In this document: piece after piece, positions 1 through 64,000 of the stretch
Layout of the letters: each line of letters begins with the position of its first letter
Numbering within the stretch: position 1 is the first letter of the stretch
The notes under the pieces: generated by a model
Database searches by the model: none
What the model saw: the letters and a program-made list of their open reading frames with translations, nothing else
What the model was told of the DNA's origin: nothing
Source of the DNA: Podarcis vaucheri
Taxonomy: Eukaryota
DNA: 64,000 nucleotides
Strand: one strand, 5' to 3'
NCBI GenBank assembly: GCA_965113315.1
Contig: OZ220364.1
Made by a program: the position numbers and the translations under genes

Positions 1-394
1 GGAACCATTCTTCAAAAGCTTGTTTTCAGTCCACATTCATAGCAGTGTTTTGCAGCTATCCAGCTATGTCTGCAGATTGGTGCAGTAGACTTGTCTCTGG
101 GCAAGTCCGGTCAGTGAGGGTGCACAGGATTCAATCCTCCATACAAAAAAATAAAAAAAATCTGTACACCTGCAAAACTAGATGTTAGGGGAAAGGGTTC
201 TAGTCTATTCTTCTCCCTCACATGTACAGTTTTTTGTATGAATATATATAAAGGAACATTCAGTCATGTGAGTCCCCGACTGCAGCTTGAAATGGTAGGT
301 CCAAGGGACAGGTTCACCTGTGTCAAGTGATGCATGTTAGAGGCAAAATAATCTTAATTTCACATATATGTACATGGGATCTGAGCTGACAGTA

Positions 395-665
395 GCTAGC
401 CAGGAATGAGATCTTGTGGTTGTGGTAGATAGCCAGATGAATATGCTGATTCATTGTGCAGCAGCTGTGAACGAGGTAAATTCCATGCTAGAGAACATTA
501 AGAAAGGAACTGAAAGCAAAGCTGCTGATATAATGCCATTATAACAAATCTATTGTGTAACGACCACAGTTGGAATACTGTGTACAGTTCTGGTTGTCTC
601 GCTACGATAAGGATATTGTAGTGTAGGAGAAGTTTCAATAAAGGGCAGCCAAAGTGATCAAAATA
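395..665 (+). mobile_element. Old CR1 ORF2 3' fragment
   Basis: Degenerate similarity to the CR1 at 45.8 kb (ggaatactgtgtacagttctgg, agggcagccaaagtgatcaa); boundaries approximate. Confidence 0.7.
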
Positions 666-2511
666 ATTTGTTGCTCCCTCTGACCTTTTTGTTGTTGTTG
701 GCTAAAGATCTCCAGCATAGGAGAAACAAAGCTCCAAAAACAAAGAAGGTATTCAGGAGTTGCTTGTGGTTCCTTTTTCTACTGCAGGTAGAGGCCAGAG
801 GTGAATAGAAATATTGACTGACCTGCTTTTTTGTTTTCCTTTACTGTTTTTCATCTTGGTGTGGCTTTTAGGTCTCAAATGCCATGTGTGCAGGAGTTCA
901 GTATCACAACTGCAGCAGCAGAAGCCCAGGGCAAGAATCCAGTATATGTCCTCAAAAGATGATAAGGAAAGTGCAAGCCAAGCAAGGAACTGATAGTGAG
1001 GTTCATGGCACAGGTAGTGCTTAGCTCAGGGTACAGTTCAGCTAGATCTCTGGACCCTGTAAACCTCTTGGCATACACGTAGCTTGTGGAACTAGGAAAC
1101 AGGAGCTTTCCAGCTGGCCTCATGCATAAGGGAACTCATGCATATGAAGAGATGAGATGAAATGCTTAAAATATTAGTTCTTCTTGAAGGATGTTTATTC
1201 ACCACAGAAATATAGGCTCCTTGCTCCACTTATTCACTGACCACAAGGTTCTGCTGATTTTAAGTATTACATTTCTCCAGCAACATTCCCCCCGCTCCCT
1301 TTAAGGATTTAAGACTTGTTAGGATTTGTTCACTGGGGCTTTTATTCACAGATTGTTCACCATGTACATAATTTCAGCACTTGTTTTCATTAGGGCAACT
1401 TTTGCAATCACAGTCTAACCAGCCCTCTAAATTGAAATGGCCATATCAGTCAATTTTAATGGAACATTTTTTTTAAAACCCTGACAGACAATGACCATCA
1501 ACCCTATGCTTAGAAAGGGTTTCATATTTGGGTTTCTTCAGAGGACACCAAACCCTTCTGTCCCCAAGAACCCTGTTCTGAAACCCCCGGCACAGTGACT
1601 TGCTGTGGACACAGAAGTTCCTAAGATCTTCCAGAGTTTCCACTCCCAGAAGGTGCCCCCTTTTACTTCTGAATGGAGGAGAGTGGCAGATCTGCATATC
1701 CACTGATCTGGGACGGGTTCTGTTTTGATGGGAATGGGAAGCCAATGCAGAAAAAGCACATCAGAAGTCAACAGAGCATATTTTAAACTGCAGAGAGCTA
1801 AATGTGAACCCAGCAGATCAGCAATACACATCTTCTCCTTCAAAGGACTTAATGCTATGCTAATCACCACCCAAGCTTTATTTCCATCACCAGAGATTGG
1901 CTTAATTATGCAGGAGTTATGTTTGCAAGGCAATGGATTCCATTTGATTTGCTTCAAGCGAACAATAAAAGCAAAAAGAATCACCCAGCACTTTTAGCTT
2001 TTCATGCTGTCAAACAAATTAACACAACTATACTCAATACAAACAATTGCTTACCAAGAGGGCTGCAAAACAGAATCTAAGGGGAGTTGTACAGCACATG
2101 ATAACAGAGTTTGGAGCCCTTCAAAGAAAATGTTTTGACAGGACGGCACAAAGGATTTTGATTGGCTGCTTATATGTTTTGTTCAACATTTTGTAGTTCC
2201 ATTATTATTACACATATCAAAATACAGGGAACGGGAAACAAAAGTAGTCCAGACATTTTCCAAACAAAAAACTATCAAACAGATCCCGCCCCCTTCAAAC
2301 ACTAAAGCCAGCAGGTAGAGTGTGCCTACTCTACCTAAATGAGCACCCACAGAGTGCTTTTTCTGAACTGAGACATCATCAAATCCCACTAGATTTCTTT
2401 TGCAACTCAGTTCCACCAGACAGCTCCAAAGCATTCCTCCTGTTTTGTATCTTCCTGTTTCTATAGCCAGTGAACCTGGGTGAGATCTTGTTTCTTATTA
2501 CAGTAGTTTCA

Positions 2512-2531
2512 TCATTTCTGAACGTCTGGAC
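2512..2531 (-). CDS. TRIM-like putative terminal coding exon (GPDVQK*)
   Basis: tttcttcctcttctaaag| acceptor, followed by tandem TGA TGA in phase 1; gives a ~400-aa protein. Confidence 0.35.
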
Positions 2532-2557
2532 CTTTAGAAGAGGAAGAAAGGCTGCTA

Positions 2558-2582
2558 TCATCATCATCATCATCATCATCAT
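2558..2582. repeat. (ATC)n microsatellite
   Basis: Direct reading. Confidence 0.9.
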
Positions 2583-3127
2583 TTCTAGCTGCTCATTATC
2601 AACACTTTTTAAAAAAACCAAGCCCAGAACTTTCCACATTTTTCTTCTTTCTTCTAAACCAAGTCTTCAGCTCATCATAAGATAGGGATCAGTAACCTGC
2701 TACTGCCAGGGTGGGCAGAAGGCAGTTGGTGGGCCACTGGCTAATTTCTGATCAGAAGCAGATTGACTTTTATGGTAATGAGAGAAAGACAGTTTGGAGT
2801 CTTAACTTGGACAAACCTTTGAAAGGGCCCTGCATGGTGCTCTAAACAAGATAAATAACTACACCAGATCTAGCTACATTCCAGCTGGAAGTATTCCATA
2901 AAGATCACTTAAGGAGACACAAAAGGAGACAAAGCTGTGATTCCAAGTATCTGCAGGGCAGACAGTACCAGAATAAGCCATAAGGTTGCAGCCTACAATT
3001 TTGAAAATATTGTTCCTTGAGGTTTTTATCACTAAAAAGATGTCAAAACATTGAAATAGTGGGGACCTTGGACAGACAATTCAGTGGTCAGTTGTTCATA
3101 GTTCATGGTTTATTCTGTTTTGCTTAC

Positions 3128-3196
3128 CTGGGTTTTCTCCAGATATATCCCTAGTGAGTGGTGGTGGTGATGATGGGAAGACTTTGCAAATCACAT
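3128..3196 (-). CDS. TRIM-like putative exon 8 (DVICKVFPSSPPPLTRDISGENP), 69 nt
   Basis: ttttgtttcaatcag| and |gtaagc; phase 1/1, open. Confidence 0.45.
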
Positions 3197-3743
3197 CTGA
3201 TTGAAACAAAAGGAATAGCTAGTTGAACGTGTTTATCATTAGCAGAGGACAATGAACGCCATAAACCCATCCATGTACAGCTATTCGCACCTAGCCTGAT
3301 CAAACACACTTCTCATTTAATTCAAGTAAGTGTTACATTTATTCTATCATTATCAATGTTCCATAATATTAGGAGTGTATCTGCCTTGTTTGGTGTAACT
3401 CTAAAAGTAACTGTGCATGAAGTTTGGTGTAAGAGCCATGAGCACATTTCAAAGCTGCAGTACATCATGGAATTTTTGGAAGATACAGAAAAAGCAGGCA
3501 TATTTGCTTCAGTATGAATAGCGGCAAATGCTTTTATAAAATTGTAGGTAGGTCTACAGTTTGCTACTAGTTTTGAAACAATTGCAACCCCCATTTAATA
3601 AGTTTCCTACCTGCTCTATCATCATCACACAGGATTCATTGTCCGAACTACATTTTATAAGGTGTTGGCAGCATAATTTTGGAGAAGGTGAGGTGACATA
3701 GACTAGCATCTTGAAAATTATTAGTAATGTTTCAAACACTTAC

Positions 3744-3775
3744 CATCAAGAGAGAACTCAGCAGCTGGGATTGTC
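3744..3775 (-). CDS. TRIM-like putative exon 7 (TIPAAEFSLD), 32 nt
   Basis: ctcttttctcacaag| and |gtaagt; phase 2/1 compatible. Confidence 0.45.
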
Positions 3776-4842
3776 CTTGTGAGAAAAGAGAATAATGGGT
3801 ATCAGTGGAAAGAAAAACATAAGAGGAAGCAGCAGATGAAAAGTCACACAAAGGTGGGAAAACATCCTAGAAATCGTAACACTACACCCGCAATGCTTTC
3901 TGCACTTACCTGAGAGTAAGTCCCATTGAGTTAAATGAGATTGACTTCTGAGTAGAATGCATAGGATTTCATTGCACTTTGGTTATAGCTTTTTACCGTC
4001 CCGTTGCATTGTATCTTGTGAAAAGGGCATTCTGCTGACTTAATTCAGATTTTAAAAAGGCTTCAATAATTGCTTTAAAGGGGAAACGTAACCTGCCCAC
4101 ATGCAAAATGCAATTTTAATACCCCTACAACACACATTATTCACCTCTTTGCTAAGCAAAGTTGCTCTAGACATATGTCCCATTGAATTCAACAGCATTG
4201 CAGCATCGACTTAAAACACAATGCAATTCAACAGAGGTGGTTCACACAAAGCCGTTGTCATTCTTGGTTGATGGGCTGGGGGGGTTGCACTCTCTGCATG
4301 AGCCCAGTGTCCATGTGGACAGAATAACATACATAAAGAAGCTTGCACATGTATGTAGGCATGATACACACTGTGTACACAGATCATGCAAATCCCATCT
4401 AAGCTGCATTTCTTAACTCCTTGCTCCTGGTGTAGATCTTCACTCAGCCCTTCTTCCCTGACAGGGAAGGGGACACCATTTTGCAGCTTGTCTCAGGTGC
4501 AAAAATGTCTTGGACTTGCTCGGCTAGTGTCTATTGAATGCTTAGCTTATTTCAACACTAAATAGAGTTACATGAATTGCAGGAATCCTGTCCCACTCTT
4601 GGTCTTTGTTTTTTTTTTTTAAAAAAAATGTGGATTGCACTGTGTTTTGTGATCCTTCTTCATGTGTTTTATCAGGAAATAATCAACTAGGTTCTTCTTT
4701 TGTGAAGAAAGGTATGGGGAACCCATGACAGTCATCTGAAGTATTAATTCCTGTGCTGTTCATTTCCTAAACTGAAGCACAAATGAATGGAAAACCCAGT
4801 GCTGGATGTGAGGCACAGACTGAAAGACAAAAAGGGATTTAC

Positions 4843-4873
4843 CTGCTCCACTGTGTTTGGCTAATGATTTTAC
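4843..4873 (-). CDS. TRIM-like putative exon 6 (GKIISQTQWSR), 31 nt
   Basis: Strong pyrimidine tract with catag|, |gtaaat donor; phase 1/2 compatible. Confidence 0.55.
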
Positions 4874-5134
4874 CTATGAAGAGTAAGAAAACAGGACAAG
4901 ACAGCTGATTCATGCAAAACCACTCTTGTAATCAGGAACTGTTTCTGCAAGACCCATTTCCAGGACAGATTTGGCATGATGAGGCTTCGGAAGCAAACCG
5001 CCTCAAGAGATCCCATAGGTGTGATTCAGCATGTCATTTGTGAAATTACATTCAGAACAAGGTAATGAATCATAACACCAGGAGATGATGCAAGTTCAAG
5101 GCAGGTAAGACTTGGATGTTCTCCTTGTTCTAAA

Positions 5135-5258
5135 GCAGGGGTAGCCAACATGGTGCCCTTGAGTTGTTCTTGGGTTACAATTTCCACCATCCCTGGTCAC
5201 TGGCAGTGTGGGATGGGCAGATGGGAGCTGTACTGGCATCACGTTGCCTACCTCTGCT
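5135..5258. mobile_element. Palindromic hAT-like MITE (same class as 27754; further copies near 8305-8380, 16560-16690 and 46575-46670)
   Basis: cagggg-tagccaac...gttgcctacctctg termini; tcccaccatcc/gatgggag core. Confidence 0.6.
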
Positions 5259-6339
5259 TTAAGGAACCCAACAGCACACACAGTTAAGGGATGGATCAGT
5301 CTGTTTCTGGTCCATGATTTTGCATGTGTTCATTCACAAGTTTATTCTGAGTCATTTCTAAATTAATATTTGAATATGTTTTTAAAACTCCACTCTAAAG
5401 TTTGAATTTAAATGCATATTTAAACCCAGTACATAATTATTAAATACAGAGTTAAATAATTTAAATACATAATTAAATAGTATTTTGTCACAAAATGAGT
5501 ATTTTATCTCAGTGAATGTATTTCTGTATGTATCTTAATCTGAAAGAGGTGTCCTAAATGCATTTTGGTACATGTTTGAGCCAAGAACAGTACTGCAAAA
5601 TCCAGAGAAGTGTGGAATCTGAAGCAGACATTTGAGTGAAGCTGTTTGCTTTTGGAGAGTTTGCCATAAGGTCCTGGAGAAAAAGTGAGGCTGACTCCTT
5701 TGAGAAGATAATTCTCTAGCACTCACCTATGTCTTAATATTTCCAGTTTGTGTGGTTAATAATAGCTAGGTTTAGTCCCATAAAGGTGGCGGCAGGAGTG
5801 TCTAATAGTCTCTGTCGCTTAGGAGTTAAATAGTTCCACACCAGCCCAGGATCTGACCCACATACCAGCAGACAGAACCTTCATATGCAGTCAGCTATGA
5901 GGATAAATGAAATGTCTAATAGGGATTCTGCATCACCAAACATTTGGAAGGGATGAAATATCCAAAAACAAACAAGGTAAAGAAAATCTGTCCCATGAGT
6001 CCCTTAGTTGTTATACTGCTGTGACCGATCATCAAAATCTTTTTAGATAAATTGCAAAGGGTATTTAACCTATATTATATTTTGTATCTTTGAGTAAGCA
6101 GATGAAATTAGACTATGCCCTATAATCAAGTCAATGAAAAATGTGCAGCATGGAAATAGGGTAATTCAAGTTGCTATATATAGCAGATGTGTATCTAGCA
6201 GGAGAATGTGCATACTGCTTGTGCACATATATCAAAGTGCATAATCTCTAGTTATTACTCACATATCAGCATATTCACTGTAATTTATATAGCTTACTTA
6301 ACACTGCTGGGAGAGGTGTTCTTTGGTACGTTCACTTAC

Positions 6340-6476
6340 CATGTACTACTTGCATCAGGGCGTCTAGGTTGGTGATATACATGGCTGTGTGACTTCTGAC
6401 ATCCTGAATGTCTGACTGATCCAGATGCACTGTCAGCACTTCCACACTGTCATTGCTGAAATTCTGTTTCTTAATC
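6340..6476 (-). CDS. TRIM-like exon 5 (IKKQNFSNDSVEVLTVHLD...LMQVVH), 137 nt
   Basis: ctag| and |gtaagt; open in the phase set by exon 4. Confidence 0.78.
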
Positions 6477-7433
6477 CTAGCATGTACAAGAGGTCATTCC
6501 ACCAACCACGCAACCAAACAACCTACCAAACATCACCCCTGATTGTAATGTCTGTCACTCCTAAGGGCAAATACTAAGTTAACCTATGGATAGTGTACAG
6601 ATAGAAGAGGTTGTGTATGTTGTTGCTTTTGAGTGAAATTCCAATGGTGCCCTTGCACTCACAGGAAGGGGTCTGTTTCGGCAGAGTTGTCCACTAGTGG
6701 AAGAAGTGGGGAGGAAATTTTTGCTGATTTCCCCTGTCAGGGGCCCTCTAATGCCAACCAGGATGGGGCAGAGCTGACAGGGTGCGGAGATTGGGGGTAG
6801 GGAAAGCTCAAGCACTGACTTGGATGAGTCTTTTGCCCCATAGTTTCCAGACACCACAGAAAGGGAATTGGGACCGTCTGAGTCAGTCCCCGTTCCATCT
6901 TCTGAGCGTGGGGTGTGGGTTAACTGGACTCATATACCCAACATGCTTGTCCAATTAATGCATGAAGGGGTTAATACCACAGAGTAAGCTGTCCTGCCAG
7001 GCTTAGTTATGTCATTTTCCTTACCTTGGGAGGAAATAGGTAATTGAGCCTATTGTCCCCCTCCCCTACACGAGAAGCTCAAAGTGTGAAGAGGCTTGAA
7101 CTGGTTGCTCCAGTCCAACCGCACGGCTCTCACCAGCTAATCTTGAGTTCCTATACCAATAATCTAGGAACTAGATGCCACATATCATTAGCACAATTAT
7201 CCAAAATGGTCCCGTTATTGCTACTGTAGAGGCAAAAGCACATTCCTGAAGGTAGGGAAGCTAATACTTTCAGAAGATGTAGGAGGAAGAGAAAAGACTC
7301 CCATCATGCCAAGCTTCTCATTACCTGGCAATGAGTCCATTCAGTGGACCACCATATGAAACCACGTACATGTGGAGAGCAGCGTAGTCTATGTGACAGG
7401 CAAACGAAGGGGAATGTGTGATGTGCAACTTAC

Positions 7434-7456
7434 CTCTCTTGGGCTAGCTGAAAATC
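7434..7456 (-). CDS. TRIM-like exon 4 (DFQLAQER), 23 nt
   Basis: tttctgtag| and |gtaagt; a 23-nt phase 0/2 micro-exon is typical of TRIM genes. Confidence 0.82.
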
Positions 7457-7567
7457 CTACAGAAAGACAAAAAGAAAACAAGAAATTGTTTTTATTGCAC
7501 GCAGAGAAAGGGGGGGCATCCAGCAAATGAGACTTTGCTAACTTGAAGGGGAGAAAAAGCTGCTCAC

Positions 7568-7801
7568 CTTGAGGAAGAGGCAAGCATCTGTTTTCTCTGT
7601 TAGTGCTTGTAGCTCCCGAAGGCCCTGGGCAGCCATGTCCCTCTTGTCTGCCACTTGCTTCTTCAGAGCCGCCATGTCAGCCAGCTGCTTTTTCTCACTG
7701 GACTGGATGTCACCTAGGATCTGCTTCTCCTTCTGATCTACCTGAGACTTGATCTCTTGGAAGATTCTGGAGAGCTGATCTGTCAACGTTTTCTTATTGT
7801 T
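7568..7801 (-). CDS. TRIM-like exon 3, coiled coil (NNKKTLTDQLSRIFQEIK...TDACLFLK), 234 nt
   Basis: ttag| and |gtgagc; heptad-like E/K/Q-rich helix; typical 231-234-nt TRIM exon. Confidence 0.9.
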
Positions 7802-9248
7802 CTAAGGAAAGAAAGATGGCAACTTTTTATTACAGTTGAATTGTTGGACTTAGGGCATAAACCCGGGGTGTCTTGAGCAATACTTCCCTATCTGGGCTAA
7901 AAAGGATTGTTAGCTCCGTGGTCACAGTCCCTCCCCTGTTCATAAAACTCCAGTAGGAAAAAAACATTATTTTAAAAGGTGTGGGGACTATATATGTCAG
8001 ATAACATTTTTATAGTGAAAAATGACATATCGCTTCCGCAAAACAGGCCACCAAGCTATCAAGTATATAGCTCTCAGCAACCTCCCAAGTATGTTGCCAG
8101 TCACTCTGAAAAGCACTGTGGGCATCAGCCCCTCCGAAGATCACACCAAAGTATTCTTGCCTCAGTTATCCTGTGGCTGCCACCACTGAGTAATGTGCAG
8201 TGCAAACTTATGCATATATACTCAACAGTAAGTCCCATATGAGTGTGCATAGGACTTCAGCTTGAATGTCAACAGAGCTTTTTAATTCTCAGATCCTAAT
8301 ACAACCTCCCCCAACCGGGTGTCATCAGCCTCAGCTAGCCTATCTCTCCTGTCTGGTGCTGCTGGGAGTTGTAGTTCAGTTGTAATGGTTTACCCACTGA
8401 CACCTTGGCTGGGATCTCTTGCTTGTTCCCTGGCTTGACTTTGGCTTCCTTACCATTGGGTGCTCTTTTTCTCATGCCCTGCTGGTTTCCCAGCAACTGA
8501 AGCACATGCACCAAAGTAGGACCAGAAGCTCACATCTCACCAGTCTTCTGTTGTGGCAGAAAAGGTTGCCTGATATGCAGGGCTGTGCAGAGGCAGGGGG
8601 TAGCCCTTGTCCTGGGCCTTGGAGAGCTAAGCTGGCCAGGGCCCCCTGTCAGGGCCCAGCCACTGGCAGAGGAAGAGGAGTGCGGGGGGAGCGCATCGCC
8701 CCTGGCAGCGTGTTCCTGGTGGGGTGCCATCACGGCTGCCCCCGCCTGTGCTGGGCACCACACCACCGCAGGCAGCGTGCCACGCCCCCAGGACACACGC
8801 CAGCCCCGCCCCCACCTATCCTCCACCACCCCACCCCCGGTGCCGGAGCATGAAGCTCCGCCACTGGGCCCAGCTGCTTTTCTGTTTGAGTTTTTAACTT
8901 TATTCTAACAAGACTCCCACCCCAGGCCTCAGACAAGCTCTGGGTGGGTCTGTGATATGAAGTGCTGCCTTGGAAGCCCCCTAGTATCTGTTAGTGGTCA
9001 CACACTCTTAACCAGGGAGAGCCCATGTTTTCGGGTACTTGTCCCTGGTAAACTACTGTCTTTCTTTTGTCCCTACCTTGGCTGTTAGGTAGGTTTTAGG
9101 GATGCCTGAAAGTGCACATACACATACACTAGAGTTGCCATTTTTAAAAAACCCAGTCCTTCCTCTGAGGTTAAGTATCTGAAGAGGGTGTAGAAACACA
9201 TGCCTGTCCAGACAGTAAATAGAAGGTGCACTAACTAAATCTGTGTCC

Positions 9249-9702
9249 NNNNNNNNNNNNNNNNNNNNNNNNNNNNNNNNNNNNNNNNNNNNNNNNNNNN
9301 NNNNNNNNNNNNNNNNNNNNNNNNNNNNNNNNNNNNNNNNNNNNNNNNNNNNNNNNNNNNNNNNNNNNNNNNNNNNNNNNNNNNNNNNNNNNNNNNNNNN
9401 NNNNNNNNNNNNNNNNNNNNNNNNNNNNNNNNNNNNNNNNNNNNNNNNNNNNNNNNNNNNNNNNNNNNNNNNNNNNNNNNNNNNNNNNNNNNNNNNNNNN
9501 NNNNNNNNNNNNNNNNNNNNNNNNNNNNNNNNNNNNNNNNNNNNNNNNNNNNNNNNNNNNNNNNNNNNNNNNNNNNNNNNNNNNNNNNNNNNNNNNNNNN
9601 NNNNNNNNNNNNNNNNNNNNNNNNNNNNNNNNNNNNNNNNNNNNNNNNNNNNNNNNNNNNNNNNNNNNNNNNNNNNNNNNNNNNNNNNNNNNNNNNNNNN
9701 NN
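9249..9702. other. Assembly gap (454 N) in TRIM intron 2
   Basis: Run of N. Confidence 1.
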
Positions 9703-9840
9703 AGTCACTGGCCAAAAGTGCTGCATAGTTAAAATGAAAAGATTGGGGAGCTGGATGGAGAAGCATATTGGAGACACATTCATTATTTTCCACCTGGGAC
9801 CTGAGAGTGATGCATGGCATCATGAAGTTACAGCACAAAC

Positions 9841-9936
9841 CTTTATCTGATCCTCACTTTTCTGAAGCTGTAGGAGTGTCTTCTTTGTGGCAGTTTTGTA
9901 TTCCTGCATTGATTTCATAATCCGTGAGAGAATTGC
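9841..9936 (-). CDS. TRIM-like exon 2, coiled coil (AILSRIMKSMQEYKTATKKTLLQLQKSEDQIK), 96 nt
   Basis: cag| and |gtttgt; a 96-nt phase 0/0 exon is typical of TRIM coiled-coil exons. Confidence 0.87.
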
Positions 9937-9984
9937 CTGATTAAGAGAAGAACAGAAGGGAAATCACAGAACTGTACATTTCAG

Positions 9985-10600
9985 TAAGTTTATTTGGTAG
10001 ATTAATCAACTACAGCAGAGGTTCCAATACTGATCCTTGGGGGACTCTACTTTCTACTTCTTTCCATTTGAAGAACTGTCCATTTATTCCTATTCTTTGC
10101 TTCTTGCAACTTAACCAATTCCTGACCCACAAGAGGACTTCTCTTATTTCTTGACTGCTTATTTCTTGACTCAAGAATCTTCGGTGAGATACTTCATCAA
10201 ACATTTTTAGAAAGTCCAGGAATGCTATGTCAACCAGATCACCTCTGTGTATATGCTTGCTGACACTCTTGTTGACACCCTCATGGGTTTGTGAGACAGG
10301 ATTTTCCCTTGCAGAAGCCATGCTAGCTCTGCTTCAGCAGGGCTTGTTCTTTTATGTGCTTGGTTAGTTCATCTTTAACAATACTTTTCACCAGCTTTCC
10401 AGAGACTGACGTTAAGCTAACTGGCCTGTAATTTCCAGGACCACCCCCCTAATTCCTTTTTTAAAACTGCCGTTGCATTAGCTACTTCCCAGTCTTCTGG
10501 TATGGAGATTGATCCGAGGGACATATTTCTGTTTTGAAGACCAGCAATTTCACATTTGAGTTCCTTGAGAACTCTCAGGTGGCTGCCATGCATCCTGGCA
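9985..10600 (-). mobile_element. CR1 LINE RT fragment, decayed
   Basis: VDIAFLDF..FDEVSH..WVRNWL..QRIGING..VPQGSVL RT motifs in ORF 10010..10321; boundaries approximate. Confidence 0.88.
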
Positions 10601-11628
10601 AGGATGCTTGTGGTTGCATTTTGAGAATGGAATGCACATTGACTTGGAAATAACCCCCATTGAACTCCATTTGTATGTTTGGGCTGCCATGATGGTGAAT
10701 TTCTGCTTTATTTGTCTTTTCAAATAATATGTTGGGTCTTCTTCCCAAGTAGCTAGACTGCTAATGATTTAAAGCACAATCAAGTATGCAATTAAGTACA
10801 CAGAGGTGTTCCAATGCTCTTCTGTCCCCATATCCTGGTCAAAGTCCCACTAGCCTCAGCAGAACTTTTATTTTTTTATGTAATTTATTAAATTTTGTAA
10901 TTTTTTGTGTAATTTATCTCCTGCCCTTCCACCTGAAGGAGCCTAGGGCGGCAAACAACAAGCAAACAGAAAATTTGTTCTTCCAGAAACAGGCTGCAGG
11001 TTCTTACAGAAGGTCATAAATTAAAAGCAATGGCATTAGTTACCACTAACTTTTTTGCAAAATTGTGCTCTAATCTATCAGGTGTTCCCTGGGAAGGGCT
11101 GTTAACACACAGTGGGGTGTTTGTTAATCTTGGCTGGCATACTGCCATGCTCAGAGGGGGAGAAAAAGTCAATGATCAATGCCAGGAACTGTAATGCACA
11201 AACACATTGTCAAGCACGGAAATGAAGATACCTGCAGAAAGTGCTGAGGCTAAGCAAGGTCTATAGGTAGTCTCCACTGTTGGTTTGGTGTCATTTCTCA
11301 ATGGGACCTTCTGGGTGAAAAGCGCATGCTCTATCACAGTGAGCTACAGCCCTTCCCCTGACTACATATTTGTATAAATATATGCCTCACCATTAGAAAA
11401 ACACCCCGCAAGTATAATTTGCTACTCCTTAGTTATCAGGCATTGAATGCTACTTGATGCTTGATGTTTTTTGCTTCGTTTTCTCCCCCCAATACTATTT
11501 GTTTCAAAGTCTTGCAGGATCCCTTTCTTTACTTCCACATTCTGACATTCTATTTAAAACATCTCTCTCTGTTACATTTAATTGGAGGACCTTTTTGGAA
11601 CACTCCATGCCTGGTTGAAGCCCCTTAC

Positions 11629-12189
11629 CATCTGCTTGTCATACTCGTCCTTAAGGGCGACGACGCTGTGGCCGCTGTGGGAGCCAGTGGTGGAGCAGGC
11701 CTTGCAAACACACGCCAAGTCGTCTTGACAGAAGCATTCCAGCAGCATGGCATGCTCTGGGCATTTCTCCTCCTCCTGGGCTCCAGCGGTCCCAAGAGCC
11801 ACCAAAGCATGGTTCTTCTGGGTGGCCTTCGAATTGTGTTTCCTCAGGTGGTCTCGGCACAGGGACGCCTCACAGGTCAGACACTTCTTCTCCGCTGAGT
11901 GAGGTTTCCCTAGGCAGAAATCGCAGGGAATCATGATTCTCTTTCCTTTGAGCTTCCAAGGAGGCTTTTCCTTCTGAGGAGGCAGCGAGGAACTGGCAGC
12001 TCTCTGTTGACAACCTGGCATGAACCTTGAACACAGGGTAGGAGGTGCTGGCTTTGGACTCCTGCACTGTGTTCGGTATGCCCTGGGCAGAGTCCTAAGA
12101 GAACTCCTGCAGCCCCAGCTCAGGGACACAGGACGGCCATGTATGCCGTGTGTCACCATGCTCCAGCAGGTGGTTGTTTCAAATTCCAT
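11629..12189 (-). CDS. TRIM-like protein coding exon 1: degenerate RING remnant, B-box1 and B-box2
   Basis: CDFC..CLTCEASLCRDHLRKH..H (B-box1) and CPEH..ECFCQDD..CVCKAC..SHSGH (B-box2). First in-frame ATG at 12189 in a good Kozak context (the track's 12216 start is TTG); ATG|gtaagg donor. Confidence 0.88.
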
Positions 12190-12787
12190 TGCTGTCTCTC
12201 TCTGCCATGGATCCAAAATCCATGCAGACTAGCTAAGCTCCAGTTCAATGAAAGGAAACTTGCAGGATTTTTATTTTTATTAAAAACAAAACAAAACATT
12301 TCCAGGCATTTGGCACAATAGACTCAGCTCTTCCAATGAAGATGTCTACTATTTTATTTATTTGGTGGGTTTTTAAAAAAAAAATTAAAGATTTATACTC
12401 CGCTTTTTGTGGAACTTCCTCCACAAGTGACTTACAATCTCCAAGAAAACCAACTTAAATACAATAGAAAATAGAAGAAAGCATAAGGCACTCAAGCCAT
12501 AAGGCAGCATACAAAACAAATGCAGGAAACCTTGCATCTAAGACCCTTCATTAAAATCAAAGTGAAGAGGTAGATTTTAAAGGATCCAGTTTTCTCATTG
12601 TGTGGTGCTACAGAGTAGAGAATCCTATGCATGTTTTGAAAAATAATACTTTGTGCGGGCACCTATGGTCCTTTTATCAAGATAGGAGTATCAGAACCTC
12701 ATTTTTGACCAAATATTATTAATTATAATTGTATTGCATTGTACTGTGGCCCTCCCTTCACTGTAAGATCCCGAGGTGTGTTACAGC

Positions 12788-12830
<43 letters not shown>

Positions 12831-12846
12831 ATCTATCTATCTATCT
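12788..12846. repeat. (TATC)n microsatellite
   Basis: Direct reading. Confidence 0.95.
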
Positions 12847-14801
12847 GCTTGTTAAATTTGTATCCCACTTTTCCAATAGCATGCTCAAAGGCAGATCACA
12901 AAATAAAAGTGACTAAAGTGACTAAATTGCTATACAAAGCAGAAAATTGAGGGTTGGCACTTCGTGACGTCAAGTGCTTACAGCCAGACATGGCAAAACA
13001 GAGTAGTCCTTGGGCCCTCCCTCTGTGTGAAGTAAAGTGTAGAAGACTGCCTCTACCTTTGGATCATTGCCCAGGCTGCTTTCCTGGATGCCCTTATTTT
13101 AATGTGTCTGCCCATATAGAGTAAGGCGAAACCAGCCACCCTCATCTGAATGCTAATAACCTTGTCCCAGAAATCCTGATTAGGAAGCATCATGCCTAGC
13201 AGAGCCTGTGGGAGCTTCACCCAGAGACTGCAGAGGTGTGCACACCTGTAAAACATGAGAAGTGCATATGCAATTCCCATGCTGCATACTGCATTTGTTT
13301 TGCTCTGTTTTTTTAAAAAAAACATACACTATATGAGAGAGCAGAGGTTCCCAAACCGTGGTCTGTGAGCTTCATTCAGGTAGTCCATAGTATGTCTGTA
13401 AAAATACAATTGAAAATATAATTGAAAATCATACAGTGCTTGCAATAAGCTTCCTGAACTGGGGTGGGTGGGAAATAGAAAGGCAATCCATTTCCCCCCT
13501 TTCTGACTCCTTCTCTTTAGTAACTACATGCTGGCAAAGTAGATCCCTTCCTTTCAGGCTTTACTTCCTCCCTGCTTCTCCCAATTCAAGCTTGTTTTGA
13601 GTATGAGCTAGCGGGTGGTAGTGTTCACTTCCTGGCTCCATCTTGTCCGCATGCAAAACCTATACAGTACTTAGAATGGCTTTGTTTGCCACGGTTAATA
13701 ATCAGCAGCCTTAATGGGCTATTCCTTTCTGCACATCGCTGCAATATATTTGCCAGACTCCAAGGATTTGTGCAGTGGCACCCTGCTGTACAAGCAAGAG
13801 TCCTTATGCTGGCTTCTGCTAGCACACCAAAGTATTTTATTCTGATCCTTAATGCCTAGAGAGCAGAGGGGTCTGAAATGACGGATTTATGCACATGAAT
13901 GGCATTTCTGAAAACATCTCTCACAATCGCAGATAAGGGCAGGGACCAGAACATAAAGAGAGTCCTGGTAAATAGGGACACTTGCAAGATACAATTTCAC
14001 ACATTTGAATGATTATATCATTTCCTTTCTACCCAATGTTACTTACTCACCTGGGGGTCTCTTTAAGCTTTCTGCTACATTTTCCTTTTCCTTTCTGCTC
14101 AAACACTTTTATTCTGCAAATAACAATTGGCTCTTCTTCCCATGCCCACAAACCTCCAAAGTACTCTTTCGTCCTGTTAGCAGAATAATAAACACACCAA
14201 GTTCCAAGGCTGCGTGGAGAAAGTGTTCTGAGGGTTGTGTGCGTACAGTGACAATCCCATCCCCCTGGGGCTTTGTGGCATGACTGAAGCATAATTGCAA
14301 TGCTTGCACTTTTGCAGTGGAATGAAACCTGACTCTGGGCTCATCTACACTTACCTTTGCTCTGCATTTTTGGACACAGGTCCCGGCTTTCCAAGTCCAT
14401 GTCCAAGCGCTCCCCGCCCTGCAGCACTTTCCCCACAAAAACCTGAAAGCAATTAATCAGAAAACCCAGACTGCTGAATTATGGCTGGGTCAGGGAGAAG
14501 CAATGACCCTGAAGTGGTAGGAGGAGGATGAAACAACTGGAGATGGAGCAGTTGTCTTGGCACTTTTGAATTAAAATGAGCTATGTTTGGTGTCTGTTGC
14601 TTTCCTCATTAATGATAAGTTTTTTAAACACCTGGCCCTGCCTCTTGTGTTACTTGGGAGATCAGTTAATACTTGGGGGTCAAGGGAAAGATCCCCAAAG
14701 AGCATTATGGGGATCCAAGGGTTGCATGCTGCATCCATTGCCCCTTTTGTCACAGAGTGTTATCTTTGCCAATGAAGCATGTGAATAATGTAAAATCATC
14801 C

Positions 14802-15110
14802 TAATAATAATAATAATATATTATTTATACCCCGCCCATCTGGCTGGGTTTTCCCAGCCACTCTGGGTGGCTCCAGAAGAAGAAGAAGAAGAAGAAGAAG
14901 AAGAAGAAGAAGAAGAAGAAGAAGAAGAAGAAGAAGAAGACGACGACAAAACATCAAACATTAGAAACTTTCCTAAACAGGGCTGCCTTCAGATGTCTTC
15001 TAAAAGTCTGGTAGTTGTTTTTCTCTTTCACATCTGGTGGGAGGGTGTTCCACAGGGTGGGCACTACTACCGAGAAGCCCCTCTGCCTGGTTCCCTGTAA
15101 CCTTACTTCT
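14802..15110 (-). mobile_element. LINE (L2-like) 3' end fragment with an internal (GAA)n expansion
   Basis: (TAA)n-tttataccccgcccatc terminus and gggagggtgttccacag motif recalled from squamate L2 3' ends; family assignment not searched. Confidence 0.6.
14875..14948. repeat. (GAA)n then (GAC)n microsatellite
   Basis: Direct reading. Confidence 0.95.
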
Positions 15111-15389
15111 TGTGGACCTCTTCAAAGCAGTGTCAGAGCTTCTGCACGGGGCACTTAATCTTGATCTCTATTAGAAATCAAAGACTACAGCTGTTCCATA
15201 AGCTGGCATCTTTCAGAAGACACCTCTGTCTTCTATAGCTGTAAACAAGGCCTACGATAGGTGTGAGGATCACCAGACTCCAGCCGATTCATAGAGAGGA
15301 CATGGGTGCAATTTAGGAGCAGAAAGCCTCCCAAAAATGTACACACAATTCCACACAGAGTTGCAAGCAAGCAGGACGTGTTGGACTTC

Positions 15390-18300
15390 ATAGTATATTT
15401 GTTATGATTTATTTATTTATAGGCAGATCACTTCACTATTTACAGTACATGAATGTAGAGATTCTACAGTCTTTGTGATGTAAACAAGTAACTCCACGGC
15501 AGGGGAGTTTCAAAAAGAAGCCAGTTCTGAAGTATTTACACAATTTAAAATAGAACTTTTATATACCTACCAGATAGATATAGAGAATACATTGAGCAAT
15601 TTGGTTAAATCATCTACGAAACTATAGAATCTGACAATGTAAAAATACAAGAAAACGTTCTCTCATTTAGAAGGTAGACATTGAAATCACACTAGAAAGA
15701 AATATTTCTTTTAAAAAATGACAATAACAAAGGAAAGGCATAAGAATCTATGCCAATTAAGGTTAAAGTATATTACATAAATAAGGACACAACAGAACAC
15801 AACTGGGGGGAAATTAAGTGAAATATAAAAATCTTCTACTATTTTTTTTAAAACAGTGAACTAAAAACTTGATTTTATTGATTACAAAAGGGGTCAATCC
15901 TGCTGCTTTTACTTACCAAGAAATAAATTATCACTTAGTTAATACATGTAAAAGAGAAGCAGAATTGGCCCCTTCTAATTATTAGCAGTGTCCTCTTCAA
16001 AAAACAAAAAAAGTAAAATCTAGTTTTTATTATAAATAACATAGCAAATGTGCCCCTCTTTTAGGTGAAATTCTTACACCTTTCTTAAGAAATGCATCAA
16101 TTTAGTCTCCTTCACTCTCTCTGGCTCACATACACTCATAAACACACGCTGCAAACAGTGGTATTAATTCACTCTTTTTCACTTTTCCAATGAATAATGC
16201 CACCTAAAGCACCAGTGGCTGCATTAAAACCAGACTCTCCAGGGGTTTGCCTTGCTATCCACACCAAACATAGTTTCCTCCATGAGGAAATGGGAAACGT
16301 TTTGACTTTTTTGGGGGGGCAGGGACCAAAACCTTCAGTGTAAATTGACCCTTCAAAAATGTAATAGGCTAATCTAGTAGTACAGATGCATTTTTTATGC
16401 ATGTGAAGCTCTGTGAAAACTGGCCTACCCATTCTCTTCAATGTTGTGTAAAGCTTTGAAAGACAGAATTCTGCCATAATGAAGAATATGGAGCAACCTG
16501 ATTTCTTTCTCTTTTTTTTGAGCTCCGTTTGCTCATTGGATCACAGCCTAGGTAATGGATTGGGGAAACCTGTGACCTTTTGAATGTTGTTGGGCTCCAG
16601 CTCCCATCAGCCCCAGCCAGCATGAACCATGGTCATGGATTATGGGAGCTGTACCCCAATAACATCTAACAACACAGGCTCCCCCATCAATGACATGTGC
16701 TATGCATTCCAAGGACAGAGAACCTAAGCGAGGCTGATGCATTTGCTTTAGTCTGCCTCACTGTCACAAAGTTTAGGGTGACAGCACGATACCGTGATAA
16801 ATTCACCCAAGCCAGATTGGATAGCTTGCTCCTTAACACTAGGGCATAGCCGAGTTTTCACTGAGATTCTGCACATAACCTTTTCCCACGACATGCTCAT
16901 TTTTCATGTGCAGGGAGCATACGGAGATGCGTTCAATCATGTGAGCCCCCCACCTGCAGTCAGGTGGCAAGCTCACTTGCAGACTGTTAGTGACAACCTC
17001 AGTCATAGAGATCCCATCCCTAAGCTGCATGACATGCAGCAATGCTTGTGTACTTGTTTTTGTAGCATCTATCCTACAACACATTAATTTGTTAGAGCAT
17101 CATAGGTGCTCACCTCTAGTGCATTTCTGTTGTCCACTATTAACGGTAGACTTCCAGCTATAAAATGCAAAATGCATAAGCCCCCAGGTTACTTTGGGGG
17201 AGGGGGCACACTGCCCCCTTAAGTGCAAGGAGGTACCTGCAATCACACGTACATGAAAATGTTATGGTTGGGCCAAAAGTCACGTTAAAATGATGCATGG
17301 GCATCAGTGATGTGGGGGAAATGATGCCAGGGGAAATTGTCGAAAAGCACACAAATGAGAATGAGGCCTAAACAAACAATTATTTGCAGAACCTTGATGG
17401 GAAAGCAGAAGGCTTTGAATGCTCATATTGCTAAAGTGTGTCACAAATAGACTACCCTGCTGTAAGAACAAATGGAGGAAATGCTCAGCTACAGATTAAG
17501 GACTTGCTATTTTCATCTGGCAAATGAAAATGTGTCCTTGCTCTCTGATTCCTCTAAGGCTTTTTGACATGGGCTACTGAGAAAATTGGATGCTAATCAT
17601 GGAAACACATGACCAAGCTGACATGAAAGTTTCATGGAGGTAGCAAAGCTCAAGACAGTCACTCTAAGAGGGAAAGTGGGATGAACATTTCCATCGACTG
17701 ACAATGAAAGTGACGTTTGGGAACCCAGTTCTTTTGCATGCATCTTCTTTTTCTGATGCCTGCATTCGCTCCTTTGTCTGGGAGCTGAATTTAGCAGGAA
17801 CCATTTGCGTTTCACATAAAAGCATGGTTATTTAAAGGACCAAGGGCAAGGAAATGGCTTATGACTTATTCCTATCGTTAAGGTATTTTTCCTAATTAAG
17901 AAGCAGTTAGGAGGGACTTCTTTTTCACTCACACATACCCACACGCACACCCCTACATATAATATAGAGAAAGTTCTGTTTATTTAAAAAAATAAATGTC
18001 TCCCTCATGATTGCCTTTCTCAACACACCCTCTTATTCCGAAACACCCTGGAAAATTGAATTCTTTTAATTTGTTTATTTGGTTTCTCACCTGATCTTGC
18101 AAAGGCTTGGTTTGTTTCTGCTGCTAATTGTTGTTATGGCTAGGCCTACCCCTTGAGTACGGGGTCCTTGGCTTTATGCATATTATTAAGAGAAAGAATA
18201 CGGGAGAAAGTTAGGCAGACTTTGCAGAAGTATATGGAAAGCACAAGAGCGCAAGCTCTTTCTAAACAGGGCAGAGGAAGTAACCGTAAAGGTAATTAAG

Positions 18301-21300
18301 GCCCTTCTTTAGCTAATGGGGGCAGGGGACCCTCGGCTACTCTTCTTAGCCTCAACGTGCGGCCACCTTGGGAAGTCAAAATGAGCTGAACTGCACCAAG
18401 GTTTAAATCTGCCCAAACATGTTGGCGGCAGTGATGGCTATAGCAATGTGTAAAGCTCATTTTAATTCCCCCAACCTAAATAAGGAATAAACTTCCTTTC
18501 CCCCTTCTCATCTCCAACCTGTGCTTTGAACGCAGCAAGCTAGGGGCTTCAGGCTCAGCAAGTGAGCCCTGTGAGGGACTGCACTGTGGTTTTTGGACAC
18601 TAAGAGAACTAGCTCCTCACACACTAGTGGTGGTGACACTCAACTGCTGATGGCTTTGCTGGTTCCCTTGTACACCACACTGACCCATTACTGCCTCAAC
18701 CCTCCTGAAAGCAGCAAGCCACTCAGCTGGCGGGATGTCAGGGGAGCACTGCTACCCTACCACTGTCCTCGCAGTATGAGCAAAACGCCTATTGTATTAT
18801 AGGCCAGGACTGTGGAACCCACCATGCCCATCACAGTATGCCAACCATCTATGGAGGCCTGCAGGACACTTTGACCCCTGACCAGGCCTCTGGCAGGCTG
18901 GTAGTTTGGCAAGCCACAAGTTCTGTAGGTCTGTTAAAAAGGTATCCACTCAGTTGCTCTGATTGATGGGGATGAACTAGGACATCCACTATATCAAAGT
19001 GGTCCTTCCGATTCCTGTGCCATTCTGAACTGAGTTTTGGGGTTTGTTTTTTTCACCACCAGAAGCTCAGACTACTTCTTGCCGTGCATGTGGAGCACAG
19101 CAGCTTGCTGCTCTACGAAACAGAGGACTCTCCTGGAATATACCCTGAATACAGGCTTGCTGCCTAAAATTCTCCCATCGCATATAGAGCAACTTTCCAA
19201 GCTTCTGATAGCCAAGGGTTTTTGCACTTTTTGTATCCCTGTGGCTGATACAAACTTAGTTGTGCTTCCAATAGCCATTAAAATAAGCCACAGGTTACTA
19301 GTGTGCCACAACCAGCGTTAGATGTCCGTGCTTTTCAAACCATACCACTCAGGCTCTACATTCAACAGTGGTGGATTTACAGCTGCTGCTGCTGTACCCA
19401 GCAGCAGTCAGAGGGGCTCAATGCCCCGCCACTACCTTTTCCCTATACATGTGTGCGTTTGTGCACATGTGTGCATATTGCATAAAGTCCTAGTGAAATT
19501 TCTCACAAAAAATTAAAATAAATATTTTTATAGGCTTCAGGCAACACAAAGACCACTTATTGCACCTCTCCCTATATCTAGGATTGAGAGGCCATGTGCG
19601 TTACAGGACCTTCTTCCCTCCTCAAAAGAGCATGCATGTGCATGCTCTAACATCATTGGTAAGTCCAGCCTCTTAAAAGAAACTTGAGATAATAATAATA
19701 ATAAAAAAAAACTGATTAAATACAAACCCATGTTTGCAAGCGATCTGCACTGAAGGCAGCTCTTTCTGGAGAGCAGAAGGACTCTTCCTTCTCCTCTGCA
19801 GCTGCATTCAACACTTTCAGCATGCTCAGAAATTTGATGCATTTTCCATCTCTCTGACCAAAGCCAGCAGTGAACTTTGATCTACCCTTGTAACCAAGCC
19901 AGGAGATGGAAGAATTCCACTTAACGGTTGTAGGGGTGGTTACTTATTTTTCTTCTTCTTCTGTTCGATTGTTCTCTGAAAACATCAGCACAGCACAGGA
20001 CAGGACAGGACAGTCCTACCCACCCTAAATGTGTCGCTATGTACATTCTACAGTAAGCTCTATAGCAATCACATGTAAACATCATTGTGGTGAGGAAATA
20101 CTAGGACAGAAAAAGGCAGAGCTACAATGAGGCACTTGTCAACAGCAGATGCTTTGTCTGGGCCAGATTTTGCTCTGGGCTGATCATGAGAGGATCTTGC
20201 AATCCATCAGTAAGTTCTCGAATGGAGGTGGTGCAAGCAACATTGAAGCAGCCAATATCGTGAGGTTTATTATTATTATTTTTGGCCAACAACACGTGAA
20301 ATTGTGACATCAATTACTATATAAAATAAGCACTGTTGTTATTAAAGCTCCACATTAAAAGACAGAAACGATCACATAATTAGAATGGGATAACACATGA
20401 GCTGACGCCTTGACCTCATTCATGGTGTTTCTGATGCGTGTGGTCCTTACTGGGTCAATGGAATTACTCAAGGCAGGCAACCATGAGTTAGACCTAAGCC
20501 AGGCAATTGCCAAGGTCTTTGGCAATTTGTACCTTTTGATTCAGATTAAATACCTGCTGGCCGAATTAAGGTTGTTGCATTCTGTATACATGGGGTGGCT
20601 AAATGCCAGAGATCCTTTGTGAAAAATAAACCAAAGACATGGTGGCTGATGAAGGTATTAGCAAGGTTATTTGGTCCCCACTCGAAAATGCTATCTCTTG
20701 ATGCACCTGCTGGTTTCTTGGTCTGCCTCTCATGTCCCTGGACATTGCTTCCAAGTATAGCACGAGAACAGCAATACTGCATGAGGCATTAGCACAGTAT
20801 ATTGTGGCAAGTCCGAGCTATGTTGGAGTGAAACAATTGCGGAAGTTAGATAGCGACTCCTTCCCACTACTTGGTCTTCTGAGCTAGAGGCTTCTACACT
20901 GCCTCTGTCCCAGCACCCCGGTTCGTATCAAAGGGCCCCTAAACTAGTTGCTTAAATCACTCTAAGACTTCCTTTGTAATGACTCCTCAAACGTCTGAAT
21001 ATGAGAGAAGCCAGGGAAGAAATAAAGGAGGGCACAAGATCGCCGCCAAGAGGAAGTCAAAAGGAACATCAAATAGGCAGTGACATCCATGCCTTTCTTG
21101 ACAGGGAGCGGGAGAAAGAGAGAGAGGGGAAGTCGCTTCACAAGGCTTCATAGCAATGACACTATGTTTTATGGCTTATTCCACTCATAAGGAGAGTAGT
21201 GTTCAAAATGGAGCAGGGACTGCTGATGAGCCATGTGCTATGTGCCAGCTGTAAGCACTGTGAACTCACTCAGCCCAAGGTGTGAGAATTCCTTTGAACT

Positions 21301-22715
21301 TTTTTTCTGTTGGGTGTTGCCCACCAGGCAGGAGATTTTGCTTTGGTTAGATGACCAGATGGGTAAAAAACTATTCCTGAGGCTACTGGTGATGTCATGT
21401 ATGGCCTTAAATGAATTGCTCCACGTTCCTCTACCTCAAACTCCCACATGGACCTGGCGAAACTGCAGCTGCTATCATTAGATGGTAGATATAATGCAAA
21501 GAAACCTCTGGGCATAATTGTTCTGGGATTGGCTCTCAGACTTTCTCAGTCTTGCTGTAGACTTGTGCTCCTGCACTACTGGTCACGATGGCTATACAGA
21601 GCTTTCAAGTTTAAAGACAGAATGCCTCTTGAGTAACAGTTGCTGGAGAGCAAACAAAATGACTACTGCCTTCATACATTGCTGGAGAGCATCAAAAGGA
21701 GAGGACTATTACCTTGTAGGAATCTAGTCGCCCATGGCACAAAACAGAATGCTTGACTAGATAGGCATTTGTTCTGATCCAGAGGAGCTTTTCTTTGTTC
21801 TGATCCAGGGGAGCTTTTATTACATACCATTTCCCTGGCAGGTGGGGCTTCACTACCTTGTGACCACTGCCAATCCATCATAGACAGCGGGAAAACACAC
21901 ACTCTCCCCTTGTACCTTTTTCCTCCCTCCCCTTCCTCAAAAATGCACCACCTGAGAACGCCATTCCTATCCACCCAGAGCCAGCTCTGGACTGAGGAAT
22001 CACAATGTCCCTTGTGCCATCAACCAACAGGGCAGTGGTGATCCCAGAATTCAGCCCAAACGAAACGGAACAAATGGCTTATATAGCAAGAGCACAACAT
22101 CAGTCGGTCACCCCTTGGTTCGCCATGGACAGGGCTGAAGCCAATTTCAACTGAGTGGCCAATTGGAGGGCACCCTTTGGGGAGGGCCACATCTGCTGAC
22201 AGGCAAGTGCCTCATTACAGTGCATAGTTAAAAATCAAGGAAGCGGTACAATAAATCTGAATTACAGTACATCTGAGCCATAAATACATTATAAGTATAT
22301 ATTTCTTTCTTCTATTAAAAATTAGTTTACAATCCTGATTCTATTCACAATTAACAATTTCATCATCACACACTACAGACAAAAAAAAAGTTATGGTGAA
22401 CACAGCTGCAAATCCACGGCGGAAGTGGGGTAACGGTGGGGCAGAGAAAGGGGCCAGACAAGAAGGGGACAGGAGGCTTTTGCAGGCTCATCCTAACACA
22501 ACCAGTCAGAAGCAAAGATACTAATGTGTGGCAGTGGAACATCAACACCATGGGGACTCACAGACAGAAGCAGCTTGTTCAATGTAAACATCGATTTAAA
22601 GGGACAGCAGTTTCTCTCTCTCTCTCGTTGTATACTTAATCATTTCTTTGAAAACGTAAACATATTGGAAGTGCCTTGACTGAGGTATTGAGGTATTCCT
22701 CAAAGGTTAAGGCTG
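15390..22715 (-). other. PPARGC1B: Probable long 3'UTR of PPARGC1B (~7.3 kb)
   Basis: No coding signal; AU-rich distal end with overlapping AATAAA hexamers (plus tttatt at 15408-15417). Mammalian PPARGC1B is known to have a multi-kb 3'UTR. The 3' end is inferred. Confidence 0.6.
15408..15417 (-). terminator. Candidate distal polyadenylation signal (overlapping AATAAA)
   Basis: Plus-strand tttatttatt reads AATAAATAAA on minus, at the end of an AU-rich block containing two UGUAAAUA elements. Confidence 0.55.
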
Positions 22716-22819
22716 TTACCGATGTAGGCTTTCCTGGGCCTCCTGCAGCAGGCTGTCGAAATCCATGGTCTCATATTTGCTTTTTATCAGAGCTGGGGAG
22801 GACTCTTCTGTGTTGGAAT
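22716..22819 (-). CDS. PPARGC1B: PGC-1beta last coding exon ([34 protein letters not shown])
   Basis: cag| acceptor; conserved MDFDSLL..AQ.SL C-terminus; TAA at 22718-22716. Confidence 0.96.
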
Positions 22820-23623
22820 CTGGTGCCACGAGAGAAGAAGTACACATGTTGGTCAAAGGAAAAAGCAAAACCTGTTAAGCACCCCCCAAAAGAGGCAGAG
22901 AAGAGCCATACTATGCATTCTCTCTCTCTTGGTTTTTTTTTAGTATTAGCATTCCTCAGATATTTGGTGTGGAGGAATTACGTAATTACTACACAACAGG
23001 AACTAAGGAGGAAGGAGAATTCCCTTTGGCCCACATTTTTAAGTGGGTTAGTCAAATACACACCTTCTGGACTAATAATGTGGACTGTAGTTCAATTATC
23101 CTTCAGGTTACAATTCCCAGCTCAGTAAAACACCAAAATGTGTGTTGTTGTTTTTTTAAAAAATACTTTTCAAAAATACTTTTTAAAATACAAGTGAGGA
23201 ATAGGAAATTCGATTCCTGATTTATTCCTGCTGATTGTGTTTTGCAATTCATTTTTGTGCTGCTGAAACTTTTGTTTTTGTCACTGTTTATTTATTGTGT
23301 TCTTTTTAGAAAAATAGTATTTTTTTAAAAAAGTAAAACGCCATACAAGGTTCAGCTTCATAGCATATATTAAGATAAATAAGAAATACATACACAATAT
23401 ATATTTCAGTATATAATTGTGTTATTGTATTAAATACAGTCTTTCCTAATCCTAAAATAACACATTGTATAAGGACCTATGATTGCCTGATGAATGCACT
23501 CTACCATTCCATTAGTCAATGAATAAGCTCCAGTTCTGTTAGGTTTCGGCCTACATTCTTTCATTGTTATATAGCTTGTAAGCTTAGTTATTCCTGCAAA
23601 TTCAATACATTTTTGCCTCCCAT

Positions 23624-23720
23624 TCTCAGTTGGAGCAGGAGCATAATCTCAGGGTCATGGGCAAAAGATTCCTGCATTGCAGGGGGTTGGACAACATGAC
23701 CCTCATAGTCCCTTCCCTTC
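23624..23720 (+). mobile_element. Decayed copy of the tRNA-Lys/CR1-tail SINE
   Basis: taatctcagggtcatgggc followed by gattcctgcattgcagggggttggac..gtcccttcc. Confidence 0.6.
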
Positions 23721-24286
23721 TTTTCCTAGGATTTGAATGTTTTTTCCAATATTTTGAGTAACATTTTACAGTGTCTATAATAATGCAAGACATCAGTTCT
23801 CCTAGCTGGTTTTTGTGTGTTTGTCAATACAAATAAGGTAGTTCCTAAATATTGCGGTACTTTTTATTTTCCCTATTATATTCTTAATCTGGGATGTGTT
23901 TGGGGTTGGTTTGCCTTTTCATACAACCATAAAATACTTTTATTGTATTATATAGCTGCTGTATACTGCTTTGGAGGCCCTTCCAGTAAAATAAAAAGGC
24001 CTATAAATTGGAATATAAACAACTACAACAAAATAGTGACAAGCCAGAGAAAGTGAGCAAGCTGAAGCTCCATCGAATGTCTGTAATAACTCAAGGTATT
24101 CCCCTATTAGCTAAAACAAACCATCAATGATAATAAATAGAAGTGAACCTATTGGGCCGTCAATGAGCATTATGTACAAATGATAACAAACACAACGGGA
24201 GACAGCACAGCAAAGAAATCATCACCACTGAAACAAGGGATGGAGGAGGGCGTGGACCGCTTTGGAGTGACATGGGGGTGGCTTAC

Positions 24287-24441
24287 CCAAGTCGGTGTAT
24301 CTGGTCCAGAAGAAGTGCCCAAAGCCACCGTAGCTCAGCTGGAACAAGGGCTCATTTCTTTTCCTTAGCGAGGCACCATTCTTCAAGGATAAGGCGGCAT
24401 GTTCTGAACACCGATACGTGATGAAGCCATATTTATCTCCC
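24287..24441 (-). CDS. PPARGC1B: PGC-1beta exon 11 (RRM part 2: [18 protein letters not shown]...RYTDL), 155 nt
   Basis: cag| and |gtaagc; RNP1-like KYGFITY. Confidence 0.96.
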
Positions 24442-25160
24442 CTGAGAAACAAAATGAAGAACTTAAGCATAGGCAACAATTTACTGCCATTTATTTGTGT
24501 TACGTTTTTTGTAAACCTCCAAAAGGACACATCGTTTTCTCCTCAAAGAAGGTAGATAGAGCTGGAAGGTAATAGACATCCCGGTGAGCCTTTGTGGTTA
24601 GCCAGGGATTAGAAGCCAGGGGCCTACACTGGTCTCATTGAAATGAATGGACATGACTAAGTGAGGTCCAATAGTTTCAACAGATTTACTCTGAGTAAGG
24701 CTTAGCTGAATACCACCCTCTAGTTCTCCTTGCATGCCACACTTTGTAGGTCATTAGAACCCTTGAGTCCAAATATATAGGCCTCCACATTTCTCTTTAT
24801 TTAGGAGAAAGGGGGACTCGTTATTTTATAATCAAGCAGATCCCTAGAACAAAAAGGATTTCAGAGGGCAACAGTCCCATGAAATAACACTGGAGAAAGC
24901 ATTATGTCTCTTTAAACTCCTGTGAAGAAGCATCTCTTCAGATCACCATTGTACCACAGCAGCAGACACTTTCCCAAAGAACAGACATCTCCAGAGTCGC
25001 CCCCACAAAAAACACTCTCCAGCTTTCAATCCCCAAATAAGACCGAAGTCCTGCATCTCATGTCTCACAGGAGAGACAGGCTAGGTTCCCGGTGCTTAGA
25101 TCTCCAAAAGTTCCTGCTGGTTCTAGCAGCGAGGGAGGGGGAAGCATAGCTTTGACCCAC

Positions 25161-25282
25161 CTTTTATTCCTGGTCAAAACGCAACACTCAACAATCTCTC
25201 CAAACACCTCAAAGCGCTTCTTCAGTTCAGTGGAGCTCATACTGCTGGCAAGGTTTCTGATGTACACTACGCGGCCTTCTCC
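25161..25282 (-). CDS. PPARGC1B: PGC-1beta exon 10 (RRM part 1: [11 protein letters not shown]...FEVFGEI...RNKR), 122 nt
   Basis: cag| and |gtgggt; RNP2-like VYIRNL. Confidence 0.96.
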
Positions 25283-25878
25283 CTGTTCAGGGATGAGAAT
25301 AATTGCTTAGGCCTGTCCTGATACAACTCTTTCTTCTTCTTCCGACTGAACTCTTTCTATCCCCCAACCTGCTTTAACAACAAGGCAGTATGACGTTGTG
25401 TAACAAATGCACAAATTCTATCTGCTGAAATGGCTCTTTGAGGAGTAGCTGCCTGCTAGCGCTTCACGGCTAGCTTGCCTATCGTGCACCCTTTATCGTC
25501 TTATTTTATGCCTCCCTTTCAAAAGTTGCAGCTTTCCCCCATTTCAGCTTCACTACAAAGTTGCCATGGAATCACAATTCCCACTGCTCTCTGTAAGTGC
25601 CTGTTGATGAATTCGGCACCAAGTTTCTCCTGGGTCAAGAACTGAATCTGTTGCCGGTTATGTTTACTTTATTTCTTTCTAATTCATCATCTTAAACTGG
25701 TGTTGGGCCAGGAGATACTGCAACATGTACTGTGCCACTCCAACTTGGAGTGGGAGTCAAACCAAAATTGCTTTGTCCCTAAATTCAGATGAATTTTCAA
25801 AAGAGGGAGTCAACCGATCTGGCACCATTCCCACTTGATTTATTACAGAAGCTCCCACATAGCAAACAGGTCACTTAC

Positions 25879-25948
25879 AATGGCTTTTTCTCTCCTCTTC
25901 TCCATCTGTCCAACAGTTCCATCTTGACACGGCTTGCCATTTTCGTAT
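25879..25948 (-). CDS. PPARGC1B: PGC-1beta exon 9 (YENGKPCQ...KRREKAI), 70 nt
   Basis: acag| and |gtaagt; KRREKAI motif. Confidence 0.93.
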
Positions 25949-26846
25949 CTGTTTGATAAACAAGAAGGCACATGAATTTAGTCCTGAATGGACTCTGGCT
26001 GGTCTGAGCGCTAGAAATCACAAGGAAGTAGAGGCACACTTGTTGCTTGCAGGGACAGGCTCACAGCACAAAGAATGCTGTGTCTGCAACAGCAGGCTTT
26101 CAAAGACAAATGCCAGAATCCATCATAAAAAGGAGAAACGGCAAGGCATCAAATACAGGGGGGAAAGGGTGGACAGAAATAAATTTGCAGAGCCTAATAT
26201 GCTTCAAAATTCTTCACCATGCTTAGGTACAACCAATTTGAGTCTTTGGCTTCCAATTCTGATGCAAAAGGTCTTAAAACTTATTTCTGCCCACCTGGAT
26301 GCTTCTTCCCTCTTTTTCCCCTTCTATCAAGAGTATTTCTTCTGCAAAGGGAAAGGCTTGAGACATTCACACAAGGGGCTGGCAATCTAGTGGAGCAAAC
26401 TGCTAATGGAAGGGGGAAGGAGATTGCTTCCTTCAGTCTCTTCTGCTACTGCCCAGGCTGTTCCCGAGGGTTCTCCAACTTTCCAAAACAGATATTCAGG
26501 GGATACAGAGGAGAACTGGCAAAAATTGCTTCTGCTACTTCTGTAAGTGAGAGGTCCTGTGAGTGAAACTTCGCTCACAGGGATCTCTGGACCCACCCAA
26601 CCCAGTCTCTTTCAGAGTAATCGTATTATCTATAAAGCAGCATGGATGTGCACGGCACCTCCTGGAGAAACGTAAGCAAAAAGTCAGCACCTCTGCCAGA
26701 GGGCCACCTGTAAATCAGTAGGTACCTTTGTGAGGGAGCCAGTAAAGACCAGCCAATGCAACCCACTACAACTTTGCTCACTACTGGTCTCCCTGAGCCC
26801 TTTCGCCAAAGACCCTGTGAACTCACAATTGTGCAGGGAAGCCCAC

Positions 26847-27618
26847 CTGCTTGCTGGAGACCTGGACCTGCAGCACGAAGACTCAGAATCGGACCTGCTT
26901 CGGGAGCAATAGTGCAAACTGGCCCTGGAAAGAGGGTTCTTGTAGGGGCACATCTTGGATTCCAATGGACTTGTGCAGCACTCTTCCTCCTCCTCCTCTT
27001 CCTCCTCCTCCTCCTCTTCCTCCAGCAGGGAACCAATCTCACTGCAGCTGTCCTCAAAGACAGTGTCATATTCAGGCGTCTTGCAGGAGGCTGCCTCCCC
27101 GGCATCGAGGGCACTGTCCAAGAGGCCAAAGTGTTTGGTCAAGCTGGCCCTGATCTCCTGGTCCCTCAGCTGCTGGCTTCCCTCCTTCACTGAGGTCCCC
27201 TTGACGCCCTCCTGACTCTCGTGCTGGTAGTGCACATCAGGGGCTCTCCGCTTGTGTTTGTTTTCCACATGGCTCAGGGGCTCCCAGGATTTCAGCACCT
27301 TCCTCTGGAGAGAGGCCTCAGGCTTCAAGACCTGGCAATAGTCGTGGTCGCCGAAAGAGCGTGAGAAAGGGCGCTTCAGCACCCCATGTGGCTCGGGGTG
27401 GGGCAGGTGGGGGGTGGACCGACTCAGGTGTGCGTACAGCTCTGTCCGCACCGGGTGCTTCTTCTGCTTCTTCCCGGAGGCTGCCCTGTCCCCCATCATT
27501 GGCTGTGGCTCAGAGCTGGTGATGATGGCAGTCTCCTTGGCTGGCCTCTGGTGAATGTCTGGCTTATACAGGTCCTCCTCTGAAGGCTTGTATGGTGGAG
27601 TAGTTGGTGGTGTGAGAC
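26847..27618 (-). CDS. PPARGC1B: PGC-1beta exon 8 (GLTPPTTPPYKP...FGDHDYCQV...poly-E...RSRSPASR), 772 nt
   Basis: aag| acceptor; AG|gtgggc donor chosen because exon 9 starts in phase 2. Confidence 0.92.
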
Positions 27619-27753
27619 CTTATCTCCCCCAAGGAAGCAAAAGGATAAAGGTCTTTCAGTACAGAAGCATGAAAGTTAAAACAAACAAGAAAGCTGCCTT
27701 GACAAGGGGAGTTAGACTTGTTCCCTCATTGTACACCGCCACATCTATCAAAC

Positions 27754-27889
27754 CAGAGTTTCCCAAACTTGGGTCTCCAGCTGTTGCTGGACTACAACTC
27801 CCATCAACCCTAGCTAGCAGTACAAGTGGTCCAGGATGATGGGAATTATAATCCAAAACCAGCTGTAGACCCAAGTTTGGGGAACCCTG
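27754..27889. mobile_element. Palindromic hAT (Charlie-like) MITE
   Basis: CAGAGTTTCCCAAACTTGGGTCT...AGACCCAAGTTTGGGGAACCCTG long inverted arms; partial 8-bp TSD. Confidence 0.78.
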
Positions 27890-28182
27890 CTTTAAACCTT
27901 GCTGAATAATTGATTCTGGGCCAGCTGCACTTCTGTTTACAGCTAGCTTCTTGTCTTGGGGAAATGGTAATAGCAGTTCTCAAGGAGTTGGTGAGGACAC
28001 AGGCACTTATGTTAGATAGCTGCCATTTCAGATGAAAGGGATCCCTTTCCTTCAAGTCAATGGCTTTATGCAGAATTAACATCCTGAAGTCACTAGCTGA
28101 CCATGAGGTTCTCGGCACTGCCCCATCTTCTCTTCACATTTTGCAGGATGTGGCAGACTCTTAAAGCGAATTCCACCCTTAC

Positions 28183-28247
28183 CTGCGGTGCCACACAGCT
28201 CTACGGTCAGAACTTGCTCAAAATTGCGCTTTCCAAATGTTGGTTCT
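28183..28247 (-). CDS. PPARGC1B: PGC-1beta exon 7 (EPTFGKRNFEQVLTVELCGTA), 65 nt
   Basis: tttag| and |gtaagg; conserved VELCGTAG motif. Confidence 0.95.
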
Positions 28248-28923
28248 CTAAAGATGGGGAGAAAAGGAGTGTGTAGAGGTCATGGAAGAGACATGGATGG
28301 AGACATCACAATTCACATACTAAACCAGAAACAAGGAAGCTGTAAAGATAAAGGACTCTGGCCAAACCTTCAAGGGTCAGTTGCCATGTCGAACAGGTTT
28401 CTAAATGGCCATGCAACTGTTAAGGACCAGAGAGCAGGGAATAGTTCCAGGTAACTATGCAGTGAAAGTTTGGCAAACCAGAAGAAAACTGCTCTCCATG
28501 ACCACCCTTATAGGCTACTACAGTCACAAATGACCAGCATATGCTAGTAAAAAGTGTATATGGGCTAATACCATTTGCGGACTTATTTGCACACAATTAT
28601 GTTATATCTTCAAGCATGCATTAGGGCACAAAAGAGAAACGTGCTATAGGAAGGCACACTTGACAAACCCACACCGTGATCAACTCCCGCCCGGAAACCA
28701 ATGTCCCCACTGTGGAAGGACTTGTGGATCCAGAATTGGCCTCCACAGTCATTTACGGACTCATTGTTAAAACTGTGTTTATGGAAGACAATCTTACTCG
28801 GCTACGAGTGATCGCCAAAGAAGAAGAAGGGCAGCAAAGTTCTGAGACAGCCATGTACCAGGTTCCTGACACCTGAGGCTATCCTCCTCCACCAATAATA
28901 TGTATTTTTGGTATTTCACTTAC

Positions 28924-28960
28924 GTTGTTGCCAAGGGCAGCGACAGACACCTTGGTGCTT
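28924..28960 (-). CDS. PPARGC1B: PGC-1beta exon 6 (EAPRCLSLPLATT), 37 nt
   Basis: tttcag| and |gtaagt; phase 1/2 bridges exons 5 and 7; resembles the mammalian SPRCLMLAL segment. Confidence 0.88.
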
Positions 28961-29594
28961 CTGAAAGAAAAACAAACAGGAAAAAGCAGAATGACTCAGT
29001 GAGACACATCCGTGCCTTTGAACTGGACTAGGTTGCTCATGAGAAAGCAGATTAAGACCAAACAAAGCAAGATTGGATCTTCTGAATCTGACATTATTAT
29101 TTTTTTAACACTTAAAAGGCAGCAGGGAGATAATTGGATCAGGATTGCAGGGCTGGGAAAGCAGGGATTAGTCCTACCTGCCTGTGCAGTTTCCCTGATT
29201 TAAATCTGCCCCCCCCACAAGCTGCTATTGGGAAAAAGAGAGGGGCCTGTAATGCCTGCCTTTAACCCCTGCCCTCAATAATCAATAGCAGCCATTGGGG
29301 GGGGGGAGAGTTAAATTAGAGAATTGCCACAGGGAAAAGGGCTACCCCCCCCCCCAATACTGAAGCTCTGATCCAATTCAGGACTCTCTACTGTTGTTTT
29401 AAGATGTAAAAGGAGAGACACTGAGGGTCTGATCCTGGGTTTCCCACACCACGCCTGGTTTGCTCCTTAGTCACCTGGGTTGTAAGAAGCTGGAAGCTCA
29501 GAGTTCTAGTGTCCTCTGCAGCTCTGACAGTCTAAGAGTCCCTCCACAGAGTGTGTGTAACTTCTAAAGATACTCCCATCAAACTTTGCCAGTA

Positions 29595-29747
29595 CAGTCA
29601 TACCTCGGGTTACAGACGCTTCAGGTTGTGTTTTTTCAGGTTACGGACCTGCTGAAACCCGGATACCGGAATGCTGCGGCTTGTGAACGCTGCGGGTTGC
29701 GAACGTGCATCCTGCATGGATCTCGTTCGCAACCCGAGCGTCCAATG
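29595..29747. mobile_element. Tc1/mariner-pogo-like MITE
   Basis: TA|CAGTCATACCTCGGGTT...AACCCGAGCGTCCAATG|TA. Confidence 0.65.
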
Positions 29748-29860
29748 TACTGAATTCCTCCTTTACCACAACACTGCCACAACCCACCCTCTCTGTGCTC
29801 AATGAGCTTTTACAGGATATGTTCCCTGTGTCTGACTCAAAGCACAGGCCTTCCCTTACA

Positions 29861-30038
29861 GGAAGGGACAGAGCTCAACCGAAGAGCATGTGCCTTGCTT
29901 GCAGAAGGAGCTAACCCACAGTATCTCCAAGTAGGCTTGGGAAAGACCTGGAGAGCCACTGCCAGACACTGTGGACAACCCTGAGCTGCATGGACCATTG
30001 GTCTGGCTCAGTATAAGGTATATCCCTTCCCAAGTTCC
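29861..30038 (+). mobile_element. Squam3-like SINE copy
   Basis: Shares ctggagagccactgccag..ggaccattggtctggctcagtataagg with the 43.8 kb and 62.4 kb copies. Confidence 0.72.
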
Positions 30039-30067
30039 CCAAATGTTCAGACTCTTACTTAGGGTAC

Positions 30068-31226
30068 CTGTCTGATGCAAAAGGGCGCAGCACTGGCTCT
30101 CGCTTATCTCACATGCTTCGCTCTCCCCGGAGCTCTCTGGTGAGGGGGTTTGCAGCTCCATCGGGAGACTCTGATACCTGTCCTCTGCCTCTCCTGCACC
30201 GCTCACTTCAACCTCTGCTGCTGGTGCTTCCCTGTCAAAGTTCTGCAGAGTGGTGGAGCACAGGGACAGTTCTGGGGAGGCCACTTTGTTTTGAGGGGGT
30301 GTGGCCGGATCAGGGGGAGAGTCGTCAAGGAAGGAAAGCCAGAGACTGAGCTCGGGGTTGAGTCTTTTGGAGCGCCGCACGGCATAAATAAAGCTCTCCT
30401 GCTTGCGGCCTGCCTTCCCAAAGGCCAGCTGGGGCCGCTTTGCGCAGTCCTCCTCCTCCTCTGCAGGGCTGCCAGTCTCTTCCTTCACCTCGGGCTCCGC
30501 TTTGAGGCCCTGCCTGGGCTCCGTTTTCACCTCTGGTGGCATTCTGCCCGCGGACTTACACGCCTCTGTGGATCCCCCAGCAGCCTCGGGCGGAGGCGCT
30601 CCTGGAGCCTTGGGTGGCTGCAACCTGGTCAAGGAGGCGTATGCAGGCTTGGCCAACCGGTATGGCTTGCTCACATCACAAGGGAGGTCCCTGGCAAGAA
30701 GCTCCTTCAGGATGGAGAAACTGGCTGCGGGGGCTCTGGGCTGCTTGCAGCCCGCTGAGAGGTGCCAAGAGCTGGTCGAGCAACTGTCCTTGCTGCAGAG
30801 CGGAGGCCGCTGCAGGGGGCAATCCGGCTTGGCCCTCTTGGAGGGGCTGTGGAAATGCTGGTGTCTCGCATCGGCAAGGTCTGTGGGGGGCAGCTTTCTG
30901 GGGGGAAGGCAGTAAGTGTGCATGTAGCGGATGAGCTCCACAGTAGCGTGCAGCTCCTTCTCTCCGGTGCCTTCCTCGGAGGAAGAAGGCGGAGTCGCTG
31001 CCATGTTGCCGCAGGGCAGCAACTCTTCACCGGAGTCGCTGTCCTCTCCATGGTGGGCACAATAACTCTGGGGCTCCGTGCCGCCACTGTGGCACTCGTC
31101 CGGTGGCCAGTTGTCCTTTGTGTGTGGGCAGTGGGCTGTGATGGAGGTGAGGTGCTTATGAAGCTCGGTGCAGCTCCGGCTCTGAGCCTGGAGAAAACTC
31201 GGCTTTCGGTCTCGGACACCGTCCAC
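30068..31226 (-). CDS. PPARGC1B: PGC-1beta exon 5 (VDGVRDRK...CTELHKHLT...ILKELL...VRRSKRLNPEL...LLHQT), 1159 nt
   Basis: Lies within ORF 29856..31232; aag| and |gtaccc; phase 0/1. Confidence 0.94.
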
Positions 31227-34200
31227 CTTCAAGAGCAGAGGGAAAATGAAGTTAGGCTAACCAAGAATGAGTTTCCTCATCTCCTCATCACATTCCATGT
31301 TTGGTGGTTACAGTAAGCAACTGCAGCAGATTTCTGTAGAAATGTTTAAACCCCAGAAGATTTTATGGAACCAATAATCTACTGTATATGAAGAACTATT
31401 CAGCCTCTTCTGTGGTTACCCTGGCAATTTACCGGTTACATTTCATTAATGCCTATAGGATCTGTCTGATGTAATTTTATAAAGCAACTACTTGTACCCT
31501 TTGTGTAACTTATTTGTTCTCATCTACTTTCAGAGAACTTGCAGAATCTGGCTTTTTCGTGTCAGATTCTAAGGTAGTAAATGAAGGGCCTTGCATCCAA
31601 GCCACTAAACTGTATTTGTCGTCGTCTTCTTCTTCTTCCTCAGCAGCCAGTTTTTTGGTAGCAAGCAGCAATACTACTTTCCAGTAAAGGTTGCTGCTTA
31701 ATGCAAGCCTCACTCTGCCCTGTGTTTCAATTCCTGTTACACTGACTGAGCAAATACTGTGGGCATTTATCAGATGATGCCTTTGACACCACTAATAATG
31801 AGGGGAGCATTCGTTACCACCATGGTCAAGGAGGCCCCTGCCCTGCCTGAATCAGAGAAGAAAATGGATGATGAAAACTTATCTACCTATGCATGGATCT
31901 CTGCTATCTCTCAGCACAAAGCCTGTGGCATGTGTACACAAGCTAAGTAATGGGAGGACATGCCCGTTCTTTAAGAATCATATATAAGAGTCATCTGGGC
32001 ACAACTTGAAGAGAAACAATAAAAGCTGGGTGGAAGTTTAAATTGATTCCATTCTTATCCTCCTATGTTTGTGTATGTGTAAATATAACAGAAGAATAGG
32101 AGGGATATAACCTGTTGAGATGCAGAGCCTTGTTCCTTAGTGAATGCCCTGGGTAGGAGAAATCAAATGAAGATTTGGGGAAGCTGCTGGAAGCTAATAC
32201 AGGGTTTAAAGAACTGGGCAGGAGAGATGAGAAAGGAGAGGATGTATGTACACTTTCAACAGCTCCTTTCAAGAACTACACAGAGCAAGAGAGATCAAAG
32301 GGATTCTTCACACCCCTTGCATCAAATTTCTTTCTAGCTGCTGTATGTGGCAAATAGTATTGATTTGCCTCCCCTTTCTTCCAGTTGGCATGGAAGGGTC
32401 ACTGTCTCTCTCTTTCTCCCCCCCTCACTTAGCCCTGCCTTTCCCATGCAATCTAAATCCACTTGCCTAATGCACTGCACAATTTCCATCACCCAAGTGG
32501 AAAATCTTTAATGGCATCTTGTGTGGATTTCAGGGGATTAGTTTAAATGACTGGACTGGTTCTGCAACTTTACGTGTAGCTCTTTGCCCAGCTAAAGTCA
32601 GTTCAGTCAGCTGCTGGGAAGCTCCATTCTAATTTGGGGTCAAGGATGAGAGTGAGAGAGAAGAGGGGAAAGATCATCATGACAAAATTTAAAGACGAAG
32701 GGAATCTGGGGAAAATAAAGAGGCTCTTTGTATACCGCACTCCAAAGGGCACGCAGATGAAAGCCTTCTTGTTTTGAGAAGGCTCACTCTGATATCACTA
32801 CCAGTGTCCTGTTTTTTCTCTCTCATCTCTCCGTTAACCCAGGTATGGCCAGCTTCTGTATTCATGGCTCTTTATTCCTGCTACGCAACCCAAATTCCTC
32901 AAGGGTAGACAAACTGTACACTACAGTGGATTCCACCTGTCAGTACTGGTCTCACAGTTTATGGAGCATGTGTGCCTGGGCACCGTGGCTAGGGCACTAC
33001 TAGAGTGGCCCGATGCAAGAGGACAGGGCTCCTGCAACATCCATAAATGTGCATGACAAGCTACACTGGCTGAAATTCCCTCTCCAACACCACCATTAAA
33101 GGGCACAGGAGCCCAGATTTCTTTTGCATCTAGCTGCCCTAGCTGCTTTCTTCAAATCCCCACAGAGAGATATAAATAATGAAAAGTTTTTTTAAAAAAA
33201 TCCCTTGCCTCTTGATAAATTTAGAAAGAAAAATAAAATCTCTATGAGTGAGATTAGGGCAAGCTTTTTTAAACCATCCCTTGATTAACATTTGGTATGT
33301 TCACAAGGGACTGCATAAAAATGCGTGATGGCCTGTCAATGGATGACCTTTGGCTAAGTAATAAAGATTTGAAGATCCAGGGTACCACCTCAATTTTAAA
33401 GGACAACAGTGACATTAAAAAACCAGATTTAAGTCAACATGACCAAGATGCATTGTTTTTGCTTAAAGTAGTAAGCAAAGGTCTTGCTTAGCTAGGCCAG
33501 GGTCCCATCATGCACCCTAAGTAGGGCTACTCCAATGGCTCACTTGGATGCTCCAGGTAGTGCAAGATGCAACTGAGTCACCTGCTGGCCCTCTGGTGCC
33601 ACTGCCCCAACAGCTGCCATTAGTTCAAACTGCTCAGATGACACACATAGGGCACGGCCATCTCAGCCTAAGTTCCACATGCATTCAATGTGAAATCAAT
33701 GCCACCCTCACTTTGGGCAGCATGTCATGGGCTTTCAAGCCCCAACTTCTGAATGCATCTCAATTAAATGATCGATGGAGGCTCTGATGTGATTGAAGCA
33801 CTGTGGCCAAACATGCACAAGAGGGCCTTTTTGACTGTGGCACCTTAGTTGCACAAAAGGCCTGCTTGTCTACCTCACTGCTCACCTCCTGGCACACAAC
33901 CAACCCCGGGCTTATTCAGGAAAGGTTGTGAGCTGTTTAAGGCTGCTTCCACTCATCTGGAAGTAAATCCCACTTTCTGAGCAGACATCACCATGATTAC
34001 ACTGATAAGAGTGGCCATTGGAACTATTTTTGCCTGCTACAACCTTTTTTGTTGGTGAAAACGTTGTCACCACTTTCTGGTTTTATTGGTGAAGTTAAGC
34101 CATTACTGCAAGCAACCTCAAGTGTTTTGAGGAGAGGCAAGACAGAAGTCATTTAAGAAATAAATAAAAATTTACAAAACACTTCTAACAGTACTGATGG

Positions 34201-34355
34201 GAGTGTGCCAGTGCTTACTAGGCCCTCCTGACCATACTTCTTCTGTTTAAAATGGGAGGTGAGCTGTAATGTACAACTTGGATTTAATCTTGGGTAAATA
34301 TAGTGCGGTGTGCTATCTTAGGGCAAAGGTTAGGGTTGCTAAGGCCAAACAATAC

Positions 34356-34472
34356 CTTTGTACAGGGTCGCTGGGGTCTGGATTTGGGAGTTCCTTGACG
34401 CCATGTGCTCCCCTCTCTCTGAACCTCATAGCTTGGAGGCACATTGGATGGAGAAAGGAGCAACTTCTTCAG
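34356..34472 (-). CDS. PPARGC1B: PGC-1beta exon 4 (LKKLLLSP...PQRPCTK), 117 nt
   Basis: cag| and |gtattg; LXXLL motif. Confidence 0.95.
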
Positions 34473-35927
34473 CTGGAAAGGGAAGCGGTGAAAGAAAGAG
34501 TCGGAATTCCTACATGAATGAACAGCCACGTCTGCTTAAATTATCCCAGGTCAACCCTCCTGCTCTCCTCTAAGCAGGAGTGGAGATCCAGCCCTCCCAC
34601 CCCCACAACATGAGTTTTGGCAGCCAAAGATGTTCGAAGAGTCACATGAATCAGGGTCATGGGGAGGCTCCAACACACGCTGAGACTGAAAGCAAACAGG
34701 GGCTTGGAAAAGACCGTTTCCGAATTTATTGCCACCTGAGTTGGGTCTGGCTTGCAGTTCCAACTGGCATTGGATACTTACCAAGACCCAGCTCCATGGA
34801 AGCTCACTGCCTTGTTGTTAAAGCTCATCAAGGTGATGACAAAAATTCATTCATAGCTACGTGCAGCGAAAAAGCCTGCATGCGTGACCACCACATATGA
34901 GGATCTGCCTGCAGGTTTTGTGCCATTTTCCTACATGGAGGTGCTGTTCATATAGCAATTATATAGCATATGAAGAATTCCTGAAAGAGCCGCACAAAAA
35001 ACAAATCATTTTTGCAAAAAACCAAACATCTTTCTGGAGAGCTCTTTGGCTGCAGGTATCAAAAGTTCAAAAGTTACTGCATAGGGGAGGGACAATGGCT
35101 TATCAACAATACTCATCGCATGTTATACAAAACATTTCACAATCCTTCTCTGGGTACTCCTCCTTAACGTCTTTGGAGTATCTTTCAGGGAAACCAAGGT
35201 GTGTGTCACTTACTACTAGCAGTGGTTGGCAGGGTGGCACAGGCAATGCCTAATGTCACTGCTGCTTACCATGGGGGGGGGGTTTGCACAGAGAGCTGAG
35301 TCTGGTGTGGGTGCAGTGGCGGGAGCTCCAGCCACCATGCCTACACCATGCTGAGCTCTGCCTGCCCTGCCCACCCCTCTCCATCTTAGCTCAGTGTCAG
35401 GAAGTCAGTTGTGCGGTGCTGCTCTGCCAACTGCTGCTACCTCTGTCGCCTTCTCTAAGGAGGACCAGACCTGTCATGGCACTGAATAATCAAATCAAGT
35501 CTGATTGTGCAAAATGAACATTCTGTTGCCATAATTAAACGGTGGGACACCATTTGTGGAGTTAAGTGTCCCTCGATGGCAGAAACTCCCTAGGTACAGA
35601 GGAAGACATATGTGTGTGTGTGTGAAAATTATCCTGCCTAATCTTAAAAATTGGCAAGTCCTGGATTCTGCAAGCATGCTGCCTTCATGGTGCTTTAAGA
35701 ATATTGGCAGCAGAGATTCAGGCACCTCCACCCCAGGCTCTTTTAAGTAAAAAGTTGGAGGGGGAGAGAGATAGCTCTTTGCAGTTTGAAGAATCATGGG
35801 TGTTGTTGTTGAACTGGCTTCTGGATAGTGAGGTTAATTCCCACCCATCCTTTAAACCCCCACTCAAGGAAGCAAGTGCATCAGCGCCTGAAAATCAATC
35901 AGTGGGATGTAACATTCCAACATGGTC

Positions 35928-35928
<1 letters not shown>

Positions 35929-35957
<29 letters not shown>
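35929..35957. repeat. (TGAT)n microsatellite
   Basis: Direct reading. Confidence 0.9.
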
Positions 35958-35958
<1 letters not shown>

Positions 35959-36454
35959 AACTAATTGATTCATCAGCTCGAAAGTCTTTTGAAGATGCAC
36001 GTTCTGTCCAAATACCAAGTATTTACAAGGTTCTTTTTTAAAAATAAATAAATAAAAATATGAACCTTTGGACGAGTGCTATTTTAACCCCATCAAGGAA
36101 GTTGTGGGCAAAACAGCAGACTGAAAAATTATCTTGGGGTATCTGGTATCATGACCCAAATGTTCCTGATTACATGGCTAGAATATTTCAGTTTTGTTTT
36201 TTTTAAAAAAGGGGGGGAGGCGAGGTTTCACATTCCACACTCTCACGTTGAAGGCAACATGGGATCCATTAACATTAATGCCAGATTTGACTCTTGTGGG
36301 AACGTGGCAGTCGGGGGAAATCTTCAAAGGCAGTCTGGAAACTCAAAAAAGCTCTTTAACAATTAAGTGTACGATGGAGATTCAATCAGTCATTTCCCAC
36401 GGTCAAATGCCTGCTTTCTCCATCACAATATTAAGTGAAAATTTCTGCTGTCTG

Positions 36455-36485
<31 letters not shown>
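36455..36485. repeat. (TA)n microsatellite
   Basis: Direct reading. Confidence 0.9.
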
Positions 36486-38112
36486 GTAATATATATAAAT
36501 GAAAAGTTTATTTCCTTCTCTCCTGCAACGTATACATCCTATATATACACATATGGATTTGTGTGATATATATATCTATAAATATATAAATATTATACAC
36601 CCACACACATGCACACTTTTGTGTGAAGTGAAAATGCCATATATTTCACCACTAGATGCCGCCAGAACACTTTTAGAAATCATGACATTCATTAATGACA
36701 GATAAGGGAAGGGGGAGGAGGGGGAATAGAGAATGATAGGCAGGAGCCTGTGGGAACATATGGAGTCCTCTAAAACCAACACTCTTGTAGGATGATTTAG
36801 AGCATGGCCAAGTAACAGAAGGGTGGAGGGTCGAAGGCTCTGTAGCCTCCAGCTCTAGGCATGTGCTAAGTGAAAACAGGTTCTGAAAATGTGGCGTTCT
36901 CCGTGAAGACGCCATCCACAGTGCCCTCTTCCCCTTCCACCACTCCTTGCAAGTTTGCTAAGAAGGGATCTCTGACAGAAGCCATAGAATAGCTAGGACT
37001 TCAAGCTTCACCAAGCCCCCAAAATCCAGGAGTCACAAAAAGGGCGTTGTGCATTCTTCACTTCTATGTATCCTCAAGGGAGCAGAGAGCAGGGCAGGGG
37101 CTGGAATATGGCTCTAGGCACAGAATTTGGCTTTCCAGAGAACCTCTTCAGTGTAAAGGCAAGCTTCAGGTTCTTGAAAGTGTGTAGGCAATACCAGATG
37201 AAATCTCAAAAGTGTGGGAAGTAACTAAACTTCTGGTTGTTGGCTGGGTAGGAGTGGTGGTAGTCCTAGTTCCTAAGACTAGCCAAAGCAGAATAAAATT
37301 ACGCCAAAGGAAAAATACGCAGTCTGCTTGATTTGCATAATGCATAGTGGTCACAGACTCCAGATTTTCAGCTATTTATTTGGAAAACCTGGGCTAAGCT
37401 TTCAATTTGCTATACATGCAGAGATATTTATTTGCTCATTTTCTCGTGTTCTTCTATTACGGACGACCCAGGGCGACCCAGCCATGGAGTGCTGTCTTTG
37501 TGTGTGTGTCCCCCCCCCCCAGGCACTGACCAGACCCAGACCTGCCTAAGCTTCAGCAAGGTGGTGCAGATACATTCAGCCCTGACCATAAGGGGATACA
37601 GCAGATCAGCCACACTAGCCAACCTCATAGCGGGGAGGGAGCTTTTCTCACGCCTCTGATCATGCGAGGGATCGGCCCTTGGAGACAGAGAGTGGAGGGT
37701 GGGAGTGGGCGAGGAGGGACGGAGGGGGGGGGAAATGTTGGGAAATGAGATATATCAAAAAAGAGAAAGAAACAGCAGACAATGAGGCACCACTGGAGTG
37801 GGGCTTGTTTAAAGATGATTGCAGCTCTGGAATGCATCTGATGCCATTCACACGCCTGACCCGCACTCGATTCCCCCTCCCCGCAACGGTCACACTCTTT
37901 CCCCCACGAGGATGGCAATGGAGCAAACCGGAGTGAGAGCAATGGTGCAGCACATGTATACGTATACAATAACAGGTATATGCTTTTTGTATTGTTATAA
38001 TTGTAAGCCTATAATGAAAAAATTCAGACCTTTGCTTCCTATCATACCCATGCAGCCGGCTTATCAGAGGCGCATCCAAATCCACCTTAAACAGTAGGAA
38101 GTGGGTTCTTAC

Positions 38113-38325
38113 TAGAGACAGCTCATCAACCTCTGGGGCCAGAGGAGGCCCCCTCGGGAGAGGGGCGGCAGGTTTGGGAGAGGGGGTGAGTGACGTGCAG
38201 CCGCTGTTGGGCATGTCCCCCTCGTCCATAGGTCTGAAGGCGGCCAGGCCCATGTCGTCTCCCTGGATGTCATCCAGTGTCTCGGTGAGAGCCGCCAGCA
38301 GCGCTTCATTCTCGCTGTCAATAAT
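38113..38325 (-). CDS. PPARGC1B: PGC-1beta exon 3 ([20 protein letters not shown]...EVDELSL), 213 nt
   Basis: cag| and |gtaaga; conserved [14 protein letters not shown] motif. Confidence 0.96.
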
Positions 38326-38348
38326 CTGGTGGGAGGAGTCAGAAGAAT

Positions 38349-38353
<5 letters not shown>

Positions 38354-38395
<42 letters not shown>
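38354..38395. repeat. (GA)n microsatellite next to the exon 3 acceptor
   Basis: Direct reading. Confidence 0.95.
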
Positions 38396-38398
<3 letters not shown>

Positions 38399-38518
38399 GT
38401 TACCCAATCAAAATGCTTCCTACAGGAGAACAACTCAAATGACATCACATTAAAGGGATTTGCGCAGGAAAGGAAACACCATGCAGACGAAACCACTGAG
38501 GCTGAATATACCACTATA

Positions 38519-38758
38519 CAGTGGGTACCTAGGTTTAAGAACAGCCCTGTTTACGAACTATTCGGTTTACAAACTGCAAAATTGGAAGTAGGGTCCCGGT
38601 TTGCGAACTTTACCTCGGTCTAAGAATGGAATCCAAGCGGTGGAAGGGCACCGGCGGCGGGAGGCCTCATTAGGGAAAGCGCGCCTCGGTTTAAGAAGGA
38701 TTTCCGTTTAAGAACAGACTTCCGGAACCGATTAAGTTCATAAACTGAGGTACCTCTG
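38519..38758. mobile_element. Tc1/mariner-pogo (Tigger-like) MITE
   Basis: TA|CAGTGGGTACCTAGGTTTAAGAAC...GTTCATAAACTGAGGTACCTCTG|TA imperfect TIRs with TA TSD. Confidence 0.78.
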
Positions 38759-38965
38759 TATTGCAAAAACAATCTATGAACCCTAAGATACATAGGGTTG
38801 TAGTCTACTCAGAGCAGATCATGGACATGACTGACTTTCACCCACCAACTTGAATTTGTCTATTCTGAGCATCCTTTAATTGGATAGAACCCACATGGAG
38901 TTTATTAGAATCCAAAATGTAATAACACACTTCCATTTGTACATCATCATATAGCATCCATATGT

Positions 38966-39098
38966 NNNNNNNNNNNNNNNNNNNNNNNNNNNNNNNNNNN
39001 NNNNNNNNNNNNNNNNNNNNNNNNNNNNNNNNNNNNNNNNNNNNNNNNNNNNNNNNNNNNNNNNNNNNNNNNNNNNNNNNNNNNNNNNNNNNNNNNNN
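38966..39098. other. Assembly gap (133 N) in PPARGC1B intron 2
   Basis: Run of N. Confidence 1.
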
Positions 39099-42030
39099 AG
39101 TTCTGAGAAGCCTTTAACAGTGCAACCCATCCATGAATATAATTTCCACGATTAAAGGTTTTATTTTTTAACAGCATTCACCTAGGTTTGTTGAGATATG
39201 ATTTGATTTGGAGGTGAGCTTTATTTCTGCAAGAGCTGGAGATCTTATCTCTAGCTATATTTCTGCTTCCGAAAAGGGTTTATGTTGGAAGGATTTTGCT
39301 GTCTGACTTACGGCTGATGCACATTGTTCTTAAAAGAAAAAAATAAACTACAAATCCCTATCTTAAAATAACAGATGTCAGTGAGGATTCCCTGATTTTC
39401 CTGCAGACATTTCCCCATCTTTGTTGTTTCTGGCCTACTTTGCATCCCAATTCTGCGGAGGTTTCCTTGGAAGCAAGTCACACTGAGTTCAGTAAGACTT
39501 ACTCTCAGGAAGATATGCCTAGGATTGCAGCCTTAGAAATGTTTCAACCGATACAAATGGCACACTAAAGGAAGGCTGTAAGTTTAATGAGAGAATTGAT
39601 CAACTAGCCCACTTGCACAGGCTAAGGCCCATTGAACTCAATGGGATTCAGTTCTAAGTAAATATGTGTAGGACCATACTGTACAGCTTTGATCTCAGAT
39701 TAAAATTTGCCCCTCCATTAGCTGCTGGGTCTGAGGCTGAAGGGTACAAACTTCACACAGATTGCACATGCATAGCTATTCCCCTCTTCTCTGTACTAAA
39801 TTTGATAGAGAAAAACCCAACAACTTACATCCAGCTTTTCCTCCCAGTTTATATCCATATCTATTTTGTCATCTATTTTGTCATCTATTTTGCACTTGAT
39901 GACAAAGTTATCTTTTAGCAATAAAAATCACAGGCAACTGAAGTGCTCAGTTGGAATCAGTGGACACGACCCAACCACAGGCAGGTATTGTAAAATCTTG
40001 ATTTCAATGAAAGAATTATATGCACATGCACAAAACTCTGCCCCTTCAATCAGTGGGGCTTTAAAATTGCTTAACTTCAGCTGGGGTGTCCCCACTGTCT
40101 TACTGGGTTTTACTGGTATGTTTATAATCAGCCTGAAGCACACAGGTTTATCACAGAAGCAGCTTCCCACGTGATTTACCTTCCCGGTGACAATCACGCT
40201 GTAAAGGTTGTAGTAGAAACTGGCCTTACTTTGGCTTGGGCTCCATACCAATGAATGATGGAATTGGTGAATTTGAGTGTCCAGTGAAGAAAGAACTCAA
40301 TAGAGGGTGGACCATGAGCAGACAGAGCCTATGGGGAAAACTCTCATCCATCCTGCATCTGTGAGAAGCTTCGGGTCACAGTCAACTAACTTGCTGCGCT
40401 AGTGGAAGCCAGTGCAGGGATTACTCCTAGTGCAACGGGACTTCCCCTCTTTCTTCCCCCTGTGCCCTCCTCAAATTTGCTCCACAGGGTCAGGGAAACA
40501 GCCAGAACAGAATGTGGGGAGAAGGAGAGGGGAGGCTGCTCTGTCGGACAAGCAGAAATGCTTCCGCTGATGAAAGGATCCCCTTAGCAATATGATGAAT
40601 ACAACCCTTGGTGCGATTACAATCTTAGAACTGGAAGTTAGCAGATGATAATGGAACCTAACCCTCTGTTTTAAAATGTGTTTCTCCATGCACTTTGCCA
40701 CACCCCACCACATCTTGCAGATTCATCCTTGAGGTCTAGAATTGACTCTATGCTGCAATGAGGTAGAACCAGCAAAGTGCCTGTACAGTTTAAGGCATGG
40801 TTTAGCAAATCACCTCTGACAACTCAAGCAGAGGTGCTGCAGTGGCCCGAAAGCTATTGGACATCACTGGTAACCGCTAGGAAAACCACTAGGAAAACCG
40901 GCTGAGGGTGCCAGTTTTTCTAGTGGTTAATTTCAGGATGATTCATTTGGAACATGACAGTACACAGGGCCATGTAATCTTGCATCCCACTTTTTATGTA
41001 CTCAAATCAAGCAGTTCCCTAAACTGCACAGTTGCAGATATCTGAGTATGATGAACACTGGAATCATTCCTGGAAATCCAAAGGGTAGATAAAAAAGAAC
41101 ACTGTTGAGTTCAGATTATAGCTAAATGGTTCAGGGGAGGGTGAGAGCCAGTGGATTTTAACAACCAGATGTTTTGAATAACAAACGTTTTGCTGCTATT
41201 CCTAATTTCCCAAGCTGAATTTCCCATGCAGCTATTTTACAGTTCTTTGATTCTGACCTGTCACAGCCAATATGTTTAAACTTTGCAAAAATCAGGTCTG
41301 AGACTGCAGGACTCTAAATGTTAACTGAAATACAGTCATGCAGCATTTTGCTCTTGACAATTTCAATGTTATTATTTGCTTTAGCATTCCTCCCAACATA
41401 ATGGAGCACAGTATCACTTCTCTGTACCTGAGGTTATAAAGAGTTGCTGAAAAGAAAGAAAGAAGGAACTTGTTTCAAAAACAAAGTTCTTTCTTTCCTT
41501 CCTTCCTTCCTTTCTAGAACAACAGCTTGATAAAGACAATGCATGCTATGAGTCTGAAAGTGTCAGGACTTGGCAAGGTCCAACTTCCAGTATACGGGCT
41601 CCTGGGACCTGCAGGAGCTGCCTGTCACTCCAAAGCAAGTGAAGCCCAAATAAAAAAAGGTGTCTATTTCCACAGCAGAAAACAGGGGAGGGAGCAGGGC
41701 AGGGTTCTAAGGGCCTGAAGGAAGAGAGAAATTTTGGAGGCTGGGGTGGGAGAAAGCTCCCTCCTTCCAACCCACCTTCCCCCCCCCCCCGGAAATTTTA
41801 ACAGCACTTAGAAAGTGTCCTCATGCTAGAGATGGGTTACACAAAACATAGGTGCCAGCTCTAAAGCTAGGGCTTGGTGGACAGGGATTGGCCCTTGGAG
41901 TCAGCTGGTGCTGCAGCTTAGAGGGTACCTTTGAAGCACAGTGCTCACTCTGCCAGGTTCGCAGTGAAAACTGCGCATTGGTGGCGCAGGAGGTAAGGTG
42001 CCCAAGCCTGGCTGTAGAATTTCATTAGAC

Positions 42031-42077
42031 TTTGTTGTTGTTGTTGTTGTTTAGTTGTTTAGTCGTGCCCGACTCTT
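42031..42077 (-). mobile_element. RTE-BovB/Sauria SINE extreme 3' tail fragment
   Basis: (GTT)n-tttagttgtttagtcgtgcccgactctt resembles the reverse BovB-type tail (from recall). Confidence 0.55.
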
Positions 42078-43792
42078 ACTGACATCTTATTGAGAACCTT
42101 GCCCTGATGATGCCTTATTGGCTAAGCGTGCAATGTAAATGCCCTTTGTCGCGAGCTGTGTACTTGTGTGTACACAGCTGAACTAGGTGGAGGTGTGTGA
42201 ACTAGGTGGAGGTGCTCCTTTGTCCAGCCCTGCCAGCTTTCACCTGTGGAGGGACACCAGAGAGCCACCTCTTTTGCCTGCCAAAGATGTGGGAGGGTGC
42301 AGGTGATGCCAGCAGGATCCCTACACACTCCAGTGTCAACCAAGGCCCCCAAAGGGGGCATTCCAGAACAGGGAGGTGTTGAGCCAGAGCCAGCTGCAAT
42401 CACCTAGGAATGCCAGTCTATCTTGATTAGAAGCAGGCACAGGGAACCTTCACTGGAGGCAATTCAGGCTTTACTGGGGTAATGTGGCACAGTCTCCCAC
42501 ACTCCTTTGCTGCCTCTTATGCTGGTACTGCTTGTTTCCTAACTCCCCCCCCCCCATCTGCATTCTCATGACAGAGTTCTGCATCAGGCATTTGCATGAA
42601 CATTTGAATTGGCTCTCGGACACAAAGAGATGTGCCTAACTTTGAAGAAACGAAGAATCCCCACTGACTGTGAGTATGTGCTTATTTGGATTTGACTACA
42701 GCCACCATTAACCCCAAATATTCATGTCAGCACTACGAGAAACTATGGCGGAAACAGCAGCACTCAGAAGGAAGGGCAGCAAAGGGAGCTGTGTTCTCCG
42801 GACAAATTTATTTTCCTTCCAGCATTGGTGAGATACTTCTGCAGGCAGGAGGACATCAGCAGGGTATGTTTCATCGGGCTCTGCTCATTCCTAAAAGACC
42901 TGCCTTTTACTTTTCAGCTCTGTTTATCTTTTCCTCAGGAAGTTCAGTGGAAAATATGCATCCCGCAATGACGGCCTGTCAGTCACTCTCGACCTTTTGC
43001 AAGAACAGTGTAAAGCTGGCATGTGAAGGTGTCACTGTGGGGAAGGAATTCTTTAAAAGTTCATCATGAGTGGATAATTCCACTACAAAATGCGAGCTGG
43101 CAGGCAGTTGTAATCTGGAATCCAAAATCAACCTTATGCTAAAGACAAAAGGAAAAGAAAAGAAAAAAAGAAAGAACACCTTCTCTTCATATACAGCAAA
43201 CAATCTGTTCCCCCTGAAGCAGCAGGTATTTAATGGAGGAGAGGCAAGAGGAGAATGGCTTTTTTCTGCCAAATTCCTGATACTACATCAGGCCAGGTAT
43301 AAACTCATACCCCACACTGTTCTCTCCCCACTCCTCCTGCCTCCTTGATTTCCTTTCTCAATTACTCTGGCGAGGCACTTCAAAGAACCTCTTCAGACAT
43401 CCTCCACCCCGGCCAAAGATCATCACGGGAATCGAGTGTATAAAATGATGAACTATTCTTTTATTACAGGAACTAAACGGCAATAATATTAGGTTTTTGC
43501 ATAATGTGCAGGACTCTCCCAACATCCTGGTTCCTGCTGAGTCAGTCAGCCGACAGAGCCTGCAGCAGCCAGACCAGTCTGCAAGGCAGGATGCAGAAAT
43601 GGAGCCAAGCTGCTTTGTTGCTCAGCCTTCAGAGGAAGCAAAGGTTACCTGGAAGGCTATGATGGGGTTAAGAAGGGAGCAGGGGTGGCGGGTGAGGCAC
43701 CATCATGTGAACTAGCTCTAGACTCTTGGAAATGCTACTGGCATTCGACATAAGAGGCAAGAGCAGGCATATCGTGTGCATGTGAACACAAT

Positions 43793-43993
43793 GGGAAGGG
43801 CTCTAGCTCAGTGGTAGAGCATCTGTCTTGTAAGCAGACAGTTGCAACTTCAATCCCTGACATCTCCAGGTAAGGCTGGGAAAGACTCCCTGTCCGAAAT
43901 GTTGAAGGGCTGCTACCTACCGGTCAGTGTAGGCAATACTGAACTAGGTAGGGCAATGGTCTGATATGCCACAAGGCAGCTTCCTGTCTTCCT
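43793..43993 (+). mobile_element. Squamate tRNA-derived SINE (Squam3-like)
   Basis: Box A tagctcagtggtagagca, box B-like cttcaatcc, body ending ggcagcttcctgtcttcct; related copies elsewhere in the window. Confidence 0.78.
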
Positions 43994-45759
43994 AAATTAA
44001 CAGGGGGGGAACTGAAGCCAAGAACTGTTCACAACATATCCTGATCATGGAAACACCACCATGAATACCTTGTGCCCTGTTGGGAGATGGTTTGTATTTT
44101 GTGGAAAGCCAAGAGCAAGGAGGGGGAGGCGGCGTGGGGGGCGCCAAGGGAGCTGTGTCACCCGCAGGTAATCTGTGCGCCTTTAATCTTCCTCGCGGGC
44201 TCACGGCTCCATCCACCTGCACCGCGTCTCAGCTCGCCGATTGGTATAATGGAACCACATATATTTAGAGAGCACGAGCAACACACTGAGAGGGAGCCTC
44301 AGCTAAAAATATCCATGTGCACAGAGAGATGCAAAGGTGACGCCGAAGCTGGAGAGTCAGATAAAAGGGAAGCTTTCTGTGCGCTGGAAAATTAACATTC
44401 CAGGGCCACGTCACTTTGTGTGCGGCTTCCTATGAGCTTTCCCCTCCCATCGCCACCCCCCTCCCTGGCTTGCTGCCTCCCTCCCACCCACTGCTGAACA
44501 ATCCATCAGGTTTGGAAATCAGGCTGGATGGCACAAGGCACCATCCTGTAATTTCCTTTTAATAATAGATCACAGGAGGATGGGCTCAGCAGCCTTCGCC
44601 TGCTCTTCTGCCTCCTCATTAGCTTTACTACACTTGCTCCATTTAGAAACCAAGCGCAAATTAATGGAGCACTAATCATCTGCAGAAGAGATATTAATAG
44701 TGTGGACCCCCCTCCTCACCCACAGACACCTTTCCTCAGCTTTCACCAAGCTGTTCCAGAAAAGGGGGGAAACGAGCCTCCTCTGTGTGGAGGAATTAAC
44801 AGGTGAGTGCTGGCAGGATACGGAACATCCTGGGCCTGTTTTGCATCTGCCGTAAGGGGCAAAGCACCAGGTAGGCAGGGGCAGGCAAAGGAGATTATTG
44901 GTGTGCGTGTGATTGTCTGCAAGAATTATTGATGTACTGTAGCTTCTTCACTTTGAGACAGTTGCTATATTAGTTTTGTACTTTCTGTGGCAGACCACAT
45001 GTTTCCTGTGCAGAAGAACACGGTCCCACGTTCAATTTTCAGTATCTCTAGTTAGAGACTCTAAGCGCTGAGGCTGAAAAAGAGCATCAGCTGAAACTCT
45101 GGAGAGTGGCTGTTAGTCAGGGGAGATACTATTCAGCCACTGATAGGATGGAGGACCAAACGTGAAGCCTTCAGTGTGTGGTTGCCATTTACATATCTTT
45201 CATTTTAAGAAGAAAAATGTGAAAAAGAAAGAAACAGCTACAGGAGCCCCCAATCCCAATTAGAACTGAAAAGCATGAGGGTGTTAACTCTTGCAATTTT
45301 TCTCCACCCCCCCTCACTATTATCAGCGCTGGATTTAGGGTGGTTCCCCCGCACAGGGCGCTGTGCGAAGGGGGTGCAAAATAACAAATAACAACAACAA
45401 AAAACCTATTTATTATATAGGGAGTGGCCCCCAAAACACTTCTTGGGGCAAATCACAGTTTGGGATGAATTATTTTATCAGCAAAACTGTGCTGGGGTGA
45501 GAGAAGGATTAGTTCCCCTCCACTGTACCAGAGTCCTGATCTAGGCTAAGGCTCCCACAGGTGCTATTTTTCTATTTTAAAAAAGTTGAAAGATGTGCAA
45601 CTGTGACCACACATTTACTTTGTGGTCCTACACATTTCTACTCTGTCTGAATTAAATTCTGTGTAATTCAATGGAGCTTACTCTCAGGTAAGTGGATATA
45701 AGAGTGCAGCCCTAACGTATTATCTATTTGGCCTTCAGCATAGAGAGCAGTACAGCATA

Positions 45760-46448
45760 GAGAGCAGTACATGTGAAAAGGATCTAGGAGTCTTGGTTGA
45801 CCACAAACTTGACATGAGCCAACAGTGTGACGCGGCAGCTAAAAAAGCCAATGCAATTCTGGGCTGCATCAATAGGAGTATAGCATCTAGATCAAGGGAA
45901 GTAATAGTGCCACTGTATTCTGCTCTGGTCAGACCTCACCTGGAATACTGGGTCCAGAGTTGGGCATCACAGTTCAAGAAGGACACTGACTAACTGGAAC
46001 GTGTCCAGAGGAGGGCAACCAAAATGGTCAAAGGCCTGGAAATGATGCCTTATGAGGAATGGCTAAGGGAGCTGGGCATGTTTAGCCTGGAGAAGAGGAG
46101 GTTAAGGGGTGATATGATAGCCATGTTCAAATATATAAAAGGATGTCATATAGAGGAAGGAGAAAGGTTGTTTTCTGCTGCTCCAGAGAAGCGGACACGG
46201 AGCAATGGATCCAAACTACAAGAAAGAAGATTCCACCTAAACATTAGGAAGAACTTCCTGACAGTAAGAGCTGTTTGACAGTGGAATTTGCTGCCTAGGA
46301 GTGTGGTGGAGTTTCCTACTTTGGAGGTCTTTAAGCAGAGGCTTGACAACCATATGTCAGGAGTGCTCTGATGGTGTTTCCTGCTTGGCAGGGGTTGGAC
46401 TCGATGGCCCTTGTGGTCTCTTCCAACTCTATGATTCTATGATTCTAT
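45760..46448 (+). mobile_element. 5'-truncated CR1 LINE (end of ORF2 plus 3'UTR)
   Basis: [48 protein letters not shown] peptides with an in-frame stop; (ATTCTATG)n-type tail. Confidence 0.93.
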
Positions 46449-47296
46449 AAGGTGGCTTCATATGTTCCTGGCTGCACTTTGCACAGGAAGCCAAAGGAAG
46501 AAGCCACAAATCCCAACTGTAGCCCAAAACAACTGCTCTTGCAGGTAGCAGGCCATATATTAGTACTTTAGGTCTGAACTGTTCAGACATGCATCCCATT
46601 ATCCCCAGCCAGTTTATCCAATGGTCACAAATGATGGGAGATGTGGTCCAACAATATTTGGGGACCACCTTAGAATAACAAGAGATCACCCTTCACCTTT
46701 CCTTGGACAAATGAAGGCCAGATTTATATGTGTTCTTCCTTCACAGAATCATGAAGGAAACAAACTGATGTTGTGGTGGGGCTTGGCTAGTGAGTCACTG
46801 CTACTTATTGGGAGGGGCACAGTGGTGGTGAGCTGCAAAAACACCAGTGGAGTTCAGTTTGGAACTCCTCCCAGTGCATTTGCATGGTATTGCCCTTCCT
46901 TGTCCCTCCCTCTCCAAGTAAGCAGCGGCAACTCACCTGCCAAGAGGTCAGGTAATGGCCTCCATCCCACCACACTGTCTGCTGCTGACTAGAAATGTTT
47001 TGTCAGAAGACCTGTAAACAGAAAACTACATTCTTCCCTCCTACCTAGGGATCATTCCAGCACAATCCACATGTGCTACATGGATTCCTTCACTGTTCTC
47101 CTTCTCATGAAGAATAATGGCCATAGAATACACTTATTTCCTCTAGAATTGTGTTTCCTCTCTGCAGTGGGCTCCCAGAACCAACATATTGCCAATGACA
47201 GTATTATAGTTGGAGAAAGATACATGCACAATTTGGAAGTTGTGACCCAGAGTAAATTTCCCACAGTGACACAGAGAATCCCACGGCAAAGTGTAC

Positions 47297-47470
47297 CTGA
47301 AAAAGCTCGGAGTCATCTGTACTGTACTGGCTGGACTCTGTTTCAGAGTGCTCGCAACACCACTGCAGCTCATTGAAGCAACTGGCTGAGTCAAAGTCAC
47401 CGGCATCCAACTGGGACAAATCTATCTCCGGGAAATCAGAGTAGAGGTGTTCCTCACCAGACACTTCATA
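47297..47470 (-). CDS. PPARGC1B: PGC-1beta exon 2 ([22 protein letters not shown]...DDSELFQ), 174 nt
   Basis: cag| acceptor, |gtacac donor, phase 0/0; peptide matches the PGC-1beta N-terminus. Confidence 0.96.
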
Positions 47471-49797
47471 CTGTGGATGTAAAAGAGAAAAGGATGGTGA
47501 GCTTGGCTGGCTTGTGAATCCTCGGAAAAACCAAATGACGTCAAATATAATCACACATGCCTTCACAAGGTGTAGATCAGATCACTGGTGTCTTTAAGGG
47601 GTGTCCAAATGGTACACAATAAAAAGCCACACTAACGTGGAGCTAAGAAACCAAAGTCCAAACCTTCCTAAAACAAAGAGGATTTAAAACCACTTGAAGG
47701 CAGGCTGCCACCTGTAGAAAGCCTTCAAGCTCGAAAAAGGCAACAGTTCCACATTTTGTTTATTTACTGAGGTATTTTTAGCCTGTTCTTCAAAAGAATT
47801 CCTTTTACAACAAAACAAAATTTTATAAAATAACCACACTGAAACTAAAAAAAGCAAATTAAAGATGGCAGATATAGTTCTAAATGACTCCCAGTGGCTC
47901 TTTTTCTGACCTGACCTGGTATTACTGATGAAAGGGGATACAGAAATGTTTTAAATAAATACATAAAATTACTGGGAAAATACAACTGAGAGCAGTGTGT
48001 AGTAAGAGTTGTGCCTCTGAAGCAAGCATGTACTGAAGGACATGAATGCTGTAAAATGAGGCATTTCCTGCCCCTCCTCCAATGTATTAAAACTAAAAAT
48101 CCTGAGATTATTTTTCTTTTCCGCATTATTACCTGCTGGTGAATTATAATTATGTCTTACTGGCTTGTCTGCAAGATCAGAATTTAGGTCTATTCTTCTC
48201 ATCCCCCTTCTTAAATTAGAAGTGACAACTTGTACCTGATTGTGATTATTATTTTTGCCGACTTTGAATATGTGCATCAATGCCATTCAAAAGAAACTGA
48301 AGGATAAAGCAAAACAGAGCACTTTCTCCACACTCAACATCTAGTATTTCCATTTGGGAATGATGCTGCAACCTTGGCCAGCTTCGCAAGAAATGCTTGG
48401 GTTTTGTATTTCTAGTACCAACATGATAATACCCTATTATGCAGATTCTAAGATTAACATTTCTGTGCTCTTGGAAATATCACTCCCGCTACCTTCTAGT
48501 GTGCGAGAGGCCAAGCCCCCTGGAGGACAGCCCAGATGCTTTGTTTCCCCATGGCAAAAAAGGAGGAGGAGGTTACTGGTGGGTGACTGACAATATGCAT
48601 CTTTCAAGTCTGTCTCTGTTCAAAGGAACAGGAAAACACCCACCCACCTACCAGCAGATCACTCAGATTAAATGGCTGCATTTCGAGGGACAATCTTTCA
48701 AAATGAATAATGCCCGTTTGATGTATAATTACAAAGATGTGCTTGTGGTGGTTTGCTTTGTTTTGTTTTTCAAGTTCAGAGGAAACAGACATTTTCAACT
48801 TTTCTTGGGACAGTTCCCTTGCTCATGGATCATCACCATGATCCATTGCTAGCCTTCCACGTCCATCTCAAGGTGGTGTACAAATTATACTAAAAACAGC
48901 TAAGGAGAGTTATAAAAATAGCAGAAGACCAGTTCAACCACTGGTGATCTCCTCAGGCAAGACAGACAGTCAGACACACACACACAGACGCCCCCGTACA
49001 CCACCAGAGCAGCTGCATGGCTTCTTAAGGGACACTTAAGCTACTCCAGCCTTTAGTGACGTAATGCGGACATCCAAGGCTTATACTAGTGCCCTGATAG
49101 CCAGCAATTAGGAAGGAAAGGAAGAGGCTTATAGGGTACACCAGACAGTCACGAATCAGGTAAGGCTCTGTAACAGAGGCCTGTGTGCATCTGAAGGTGG
49201 CACTTTTGGCCTGCTGTGCATTCTGGGTCCTGACCACCCCTAACCTCCCCTTTCTTTCTCAGGCCTTCCAGCCCCAGCTCCATTCATCAGCTAAACTTAG
49301 CTCCGCCACGCTCTTGGCAGTGGCAAGCAGGCCTTGGAGCTTCAATATTTCCTCATACCCGTGGCAATCTCTCCTTATAGAAACAAGTTTCTCCAGACAC
49401 CAATTCAATAACAGCTCTAACAATCCATTGTATTCTTCCCCTGCTCCTCAAGCCCAGCCAAAACGAGAGTATAATAGAGCAGAATCAATGGCTGGCGCAT
49501 GTAAGGCAATCTAAGCTCTAAGAACTGAGCTAAAAATATCCAGTCAATCACACAGAGCAGCTGAGACCCGGCCCCATTTCCACCACATTCTCAAGGCATA
49601 CGCAATTGCATTAAACTCCCAACACGGTCGGCGAAAGCGAGTGACCAAGAAGGACACAGTAATGCTGCACTGCACCATTACTGCTAAGCCTACCAAAGGT
49701 CACAGATATGCTGGGGGATGCGGCTTTCGAAGGTCCACGATGCACAAAGGCGGGGGAGGGGGAGGACTGTGATACAGAAGACAAGGCCTGCTCAGAT

Positions 49798-50256
49798 TAG
49801 GGATGGATGAGGGAGAAGGTAGGCTGTCTGGGCTGAAAGGTGAACCTCCCTACTTTGCACTTCCCCAAAGCAGTACACAAGACAGAAGCACAGTTATCCT
49901 CGAAAATCTGCACTCTCCGAATTTTCCAGTGCAGTTCTGCAGCCAAGTAACATGTACTTAATATATACAAAAATGTATATATTAGTAGAACTGACATGGG
50001 TGGTGATGGCAGGTGTGTGTGTGTGGGGGGGGGAATCCATTGTACTAGGAAAATTCCTTTGCAAAAAACCTGTCTCTTAGGCAAAACCACTTACAAAAAT
50101 GTGTCTACTAGTTGAAATTTGCACAGAAATGCTGGTGAATCTTTATGAAACCCTTTTAAAAATCACCATCATCACAAACTGATGTACAAATGTGGGGAAC
50201 AAAACATAAGATTGGAAAAATGAGAAACCTGAAATTGACATATGGGCCCATCCCTA
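49798..50256. mobile_element. Non-autonomous hAT-like element (TIR TAGGGATGG...CCATCCCTA)
   Basis: 9-bp inverted termini; degenerate 8-bp TSD (GCTCAGAT vs GCTCAAGC once the LTR element is removed). Confidence 0.6.
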
Positions 50257-50257
50257 G

Positions 50258-50710
50258 TGTCAGGGAACTGACATCGGAGGAAAGGGAAGTGGTAAGGCTC
50301 CCAGAGACTGGGAGAGAGTCAACAGCCAAAGCAGGGACCAGCAGGGGGAGCGCGGGGTCTCTGGAGGAGGATCTCAGTAATGCTGAGAGACACGCAGCAG
50401 CCCAGGCAGGAAGCAGCAGGGGAGAGAAAGGGGTGAGAGACACTTCGAGCGAAAATAGCGGGGAGGTGTCAGAAGCAACTGCCGGGAGACCCATGCTTCG
50501 CCGGAAGCTGCCACGTCGTGAGTCCAGGAGACGCGTTTCCGTTAAGGAACTTCTTTGCTGGAAGCGCTTCCGCAGACAGCCACTGTCAGACTCTACTAGT
50601 GACTAGAGCAGACATGTCTGAGGAGCTCTGTCACACACAGAGGTTTGTGGGGTCGCACAAACTCTGAAGGGGCACAATTTTAAGCACAAGCAGCTAACCA
50701 TCCCCTGACA
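50258..50710 (+). repeat. 5' LTR (453 bp)
   Basis: Direct repeat of 55377-55829; one difference seen (C50391 vs G55510); 8-bp terminal inverted repeats. Confidence 0.97.
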
Positions 50711-50712
50711 GC

Positions 50713-50723
50713 AGTCTGACAGT
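50713..50723 (+). promoter_or_regulatory. Self-priming primer-binding site (AGTCTGACAGT)
   Basis: Exact reverse complement of LTR 50582-50592 (ACTGTCAGACT); no TGG tRNA-type PBS follows the LTR. Confidence 0.8.
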
Positions 50724-50755
50724 CTCTGTACGCTGCCTGTGCAGGAGAAAGCATC

Positions 50756-51766
50756 ATGAGCAACCCAGTCGGAACCGGAGACGCAGGGGTTGGAGCTGGT
50801 CCAAGCTTGGAAGAAAGGTATCAAGCTCTGGAGGTCCAACTTGCGCTGCAGACGGCGAGGCTCGAGGAGAGAAGGGCTCAGGATGCTGACAAAAAGGGGA
50901 GAACCACTCAGTTCCCCAGAAAGGTACCAGGACTGGTGCAGAAGTTTGGGGGGGACCCCAAGGATTACCATGCCTTTAGGACTGAGATGCAATATGCTCT
51001 GAATGTGCAGTTTGATGAGTTCCCTGATGAGGAATCGCGAGTTGCGTTCGTAATTGGGCATCTTGAGAAGGGGGCGCGGGACTGGGTTCGACCCCTGATG
51101 GCAACGCACAACGATATCCTAAAGGACACTATGAAATTCTTTCGTGCAATGGATATCATGTTTTCCAGCGATATTGAGGAAGGGGTGGTACGCAGACAGC
51201 TAATGGCTTGCAAGCAGGGAAGCAGATCTGTCCGTGAGTACTGGACTGAATTTACCATGCTGATTCACAGATTGGGGTGGGATTTATCGGCGGCACCCAT
51301 TCAGATGCTATTTGAAGAAGGTCTTTCTTCAGCTGTGAAAGACGAGCTGGCCAGGAGCCCCAGGGCGGGGTCTATGGATCAGCTGACCAAATCTGCGCTG
51401 ACCATTGGAGCGCGCCAGGAGGCAAGAGCCTTGGAGAGGCGGGAAGGGAGAGGGGAACGTTGGAAGGAGTTACGCATTCCAGACATTCCTGAGCCAGCTT
51501 TCCCGCCGGCAGAGCCGATGGAAATCGGAACAGCCCGCGCGCGCGCAGTTTCAAAGCCCAGTGAGGGGGCGAAGAAGGAGGGAAAGGGAGCCCGGAAATG
51601 CTATCTCTGCCAACAGCCAGGCCACTTTGCCAGAGTCTGCCCCCAGAGGAAGGAATGGCAAGGGATGGTGGGAGCTGTTGAGGGGGAAGAGCAGGGAGAA
51701 ACGGAGCAGGTAAAAGCCAACGCCTGGTTGCCAGCAGGGCACTGCAGCCAGGCCAAAGAGCAGTGA
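50756..51766 (+). CDS. Retrotransposon Gag (capsid-like domain plus CCHC zinc knuckle), 336 aa
   Basis: ATG 45 nt after the 5' LTR; PEG10/sushi-like KFGGDP..RVAFVIGHL.KGARDW and KQGSRSVREY segments; CYLCQQPGHFARVC knuckle. Confidence 0.95.
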   Translation: MSNPVGTGDAGVGAGPSLEERYQALEVQLALQTARLEERRAQDADKKGRTTQFPRKVPGLVQKFGGDPKDYHAFRTEMQYALNVQFDEFPDEESRVAFVIGHLEKGARDWVRPLMATHNDILKDTMKFFRAMDIMFSSDIEEGVVRRQLMACKQGSRSVREYWTEFTMLIHRLGWDLSAAPIQMLFEEGLSSAVKDELARSPRAGSMDQLTKSALTIGARQEARALERREGRGERWKELRIPDIPEPAFPPAEPMEIGTARARAVSKPSEGAKKEGKGARKCYLCQQPGHFARVCPQRKEWQGMVGAVEGEEQGETEQVKANAWLPAGHCSQAKEQ

Positions 51767-51774
51767 AAGTGCCC
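51709..51774 (+). promoter_or_regulatory. Putative -1 ribosomal frameshift signal (G_GUA_AAA plus H-type pseudoknot)
   Basis: Heptamer in the gag frame, 6-nt spacer, stem 1 at 51722-51731/51744-51753, stem 2 at 51737-51743/51768-51774. Confidence 0.72.
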
Positions 51775-54700
51775 CTTCCCCAAGTGCCAGTGCCAGAAGC
51801 TCCTCGACCTGCTCTAGTGATTGAAGTGTCTCTAGAGCTGCAAAATGGACACCCCCTAAAAATAAAGGCGCTGTTGGACTCAGGCAGCTCCTGCAATTTC
51901 ATGAGCAAGGAGTTTGCTGCTGAGCACCAGATACAGACTATCCCTTTAAGCAACCCCCTGCAGGTGACCACGATTGATGGCAGGGAACTGTTGGGAGGAG
52001 GCGTCAGCTTGCAGACCGTCCCAATGATAATGAGGGTGGCAAGGCACACAGAACTGATAGCGTTTAATGTGGCCACCTTGGGAGGCGCTCCCATTATTTT
52101 GGGAATGAGCTGGCTAGCCCTACATGATCCGCTGGTGGGCTGGCATCAAAGAGTGGTTTCCTTCGGTTCCGCACACTGCTTAGAACACTGCAGGGCGGAA
52201 AAGGGGTCAGCAGGGGCCCAAGCCACCCTAGCAGGGACGGAAGTGATGGAGAAGGGGAAGGTGCCACCACAGTATGCTGATCTCAGCGACGTGTTCAGCG
52301 AGAAGGAAGCGGACCAACTACCCCCGCATAGGCCCTTTGATTGCCAGATCAATTTACTCCCTGGAGCACAGCTTCCTGTAGGCAAGTTGTATGCCATGTC
52401 AGACAGGGAGATGCAGGAGTTGCGAGCGTTCATTGACAAGAACCTGAAGAGAGGCTTCATCAGAGAGTCCAAGGCAGCGGGGGGTAGCCCAGTGTTTTTT
52501 GTGGATAAAAAAAACACGGACAAGCCGAGGCTGGTATGTGACTTTCGGGCCCTAAATGCAGTGACAGAGCCGGCGGCTTTTCCTATGCCCAGGATTGATG
52601 ATATTTTGACCAGGGTGCGAAAAGGAAAGATTTTTACAAAGCTGGACCTAAGGGGGGCGTACAACCTGATACGTATAAGGAAAGGGGATGAATGGAAGAC
52701 CACCATGTTCACCCCTTTGGGGGCATTTGAATACCTCGTTATGCCTTTTGGATTACAAACAGGCTCCGCGTGTTTTCAAGCCTTTATGAACCATGTACTG
52801 GGGCCTTTGCTCTACAAGAATTGCGTGGCCTTCTTAGATGACGTGTTGGTGTATTCGGAGAATGAGGAGCAACATGTGAGAGACGTCAGAGAAGTGTTGA
52901 GCAGGCTGCAAGCCAACAGACTGTGGGTGAAACTGGAGAAGTGTCAGTTTCATACCAAGGAGGTGGAATTCCTGGGGTACCGCTTGTCAGACAAGGGGTT
53001 GGCCATGGACCCCGGCAAGGTTCAAGCGGTGCTGGAATGGAAAACACCCAAGACCAAGAAGGATGTGCAGAGGTTCCTAGGGTTTGGAAACTTTTATCGT
53101 AAGTTCATCCGAAACTTCGCCCACCTGACGGCGCCCATCACGGACTGTCTCAGCAGCAAAAAGAAGTTTGTTTGGACGGGGGAGGCGGAGCGAGCGTTTG
53201 AGGAACTGAAAAGGGCCTTCGCCTCTGACGAACAACTTCTACATGTGGATTTACAAAAAAAGCTGAGGGTCGAAACAGACGCTTCTGACAGAGCCATAGG
53301 GGCGGTGCTTCTTCTGCAGCCGGGGAAGGAGGGGTCAGAGTGGCGACCGTGTGCCTTCTTTTCGCGAAAGCTGAACAAATCTGAGAGAAACTACACGGTG
53401 CACGACCGGGAACTTCTTGCGATTTATGAGGCCTTCCGGAGATGGAGGCACCTACTAATTGGTGCACAACAGAAGGTGCAAGTGTGCACGGACCATAAGA
53501 ATCTAGAGTATTGGAGAACTGCGCGAGTGCTCAACCAAAGGCAGTTGAGATGGGCCCAGGAGTTCTCCAAATTTAACTTTGAGATTTGTTACGTACCAGG
53601 CCCGGAGAACGTTAGGGCGGACGCTCTCTCACGCAAACCTGAATATTTGGAGGGAGAGGGTGCACCCGAAGAGACCCATGTTATTCCCGAGGACCGCTGG
53701 GTGTGTGGGGCGGCTTTGGTGGGGCAAAGGGAACTGGTAGAGGGAACGGTGCAGGATGAATACGCCCAGGACAAACTCAGGGGTCTCAGGAGGGAGGGAG
53801 ACAAACCCGGGGGTTTTGAGGAGAGAAACGGGGCGTTGTACTACAAGGGAGTGTTATACATACCTGAAGGGGAATTGAGGGAAAAGGTACTCAAGCAACT
53901 GCACGATAGCCCCACAGCAGGGCATTTTGGGCAACACAAAACCATGTGGCTGGTTACCAGGGAATTCTGGTGGCCCAAGGTCAGGGAAGATGTGCGTGAA
54001 TATGTGAGAGGGTGTGACCGATGTCAACGAGCCAAGGGGGAGAGGCGGGCACCGGCAGGTTTATTAGAACCACTACCCACGCCGGAAAGACCATGGGAGG
54101 CAGTGGCAATAGATTTCATGACTGATCTGCCCAGGTCCAAAGGGAAGACAGCCATTATGGTTGTGGTAGACCTGTTAACCAAGATGGCCCACTTTATAGC
54201 CTGCTCACATGCGGTCACAGCAGAAGAAACCGCTAAATTGTTTGTGGAAAATGTGTTTAGGTTGCATGGTGCCCCCTTGAGGGTGGTTTCGGACCGAGGG
54301 AAACAATTTACTTCCAGGTTCTGGAGGAAGCTCATGAGCTTATTGCATGTAGAGGTGAATTTTTCCACTGCCCGTCATCCAGAAACCAATGGGCAGGCGG
54401 AAAGAACTAATGGTGTCCTCCAGCAATATTTGAGGTGTTATGTGAATGACAGAGAGAATGATTGGGTGGAGAAGCTGGCGTTGGCAGAATTTGCCTATAA
54501 CAATGCAGAGAACGTGTCCACGGGGATGAGCCCTTTTTTGGCCAATCACGGGTGTCATCCCCGAGCCTTCCCAGGGGGGGAGGGGGAGAACTGGAGCGTT
54601 CCTGCCGCAGAACAGTTCGTTGAAGAAATGGAAGCGATCCATCGCCAGCTCCAACTTAATTTAAACAGGGCGAAGGAGGAATATAAGAGGCAGGCAGACA

Positions 54701-55725
54701 AAACCAGAAGGGAAGGGGAAAGCATTAGGGTGGGGGACCAGGTGTGGCTGTCCACCCAAGGGTTACCATTTAAAGGAGGTTGTAAGAAGTTAAGACCCAA
54801 AAGACTGGGCCCATTTGAAGTCACGCAACAGGTCAACCCAGTGGCTTTCAGACTCCGGTTACCGAACCACATGAAGTTGCACCCAGTGTTCCACAGATCA
54901 TTGCTGTCACCGTATATAGGGGACAGAGAGGGGAGGGTCAATAGGGGACCAGCTATGGAGGAAAAAGAACACAGCTACCATGTAGCGGAGATTCTCGATT
55001 CCAGGTGGAGGGGAGAGCAAGTAGAGTATTTGGTAATGTGGGAAGGGGAGCCGGAGTCGGAAAACACCTGGGTCAGGGCAGAGGATGTAGATGACGAGGT
55101 TTTGATTGAAACTTTTCATCAGAGATTCCCTAGAAAACCCCAGCCAGTGGCAAGGTTCCGGAGGGAATACTTCGCCACCACCGACGACGAAGAAGAGTTG
55201 GAGGGGTTCGCTGATTCCGAGGTGGAGGAGGATTCAGCGAGTCGGAACGAAGACCGATGGAGGGAATTGTTCGAGACGTCTGAAGATGAAGAGGATTCTT
55301 TTAGGGGTTTCAGCTCCTCACCGCCCAGAGGAGAAAGTAGGGGCGGGGGAGAGGGGGGCCCTGGAGGGGAGGTGGATGTCAGGGAACTGACATCGGAGGA
55401 AAGGGAAGTGGTAAGGCTCCCAGAGACTGGGAGAGAGTCAACAGCCAAAGCAGGGACCAGCAGGGGGAGCGCGGGGTCTCTGGAGGAGGATCTCAGTAAT
55501 GCTGAGAGAGACGCAGCAGCCCAGGCAGGAAGCAGCAGGGGAGAGAAAGGGGTGAGAGACACTTCGAGCGAAAATAGCGGGGAGGTGTCAGAAGCAACTG
55601 CCGGGAGACCCATGCTTCGCCGGAAGCTGCCACGTCGTGAGTCCAGGAGACGCGTTTCCGTTAAGGAACTTCTTTGCTGGAAGCGCTTCCGCAGACAGCC
55701 ACTGTCAGACTCTACTAGTGACTAG
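51763..55725 (+). CDS. Retrotransposon Pol (protease, RT, RNase H, integrase, chromodomain, acidic/basic tail); frame open from 51682, probably entered by -1 frameshift
   Basis: LLDSGS protease; MPFGL and FLDD (RT); ETDAS (RNase H); H..H..CDRC and D-D-E integrase; GPF motif; chromodomain YHVAEILDSRWRGEQVEYLVMWEG..ENTW. Confidence 0.96.
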   Translation: MKVPLPQVPVPEAPRPALVIEVSLELQNGHPLKIKALLDSGSSCNFMSKEFAAEHQIQTIPLSNPLQVTTIDGRELLGGGVSLQTVPMIMRVARHTELIAFNVATLGGAPIILGMSWLALHDPLVGWHQRVVSFGSAHCLEHCRAEKGSAGAQATLAGTEVMEKGKVPPQYADLSDVFSEKEADQLPPHRPFDCQINLLPGAQLPVGKLYAMSDREMQELRAFIDKNLKRGFIRESKAAGGSPVFFVDKKNTDKPRLVCDFRALNAVTEPAAFPMPRIDDILTRVRKGKIFTKLDLRGAYNLIRIRKGDEWKTTMFTPLGAFEYLVMPFGLQTGSACFQAFMNHVLGPLLYKNCVAFLDDVLVYSENEEQHVRDVREVLSRLQANRLWVKLEKCQFHTKEVEFLGYRLSDKGLAMDPGKVQAVLEWKTPKTKKDVQRFLGFGNFYRKFIRNFAHLTAPITDCLSSKKKFVWTGEAERAFEELKRAFASDEQLLHVDLQKKLRVETDASDRAIGAVLLLQPGKEGSEWRPCAFFSRKLNKSERNYTVHDRELLAIYEAFRRWRHLLIGAQQKVQVCTDHKNLEYWRTARVLNQRQLRWAQEFSKFNFEICYVPGPENVRADALSRKPEYLEGEGAPEETHVIPEDRWVCGAALVGQRELVEGTVQDEYAQDKLRGLRREGDKPGGFEERNGALYYKGVLYIPEGELREKVLKQLHDSPTAGHFGQHKTMWLVTREFWWPKVREDVREYVRGCDRCQRAKGERRAPAGLLEPLPTPERPWEAVAIDFMTDLPRSKGKTAIMVVVDLLTKMAHFIACSHAVTAEETAKLFVENVFRLHGAPLRVVSDRGKQFTSRFWRKLMSLLHVEVNFSTARHPETNGQAERTNGVLQQYLRCYVNDRENDWVEKLALAEFAYNNAENVSTGMSPFLANHGCHPRAFPGGEGENWSVPAAEQFVEEMEAIHRQLQLNLNRAKEEYKRQADKTRREGESIRVGDQVWLSTQGLPFKGGCKKLRPKRLGPFEVTQQVNPVAFRLRLPNHMKLHPVFHRSLLSPYIGDREGRVNRGPAMEEKEHSYHVAEILDSRWRGEQVEYLVMWEGEPESENTWVRAEDVDDEVLIETFHQRFPRKPQPVARFRREYFATTDDEEELEGFADSEVEEDSASRNEDRWRELFETSEDEEDSFRGFSSSPPRGESRGGGEGGPGGEVDVRELTSEEREVVRLPETGRESTAKAGTSRGSAGSLEEDLSNAERDAAAQAGSSRGEKGVRDTSSENSGEVSEATAGRPMLRRKLPRRESRRRVSVKELLCWKRFRRQPLSDSTSD
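55363..55376 (+). other. Polypurine tract
   Basis: GGAGGGGAGGTGGA immediately before the 3' LTR. Confidence 0.75.
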
Positions 55726-55829
55726 AGCAGACATGTCTGAGGAGCTCTGTCACACACAGAGGTTTGTGGGGTCGCACAAACTCTGAAGGGGCACAATTTT
55801 AAGCACAAGCAGCTAACCATCCCCTGACA
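55377..55829 (+). repeat. 3' LTR (453 bp)
   Basis: Direct repeat of 50258-50710, followed by TSD CCTAG. Confidence 0.97.
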
Positions 55830-58800
55830 CCTAGCTCAAGCAAAGGTTTCTGCAAAATTGTGCCATCGGGCACTACTGACATCTATACCATGCTCAGTGT
55901 AAGGAAGAAACTCTATCTGATGTATAAGAATTTTGCCAACGTTATGACTCCAATTTGTTTCAGTGACATGTGACATGTGATTTTATTGTTCATATTTGAA
56001 TGCTGCTCTTCCTCCAAGACATTCAGGCCAGCATACATGGCACTATCATCTCTTGCAATCTTCAAGTCAACCTTGTGAGGAATGTTAAAACTGAGTAACA
56101 CTCTCATGGCTGAGCGGAGATTTGAATCCAGAGTTCCTCAGTTCACCAGCTAGACTCCATTAGCTGAATTGGACAGACTTGAACACCAAGATTTCCTGCT
56201 TCTCCACAAATGCTTTTTATCTAGCAAAGTACAGCACCGACTGGGAAATTTTTGATCCCAATTTTGCTGGCATCAGTACGTTTACAGTGTTCACTGAATT
56301 CAGCGAGTAGGGTCAGCACTCAGTCCTGCCTTTCTGAGCCAACAAACCCATTCCAGGCAAGCCACCATGGAGCTGGTAGATGATAAAAGCCTTTGTCCTC
56401 ATAATGACCAAGACTAGCATTCAAAACAACCACCAGATAAATGAAAATTCATGAAGCCCTTTTATGTGAAGACCTGCTGATCTTTGGGAGCTTCCTAACA
56501 ATGGGGAGAGCAAATATATTTGTTTTGCATTTAGCTCTCAACTCACAAGATCAACTGAGCATTTGAGAAGCCGTAATGAGAGAATAACATCCAAGGCACT
56601 GCTTTGAAGTTTTCCAAATAGTCTCTCTAGGACTTAACAATCAATTTTCACAAGAAGTTACAGAAACGAAAGAGACAGCATCTCCCCCTCTCCACCCCCT
56701 TCGTTCTGTCTTTATTAACTGGATAATCTCAGATTATAGGGCTTGTTTCCCGCAGGAATGGGACTTTATGTCTTCTCTGCGTTTTCCAATTTAATTTAGG
56801 ACACAGTCTCCACTAACAGTAAATGGTGGGTCCTCCCGCACCTTCTGTACTAGGTGAAAGAAAGGGCAAATGGACCTCAGGTTACGAAGCAAAGGCTGTA
56901 GGGAAGGGTCAGTCTTGGGGCAAGGAAGAGGCCTGGAGACTGGCAGAAAGAGAAAATCGCAATGGAAGAAGGTTGCAAGCTGACCTCCGCCCAACCTGTC
57001 CAGGGCAGGGCAAGCTTCTACCAAGCCACATGGAAAAATGAGCGGATAGGGACTTTTCACGTTATGGAGACACACATCATTGCCAACTAACATCTGCATA
57101 AAAAGCAGCTGCTAAAAGCACTTCAGTGACTATTTGAAAAGGTGGCTACTGGAGGGGTGTGTGGGGAAGCTGGTGGATCCGGAGACTTTTTCTAATCTGC
57201 TACCTTTTCACACACTTCCCTTACTGCATTGTGCATGCAACACACATTTTAGCACTGTTATTTTCTGAAGGAAGTGCGGTTTAGAATCTGCGCAGCCCTT
57301 AAAAATAATTGCCTTTAACCCATCTTGGATTGAGATGGAATTGTTATCATATTGTTTCAATTTACAGTCTAACACAATGTGCTCATGATGAAACTCTCAT
57401 ATAAACCCCAAGGGATTTGCAGGAGATGCATGCTGACAGATCTGTATCTTGTAGCTTTGTTCCGAACCCTTTGTTGCTCTCCCTTGCTCCATTTGTCCAC
57501 AATCCCCTAGTACAAATTGGGTTACTCACCTATTTCCTATTGGGGACCTCTCACCCAGGAACAATACCACCATGGCCCATTTTGGCTATGAGAAACTGTT
57601 CAGTAATTTGCCTGGCTTAATGGTTAATCCAGCCCCCAGTTAGATTCCGATTTCCATCAATATATCTGATTGTCCAGGCCCCCAGCAAATGTATGTTTTC
57701 ATCAAATGCTGTGTTTTTCTTCAAATCTTTCTCAGGGAGTAGAGGTAGACATATTTATTTTTAGAAAAACTTTGAATATGCATTTGCAATTCATACACGA
57801 ACTTCTGCAAAACACTCAGATTCCTCAGTTGTCTTTGATATGTCACTAGGGAAGAGATCCCAGCTCTGCAATCACAAGGTGCAGCTGACGCTAGCACTTG
57901 GGATGTCTTTTGATAATCTCTACAGACGTGACACCTCCCCACTGCCAACAGAATTGGGTATAAATAAACTCCTGCAATCCAATGCCTCTTTGGGCTGCCT
58001 ACATGGCATGCTGAGTTCAGCAGCAAGATTCAGATGGTGCCCTGGCAATGCCATGTTGTTCAAGTCCAGCTCAAGGGTCACCTGGGAGACAAGCAATAGG
58101 GCAGCATACTCCTCAGTGCATGTATGAATCCATCCCAAATCTTCCAAACAACTGTCTGACTGATTGACTCTGGAGGAAAGATTAATGTTTCGGTTATGAG
58201 TGGATAAGTGACATAAATCATCACAGGAAACAGCCACCTAAATCTGTTGATATCACAATAGCTCTCTTGAGAACCAGAACCCACTTTAACCATGTCCTGT
58301 GATACACAACCCACTTTTCTATATTGTTGTTGTTCCTACTGCTACTACTGTATACATCTGTATACAGTAGTATACCTCTTTCCTCTTAATATAATTTGAA
58401 CATCGGGGGGGGGGGGGTAAAGTTAAATGGTGTTGGCACCACTGATGGGACCACTTGAGGTAAAGGCAAGGCCTACTTGAGAGTCCTCTTCCCCTATGGG
58501 CTGAACTACATGCTAGTTGGGGATGATAAGAGCAGAATGCTAGCAATGCCTTGAGGTCCTCAGTTTCTGCATCTTAGACCTTCAGAGTTAAATAAAGGGA
58601 TTCTCTCCAAGCTAATAGTGAGTGCCATTCAGCTGGGGCAGCATAGCCAAGAACTGGACTGGTTAGTTCTGTCAATGAGGTATGTTTCAGTTGCTGGAAG
58701 GATATCTAAATACCAGTTTCCTTCCTCCATTGCTTTGGAAACAAGAAGAAATACACATCTTTGGCTGCATGCCTTGGAAGAAGAAGAACTGAAGCACTTA

Positions 58801-59371
58801 ACAGAAGGCAGAACATCTGATGATATTTCCGAGTCTTCTTTCCACCCACAGTGGTGGGCAGGTGGATGGTACAGGGCTCTTCTTTGATAGGCCCAGCACT
58901 TACGAGTGGGTAATGGATCTTGGCTGTTGCAGTGTTCTCCTTTTCTGCATTTCCTTTTTGTGCTTGTGAAAGAAGTGAACTTTGTTCTAATTTTACCCAG
59001 GAGATTGTAAGGGAAGCAGCCATTGGACCTTGGAAGGCAGCCAGCAAAATGGCTGGGAATTCTGAACCATCTTTCATTCCAGACACCTCATTCAAGTGCG
59101 GTGGAGCAGAGCAAAACATAAAAACTAGCCCAGGAGCTCTGTGGAATAAGCCCATTCCCTGCCCGCTTTTAATCTACCAGGGGAGCCTAACTGGTCCAAC
59201 AGTGAGCCCTCACGTTACTTTGATTTAGAAATAGGATTAATATTATTAATTGCTCACCCTTTACTCTAATGTCCCAATTAAAACACAATGTTTAAAAACA
59301 ATTCAAAACAACTTAGAATCACAAAAATAAGGTAGGCCCTAAGAATATACATTTCAGGAAACCCAGAAAAT

Positions 59372-59560
59372 GGGGAAGCGCCATGGGTAAGTAGCAGAGC
59401 CATCGCTTTCCCTGTTTGAGTCCCCTTATCTCCATTTAAAAGGATCTCAAGTAGATGTGCTAGAAAAACCTCTCAATCTTTGGAGAGTTCCTGCCAGTAA
59501 CAGTAAACAATCCTGGTCTAGATGGACCAATGATCTAACTTGTCGGGAGCTTCATGTTTT
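59372..59560 (+). mobile_element. Degenerate Squam3-like SINE copy
   Basis: tggagagttcctgccagt..tagatggaccaatgatctaact similarity to the other copies. Confidence 0.5.
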
Positions 59561-62382
59561 CATCCTTACAGGGACAGCAAATGGAAAAGTGTGCCCCGGC
59601 AGGCTGCCCTGGAGCTCTGCCAAGAAGATAGGCTCTGAGCTTCTAAGAGAGGAGTGGGATTTCACATACTATTATGGGGATACATGGTGCTTCTGAAAGA
59701 TGTTGTTTTGAAAGCAGAAAGGTTGGATTTGCCCTTGTCAGATGCATGATGGAAGCATTTTGGGTCTCAAACTGTGATTTGTTAATTAGGTCACACAGAC
59801 ACCTAGATTTGCAGAACAGTCAGGCAATCCATCTTGGAGGCGCCTATTTCCACATCGCCCCCGAGTCTTCTTTTAAAAATGTGAATTTCCTGTAAATGTA
59901 CAAACCGGCAAAGAGACATTGCAATCCTTGATGAAAACAAAACCAAGAGAGAGCAGCCAACAGATAGATTTTTGTGTGGTGCAAATCCACAGTCAACAGA
60001 CAGACAATGACTGGCTGGATGCAGCACTGAAACCACTATTTTATTCTATTATTATTTTTAAAGTATTGACACAAGTTCCCTGTCATGGGAAATCCGTAAT
60101 CTAAACATAAAGTGCAGAATGAACCGTCAGGCTGTTGGGAAGGCCTCCTTCTTGGGAGCTTTTTCTTTTTTGATGTCTTCATTACAAACCGATGGGTGAC
60201 ACCTTATTAACAGATGTAGGATGGCAATTAGGAGCCCTGGGATAAGATCTGAAAAACAGGAGCTTGCTCAACACGACGAGTCTTGTATGTGCGACATAAA
60301 GAGCTGTGATGATACTTGCTCTAAATTGGTCACTCACAACTCGCGCAGAGTTACCTTCAAAGGATAACTAACACAGTGTGCTAAGGCACTGGCATCCAGG
60401 CCTCCACAATGATAGACGGACAGCTAGATAATTGCAGAAGTGGAATTTTAGCCTGTCATCCTCTCTCATCAGCTTGGGAGAGAAGACCAAATTCTGAGCC
60501 AGCACACAGCATTCAAGCACATGGGTGAAAGACATACAGTCATCTGGCACCAGCAATAGAACTGTCTCCTTGAACTCTGCTCTGGTTTGGTTAAGAGTCT
60601 TAAGAACAGTTAGAAGATTGCCATACATCCTAGACAACTGGTCTAAGAGACACAAGTCCGGGGGCTCAGATGGTATTGAGTGTCTTGATATTTAGGCAGC
60701 TGTTGAAGACTTTTTTTTTTAATTTAAGATGACTTTCCCTGAAGGGTGACCCAGTCATTTTATGGAAGATGAAGCGTACAAATGTGTAAATTGATTGGTT
60801 GCTTTTAATTTATCAAATTTATAAACCTTTGTATTTTGTCTTATTTTATACCGCTTCAGTATCTTTTGGTTGTGAAACAAGTTATACAGCTGCAAATAAA
60901 ATAAAACCATAATGCATCTGTTGTTGGGCTGTATTGTTGATGGGGTTCAAGTATTCAAATGCTTGCCATATAGATATAGATATATAATATCCCATAGCAT
61001 ACAAAAACAGGATAGGAAGAGTCTATCCTACTTTTTGCTCTGCTCTCTTGCAGGCTTGCTTTGTTTCTGTAGGAAAGCAATGGGTTGCTCCAAGGAGATC
61101 ATTCCATCTCCAACAGAATTTTTGCTTGCCAGATGGAACAGGTGGGCGGGAAGTACCACAGTGCTAGCGAGACTTTTTGCACTGGCTTCTACGAGCGCAA
61201 CAACTTTGTTGAATCCACTCTATTATCCTCTGGCCCTTTCAGAACATACATCTCAGGAACGCATGCACTGGGTAAATGGAAACGAGAAACTGAGAAGTTT
61301 TATTATCATTATTTATTTAATTTGATGTGCCACACGGAGAGCATCTCTAGGTGGCCTACAGTAAAGTTTTAAAACATACAGAATGGTTAAAAGCAGTCAT
61401 CAACATGGAATGAATCAATACACAAAACATAAAACAAACTCACTAAAAACTTATCAGCGATTGCTTTCTTTTCTGAATTAAGTTTGTGCTGGCGGATTTG
61501 TCTGTATGGCCATTCCAGACCTTTTTCTCAAGATCCAGCTCTACTACTCAAGATCCTGGGACAATCTACGTCTTTCCCTCCTTCTTTAAAGCAGACCTTA
61601 TTCAACCAGACGGCTGGTGCTGCCAAGAGGTCCAGAGGCTGAATGGAGACAGACTGAAGAAGCTAAATCATTGCAGCCTTCTCTGAACAACACCCCTGAG
61701 CCACGTGCTGAGATGACAGACCCCAAGTGGGATGCTTGCAGTTTCCTTCTCCATAAACTTCGACGTGAGGCACAGCCTGAGTTGGCAAGTCTGCTGAGGG
61801 GGGAAACAGAAGGTTCTGCCAACTGGTAGCAAAAGTGCCATTTCACAAAACCTGCAAGCAGTGCCTGTCGAAATCTAAAGGAGCCAGAGGAGTAGTGCTT
61901 GCTGAATGGGTTTGTTTTTCTACTGTAGTAGTAACTAGCTTTCTCTTTTGATGGGCTTCTATAATGTGTTTTCCCTTCCTGGCTTGCATTGGATGGGGCG
62001 GGAAAACTAAAGTGACATAAGCCCCACATCTCATTTCTCACAGATCTACTAGGGTAAAGTGTATCAGTAAAATGGTCCTGGTGAATATCCAAGGAGAAAC
62101 CCAGGCACGCTTCTATGAACGCCAATGAACTGACATCTATGGTTAAAAGAAAGCTTGAAACAGCAGGCTTTGGGAAATAACCCTGAAGGAGAAAGCATTG
62201 CTAGACAGGACTAGACTGGATGGGCCACTGGCCTGACTCCATATGCTGTGGTTTCTTATAGGAACTTCTTTCTCACTCTCACACTGCTGTGTTGGAGATG
62301 GAGGAGAGAATTTTTATCAGGATTGCAGCTGGGATGTGCAGCTGGGGTTAAATGTCCCCACGAGTGCAGACCAGTACATGGG

Positions 62383-62546
62383 ATCTGCCCTGCATGCAGA
62401 AGGTCCAGGTCCAACCTCTGGTGTCTTCAGGGGCAGGTGGTAAAAACTGCCTGACACCCTGGAGAGCCACTCCAGTCAGGACAGACACGACTGGACAAGA
62501 TGAGCCAATGGTCGGACTCAGCATAAGGCAGTTTTCCATGTTCCTA
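62383..62546 (+). mobile_element. Squam3-like SINE copy, 5'-truncated
   Basis: tgcatgcagaaggtcc..ccctggagagccactccagtcag..ctcagcataaggcag. Confidence 0.72.
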
Positions 62547-62608
62547 CCTGTGTGATAGGATCCCAATGAAAACCTGCACCCCCTCATCTGTGCCCAAACA
62601 CAAGCATG

Positions 62609-62725
62609 GCCATAGTGGTTCAGTCGGTGGAGCATGAGACTCTTAATCTCAGGGTTGTGGGTTCAAGCCCCACGTTTGGCATTGCCTTGTGGTCCCTTCC
62701 AGTTCTACAATTCTGTGATTCTGTT
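62609..62725 (+). mobile_element. tRNA-Lys(CTT)-derived SINE with a CR1-type 3' tail
   Basis: 62609-62681 aligns to vertebrate tRNA-Lys-CTT (GCATGAGACTCTTAATCTCAGGG..GGTTCAAGCCCCACG) with a damaged acceptor stem; followed by gtcccttccagttctacaattctgtgattct. Confidence 0.8.
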
Positions 62726-64000
62726 ATTCTAACTATGCTATTAAAGGAACATTCCTTTTGGTCCTGAGAAGCCAATGGGCTAGGAGCTCTATTGGCTGAG
62801 GATGAAGCTTCACTGCCCTTTTTCAACATTGCCACAATTGATGACAAGCAAAACTTCGGTGGGGAGAGGAGCAAATTGTCCAGAAAAGTTACAATTGCAG
62901 ATTAACTTCGTAAAAATATGAGGCATTATGAAATTATTTTGTTTGCACAATGTATCCAAGTCAGATAGTTTTTCTTGATGCAGTATGAACACGGAACTGG
63001 GTTGCTGTTGTTTTTAGCACAGAGCTGAATACATTAAAATGGGTACAAATTACACTTGCAAAAAAATCTTATTTTTCATATAAACACACACACTTACGTA
63101 TGAAGGATGATTCCCATTGGTATAAAAGCGTTTGCTTTTCAAACATTGCAGGCAAACCACACTAAATGGTACTGAATGCATACCTGATGGTCCTTATCAC
63201 AGGATAGGTGGATCACCAGAAACGCAAAGTGCAAGCAAGTGACCTGTGTGGATCTGAAAAAGAAGACTGTGCTGATGGGGGTGGGGGGAGGAGTAAGCTC
63301 AGTTTGCAGTTGTGCAAAAAATGGCCCTTAGTTATTAAAGCATCTTAAAAGGATGACTAACTTCTCCCCCTTCCCCCTCCCCCTTTTTTTAGCAGTGCAG
63401 CAGAAAATACAGCATAAGACATCACATGCTGGTTTGCGAAGCGGTAAGCTTCTACCTAACAGCTGCTGCAGCAACAGCTAAAAATGCCGCCGGATGGACA
63501 GGCTGCAGCGGCTTCTCAATAACCTAATCCCGTTTTAAGCCTGGAAGGCCAGATTTATGTTGTCATTTGCATAAACGCCGGCGGGACGCTTTGCAAGGGC
63601 CTTGTCATTCAAGCACCTTCTTCCCCTGCTCTCCATTTGCGAAGGTGGAGTCACGACGGTTCCACTTGGGAGTCTAAGGGGGCAATGGCCCCAGAAGGAG
63701 CATCTGCAACAAAACGACCAGCTAGGCTCCTCACAAAAGAAGCTGTGGCTTCTGCCAGTGACTCATTCAGTTTGATTCAGAGCCTCCCACTCATGAGTAA
63801 GTCCCTACGCATGGCATTAAGAGATAAATATAACTTCAGCACCAGCATCCAAATTAGCGCGTAGCATTTAGGTAGATGGGTCGCAAAGCAGCACAAGGTG
63901 AGATAATTTACAAACAGGCTTCGGCGAGGAAGATAGCAGCGTTTCTAATGCAGGGAAGAACTTCAGACATTGGTGACAGAAGGCAACCGGACAGGCAAAT

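Follow-up and report, generated by a model that had tools for sequence, protein, structure and literature searches.

A Tf1/sushi-type chromovirus of the lizard Podarcis vaucheri with a putative self-priming site just past its 5' LTR

In the fission yeast retrotransposon Tf1, the first 11 nt of the element's RNA pair with the primer-binding site (PBS), RNase H cuts after nucleotide 11, and the 11-mer then primes reverse transcription (PMC7175516, PMC10085805). The Tf1 'pretzel' consists of three duplexes; its two extra helices pair sequence adjacent to the PBS with LTR sequence downstream of the primer (PMC10085805). According to PMC10085805, PMC6317226 and PMC4600332, all three citing Butler et al. 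(2001), self-priming is common among Tf1/sushi elements, including those of vertebrates. Self-priming is likewise treated as common in these elements by PMC7175516. Reptiles, among them Anolis and turtles, are known to carry full-length chromoviruses (PMC3670739). A literature search for self-priming linked to lizard elements found no such report. To our knowledge, self-priming has been shown experimentally only for Tf1 of fission yeast, and the vertebrate case comes from inspection of sequences.

We analysed a stretch of 64,000 nt from Podarcis vaucheri, referred to here as the window. The window contains 587 N. A Ty3/gypsy chromovirus retrotransposon occupies positions 50258-55829, with all of its features on the plus strand. 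This element is complete and young, and all parts are present. Direct-repeat comparison delimits a 5' LTR of 453 bp (50258-50710), which begins TGTCAGG and ends CCTGACA (3' end ...CCCTGACA), and a 3' LTR at 55377-55829. The two LTRs agree at 452 of 453 positions, the sole mismatch being C at 50391 against G at 55510, and identical 5-nt target-site duplications, CCTAG, stand beside them at 50253-50257 and 55830-55834. Their ends fit the Sushi LTR model TGTYANR / CNTNACA (PMC3601003). The gag gene (50756-51766) encodes 336 aa with Retrotrans_gag and a CCHC knuckle. It is followed by pol (51763-55725), which encodes PR, RT, RNase H, integrase, SH3 (Tf2-1) and a chromodomain, and ends in a tail encoded by the 3' LTR. 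Both genes were recognized from ORFs and domain matches, those in pol being RVP, RVT_1, RT_RNaseH, Integrase_H2C2, rve, SH3_Tf2-1 and Chromo (E 8e-12). A polypurine tract, GGAGGGGAGGTGGA (55363-55376), adjoins the 3' LTR. An earlier reading of this DNA, made from the sequence only, had called the element an intact copy, and the nearly identical LTRs, the target-site duplication, gag and a full pol bear that description out.

The pol gene is in the -1 frame relative to gag, as is typical, but not defining, for Tf1/sushi members outside fission yeast. The pol frame is open from 51682 and the gag stop lies at 51764-51766, giving an overlap of 85 nt (51682-51766) in which no classical X XXY YYZ heptamer was seen on a quick reading. 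Among solved structures, pol is nearest to Ty3, and gag to the PEG10 capsid, which is its only solved relative. The window holds no further copy or solo LTR of the element. The 5' flank (50200-50257) is repetitive, with several contigs per run on it and small indels. The insertion probably lies within an older repeat.

Two nucleotides past the 5' LTR, after a GC spacer (50711-50712), lies AGTCTGACAGT (50713-50723). On direct reading, this 11-mer is the exact reverse complement of ACTGTCAGACT (50582-50592) within the LTR, as the sequence-only reading had claimed. Only one further exact copy of ACTGTCAGACT occurs in the 64 kb, at 55701-55711 in the 3' LTR. If the element is divided according to the Tf1 model, 50258-50581 would be U3, ACTGTCAGACT would be a putative self-primer forming the first 11 nt of R, 50593-50710 would be the rest of R-U5, and AGTCTGACAGT would be the PBS. 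The remainder of the leader, as far as the gag ATG, covers 50724-50755. It had also been stated that pairing stops on both sides of the 11-mers. Contiguous pairing does end there, with C-C oppositions at 50581/50724 and 50593/50712, but non-contiguous extensions exist. Outward, four more pairs (50576-50579 with 50726-50729) lie beyond a 2x2 mismatch, and inward, two more pairs (50593-50594 with 50710-50711) lie past a 1-nt bulge.

A match of this kind is rare by chance at this place. We carried out 20,000 dinucleotide shuffles in which the site was allowed to start 0-8 nt past the LTR, and an exact complement of at least 11 nt arose in 0.46% of cases when the LTR was shuffled and in 0.50% when the leader was shuffled. 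In control windows 20-160 nt further downstream, the longest complements reached just 5-8 nt. Another internal 11-mer, at 51823, is also complementary to the LTR; over 4.7 kb, about this much background would be expected. Thus, it is the position of the site, and not the 11-mer match as such, that carries weight. The 11-mer ACTGTCAGACT has TGTCAG in common with the terminal repeat of the LTR.

Among related elements the layout recurs, with sequences that differ. We scanned metagenome contigs and obtained 80 related loci, of which 11 had readable LTR ends. In seven of the ten loci analysed, an exact complement of 8 nt or more begins 1-2 nt past the LTR, and its sequence is different in each. 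The complement measures 12 nt in L026 (LTR-internal site CAGTTCGAATAT, PBS ATATTCGAACTG) and in L040 (AGTCTGTAAATT and AATTTACAGACT), 10 nt in L014 (AGTCTGAAAT and ATTTCAGACT), 9 nt in L060 and L079, and 8 nt in L068 and L030. Complements in the fungal-type relatives thus span 8-12 nt. They are clearly longer than those of control windows (Mann-Whitney p 1e-4; Fisher combined p 4e-7). The spacers between LTR and PBS are 1-2 nt long in the relatives and 2 nt long in the lizard element. L014, L026 and L040 are close in the tree, yet both partners differ in concert. Such concerted differences are covariation, as is the recurrence of the layout with different sequences across the clade.

Additional loci are of the fish type. 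One of them, L009, has a 10-nt pair, GCTGGATTAT and ATAATCCAGC, which starts 2 nt past the LTR, and has ATTAAA near the LTR end. Another, L004, whose LTRs are 87% alike, retains a decayed match of 7 nt only. For L002, L020 and L033, the LTR ends were not definable. The fish-type sushi loci L009 (1-100 and 4361-5058) and L004 come from the same ENA metagenome assembly, ERZ506948, and presumably represent host DNA.

The placement of the element was determined with a maximum-likelihood tree from RT-RNase H-integrase, rooted at the midpoint; Tf1 and sushi-ichi were not among the sequences. The lizard element nests with chromoviruses of Podarcis, Anolis and Gekko, in a vertebrate cluster that also holds those of Xenopus, Ambystoma and fish. 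This cluster is the sister group of fungal-type and amoebozoan elements, and plant and algal chromoviruses are set apart with 100% SH-aLRT. The grouping of vertebrate with fungal-type elements corresponds to the 'fungi/vertebrates cluster', that is, the Tf1/sushi group (PMC10085805). In UniRef, relatives of pol with 91-97% identity come from Podarcis muralis.

We believe that AGTCTGACAGT is probably the PBS of a Tf1/sushi-type chromovirus that would prime its minus strand with its own RNA. Tf1-type self-priming is the best reading because the same layout recurs with different sequences, that is, because the pair covaries across the clade. The proposal is supported by the exact complement, its position 2 nt past the LTR, the lack of a tRNA-type site, the placement in the clade and the layout of the relatives. 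We infer the RNA start, the cleavage and the actual priming from this arrangement. In our model, genomic RNA would start at or close to 50582, and its first 11 nt (ACUGUCAGACU) would fold back onto 50713-50723. The RNase H of the element would then cut after nucleotide 11, between 50592 and 50593. Extension of the freed 11-mer across the GC spacer, U5 and R would produce strong-stop cDNA, and this cDNA would transfer to the 3' R. The GC spacer and then U5 would be copied because the first A of the PBS (50713) is the partner of the primer's 3' U (50592); the geometry of the LTR requires such an order.

What priming strictly needs is the primer 3' end at 50592, not an RNA start at 50582. No TATA box is present in the lizard LTR about 30 nt before 50582. 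The context at this position, where the sequence-only reading had placed the start, is only initiator-like (GCC-A(50582)-CTG), and the RNA would start at or close to A50582. Fungal-type relatives do have such a box: it precedes the first primer base by about 28-33 nt in L014, L026, L040, L079, L068 and L073. This spacing fits the Tf1 rule, by which the primer would be the 5' end of the RNA. With regard to RNA 3' ends, AATAAA, ATTAAA and their common variants are absent from 50582-50710, which would span R and U5, and none was seen by eye elsewhere in the LTR. A GT-rich stretch (50642-50652) follows a CA-rich run.

We also folded the RNA with its start assumed at 50540-50582, the range of starts that includes the primer. 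The 11-nt primer/PBS pairs formed with a probability of 0.96-1.0 in all of these folds, the terminal pair 50582/50723 ranging from 0.35 to 0.96. The fold of 50582-50735 joins both 11-mers but is only modestly better than shuffles (z -1.7). When the RNA was assumed to start at 50540-50576, the helix could be extended outward through 50576-50579/50726-50729 and further GCAG pairs. The RNA start could therefore lie upstream of 50582, where pairing can go on. Beyond the primer helix, the candidate 'pretzel' helices of the lizard element are 50684-50694/50732-50742 and 50669-50673/50702-50706. The first of these, a possible duplex between U5 and the leader, has a dG of -18.8 kcal/mol, which 93% of shuffles equal (P 0.93); we dropped it as evidence. 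Flanking duplexes are significant in relatives L014, L040, L079 and L030, unlike in the lizard element.

The lengthening of the outer helix bears on the strongest competing explanation. The two 11-mers might form a long-range stem in the 5' UTR, serving packaging, dimerisation or translational control, in an RNA whose start lies upstream of 50582; reverse transcription would then be primed by another route. The additional outer pairs gained with starts at 50540-50576 favour such a stem, as does the lack of a TATA box that would fix the start at 50582. However, the leader of 45 nt offers no alternative primer site. Moreover, the 3' arm lies exactly where a PBS belongs, 2 nt past the LTR, and it does so also in relatives whose 5' arm is found about 30 nt after a TATA box. 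We therefore regard a stem of this kind as unlikely.

A second possibility is that AGTCTGACAGT binds a host RNA, such as an internal fragment of a tRNA or another small RNA, and that its match to the LTR is coincidental. Priming by half-tRNAs is known in some Ty1/copia lineages (PMC6317226). The sequence-only reading had pointed out that no TGG follows the 5' LTR, and we found none between the LTR and the gag ATG (50711-50758 scanned). Without TGG in the leader, no tRNA 3' end can pair there. The reading had further proposed a comparison of the PBS with tRNAs. The sole tRNA gene in the window is a tRNA-Lys(CTT) at 62609-62681, 6.8 kb downstream of the element. The best complement of this one lizard tRNA to the leader is 6 nt, and it is therefore unrelated to priming. 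An Rfam search of the primer/PBS region returned no family matches. A text search of the literature with both 11-mers gave, among the matches listed, only unrelated topics and nothing on tRNA. A host-RNA primer would also demand a coincidence with a probability of about 0.005, and this coincidence must recur with different sequences in the relatives. We consider such a primer very improbable. Finally, a functionless chance inverted repeat, although compatible with the second LTR complement at 51823 and with the TGTCAG that the 11-mer has in common with the terminal repeat of the LTR, is equally hard to credit given the position-specific probability of 0.005 and the recurrence of the pattern across the clade.

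The self-priming proposal can be carried further in the lizard family, which is very abundant: 1.2 kb of the element matched 5001, 1870 and 1702 Logan contig pieces in three related organisms. Four gag relatives from Logan are 79-93% identical. Exact-pattern scans of viral and metagenome contigs with the family's U5-PBS-leader gave no matches. At 50391, the C of the 5' LTR is private to it, and G is found in the 3' LTR and in nearly all family contigs. At 50483, both LTRs have C and nearly all family contigs have A. The polypurine letters GGAGGGGAGGTGGA also turn up before 50258, as loose ends of family contigs.

Within the primer itself, a T>A change at 50592 is present at 0.4-1.8% in the three organisms, and one contig of a fourth organism has it too; among the 40 of 174 variants listed, there was no partner change at 50713. 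A clipped contig of run X14, from the fourth, related organism, covers 50573-50602 and has ACTTTCGGATT in place of ACTGTCAGACT, representing a sister subfamily. This region is also read as protein at the other end of the element. The pol frame (55377-55725) continues across the polypurine tract and the whole of the inferred U3. It ends 12 nt past the 3' copy of the 11-mer, which lies within the final codons of pol (ccA CTG TCA GAC Tct = P L S D S). The three changes that separate ACTTTCGGATT from ACTGTCAGACT (CTG>CTT, TCA>TCG and GAC>GAT) are all synonymous in the frame of this pol tail. They occupy three of the four third-codon positions, for which the chance is 4/165 by our own arithmetic. 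Additionally, the end ...PLSDSTSD is retained by two proteins of Podarcis muralis whose U3-encoded tails have diverged. These synonymous-only changes, together with the kept ...PLSDSTSD, mean that the primer is also under coding constraint. We tentatively suggest that primer, PBS and pol C-terminus may be coupled, and that a ACTTTCGGATT subfamily with a matching PBS might form a compensatory series showing self-priming in an amniote, although we think it somewhat more probable that this is not the case. If the ACTTTCGGATT subfamily self-primes, its matching PBS is predicted to be AATCCGAAAGT.

The closest comparison is with Tf1 and Tf2 of Schizosaccharomyces pombe. Both have an 11-nt site just past the 5' LTR that is complementary to an 11-mer inside the LTR. 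They also share with the lizard element a chromodomain integrase and a 5-bp target duplication, 5 bp being the length of the Tf1 duplication. In contrast, Tf1 has a single ORF and a gag without CCHC, whereas the lizard element has gag and pol in a -1 frame arrangement and a CCHC knuckle. For Tf1, the start, the cleavage and the structure of three duplexes come from experiment; the lizard element is known from sequence, and its flanking duplexes do not exceed chance.

Sushi-ichi and other vertebrate Tf1/sushi elements are likewise vertebrate chromoviruses; their pol follows gag in the -1 frame, and their LTRs have TGTYANR / CNTNACA ends. Self-priming has been proposed for them from sequence, by Butler et al. 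(2001) as that work is cited in PMC10085805 and PMC4600332. The lizard element differs from them in its squamate host, its 11-mer and the pol frame that runs through all of U3. Additionally, the Sushi LTR model has AATAAA close to the LTR 3' end (PMC3601003), and the lizard LTR does not. The fungal elements Tj1, Tosmo1-3, Tcry1 and Tcn1, for which self-priming has also been proposed, resemble the lizard element in having a PBS complementary to the LTR, on evidence of the same kind (PMC4600332, PMC10085805, PMC7175516), but they have fungal hosts and lie in another part of the tree. Plant chromoviruses and retroviruses that are primed by tRNA share the layout LTR-PBS-gag-pol-PPT-LTR and the 2-nt spacer before the PBS. 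However, their PBS starts with TGG and matches the 3' end of a tRNA, and the lizard element has no such site.

In sum, position, statistics, the lack of a tRNA-type site, phylogeny and relatives all favour a Tf1-type self-priming site in place of a tRNA PBS, as the sequence-only reading had proposed. That reading overrated the novelty of the site, as self-priming is already a common feature of Tf1/sushi elements. A self-pairing PBS is an expected hallmark of the described Tf1/sushi group, and what we found is thus a real but ordinary feature. With its abundance and its clean pairing of an 11-nt primer and PBS, the lizard family contributes a case from an amniote and yields predictions that can be checked, namely an RNA 5' end at about 50582, a cut after 50592 and matched changes among subfamilies. 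It leaves beliefs about the Tf1/sushi group unchanged: the lizard element would take its place beside Tf1, sushi-ichi and their fungal relatives as one more member with this type of site.

Follow-up and report, generated by a model that had tools for sequence, protein, structure and literature searches.

The window analysed here, a stretch of 64,000 nucleotides of the Podarcis vaucheri genome (contig OZ220364.1), carries a full-length, intact and young LTR retrotransposon between positions 50258 and 55829. This element hosts the gag-pol junction considered below. Its parts are as follows, with the predicted pseudoknot named by its stems and loops.

50253-50257, + strand: 5′ target-site duplication CCTAG, repeated at 55830-55834.
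50258-50710, + strand: 5′ LTR of 453 bp with TG...CA ends, one mismatch to the 3′ LTR (99.8% identity).
50582-50592, + strand: predicted self-primer and predicted RNA 5′ end, within the LTR; 11 nt complementary to the primer-binding site.
50713-50723, + strand: primer-binding site of the self-priming type, complement of the LTR 11-mer at 50582-50592.
50756-51766, + strand: gag ORF of 336 aa, with capsid and a CCHC zinc knuckle (about 51593-51646); Pfam PF03732, PF19259 and PF00098, PDB match to PEG10 (7LGA).
51679-51681, + strand: last upstream stop codon of the pol frame, the 5′ limit for any shift, read from the reading frames.
51682-55725, + strand: pol ORF in the −1 frame, 1347 codons from stop to stop, entering the 3′ LTR (ORF list, Pfam).
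51709-51715, + strand: predicted −1 shift site G_GUA_AAA, N_GUA_AAA across the clade described below (sequence and genome copies).
51716-51721, + strand: spacer of 6 nt, GCCAAC, equal in length in all three families.
51722-51753, + strand: pseudoknot stem 1, loop 1 (51732-51736) and 5′ strand of stem 2 (51737-51743), from sequence pairing.
51754-51767, + strand: pseudoknot loop 3, purine-rich, containing the gag stop TGA (51764-51766), from sequence.
51768-51774, + strand: 3′ strand of stem 2, pairing with 51737-51743.
55363-55376, + strand: polypurine tract, from the sequence immediately 5′ of the 3′ LTR.
55377-55829, + strand: 3′ LTR, 99.8% identical to the 5′ LTR.

The gag frame is open from 50720 to 51766, and the best PDB match of the Gag protein is PEG10 (7LGA, E 2e-4). 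Pfam domains in pol come in the order protease (catalytic Asp codon at 51877-51879), reverse transcriptase, RNase H, integrase and chromodomain, the chromodomain behind the integrase (PF00385, E 8.5e-12) following the Ty3/gypsy arrangement. The PR-RT-RH-IN order, the chromodomain, a CCHC Gag, self-priming and the absence of env are common to this element and to the Tf1/Sushi chromoviruses (Ty3/gypsy, V-clade, e.g. Sushi-ichi); self-priming has been documented for Tf1/Sushi elements (PMC6317226). The self-priming pair, an 11-nt complement, is present in 34 of the 41 long copies that we compared, in three sequence versions. By domain order and self-priming the element is assigned to the Tf1/Sushi group of chromoviruses, the accompanying tree covering copies from this genome only. 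Among named Pol proteins, the nearest matches bear the label Podarcis muralis.

Several observations concern the element and its surroundings. In loci L099-L135 the three versions of the self-priming pair (50582-50592 and 50713-50723) have both sides altered together. The pol ORF extends about 350 nt into the 3′ LTR (55377-55725), so that the LTR also encodes the tail behind the chromodomain. A Podarcis lilfordi protein named "calcium-dependent domain-containing 4C-like" at NCBI (P0017) matches Gag residues 1-56 at 77%; this gene model has probably swallowed a piece of an element. In the window itself, we take 47204-47581 on the − strand to be a host exon, its translation resembling PPARGC1B exon 2, in which case the element would be intronic and antisense to the host gene. 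Likewise, 45667-45993 on the + strand is presumably the end of a CR1-type LINE ORF2, judging from its translation.

The layout of the junction agrees exactly with the original prediction. As it had proposed, pol is in the −1 frame, open from 51682 and overlapping gag to 51766, and it lacks a start of its own, no Met codon being found in the window between the shift site and the catalytic Asp. G_GUA_AAA lies at 51709-51715 in the gag frame and is followed by the 6-nt spacer GCCAAC. The positions claimed for an H-type pseudoknot are also correct: stem 1 would have 10 bp (51722-51731 with 51744-51753, one G-U pair) and stem 2 would have 7 bp, with loops 1, 2 and 3 of 5, 0 and 14 nt. The 6-nt spacer, found in all three families, is inside the canonical range of 5-9 nt given for −1 sites (PMC7618472).

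The overlap contains 28 heptamers in the gag frame, of which GTA AAA alone permits re-pairing of an A-site tRNA on AAA or UUU. Besides GUA_AAA, no AAA/UUU site in the overlap is common to the clade, and 29 of 59 copies are without any other. Upstream G_GAA_AAG-like sites were considered as a shared shift site and rejected, as they are present in some copies only and absent from the window. With respect to the canonical X_XXY_YYZ, the site has GGU, AGU or UGU in place of XXX in all 59 clade rows, with a match at 1 of 3 bases in the window copy. Its YYYZ is AAAA in 59/59 rows, in keeping with the rule that YYY be AAA or UUU and Z a base other than G.

The 29-mer around the heptamer has 1,397 exact copies in the genome. 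When the seven bases were freed and the same flanks retained, 1,521 copies were found, 121 of them differing at the first base only and 3 elsewhere; the first base of these variants is A or T among the 100 matches listed, and GTAAAA is kept in 1,518 of the 1,521. G_GUA_AAA is not an accident of one copy. In another listing of 100 matches, two carry A_AUA_AAA (G000:C10:6756755 and G000:C17:17204094) and are either single mutants or a small subfamily.

Because these 1,521 young copies tell little about selection, older relatives were collected, by means of three protein queries and by position. A tree of 105 rows, all of them copies of this genome, was then built on 1 kb of pol sequence 3′ of the cassette. 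These rows are 135 loci and the window, minus 27 near-identical copies of L001-L030 (three were retained) and minus L068-L071, four of the eleven loci returned by a loose pattern, which lack a protease and were set aside as chance hits. All 59 GTAAAA rows fall in one clade, with support 100/100 and a stem of 0.29. At the same position the 46 outgroup rows have GGGAAAC (39), GGGAAAT (5), GGGAAAA (1) or GAGAAAC (1), and GGGAAAC is missing from the window's clade. The outgroups belong to two families with 42-77% protease identity, and have the same position, spacer and knot. The suggestion to look in other copies for GGGAAAC or GGTAAAA was thus answered by both, in 39/46 outgroup rows and in 1,397 copies respectively. 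The reading of the junction as a −1 recoding cassette that resembles PEG10's but has a non-standard site is likewise supported at the sequence level, since outgroups in the same genome have G_GGA_AAC and the same predicted knot there and Gag resembles that of PEG10.

The first base of the heptamer is A in 39, G in 17 and T in 3 rows of the clade. Rows chosen by DNA queries spanning the site number 24 of 59; the other 35 came from the protein search, and 34 of these have A and one has G. On the clade tree, position 1 of the heptamer shows 5 changes and positions 2-7 show none; four-fold silent sites in gag have a mean of 3.3 changes, and only 2 of 78 are invariant. The conserved unit is GUA_AAA and the base before it is unconstrained, which is the hexanucleotide pattern NNA_AAR. 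Copies of the A form and of the U form exist with 99-100% identical LTRs and a long open pol, and the A form recurs in the young subfamily of L119 and L121-L123, whose LTRs are 100% identical. The idea that GGU is a tolerated P-site variant therefore suits the window copy but not the clade, where A_GUA_AAA and U_GUA_AAA do without GGU.

N_GUA_AAA is likely derived from G_GGA_AAC on the stem branch of the clade. On this same branch XXX was lost and the Asn codon gave way to a Lys codon, and we infer a causal tie between the two from this one event. Val-Lys is kept in four Gags of other assemblies that share 79-93% identity with that of the element, in one case after Pro and not Gln. Among 120 related Gag tails compared by eye as amino acids only, Gly-Asn occurs in 38 and Val-Lys-Ala-Asn, at the corresponding place, only in the four closest relatives. 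The region 51620-51860 is also covered by four contig runs from other organisms (B, D, E and F).

Other copies and relatives show some peculiarities. Many of the related Gag tails among P0018-P0165 have, by eye, Glu-Asn or Gly-Lys near the end, hinting at further heptamer variants in the group. One copy (L126, G000:C1:48559400-48565500) has identical LTRs and an open pol with a pol-frame stop ending 3 nt 5′ of the heptamer; it is one copy only and need not be functional. Two outgroup copies, L041 and L044, have zinc knuckle and protease in a single open frame. Older copies of these families are concentrated on a 41-Mb contig (C41 of G000), possibly a repeat-rich sex chromosome.

We then considered the predicted pseudoknot. 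Dinucleotide shuffles of the 89 nt downstream of the heptamer gave, in 0 of 20,000 cases, a stem 1 of at least 10 bp with a stem 2 of at least 6 bp at a spacer of 5-9; with looser structure limits 25 of 20,000 passed. The same filter is passed at two further places of the window, 36460 (+) and 29734 (−). The nested-fold energy at the junction is not significant (z 0.65, equalled by 151 of 200 shuffles) with a folding program that cannot form pseudoknots, and Rfam returned no family at gathering score at the junction, the best chance matches having E of at least 0.16. A search of each copy from the position of the 6-nt spacer, with at least 7 bp in stem 1 and at least 5 bp in stem 2, extended the pseudoknot prediction to 97 of the 105 rows (54/59, 23/26 and 20/20 in the three groups); it was missed in L067, L073, L076, L089, L092, L098, L102 and L111.

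In the farthest family stem 2 occupies the same place with another sequence, and most rows have a U-A pair in stem 1 at a spot that is C-G in the others. As a 30-row alignment misplaced the stem 1 of this family, pairing was scored on 23 rows from the two closer families. Paired cells amount to 94.6% in these 23 aligned copies versus 24-45% in slid controls, the slid and shuffle controls being biased upward as the copies are related and the structure was taken from one of them. Two pairs of stem 1 are altered on both sides. In total, 3 pairs show double-sided changes, as many as in 117 of 500 shuffles; 2 of 500 attain the covariation score observed. Within the two closer families stem 2 hardly varies, and paired changes in the knot are also seen within the GUA_AAA clade (L119 group). 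A conserved H-type pseudoknot, as predicted, thus has good support, short of independent proof and with modest covariation.

Selection on pol was estimated from 13 copies with a long open frame, over 1,000 pol codons and including G, A and U forms. In all 42 pairs dN/dS is 0.05-0.09, with dS up to 0.75. Purifying selection on pol thus extends to the G, A and U lineages alike, which indicates that Pol is made in all three and that the stretch after the gag stop is read in the pol frame. A Met codon precedes the catalytic Asp in just 4 of 59 clade copies. This selection speaks to the production of Pol and not to the route by which ribosomes enter its frame.

We consider it very probable that the Gag-Pol of this recently multiplied Tf1/Sushi element is made by a −1 shift at N_GUA_AAA, with the predicted knot 6 nt downstream. 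The full reading set out here, with a slip mainly by tRNA-Lys, we put at about 0.65. Most ribosomes would end at the gag TGA inside loop 3. A minority would pause at the knot while the codons GUA (Val) and AAA (Lys) occupy the decoding sites. The tRNA-Lys could then re-pair completely from AAA onto the overlapping AAA, and tRNA-Val would retain one or two pairs at most, none requiring the first base; translation would proceed in the pol frame to give Gag-Pol. Because tRNA-Val would keep so few pairs, none dependent on the first base, the slip would be of the hexanucleotide, or single-tRNA, type, and is probably driven mainly by tRNA-Lys. With a Lys codon in place of the Asn codon, P-site re-pairing would no longer have been needed. 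After a shift, tRNA-Val on GUA meets GGU, AGU or UGU, and the only base with which a G-C pair could form is the freely varying one.

Such slips are described in other systems. At bacterial hexanucleotide sites the 5′ codon ends in A and tRNA-Lys alone re-pairs (PMC5009743). The E. coli tRNA-Lys is reported to slip singly on wheat-germ ribosomes, and tRNA-Asn to require a double slip (PMC5009743; PMC7618472). The evidence for single slips presented in these sources is mostly bacterial, and the precedents involve bacterial tRNA-Lys, mostly on AAG; here a vertebrate tRNA-Lys would slip on AAA. In a human-cell library described in PMC7297798, most single changes in the slippery site abolished the shift, Z = A strongly cut that of SRV-1, and non-canonical patterns worked mostly in their own context only. 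Tetramer sites in E. coli are given as about 10-fold below heptamers (PMC4066793). Because such reporter data from other systems show these motifs to be usually weak, the efficiency of N_GUA_AAA may be low, or may be reliant on some further feature. Moreover, the first two bases of GUA and of AAA may be fixed by the protein (Val-Lys), and pol too encodes the final A; a clean silent site is offered by the third base of GUA alone.

The nearest rival is ordinary tandem −1 slippage in which a poor P-site match is tolerated. The first-base G would pair usefully (GGU), and A and U would be weaker alleles that still give enough Pol. G_GU is indeed a listed exception to X_XX (PMC5009743). G has had two or more origins within the clade and characterises the largest burst; it is the commonest first base in young copies (1,397 of 1,521, against 121), and so may help. 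The copy number of G is, however, confounded with descent. Most older branches have A, as do nearly all the protein-search copies, and its return in the young L119 subfamily, like a first base as changeable as a free silent site (5 changes vs a mean of 3.3), goes against a useful G pair. We regard tandem slippage as unlikely, while according it more weight than any of the explanations that follow.

A second possibility is that GTAAAA serves as a splice donor for a pol-frame AG 13 codons before the catalytic Asp, so that Pol would come from a spliced RNA and the knot would be a relic. The clade did acquire an invariant GT here, the window reads CAG|GTAAAA, a weak donor, and the pol-frame AG at codon −13 is retained in 58 of 59 copies. 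Splice donors without G at +5 usually have G before the GT, however, and in 42 of 59 copies A or T stands there. The putative intron holds the pol frame despite length differences of 3, 15 and 21 nt after the gag stop, and it evolves like coding sequence, with 14 silent versus 4 amino-acid states. It has no pyrimidine tract, its removal would cost the first part of the protease, and the knot shows its paired changes within the clade too. Four contig sets presumed to derive from RNA contain three joints, none of which has GT..AG ends or lies at 51709, but these sets, in short pieces with many mismatching letters, are too fragmented to weigh on splicing or expression either way. Splicing at this place is very improbable.

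We hold it equally hard to believe that the slip occurs one step later, by peptidyl-tRNA-Lys on A_AAA with the A site empty or blocked, a route to the identical protein. A_AAA_GCC would allow 3/3 re-pairing in the P site, and slips of this kind have been modelled for HIV and dnaX with bacterial ribosomes (PMC7618472). The spacer and knot, however, are placed as in the G_GGA_AAC relatives and fit the standard register (5-9 nt), and a P-site-only slip leaves the invariant Val codon unexplained. Lastly, the site might be degenerate and inactive, with Pol supplied by the G_GGA_AAC families of the same genome, by rare in-frame copies such as L041 and L044 or from an independent pol start, the least credible of these readings and one largely refuted by dN/dS, as pol of the clade is under strong purifying selection to dS 0.75, unlike a passenger, and a Met before the Asp is as rare as noted above.

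The single-tRNA slip at N_GUA_AAA can be set against known systems. That gypsy elements use −1 frameshifting at the gag-pol junction is textbook knowledge; this, and the G_GU exceptions, are already known. The cellular genes PEG10, RTL3, PNMA3 and PNMA5 are described with −1 signals composed of G_GGA_AAC and a pseudoknot (PMC11299033, PMC13622457). The lizard junction resembles theirs in being a Sushi-related gag-pol junction with pol in −1, a compact predicted H-type knot (compared by general layout) and a gag stop nearby. It differs in having N_GUA_AAA without XXX, Lys and not Asn at the A site and a free first base, and in belonging to a mobile element, whereas those genes are domesticated. 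The window copy likewise has G_GU at its P-site codon, as do the listed exceptions of phage T7 gene 10, cardioviruses and some luteoviruses (PMC5009743). The cardiovirus site is G_GUU_UUU and is described as requiring the viral protein 2A (PMC7618472), while the second codon of the lizard site is AAA and its G is not kept clade-wide. A further likeness is with bacterial −1 sites, N_NNA_AAG of IS1222 and Bacillus cdd and the Z_ZZN tetramers of IS elements, including A_AAA, at which only the A-site tRNA-Lys re-pairs and the 5′ codon ends in A (PMC5009743, PMC4066793). In contrast to these, the lizard element would work with vertebrate ribosomes, on AAA and not AAG and with an RNA pseudoknot, and its canonical-heptamer ancestry is traceable in the genome. 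Our literature search, in which subscription and older work was thinly covered and a precedent may exist, found no natural vertebrate N_GUA_AAA site derived from G_GGA_AAC in a thriving element, and nothing on a burst of Gypsy LTR retrotransposons in Podarcis.

The element bears on a mechanistic question, that of whether P-site re-pairing is required on eukaryotic ribosomes. One genome offers, in front of one conserved predicted knot, a series of natural sites: G_GGA_AAC, G_GGA_AAA, and GUA_AAA preceded by A, G or U. Because the series shares the knot, and selection indicates that the G, A and U lineages make Pol, the question is testable with natural sequences. The broadest proposition, which we put at even odds, is that a vertebrate lineage passed from a two-tRNA (G_GGA_AAC) to a one-tRNA (N_GUA_AAA) −1 shift with its knot unchanged, and thrived. 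Vertebrate ribosomes would then use hexanucleotide −1 sites productively, and heptamer searches would miss a eukaryotic class of sites. If this is true, filters built on X_XXY_YYZ under-call eukaryotic frameshift sites.

Follow-up and report, generated by a model that had tools for sequence, protein, structure and literature searches.

The integrases of Ty5 and MLV have C-terminal targeting motifs, and lentiviral integrase engages LEDGF/HRP2 through a folded pocket in its core dimer; LEDGF is the protein with which HIV locates active genes. Ty1 integrase holds its tether, TD1, inside a bipartite NLS, according to the accessible part of PMC10050235. Host proteins such as JPO2, PogZ and MLL1 bind LEDGF/HRP2 through TND-interacting motifs (TIMs). 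The accessible text of PMC9987994 defines a TIM by an obligate helix, an acidic linker of 8-16 residues with CK2 sites and an optional FxGF; the FxGF is present in all known LEDGF/HRP2 TND partners, and several proteins contain two TIMs in series. Drosophila JIL-1 has the same motif (bioRxiv 10.1101/624023, as far as its accessible part goes). Among chromoviruses, pol runs on into the 3′ LTR in every group A CRM element (PMC3059260), and read-through is described for CRM and for Bingo1-4/7 (PMC3605345), both sources being accessible in part; an earlier note on the DNA studied here, which held such read-through to be unusual for chromoviruses, is not supported on this point.

The window, a 64,000-nucleotide stretch of Podarcis vaucheri contig OZ220364.1, contains a complete retrotransposon whose features are listed in Table 1. 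The domain order between the LTRs, gag followed by PR-RT-RH-IN, fits a Tf1/sushi chromovirus (Metaviridae), as does a self-priming site in place of a tRNA primer site: an 11-nt complement is present, and the primer site and its LTR partner covary across four sequence types (an 11-nt match in 13/18 elements, 7-10 nt in 3/18 and none found in 2/18). As a whole, the locus is best explained, by a modest margin of confidence, by an integrase tail with two TIM mimics that would use LEDGF/HRP2 as a tether to H3K36me3 chromatin and a basic end that would serve as an NLS.

Table 1. Features of the retrotransposon in the window and of its integrase tail.
Feature	Coordinates	Strand	Remarks
Complete Ty3/gypsy element (Tf1/sushi-type chromovirus)	50258-55829	+	
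5′ LTR, 453 bp, TG...CA	50258..50710	+	Preceded by CCTAG target-site duplication at 50253-50257
Self-priming primer site	50713..50723	+	Complementary to LTR offset 325-335 (50582-50592)
gag	50756..51766	+	Retrotrans_gag, CCHC knuckle
pol frame, -1 to gag	51682..55725	+	Protease, RT, RNase H, integrase, SH3, chromodomain, tail
Chromodomain	54976..55125	+	Incomplete aromatic cage (third position Glu); omega 0.21
TIM-like motif 1	55153..55209	+	Helix-Phe, 8-residue acidic linker, LxGF; FxGF in most relatives; omega 0.19
TIM-like motif 2	55258..55311	+	W-x3-F, then an acidic linker of 9 residues bearing S/T sites of CK2 type, then FxGF; omega 0.24
Purine tract, with the PPT end at 55376, and att end of the LTR	55342..55389	+	Translates as Gly/Glu-rich sequence; constraint at DNA level
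3′ LTR, 453 bp	55377..55829	+	CCTAG directly after, at 55830-55834
U3-encoded disordered spacer	55390..55557	+	Near-neutral sequence, in-frame length changes, pLDDT under 50
U3-encoded Ser/Glu/Pro segment	55558..55611	+	Purifying selection, omega 0.23
U3-encoded basic segment	55612..55695	+	Bipartite NLS consensus and invariant Cys-Trp in predicted short helix
Predicted start of R (self-priming partner)	55701..55711	+	Overlaps last pol codons

The single pol frame contains no stop before its end and crosses the PPT and 115 sense codons of the 3′ LTR, which begins within an Asp codon; the pol stop at 55723-25 lies inside the LTR, and all of these coordinates agree with the earlier note, the protein ending nine residues beyond the basic run cited there. 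The two LTRs differ at one base (C50391/G55510), and this difference is, as claimed, non-synonymous (His versus Asp) and leaves the frame open. The U3/R border placed at 55701 corresponds to the start of the 11-nt primer-site match, and is a prediction from self-priming rather than a mapped start.

Young and diverged copies both show that preservation of the frame exceeds chance. The 203-residue tail is intact in 30/30 young copies, which are the best DNA matches and near identical. Older subfamilies were sampled with four protein queries and 40 fetched stretches, yielding 79 distinct places, a sampling that favours intact tails. The LTR start could be located in 72/79 of these, with 61 reading into the LTR, 48 of them by at least 60 codons. 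The tail is kept as far as the Cys-Trp (CW) motif in 45/79 places, compared with 54/79 that have the 150 integrase codons upstream of the tail undamaged, so that the two stretches decay at a similar rate per codon. The distance from the LTR start to CW is in the phase of the window in 41 of the 44 places with all anchors (10/13 distinct lengths), whereas the distance between CW and an anchor placed in the LTR's non-coding end is distributed 28/9/7 over the three phases; 80 places were examined, 36 of them without an anchor. A Pfam search of the tail, with E up to 1, returned no family. In a structure model the chromodomain alone folds confidently and the tail is mostly disordered.

The chromodomain at the integrase C-terminus matches PF00385 with 45.3 bits, over the cut-off, and its best PDB match is HP1. 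In the alignment to HP1 the third position of its methyl-lysine cage is Glu, and among 75 places there is an aromatic residue at the third position in none and at the first in three; it thus departs from the group I (caged) chromodomains, which have three aromatic cage residues. Because it is still under selection (Table 1), a point that weighs against the tethering account proposed below, it likely keeps another role.

Between the chromodomain and the PPT is a stretch previously described as a D/E-rich tract, a description that is too coarse, as the tract consists of two repeats of a specific TIM-like layout: helix-Phe, acidic linker and (F/L)xGF. Motif 2 has FRGF, and motif 1 has LEGF in the window's subfamily, with Leu for the first Phe, and FxGF in most others. 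The linkers, of 8 and 9 residues with 5-6 acidic positions and two CK2-type sites each, fall within the 8-16 residues with S/T of TIM linkers. Alongside human JPO2 M1/M2, PogZ and MLL1 the element's motifs have the same anchors, with linkers of 8-9 versus 8-14 residues and 5-7 versus 4-6 acidic residues. The motif 2 anchors F13, F23, G25 and F26 are invariant in 30/30 rows at a mean identity of 56%. The invariant Phe has a hydrophobic residue 3-4 positions upstream; a free-chain model places a four-residue helix in motif 1 and none in motif 2, at a pLDDT of about 50.

A regular expression for this layout, composed after the motifs had been seen, matches 3/4 host controls, 73/79 diverged places (50 of them twice) and 7/20000 tail shuffles. 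Over the window's six frames it has a single match, with motif 1 missed (Leu for the first Phe), and it matches 20/25 lizard-clade proteins and 0/278 other proteins, the latter being largely PSIP1 orthologues and chromodomain proteins. In a tree from which rows aligned over <230 residues were left out, the motif-bearing rows form one clade (21/43 rows, support 100/99, midpoint root) that reaches down to 56% integrase identity; P0132 and P0155 lie inside it with degenerate motifs, and its deepest member has one motif. The motifs share with host TIMs (JPO2/CDCA7L, PogZ, MLL1 and IWS1, and fly JIL-1) a putative helix-Phe, the acidic S/T linker, the FxGF, the arrangement of two in series and the setting in a disordered region, as described in the accessible parts of PMC9987994 and 10.1101/624023; they differ in that they sit on a retrotransposon integrase, are predicted binders, and have LxGF in the first copy in the window's subfamily.

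We propose the following course of events, each step of which is conditional. The mostly disordered tail of ~200 residues would stay on the integrase after protease processing, and the linkers of both motifs would be phosphorylated by CK2. The two helix/acidic/FxGF motifs would then mimic host TIMs and bind the IBD of LEDGF or HRP2, the presence of two presumably giving avidity, and the PWWP domain of LEDGF/HRP2 would bring the integration complex to H3K36me3-marked transcribed chromatin. This tether would stand in for the cage-less chromodomain, with the U3-encoded basic end acting as a bipartite NLS around the conserved Cys-Trp. We regard binding of the motifs to the TND (IBD) of LEDGF or HRP2 as probable, and consider the further prediction, that this binding steers insertion, to be evenly balanced.

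The host has PSIP1- and HDGFL2-like IBD exons, and the lizard IBD is identical to the human at 74/82 residues. A complex prediction of the Podarcis LEDGF IBD (P0169 400-486) with motif 2 (33 aa), run without controls and without alignments, scored 0.22, under a mark of 0.34, and counts neither for nor against binding. Young copies are evenly spread along C1 and C10 (KS p 0.50 and 0.31), and there is no excess of them on the smaller chromosomes as a group (98/289 on the first four contigs listed). For a strong bias these sites range from neutral to mildly unfavourable, and they do not point to a strong preference for gene density. Older subfamilies cluster on C41, a 41-Mb contig (about 57/90 rows, counted by hand, versus 0/40 of the youngest matches), which may reflect retention on a non-recombining chromosome; C41 is possibly a W chromosome.

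The even spread along C1 and C10 fits a different account, which we consider rather unlikely, in which the motifs are real TIMs acting outside site choice. They would bind LEDGF/HRP2 or another TND protein (IWS1, TFIIS, ELOA or MED26) and stabilise the integrase, promote nuclear retention or assist transcription of the new copy, possibly on a tail released by the protease. TIMs bind many TNDs and act mostly in elongation, as the accessible text of PMC9987994 has it, and the tail is disordered and long enough for processing. However, the FxGF is tied to LEDGF/HRP2-type TNDs (PMC9987994; 10.1101/624023), the motifs are placed where other retroelement integrases carry targeting motifs (PMC10050235), and they accompany loss of the chromodomain cage; these points, taken from the accessible parts of the three sources and from the alignment, argue against this account.

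It is also conceivable, with a still smaller likelihood, that the acidic-aromatic motifs bind something else, such as histone H2A-H2B or, on the element's side, a basic surface of its integrase. Acidic DEF/Y-type histone-chaperone motifs bind H2A-H2B and have the layout of an acidic tract followed by an aromatic residue, which the repeats share. A PDB search with the motif region as a single sequence gave 0 matches, and a profile search with motif 2, at E up to 10, gave no host TIM and chance-level matches only, a result that is in keeping with a partner of this kind; the likeness to host TIMs, as judged from the sequences, is one of pattern and not of alignment score. Against such a partner, the invariant Gly-Phe after the aromatic residue and the invariant Phe 8-9 residues upstream are TIM features that chaperone motifs do not need, and we continue to favour mimicry of host TIMs.

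Selection on the tail was estimated by a GY94 likelihood fit to 33 open copies, namely the 34 whose frame is open as far as the common end, less one in which a frameshift is compensated; the copies are thus preselected for that frame, and the searches favour intact tails. Omega is low in the chromodomain and in both motifs (Table 1) and is 0.70 in the linkers around the motifs. The PPT/att segment has an omega of 0.72 with a synonymous rate scale of 0.52, which is the expected DNA constraint. Within U3, the middle is near neutral (0.75), the Ser/Glu/Pro segment is constrained (Table 1), the basic segment has an omega of 0.24 (p 3e-15 against 1, with shifted frames at 1.5 and 2.2), and the last nine codons 0.40; across the constrained segments the shifted frames range over 1.5-2.3. 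A counting method gave the same selection pattern as GY94. The basic segment also contains two-step synonymous codon switches (Arg AGR/CGN, Ser AGT/TCC and Leu TTA/CTT). With the low omega, these codon-family switches and the in-frame length changes in U3, the extension is a protein under selection, including its U3-encoded basic end, and the test of U3 by dN/dS that the earlier note had proposed thus comes out in favour of protein-level selection.

The idea that the extension is incidental, with purine- and CpG-rich promoter DNA that happens to lack stops coding Glu, Gly and Arg by chance, draws on the purine content of U3 (58-80% in its first 250 bp), its CpG richness near the basic codons, the near-neutral middle and the loss of the tail before CW in all but 45/79 diverged places, but is hardly credible, being already contradicted by the low omega of two U3 segments (0.24 and 0.23, against more than 1.5 in their shifted frames), by the codon-family switches and in-frame lengths, and by the similar per-codon decay of the upstream integrase, itself intact in just 54/79.

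A narrower version, in which CpG/ETS (CCGGAAG-type) promoter words, which the basic end overlaps, would give rise to it as a side effect, was rejected on the omega values, the codon-family switches and the in-frame lengths. The synonymous rate scale of the basic U3 segment is 1.66, compared with 1.70-1.85 in the non-LTR motifs; since its synonymous sites change at about the rate of those motifs, the basic codons hardly look constrained as promoter, and the earlier suggestion of dual-use promoter/coding DNA is not supported as it was worded. The U3 of this LTR evolves mainly as protein-coding DNA.

The classical bipartite NLS consensus is two basic residues, a spacer of 10-12 and three basic residues out of five. 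The window fits this by inspection, and the consensus is found, without a shuffle control for comparison, in 33/44 tails of at least 140 residues, with (C/G)W in 38/44 of the same tails. C243 and W244 are invariant in 29/29 aligned tails, and the Cys-Trp survives in the distant P0064; a model helix spans 238-245 over this segment at a weak pLDDT of about 58. We think it reasonably likely that the basic end serves as a bipartite NLS around the conserved Cys-Trp. By analogy with Ty1 integrase, in which the tether to Pol III lies within a bipartite NLS, the CW helix may be a second docking site. The prior proposal of an NLS-like or chromatin-tethering module survives as the best reading of the extension, with the amendment that the likely tether is the pair of motifs before the PPT and not the U3 DNA.

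Comparison with the described systems places these features. The accessible parts of PMC3059260 and PMC3605345 describe plant group A CRM elements in which, as here, pol crosses the PPT into the 3′ LTR and a conserved module lies there. However, in those elements a CR motif replaces the chromodomain, whereas the lizard element has its chromodomain upstream of the PPT, followed by the TIM-like motifs and the basic/CW module, and is therefore not of the CRM type with its CR motif. The integrases of Ty1, Ty5 and MLV resemble it in having a short motif on a long disordered tail with a bipartite NLS at the end, but their partners are Pol III AC40, Sir4 and BET, and these modules are not encoded across the PPT and U3. 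Lentiviral tethering through LEDGF/HRP2 would involve the same predicted host domain and a predicted bias to active gene bodies (PMC9987994, accessible part), but the lizard element is a member of the Metaviridae and has a short linear motif in the C-terminal tail of its integrase. Closest in overall organization are the Tf1/sushi (V-clade) elements of fungi and vertebrates, which the accessible part of PMC6317226 describes with the same Gypsy domain order, chromodomain, self-priming and 5-bp duplication; the fish and fungal relatives examined differ in having short tails, some with SPEY/F or SEEF ends, and no TIM-like motif.

Pol read-through and an integrase tail with a host-docking motif are thus both known already, and what is new is the predicted reach to the lentiviral cofactor by mimicry. 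We found no report of a TIM-like motif in a retrotransposon integrase in the open literature, and subscription journals, Repbase and the supplements of TIM papers may hold a mention. Tethering by LEDGF is regarded as a property of lentiviruses, and its use by a retrotransposon through a linear motif would, if true, clearly exemplify both convergence and the mimicry of a host motif by a mobile element; it would also offer an answer to how chromoviruses with cage-less chromodomains are targeted. More tentatively, and with a little less than even confidence, we suggest that a vertebrate Ty3/gypsy clade independently hijacked LEDGF/HRP2 through tandem TIM mimics as the cage was lost, moving from heterochromatin reading to H3K36me3 gene bodies, with a second partner on the U3-encoded Cys-Trp helix.

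Of 172 proteins screened, 11 of fish type extend 10-25 residues beyond a Gly-rich PPT-like stretch to a SPEY/F-like end, so that these relatives seem to show a short read-through past the PPT. Fish-type integrases (P0039, P0048, P0052, P0079, P0094 and others) end in a conserved SPE(Y/F) (13/150 proteins) or in SDRSEEF, and this end may represent a further docking motif at the C-terminus or, at the level of DNA, a word of the promoter.

The exact 54-base PPT-LTR junction of the element has 289 matches in this genome and the family is therefore young and abundant; its named relatives are all from Podarcis. Of the matches, 120 are forward and 169 reverse, a larger imbalance than expected. In a few cases two of them are separated by the length of one element (for example C17 34689973 and 34695092), which suggests tandem copies with a common LTR. 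Target-site duplications tend to S-N-W-N-S, with A/T at position 3 in 28/30 (L001-L030), in a sample biased by the first flank base of the query. The candidate -1 frameshift site at 51710-51716 varies by subfamily, with G-GTA-AAA in the window and G-GGA-AAC in others (L099, L101 and L104), the latter form being one that we take to be PEG10-like.

The LTR has neither AATAAA nor TATA, and a conserved TTA(C/A)GCAC(A/G)AG(C/T)A (55799-55812 in the window), which every subfamily has ~20 bases short of the end of the LTR, is a candidate 3′-end or promoter signal. Contigs of four sequencing runs, which we guess to be RNA, cover the element piecewise with 85-99% likeness, and starts, strand and level are not readable from them. 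Upstream of the element, frames at 45667-46278 resemble what we take to be a decayed CR1/LINE reverse-transcriptase end, with no match in a Pfam search of that region. A Pfam search of the minus-strand open frame 47204-47581 likewise named no family; this frame is presumably an early exon of PPARGC1B (PGC-1beta), in which case the element lies antisense in the first intron of that gene.
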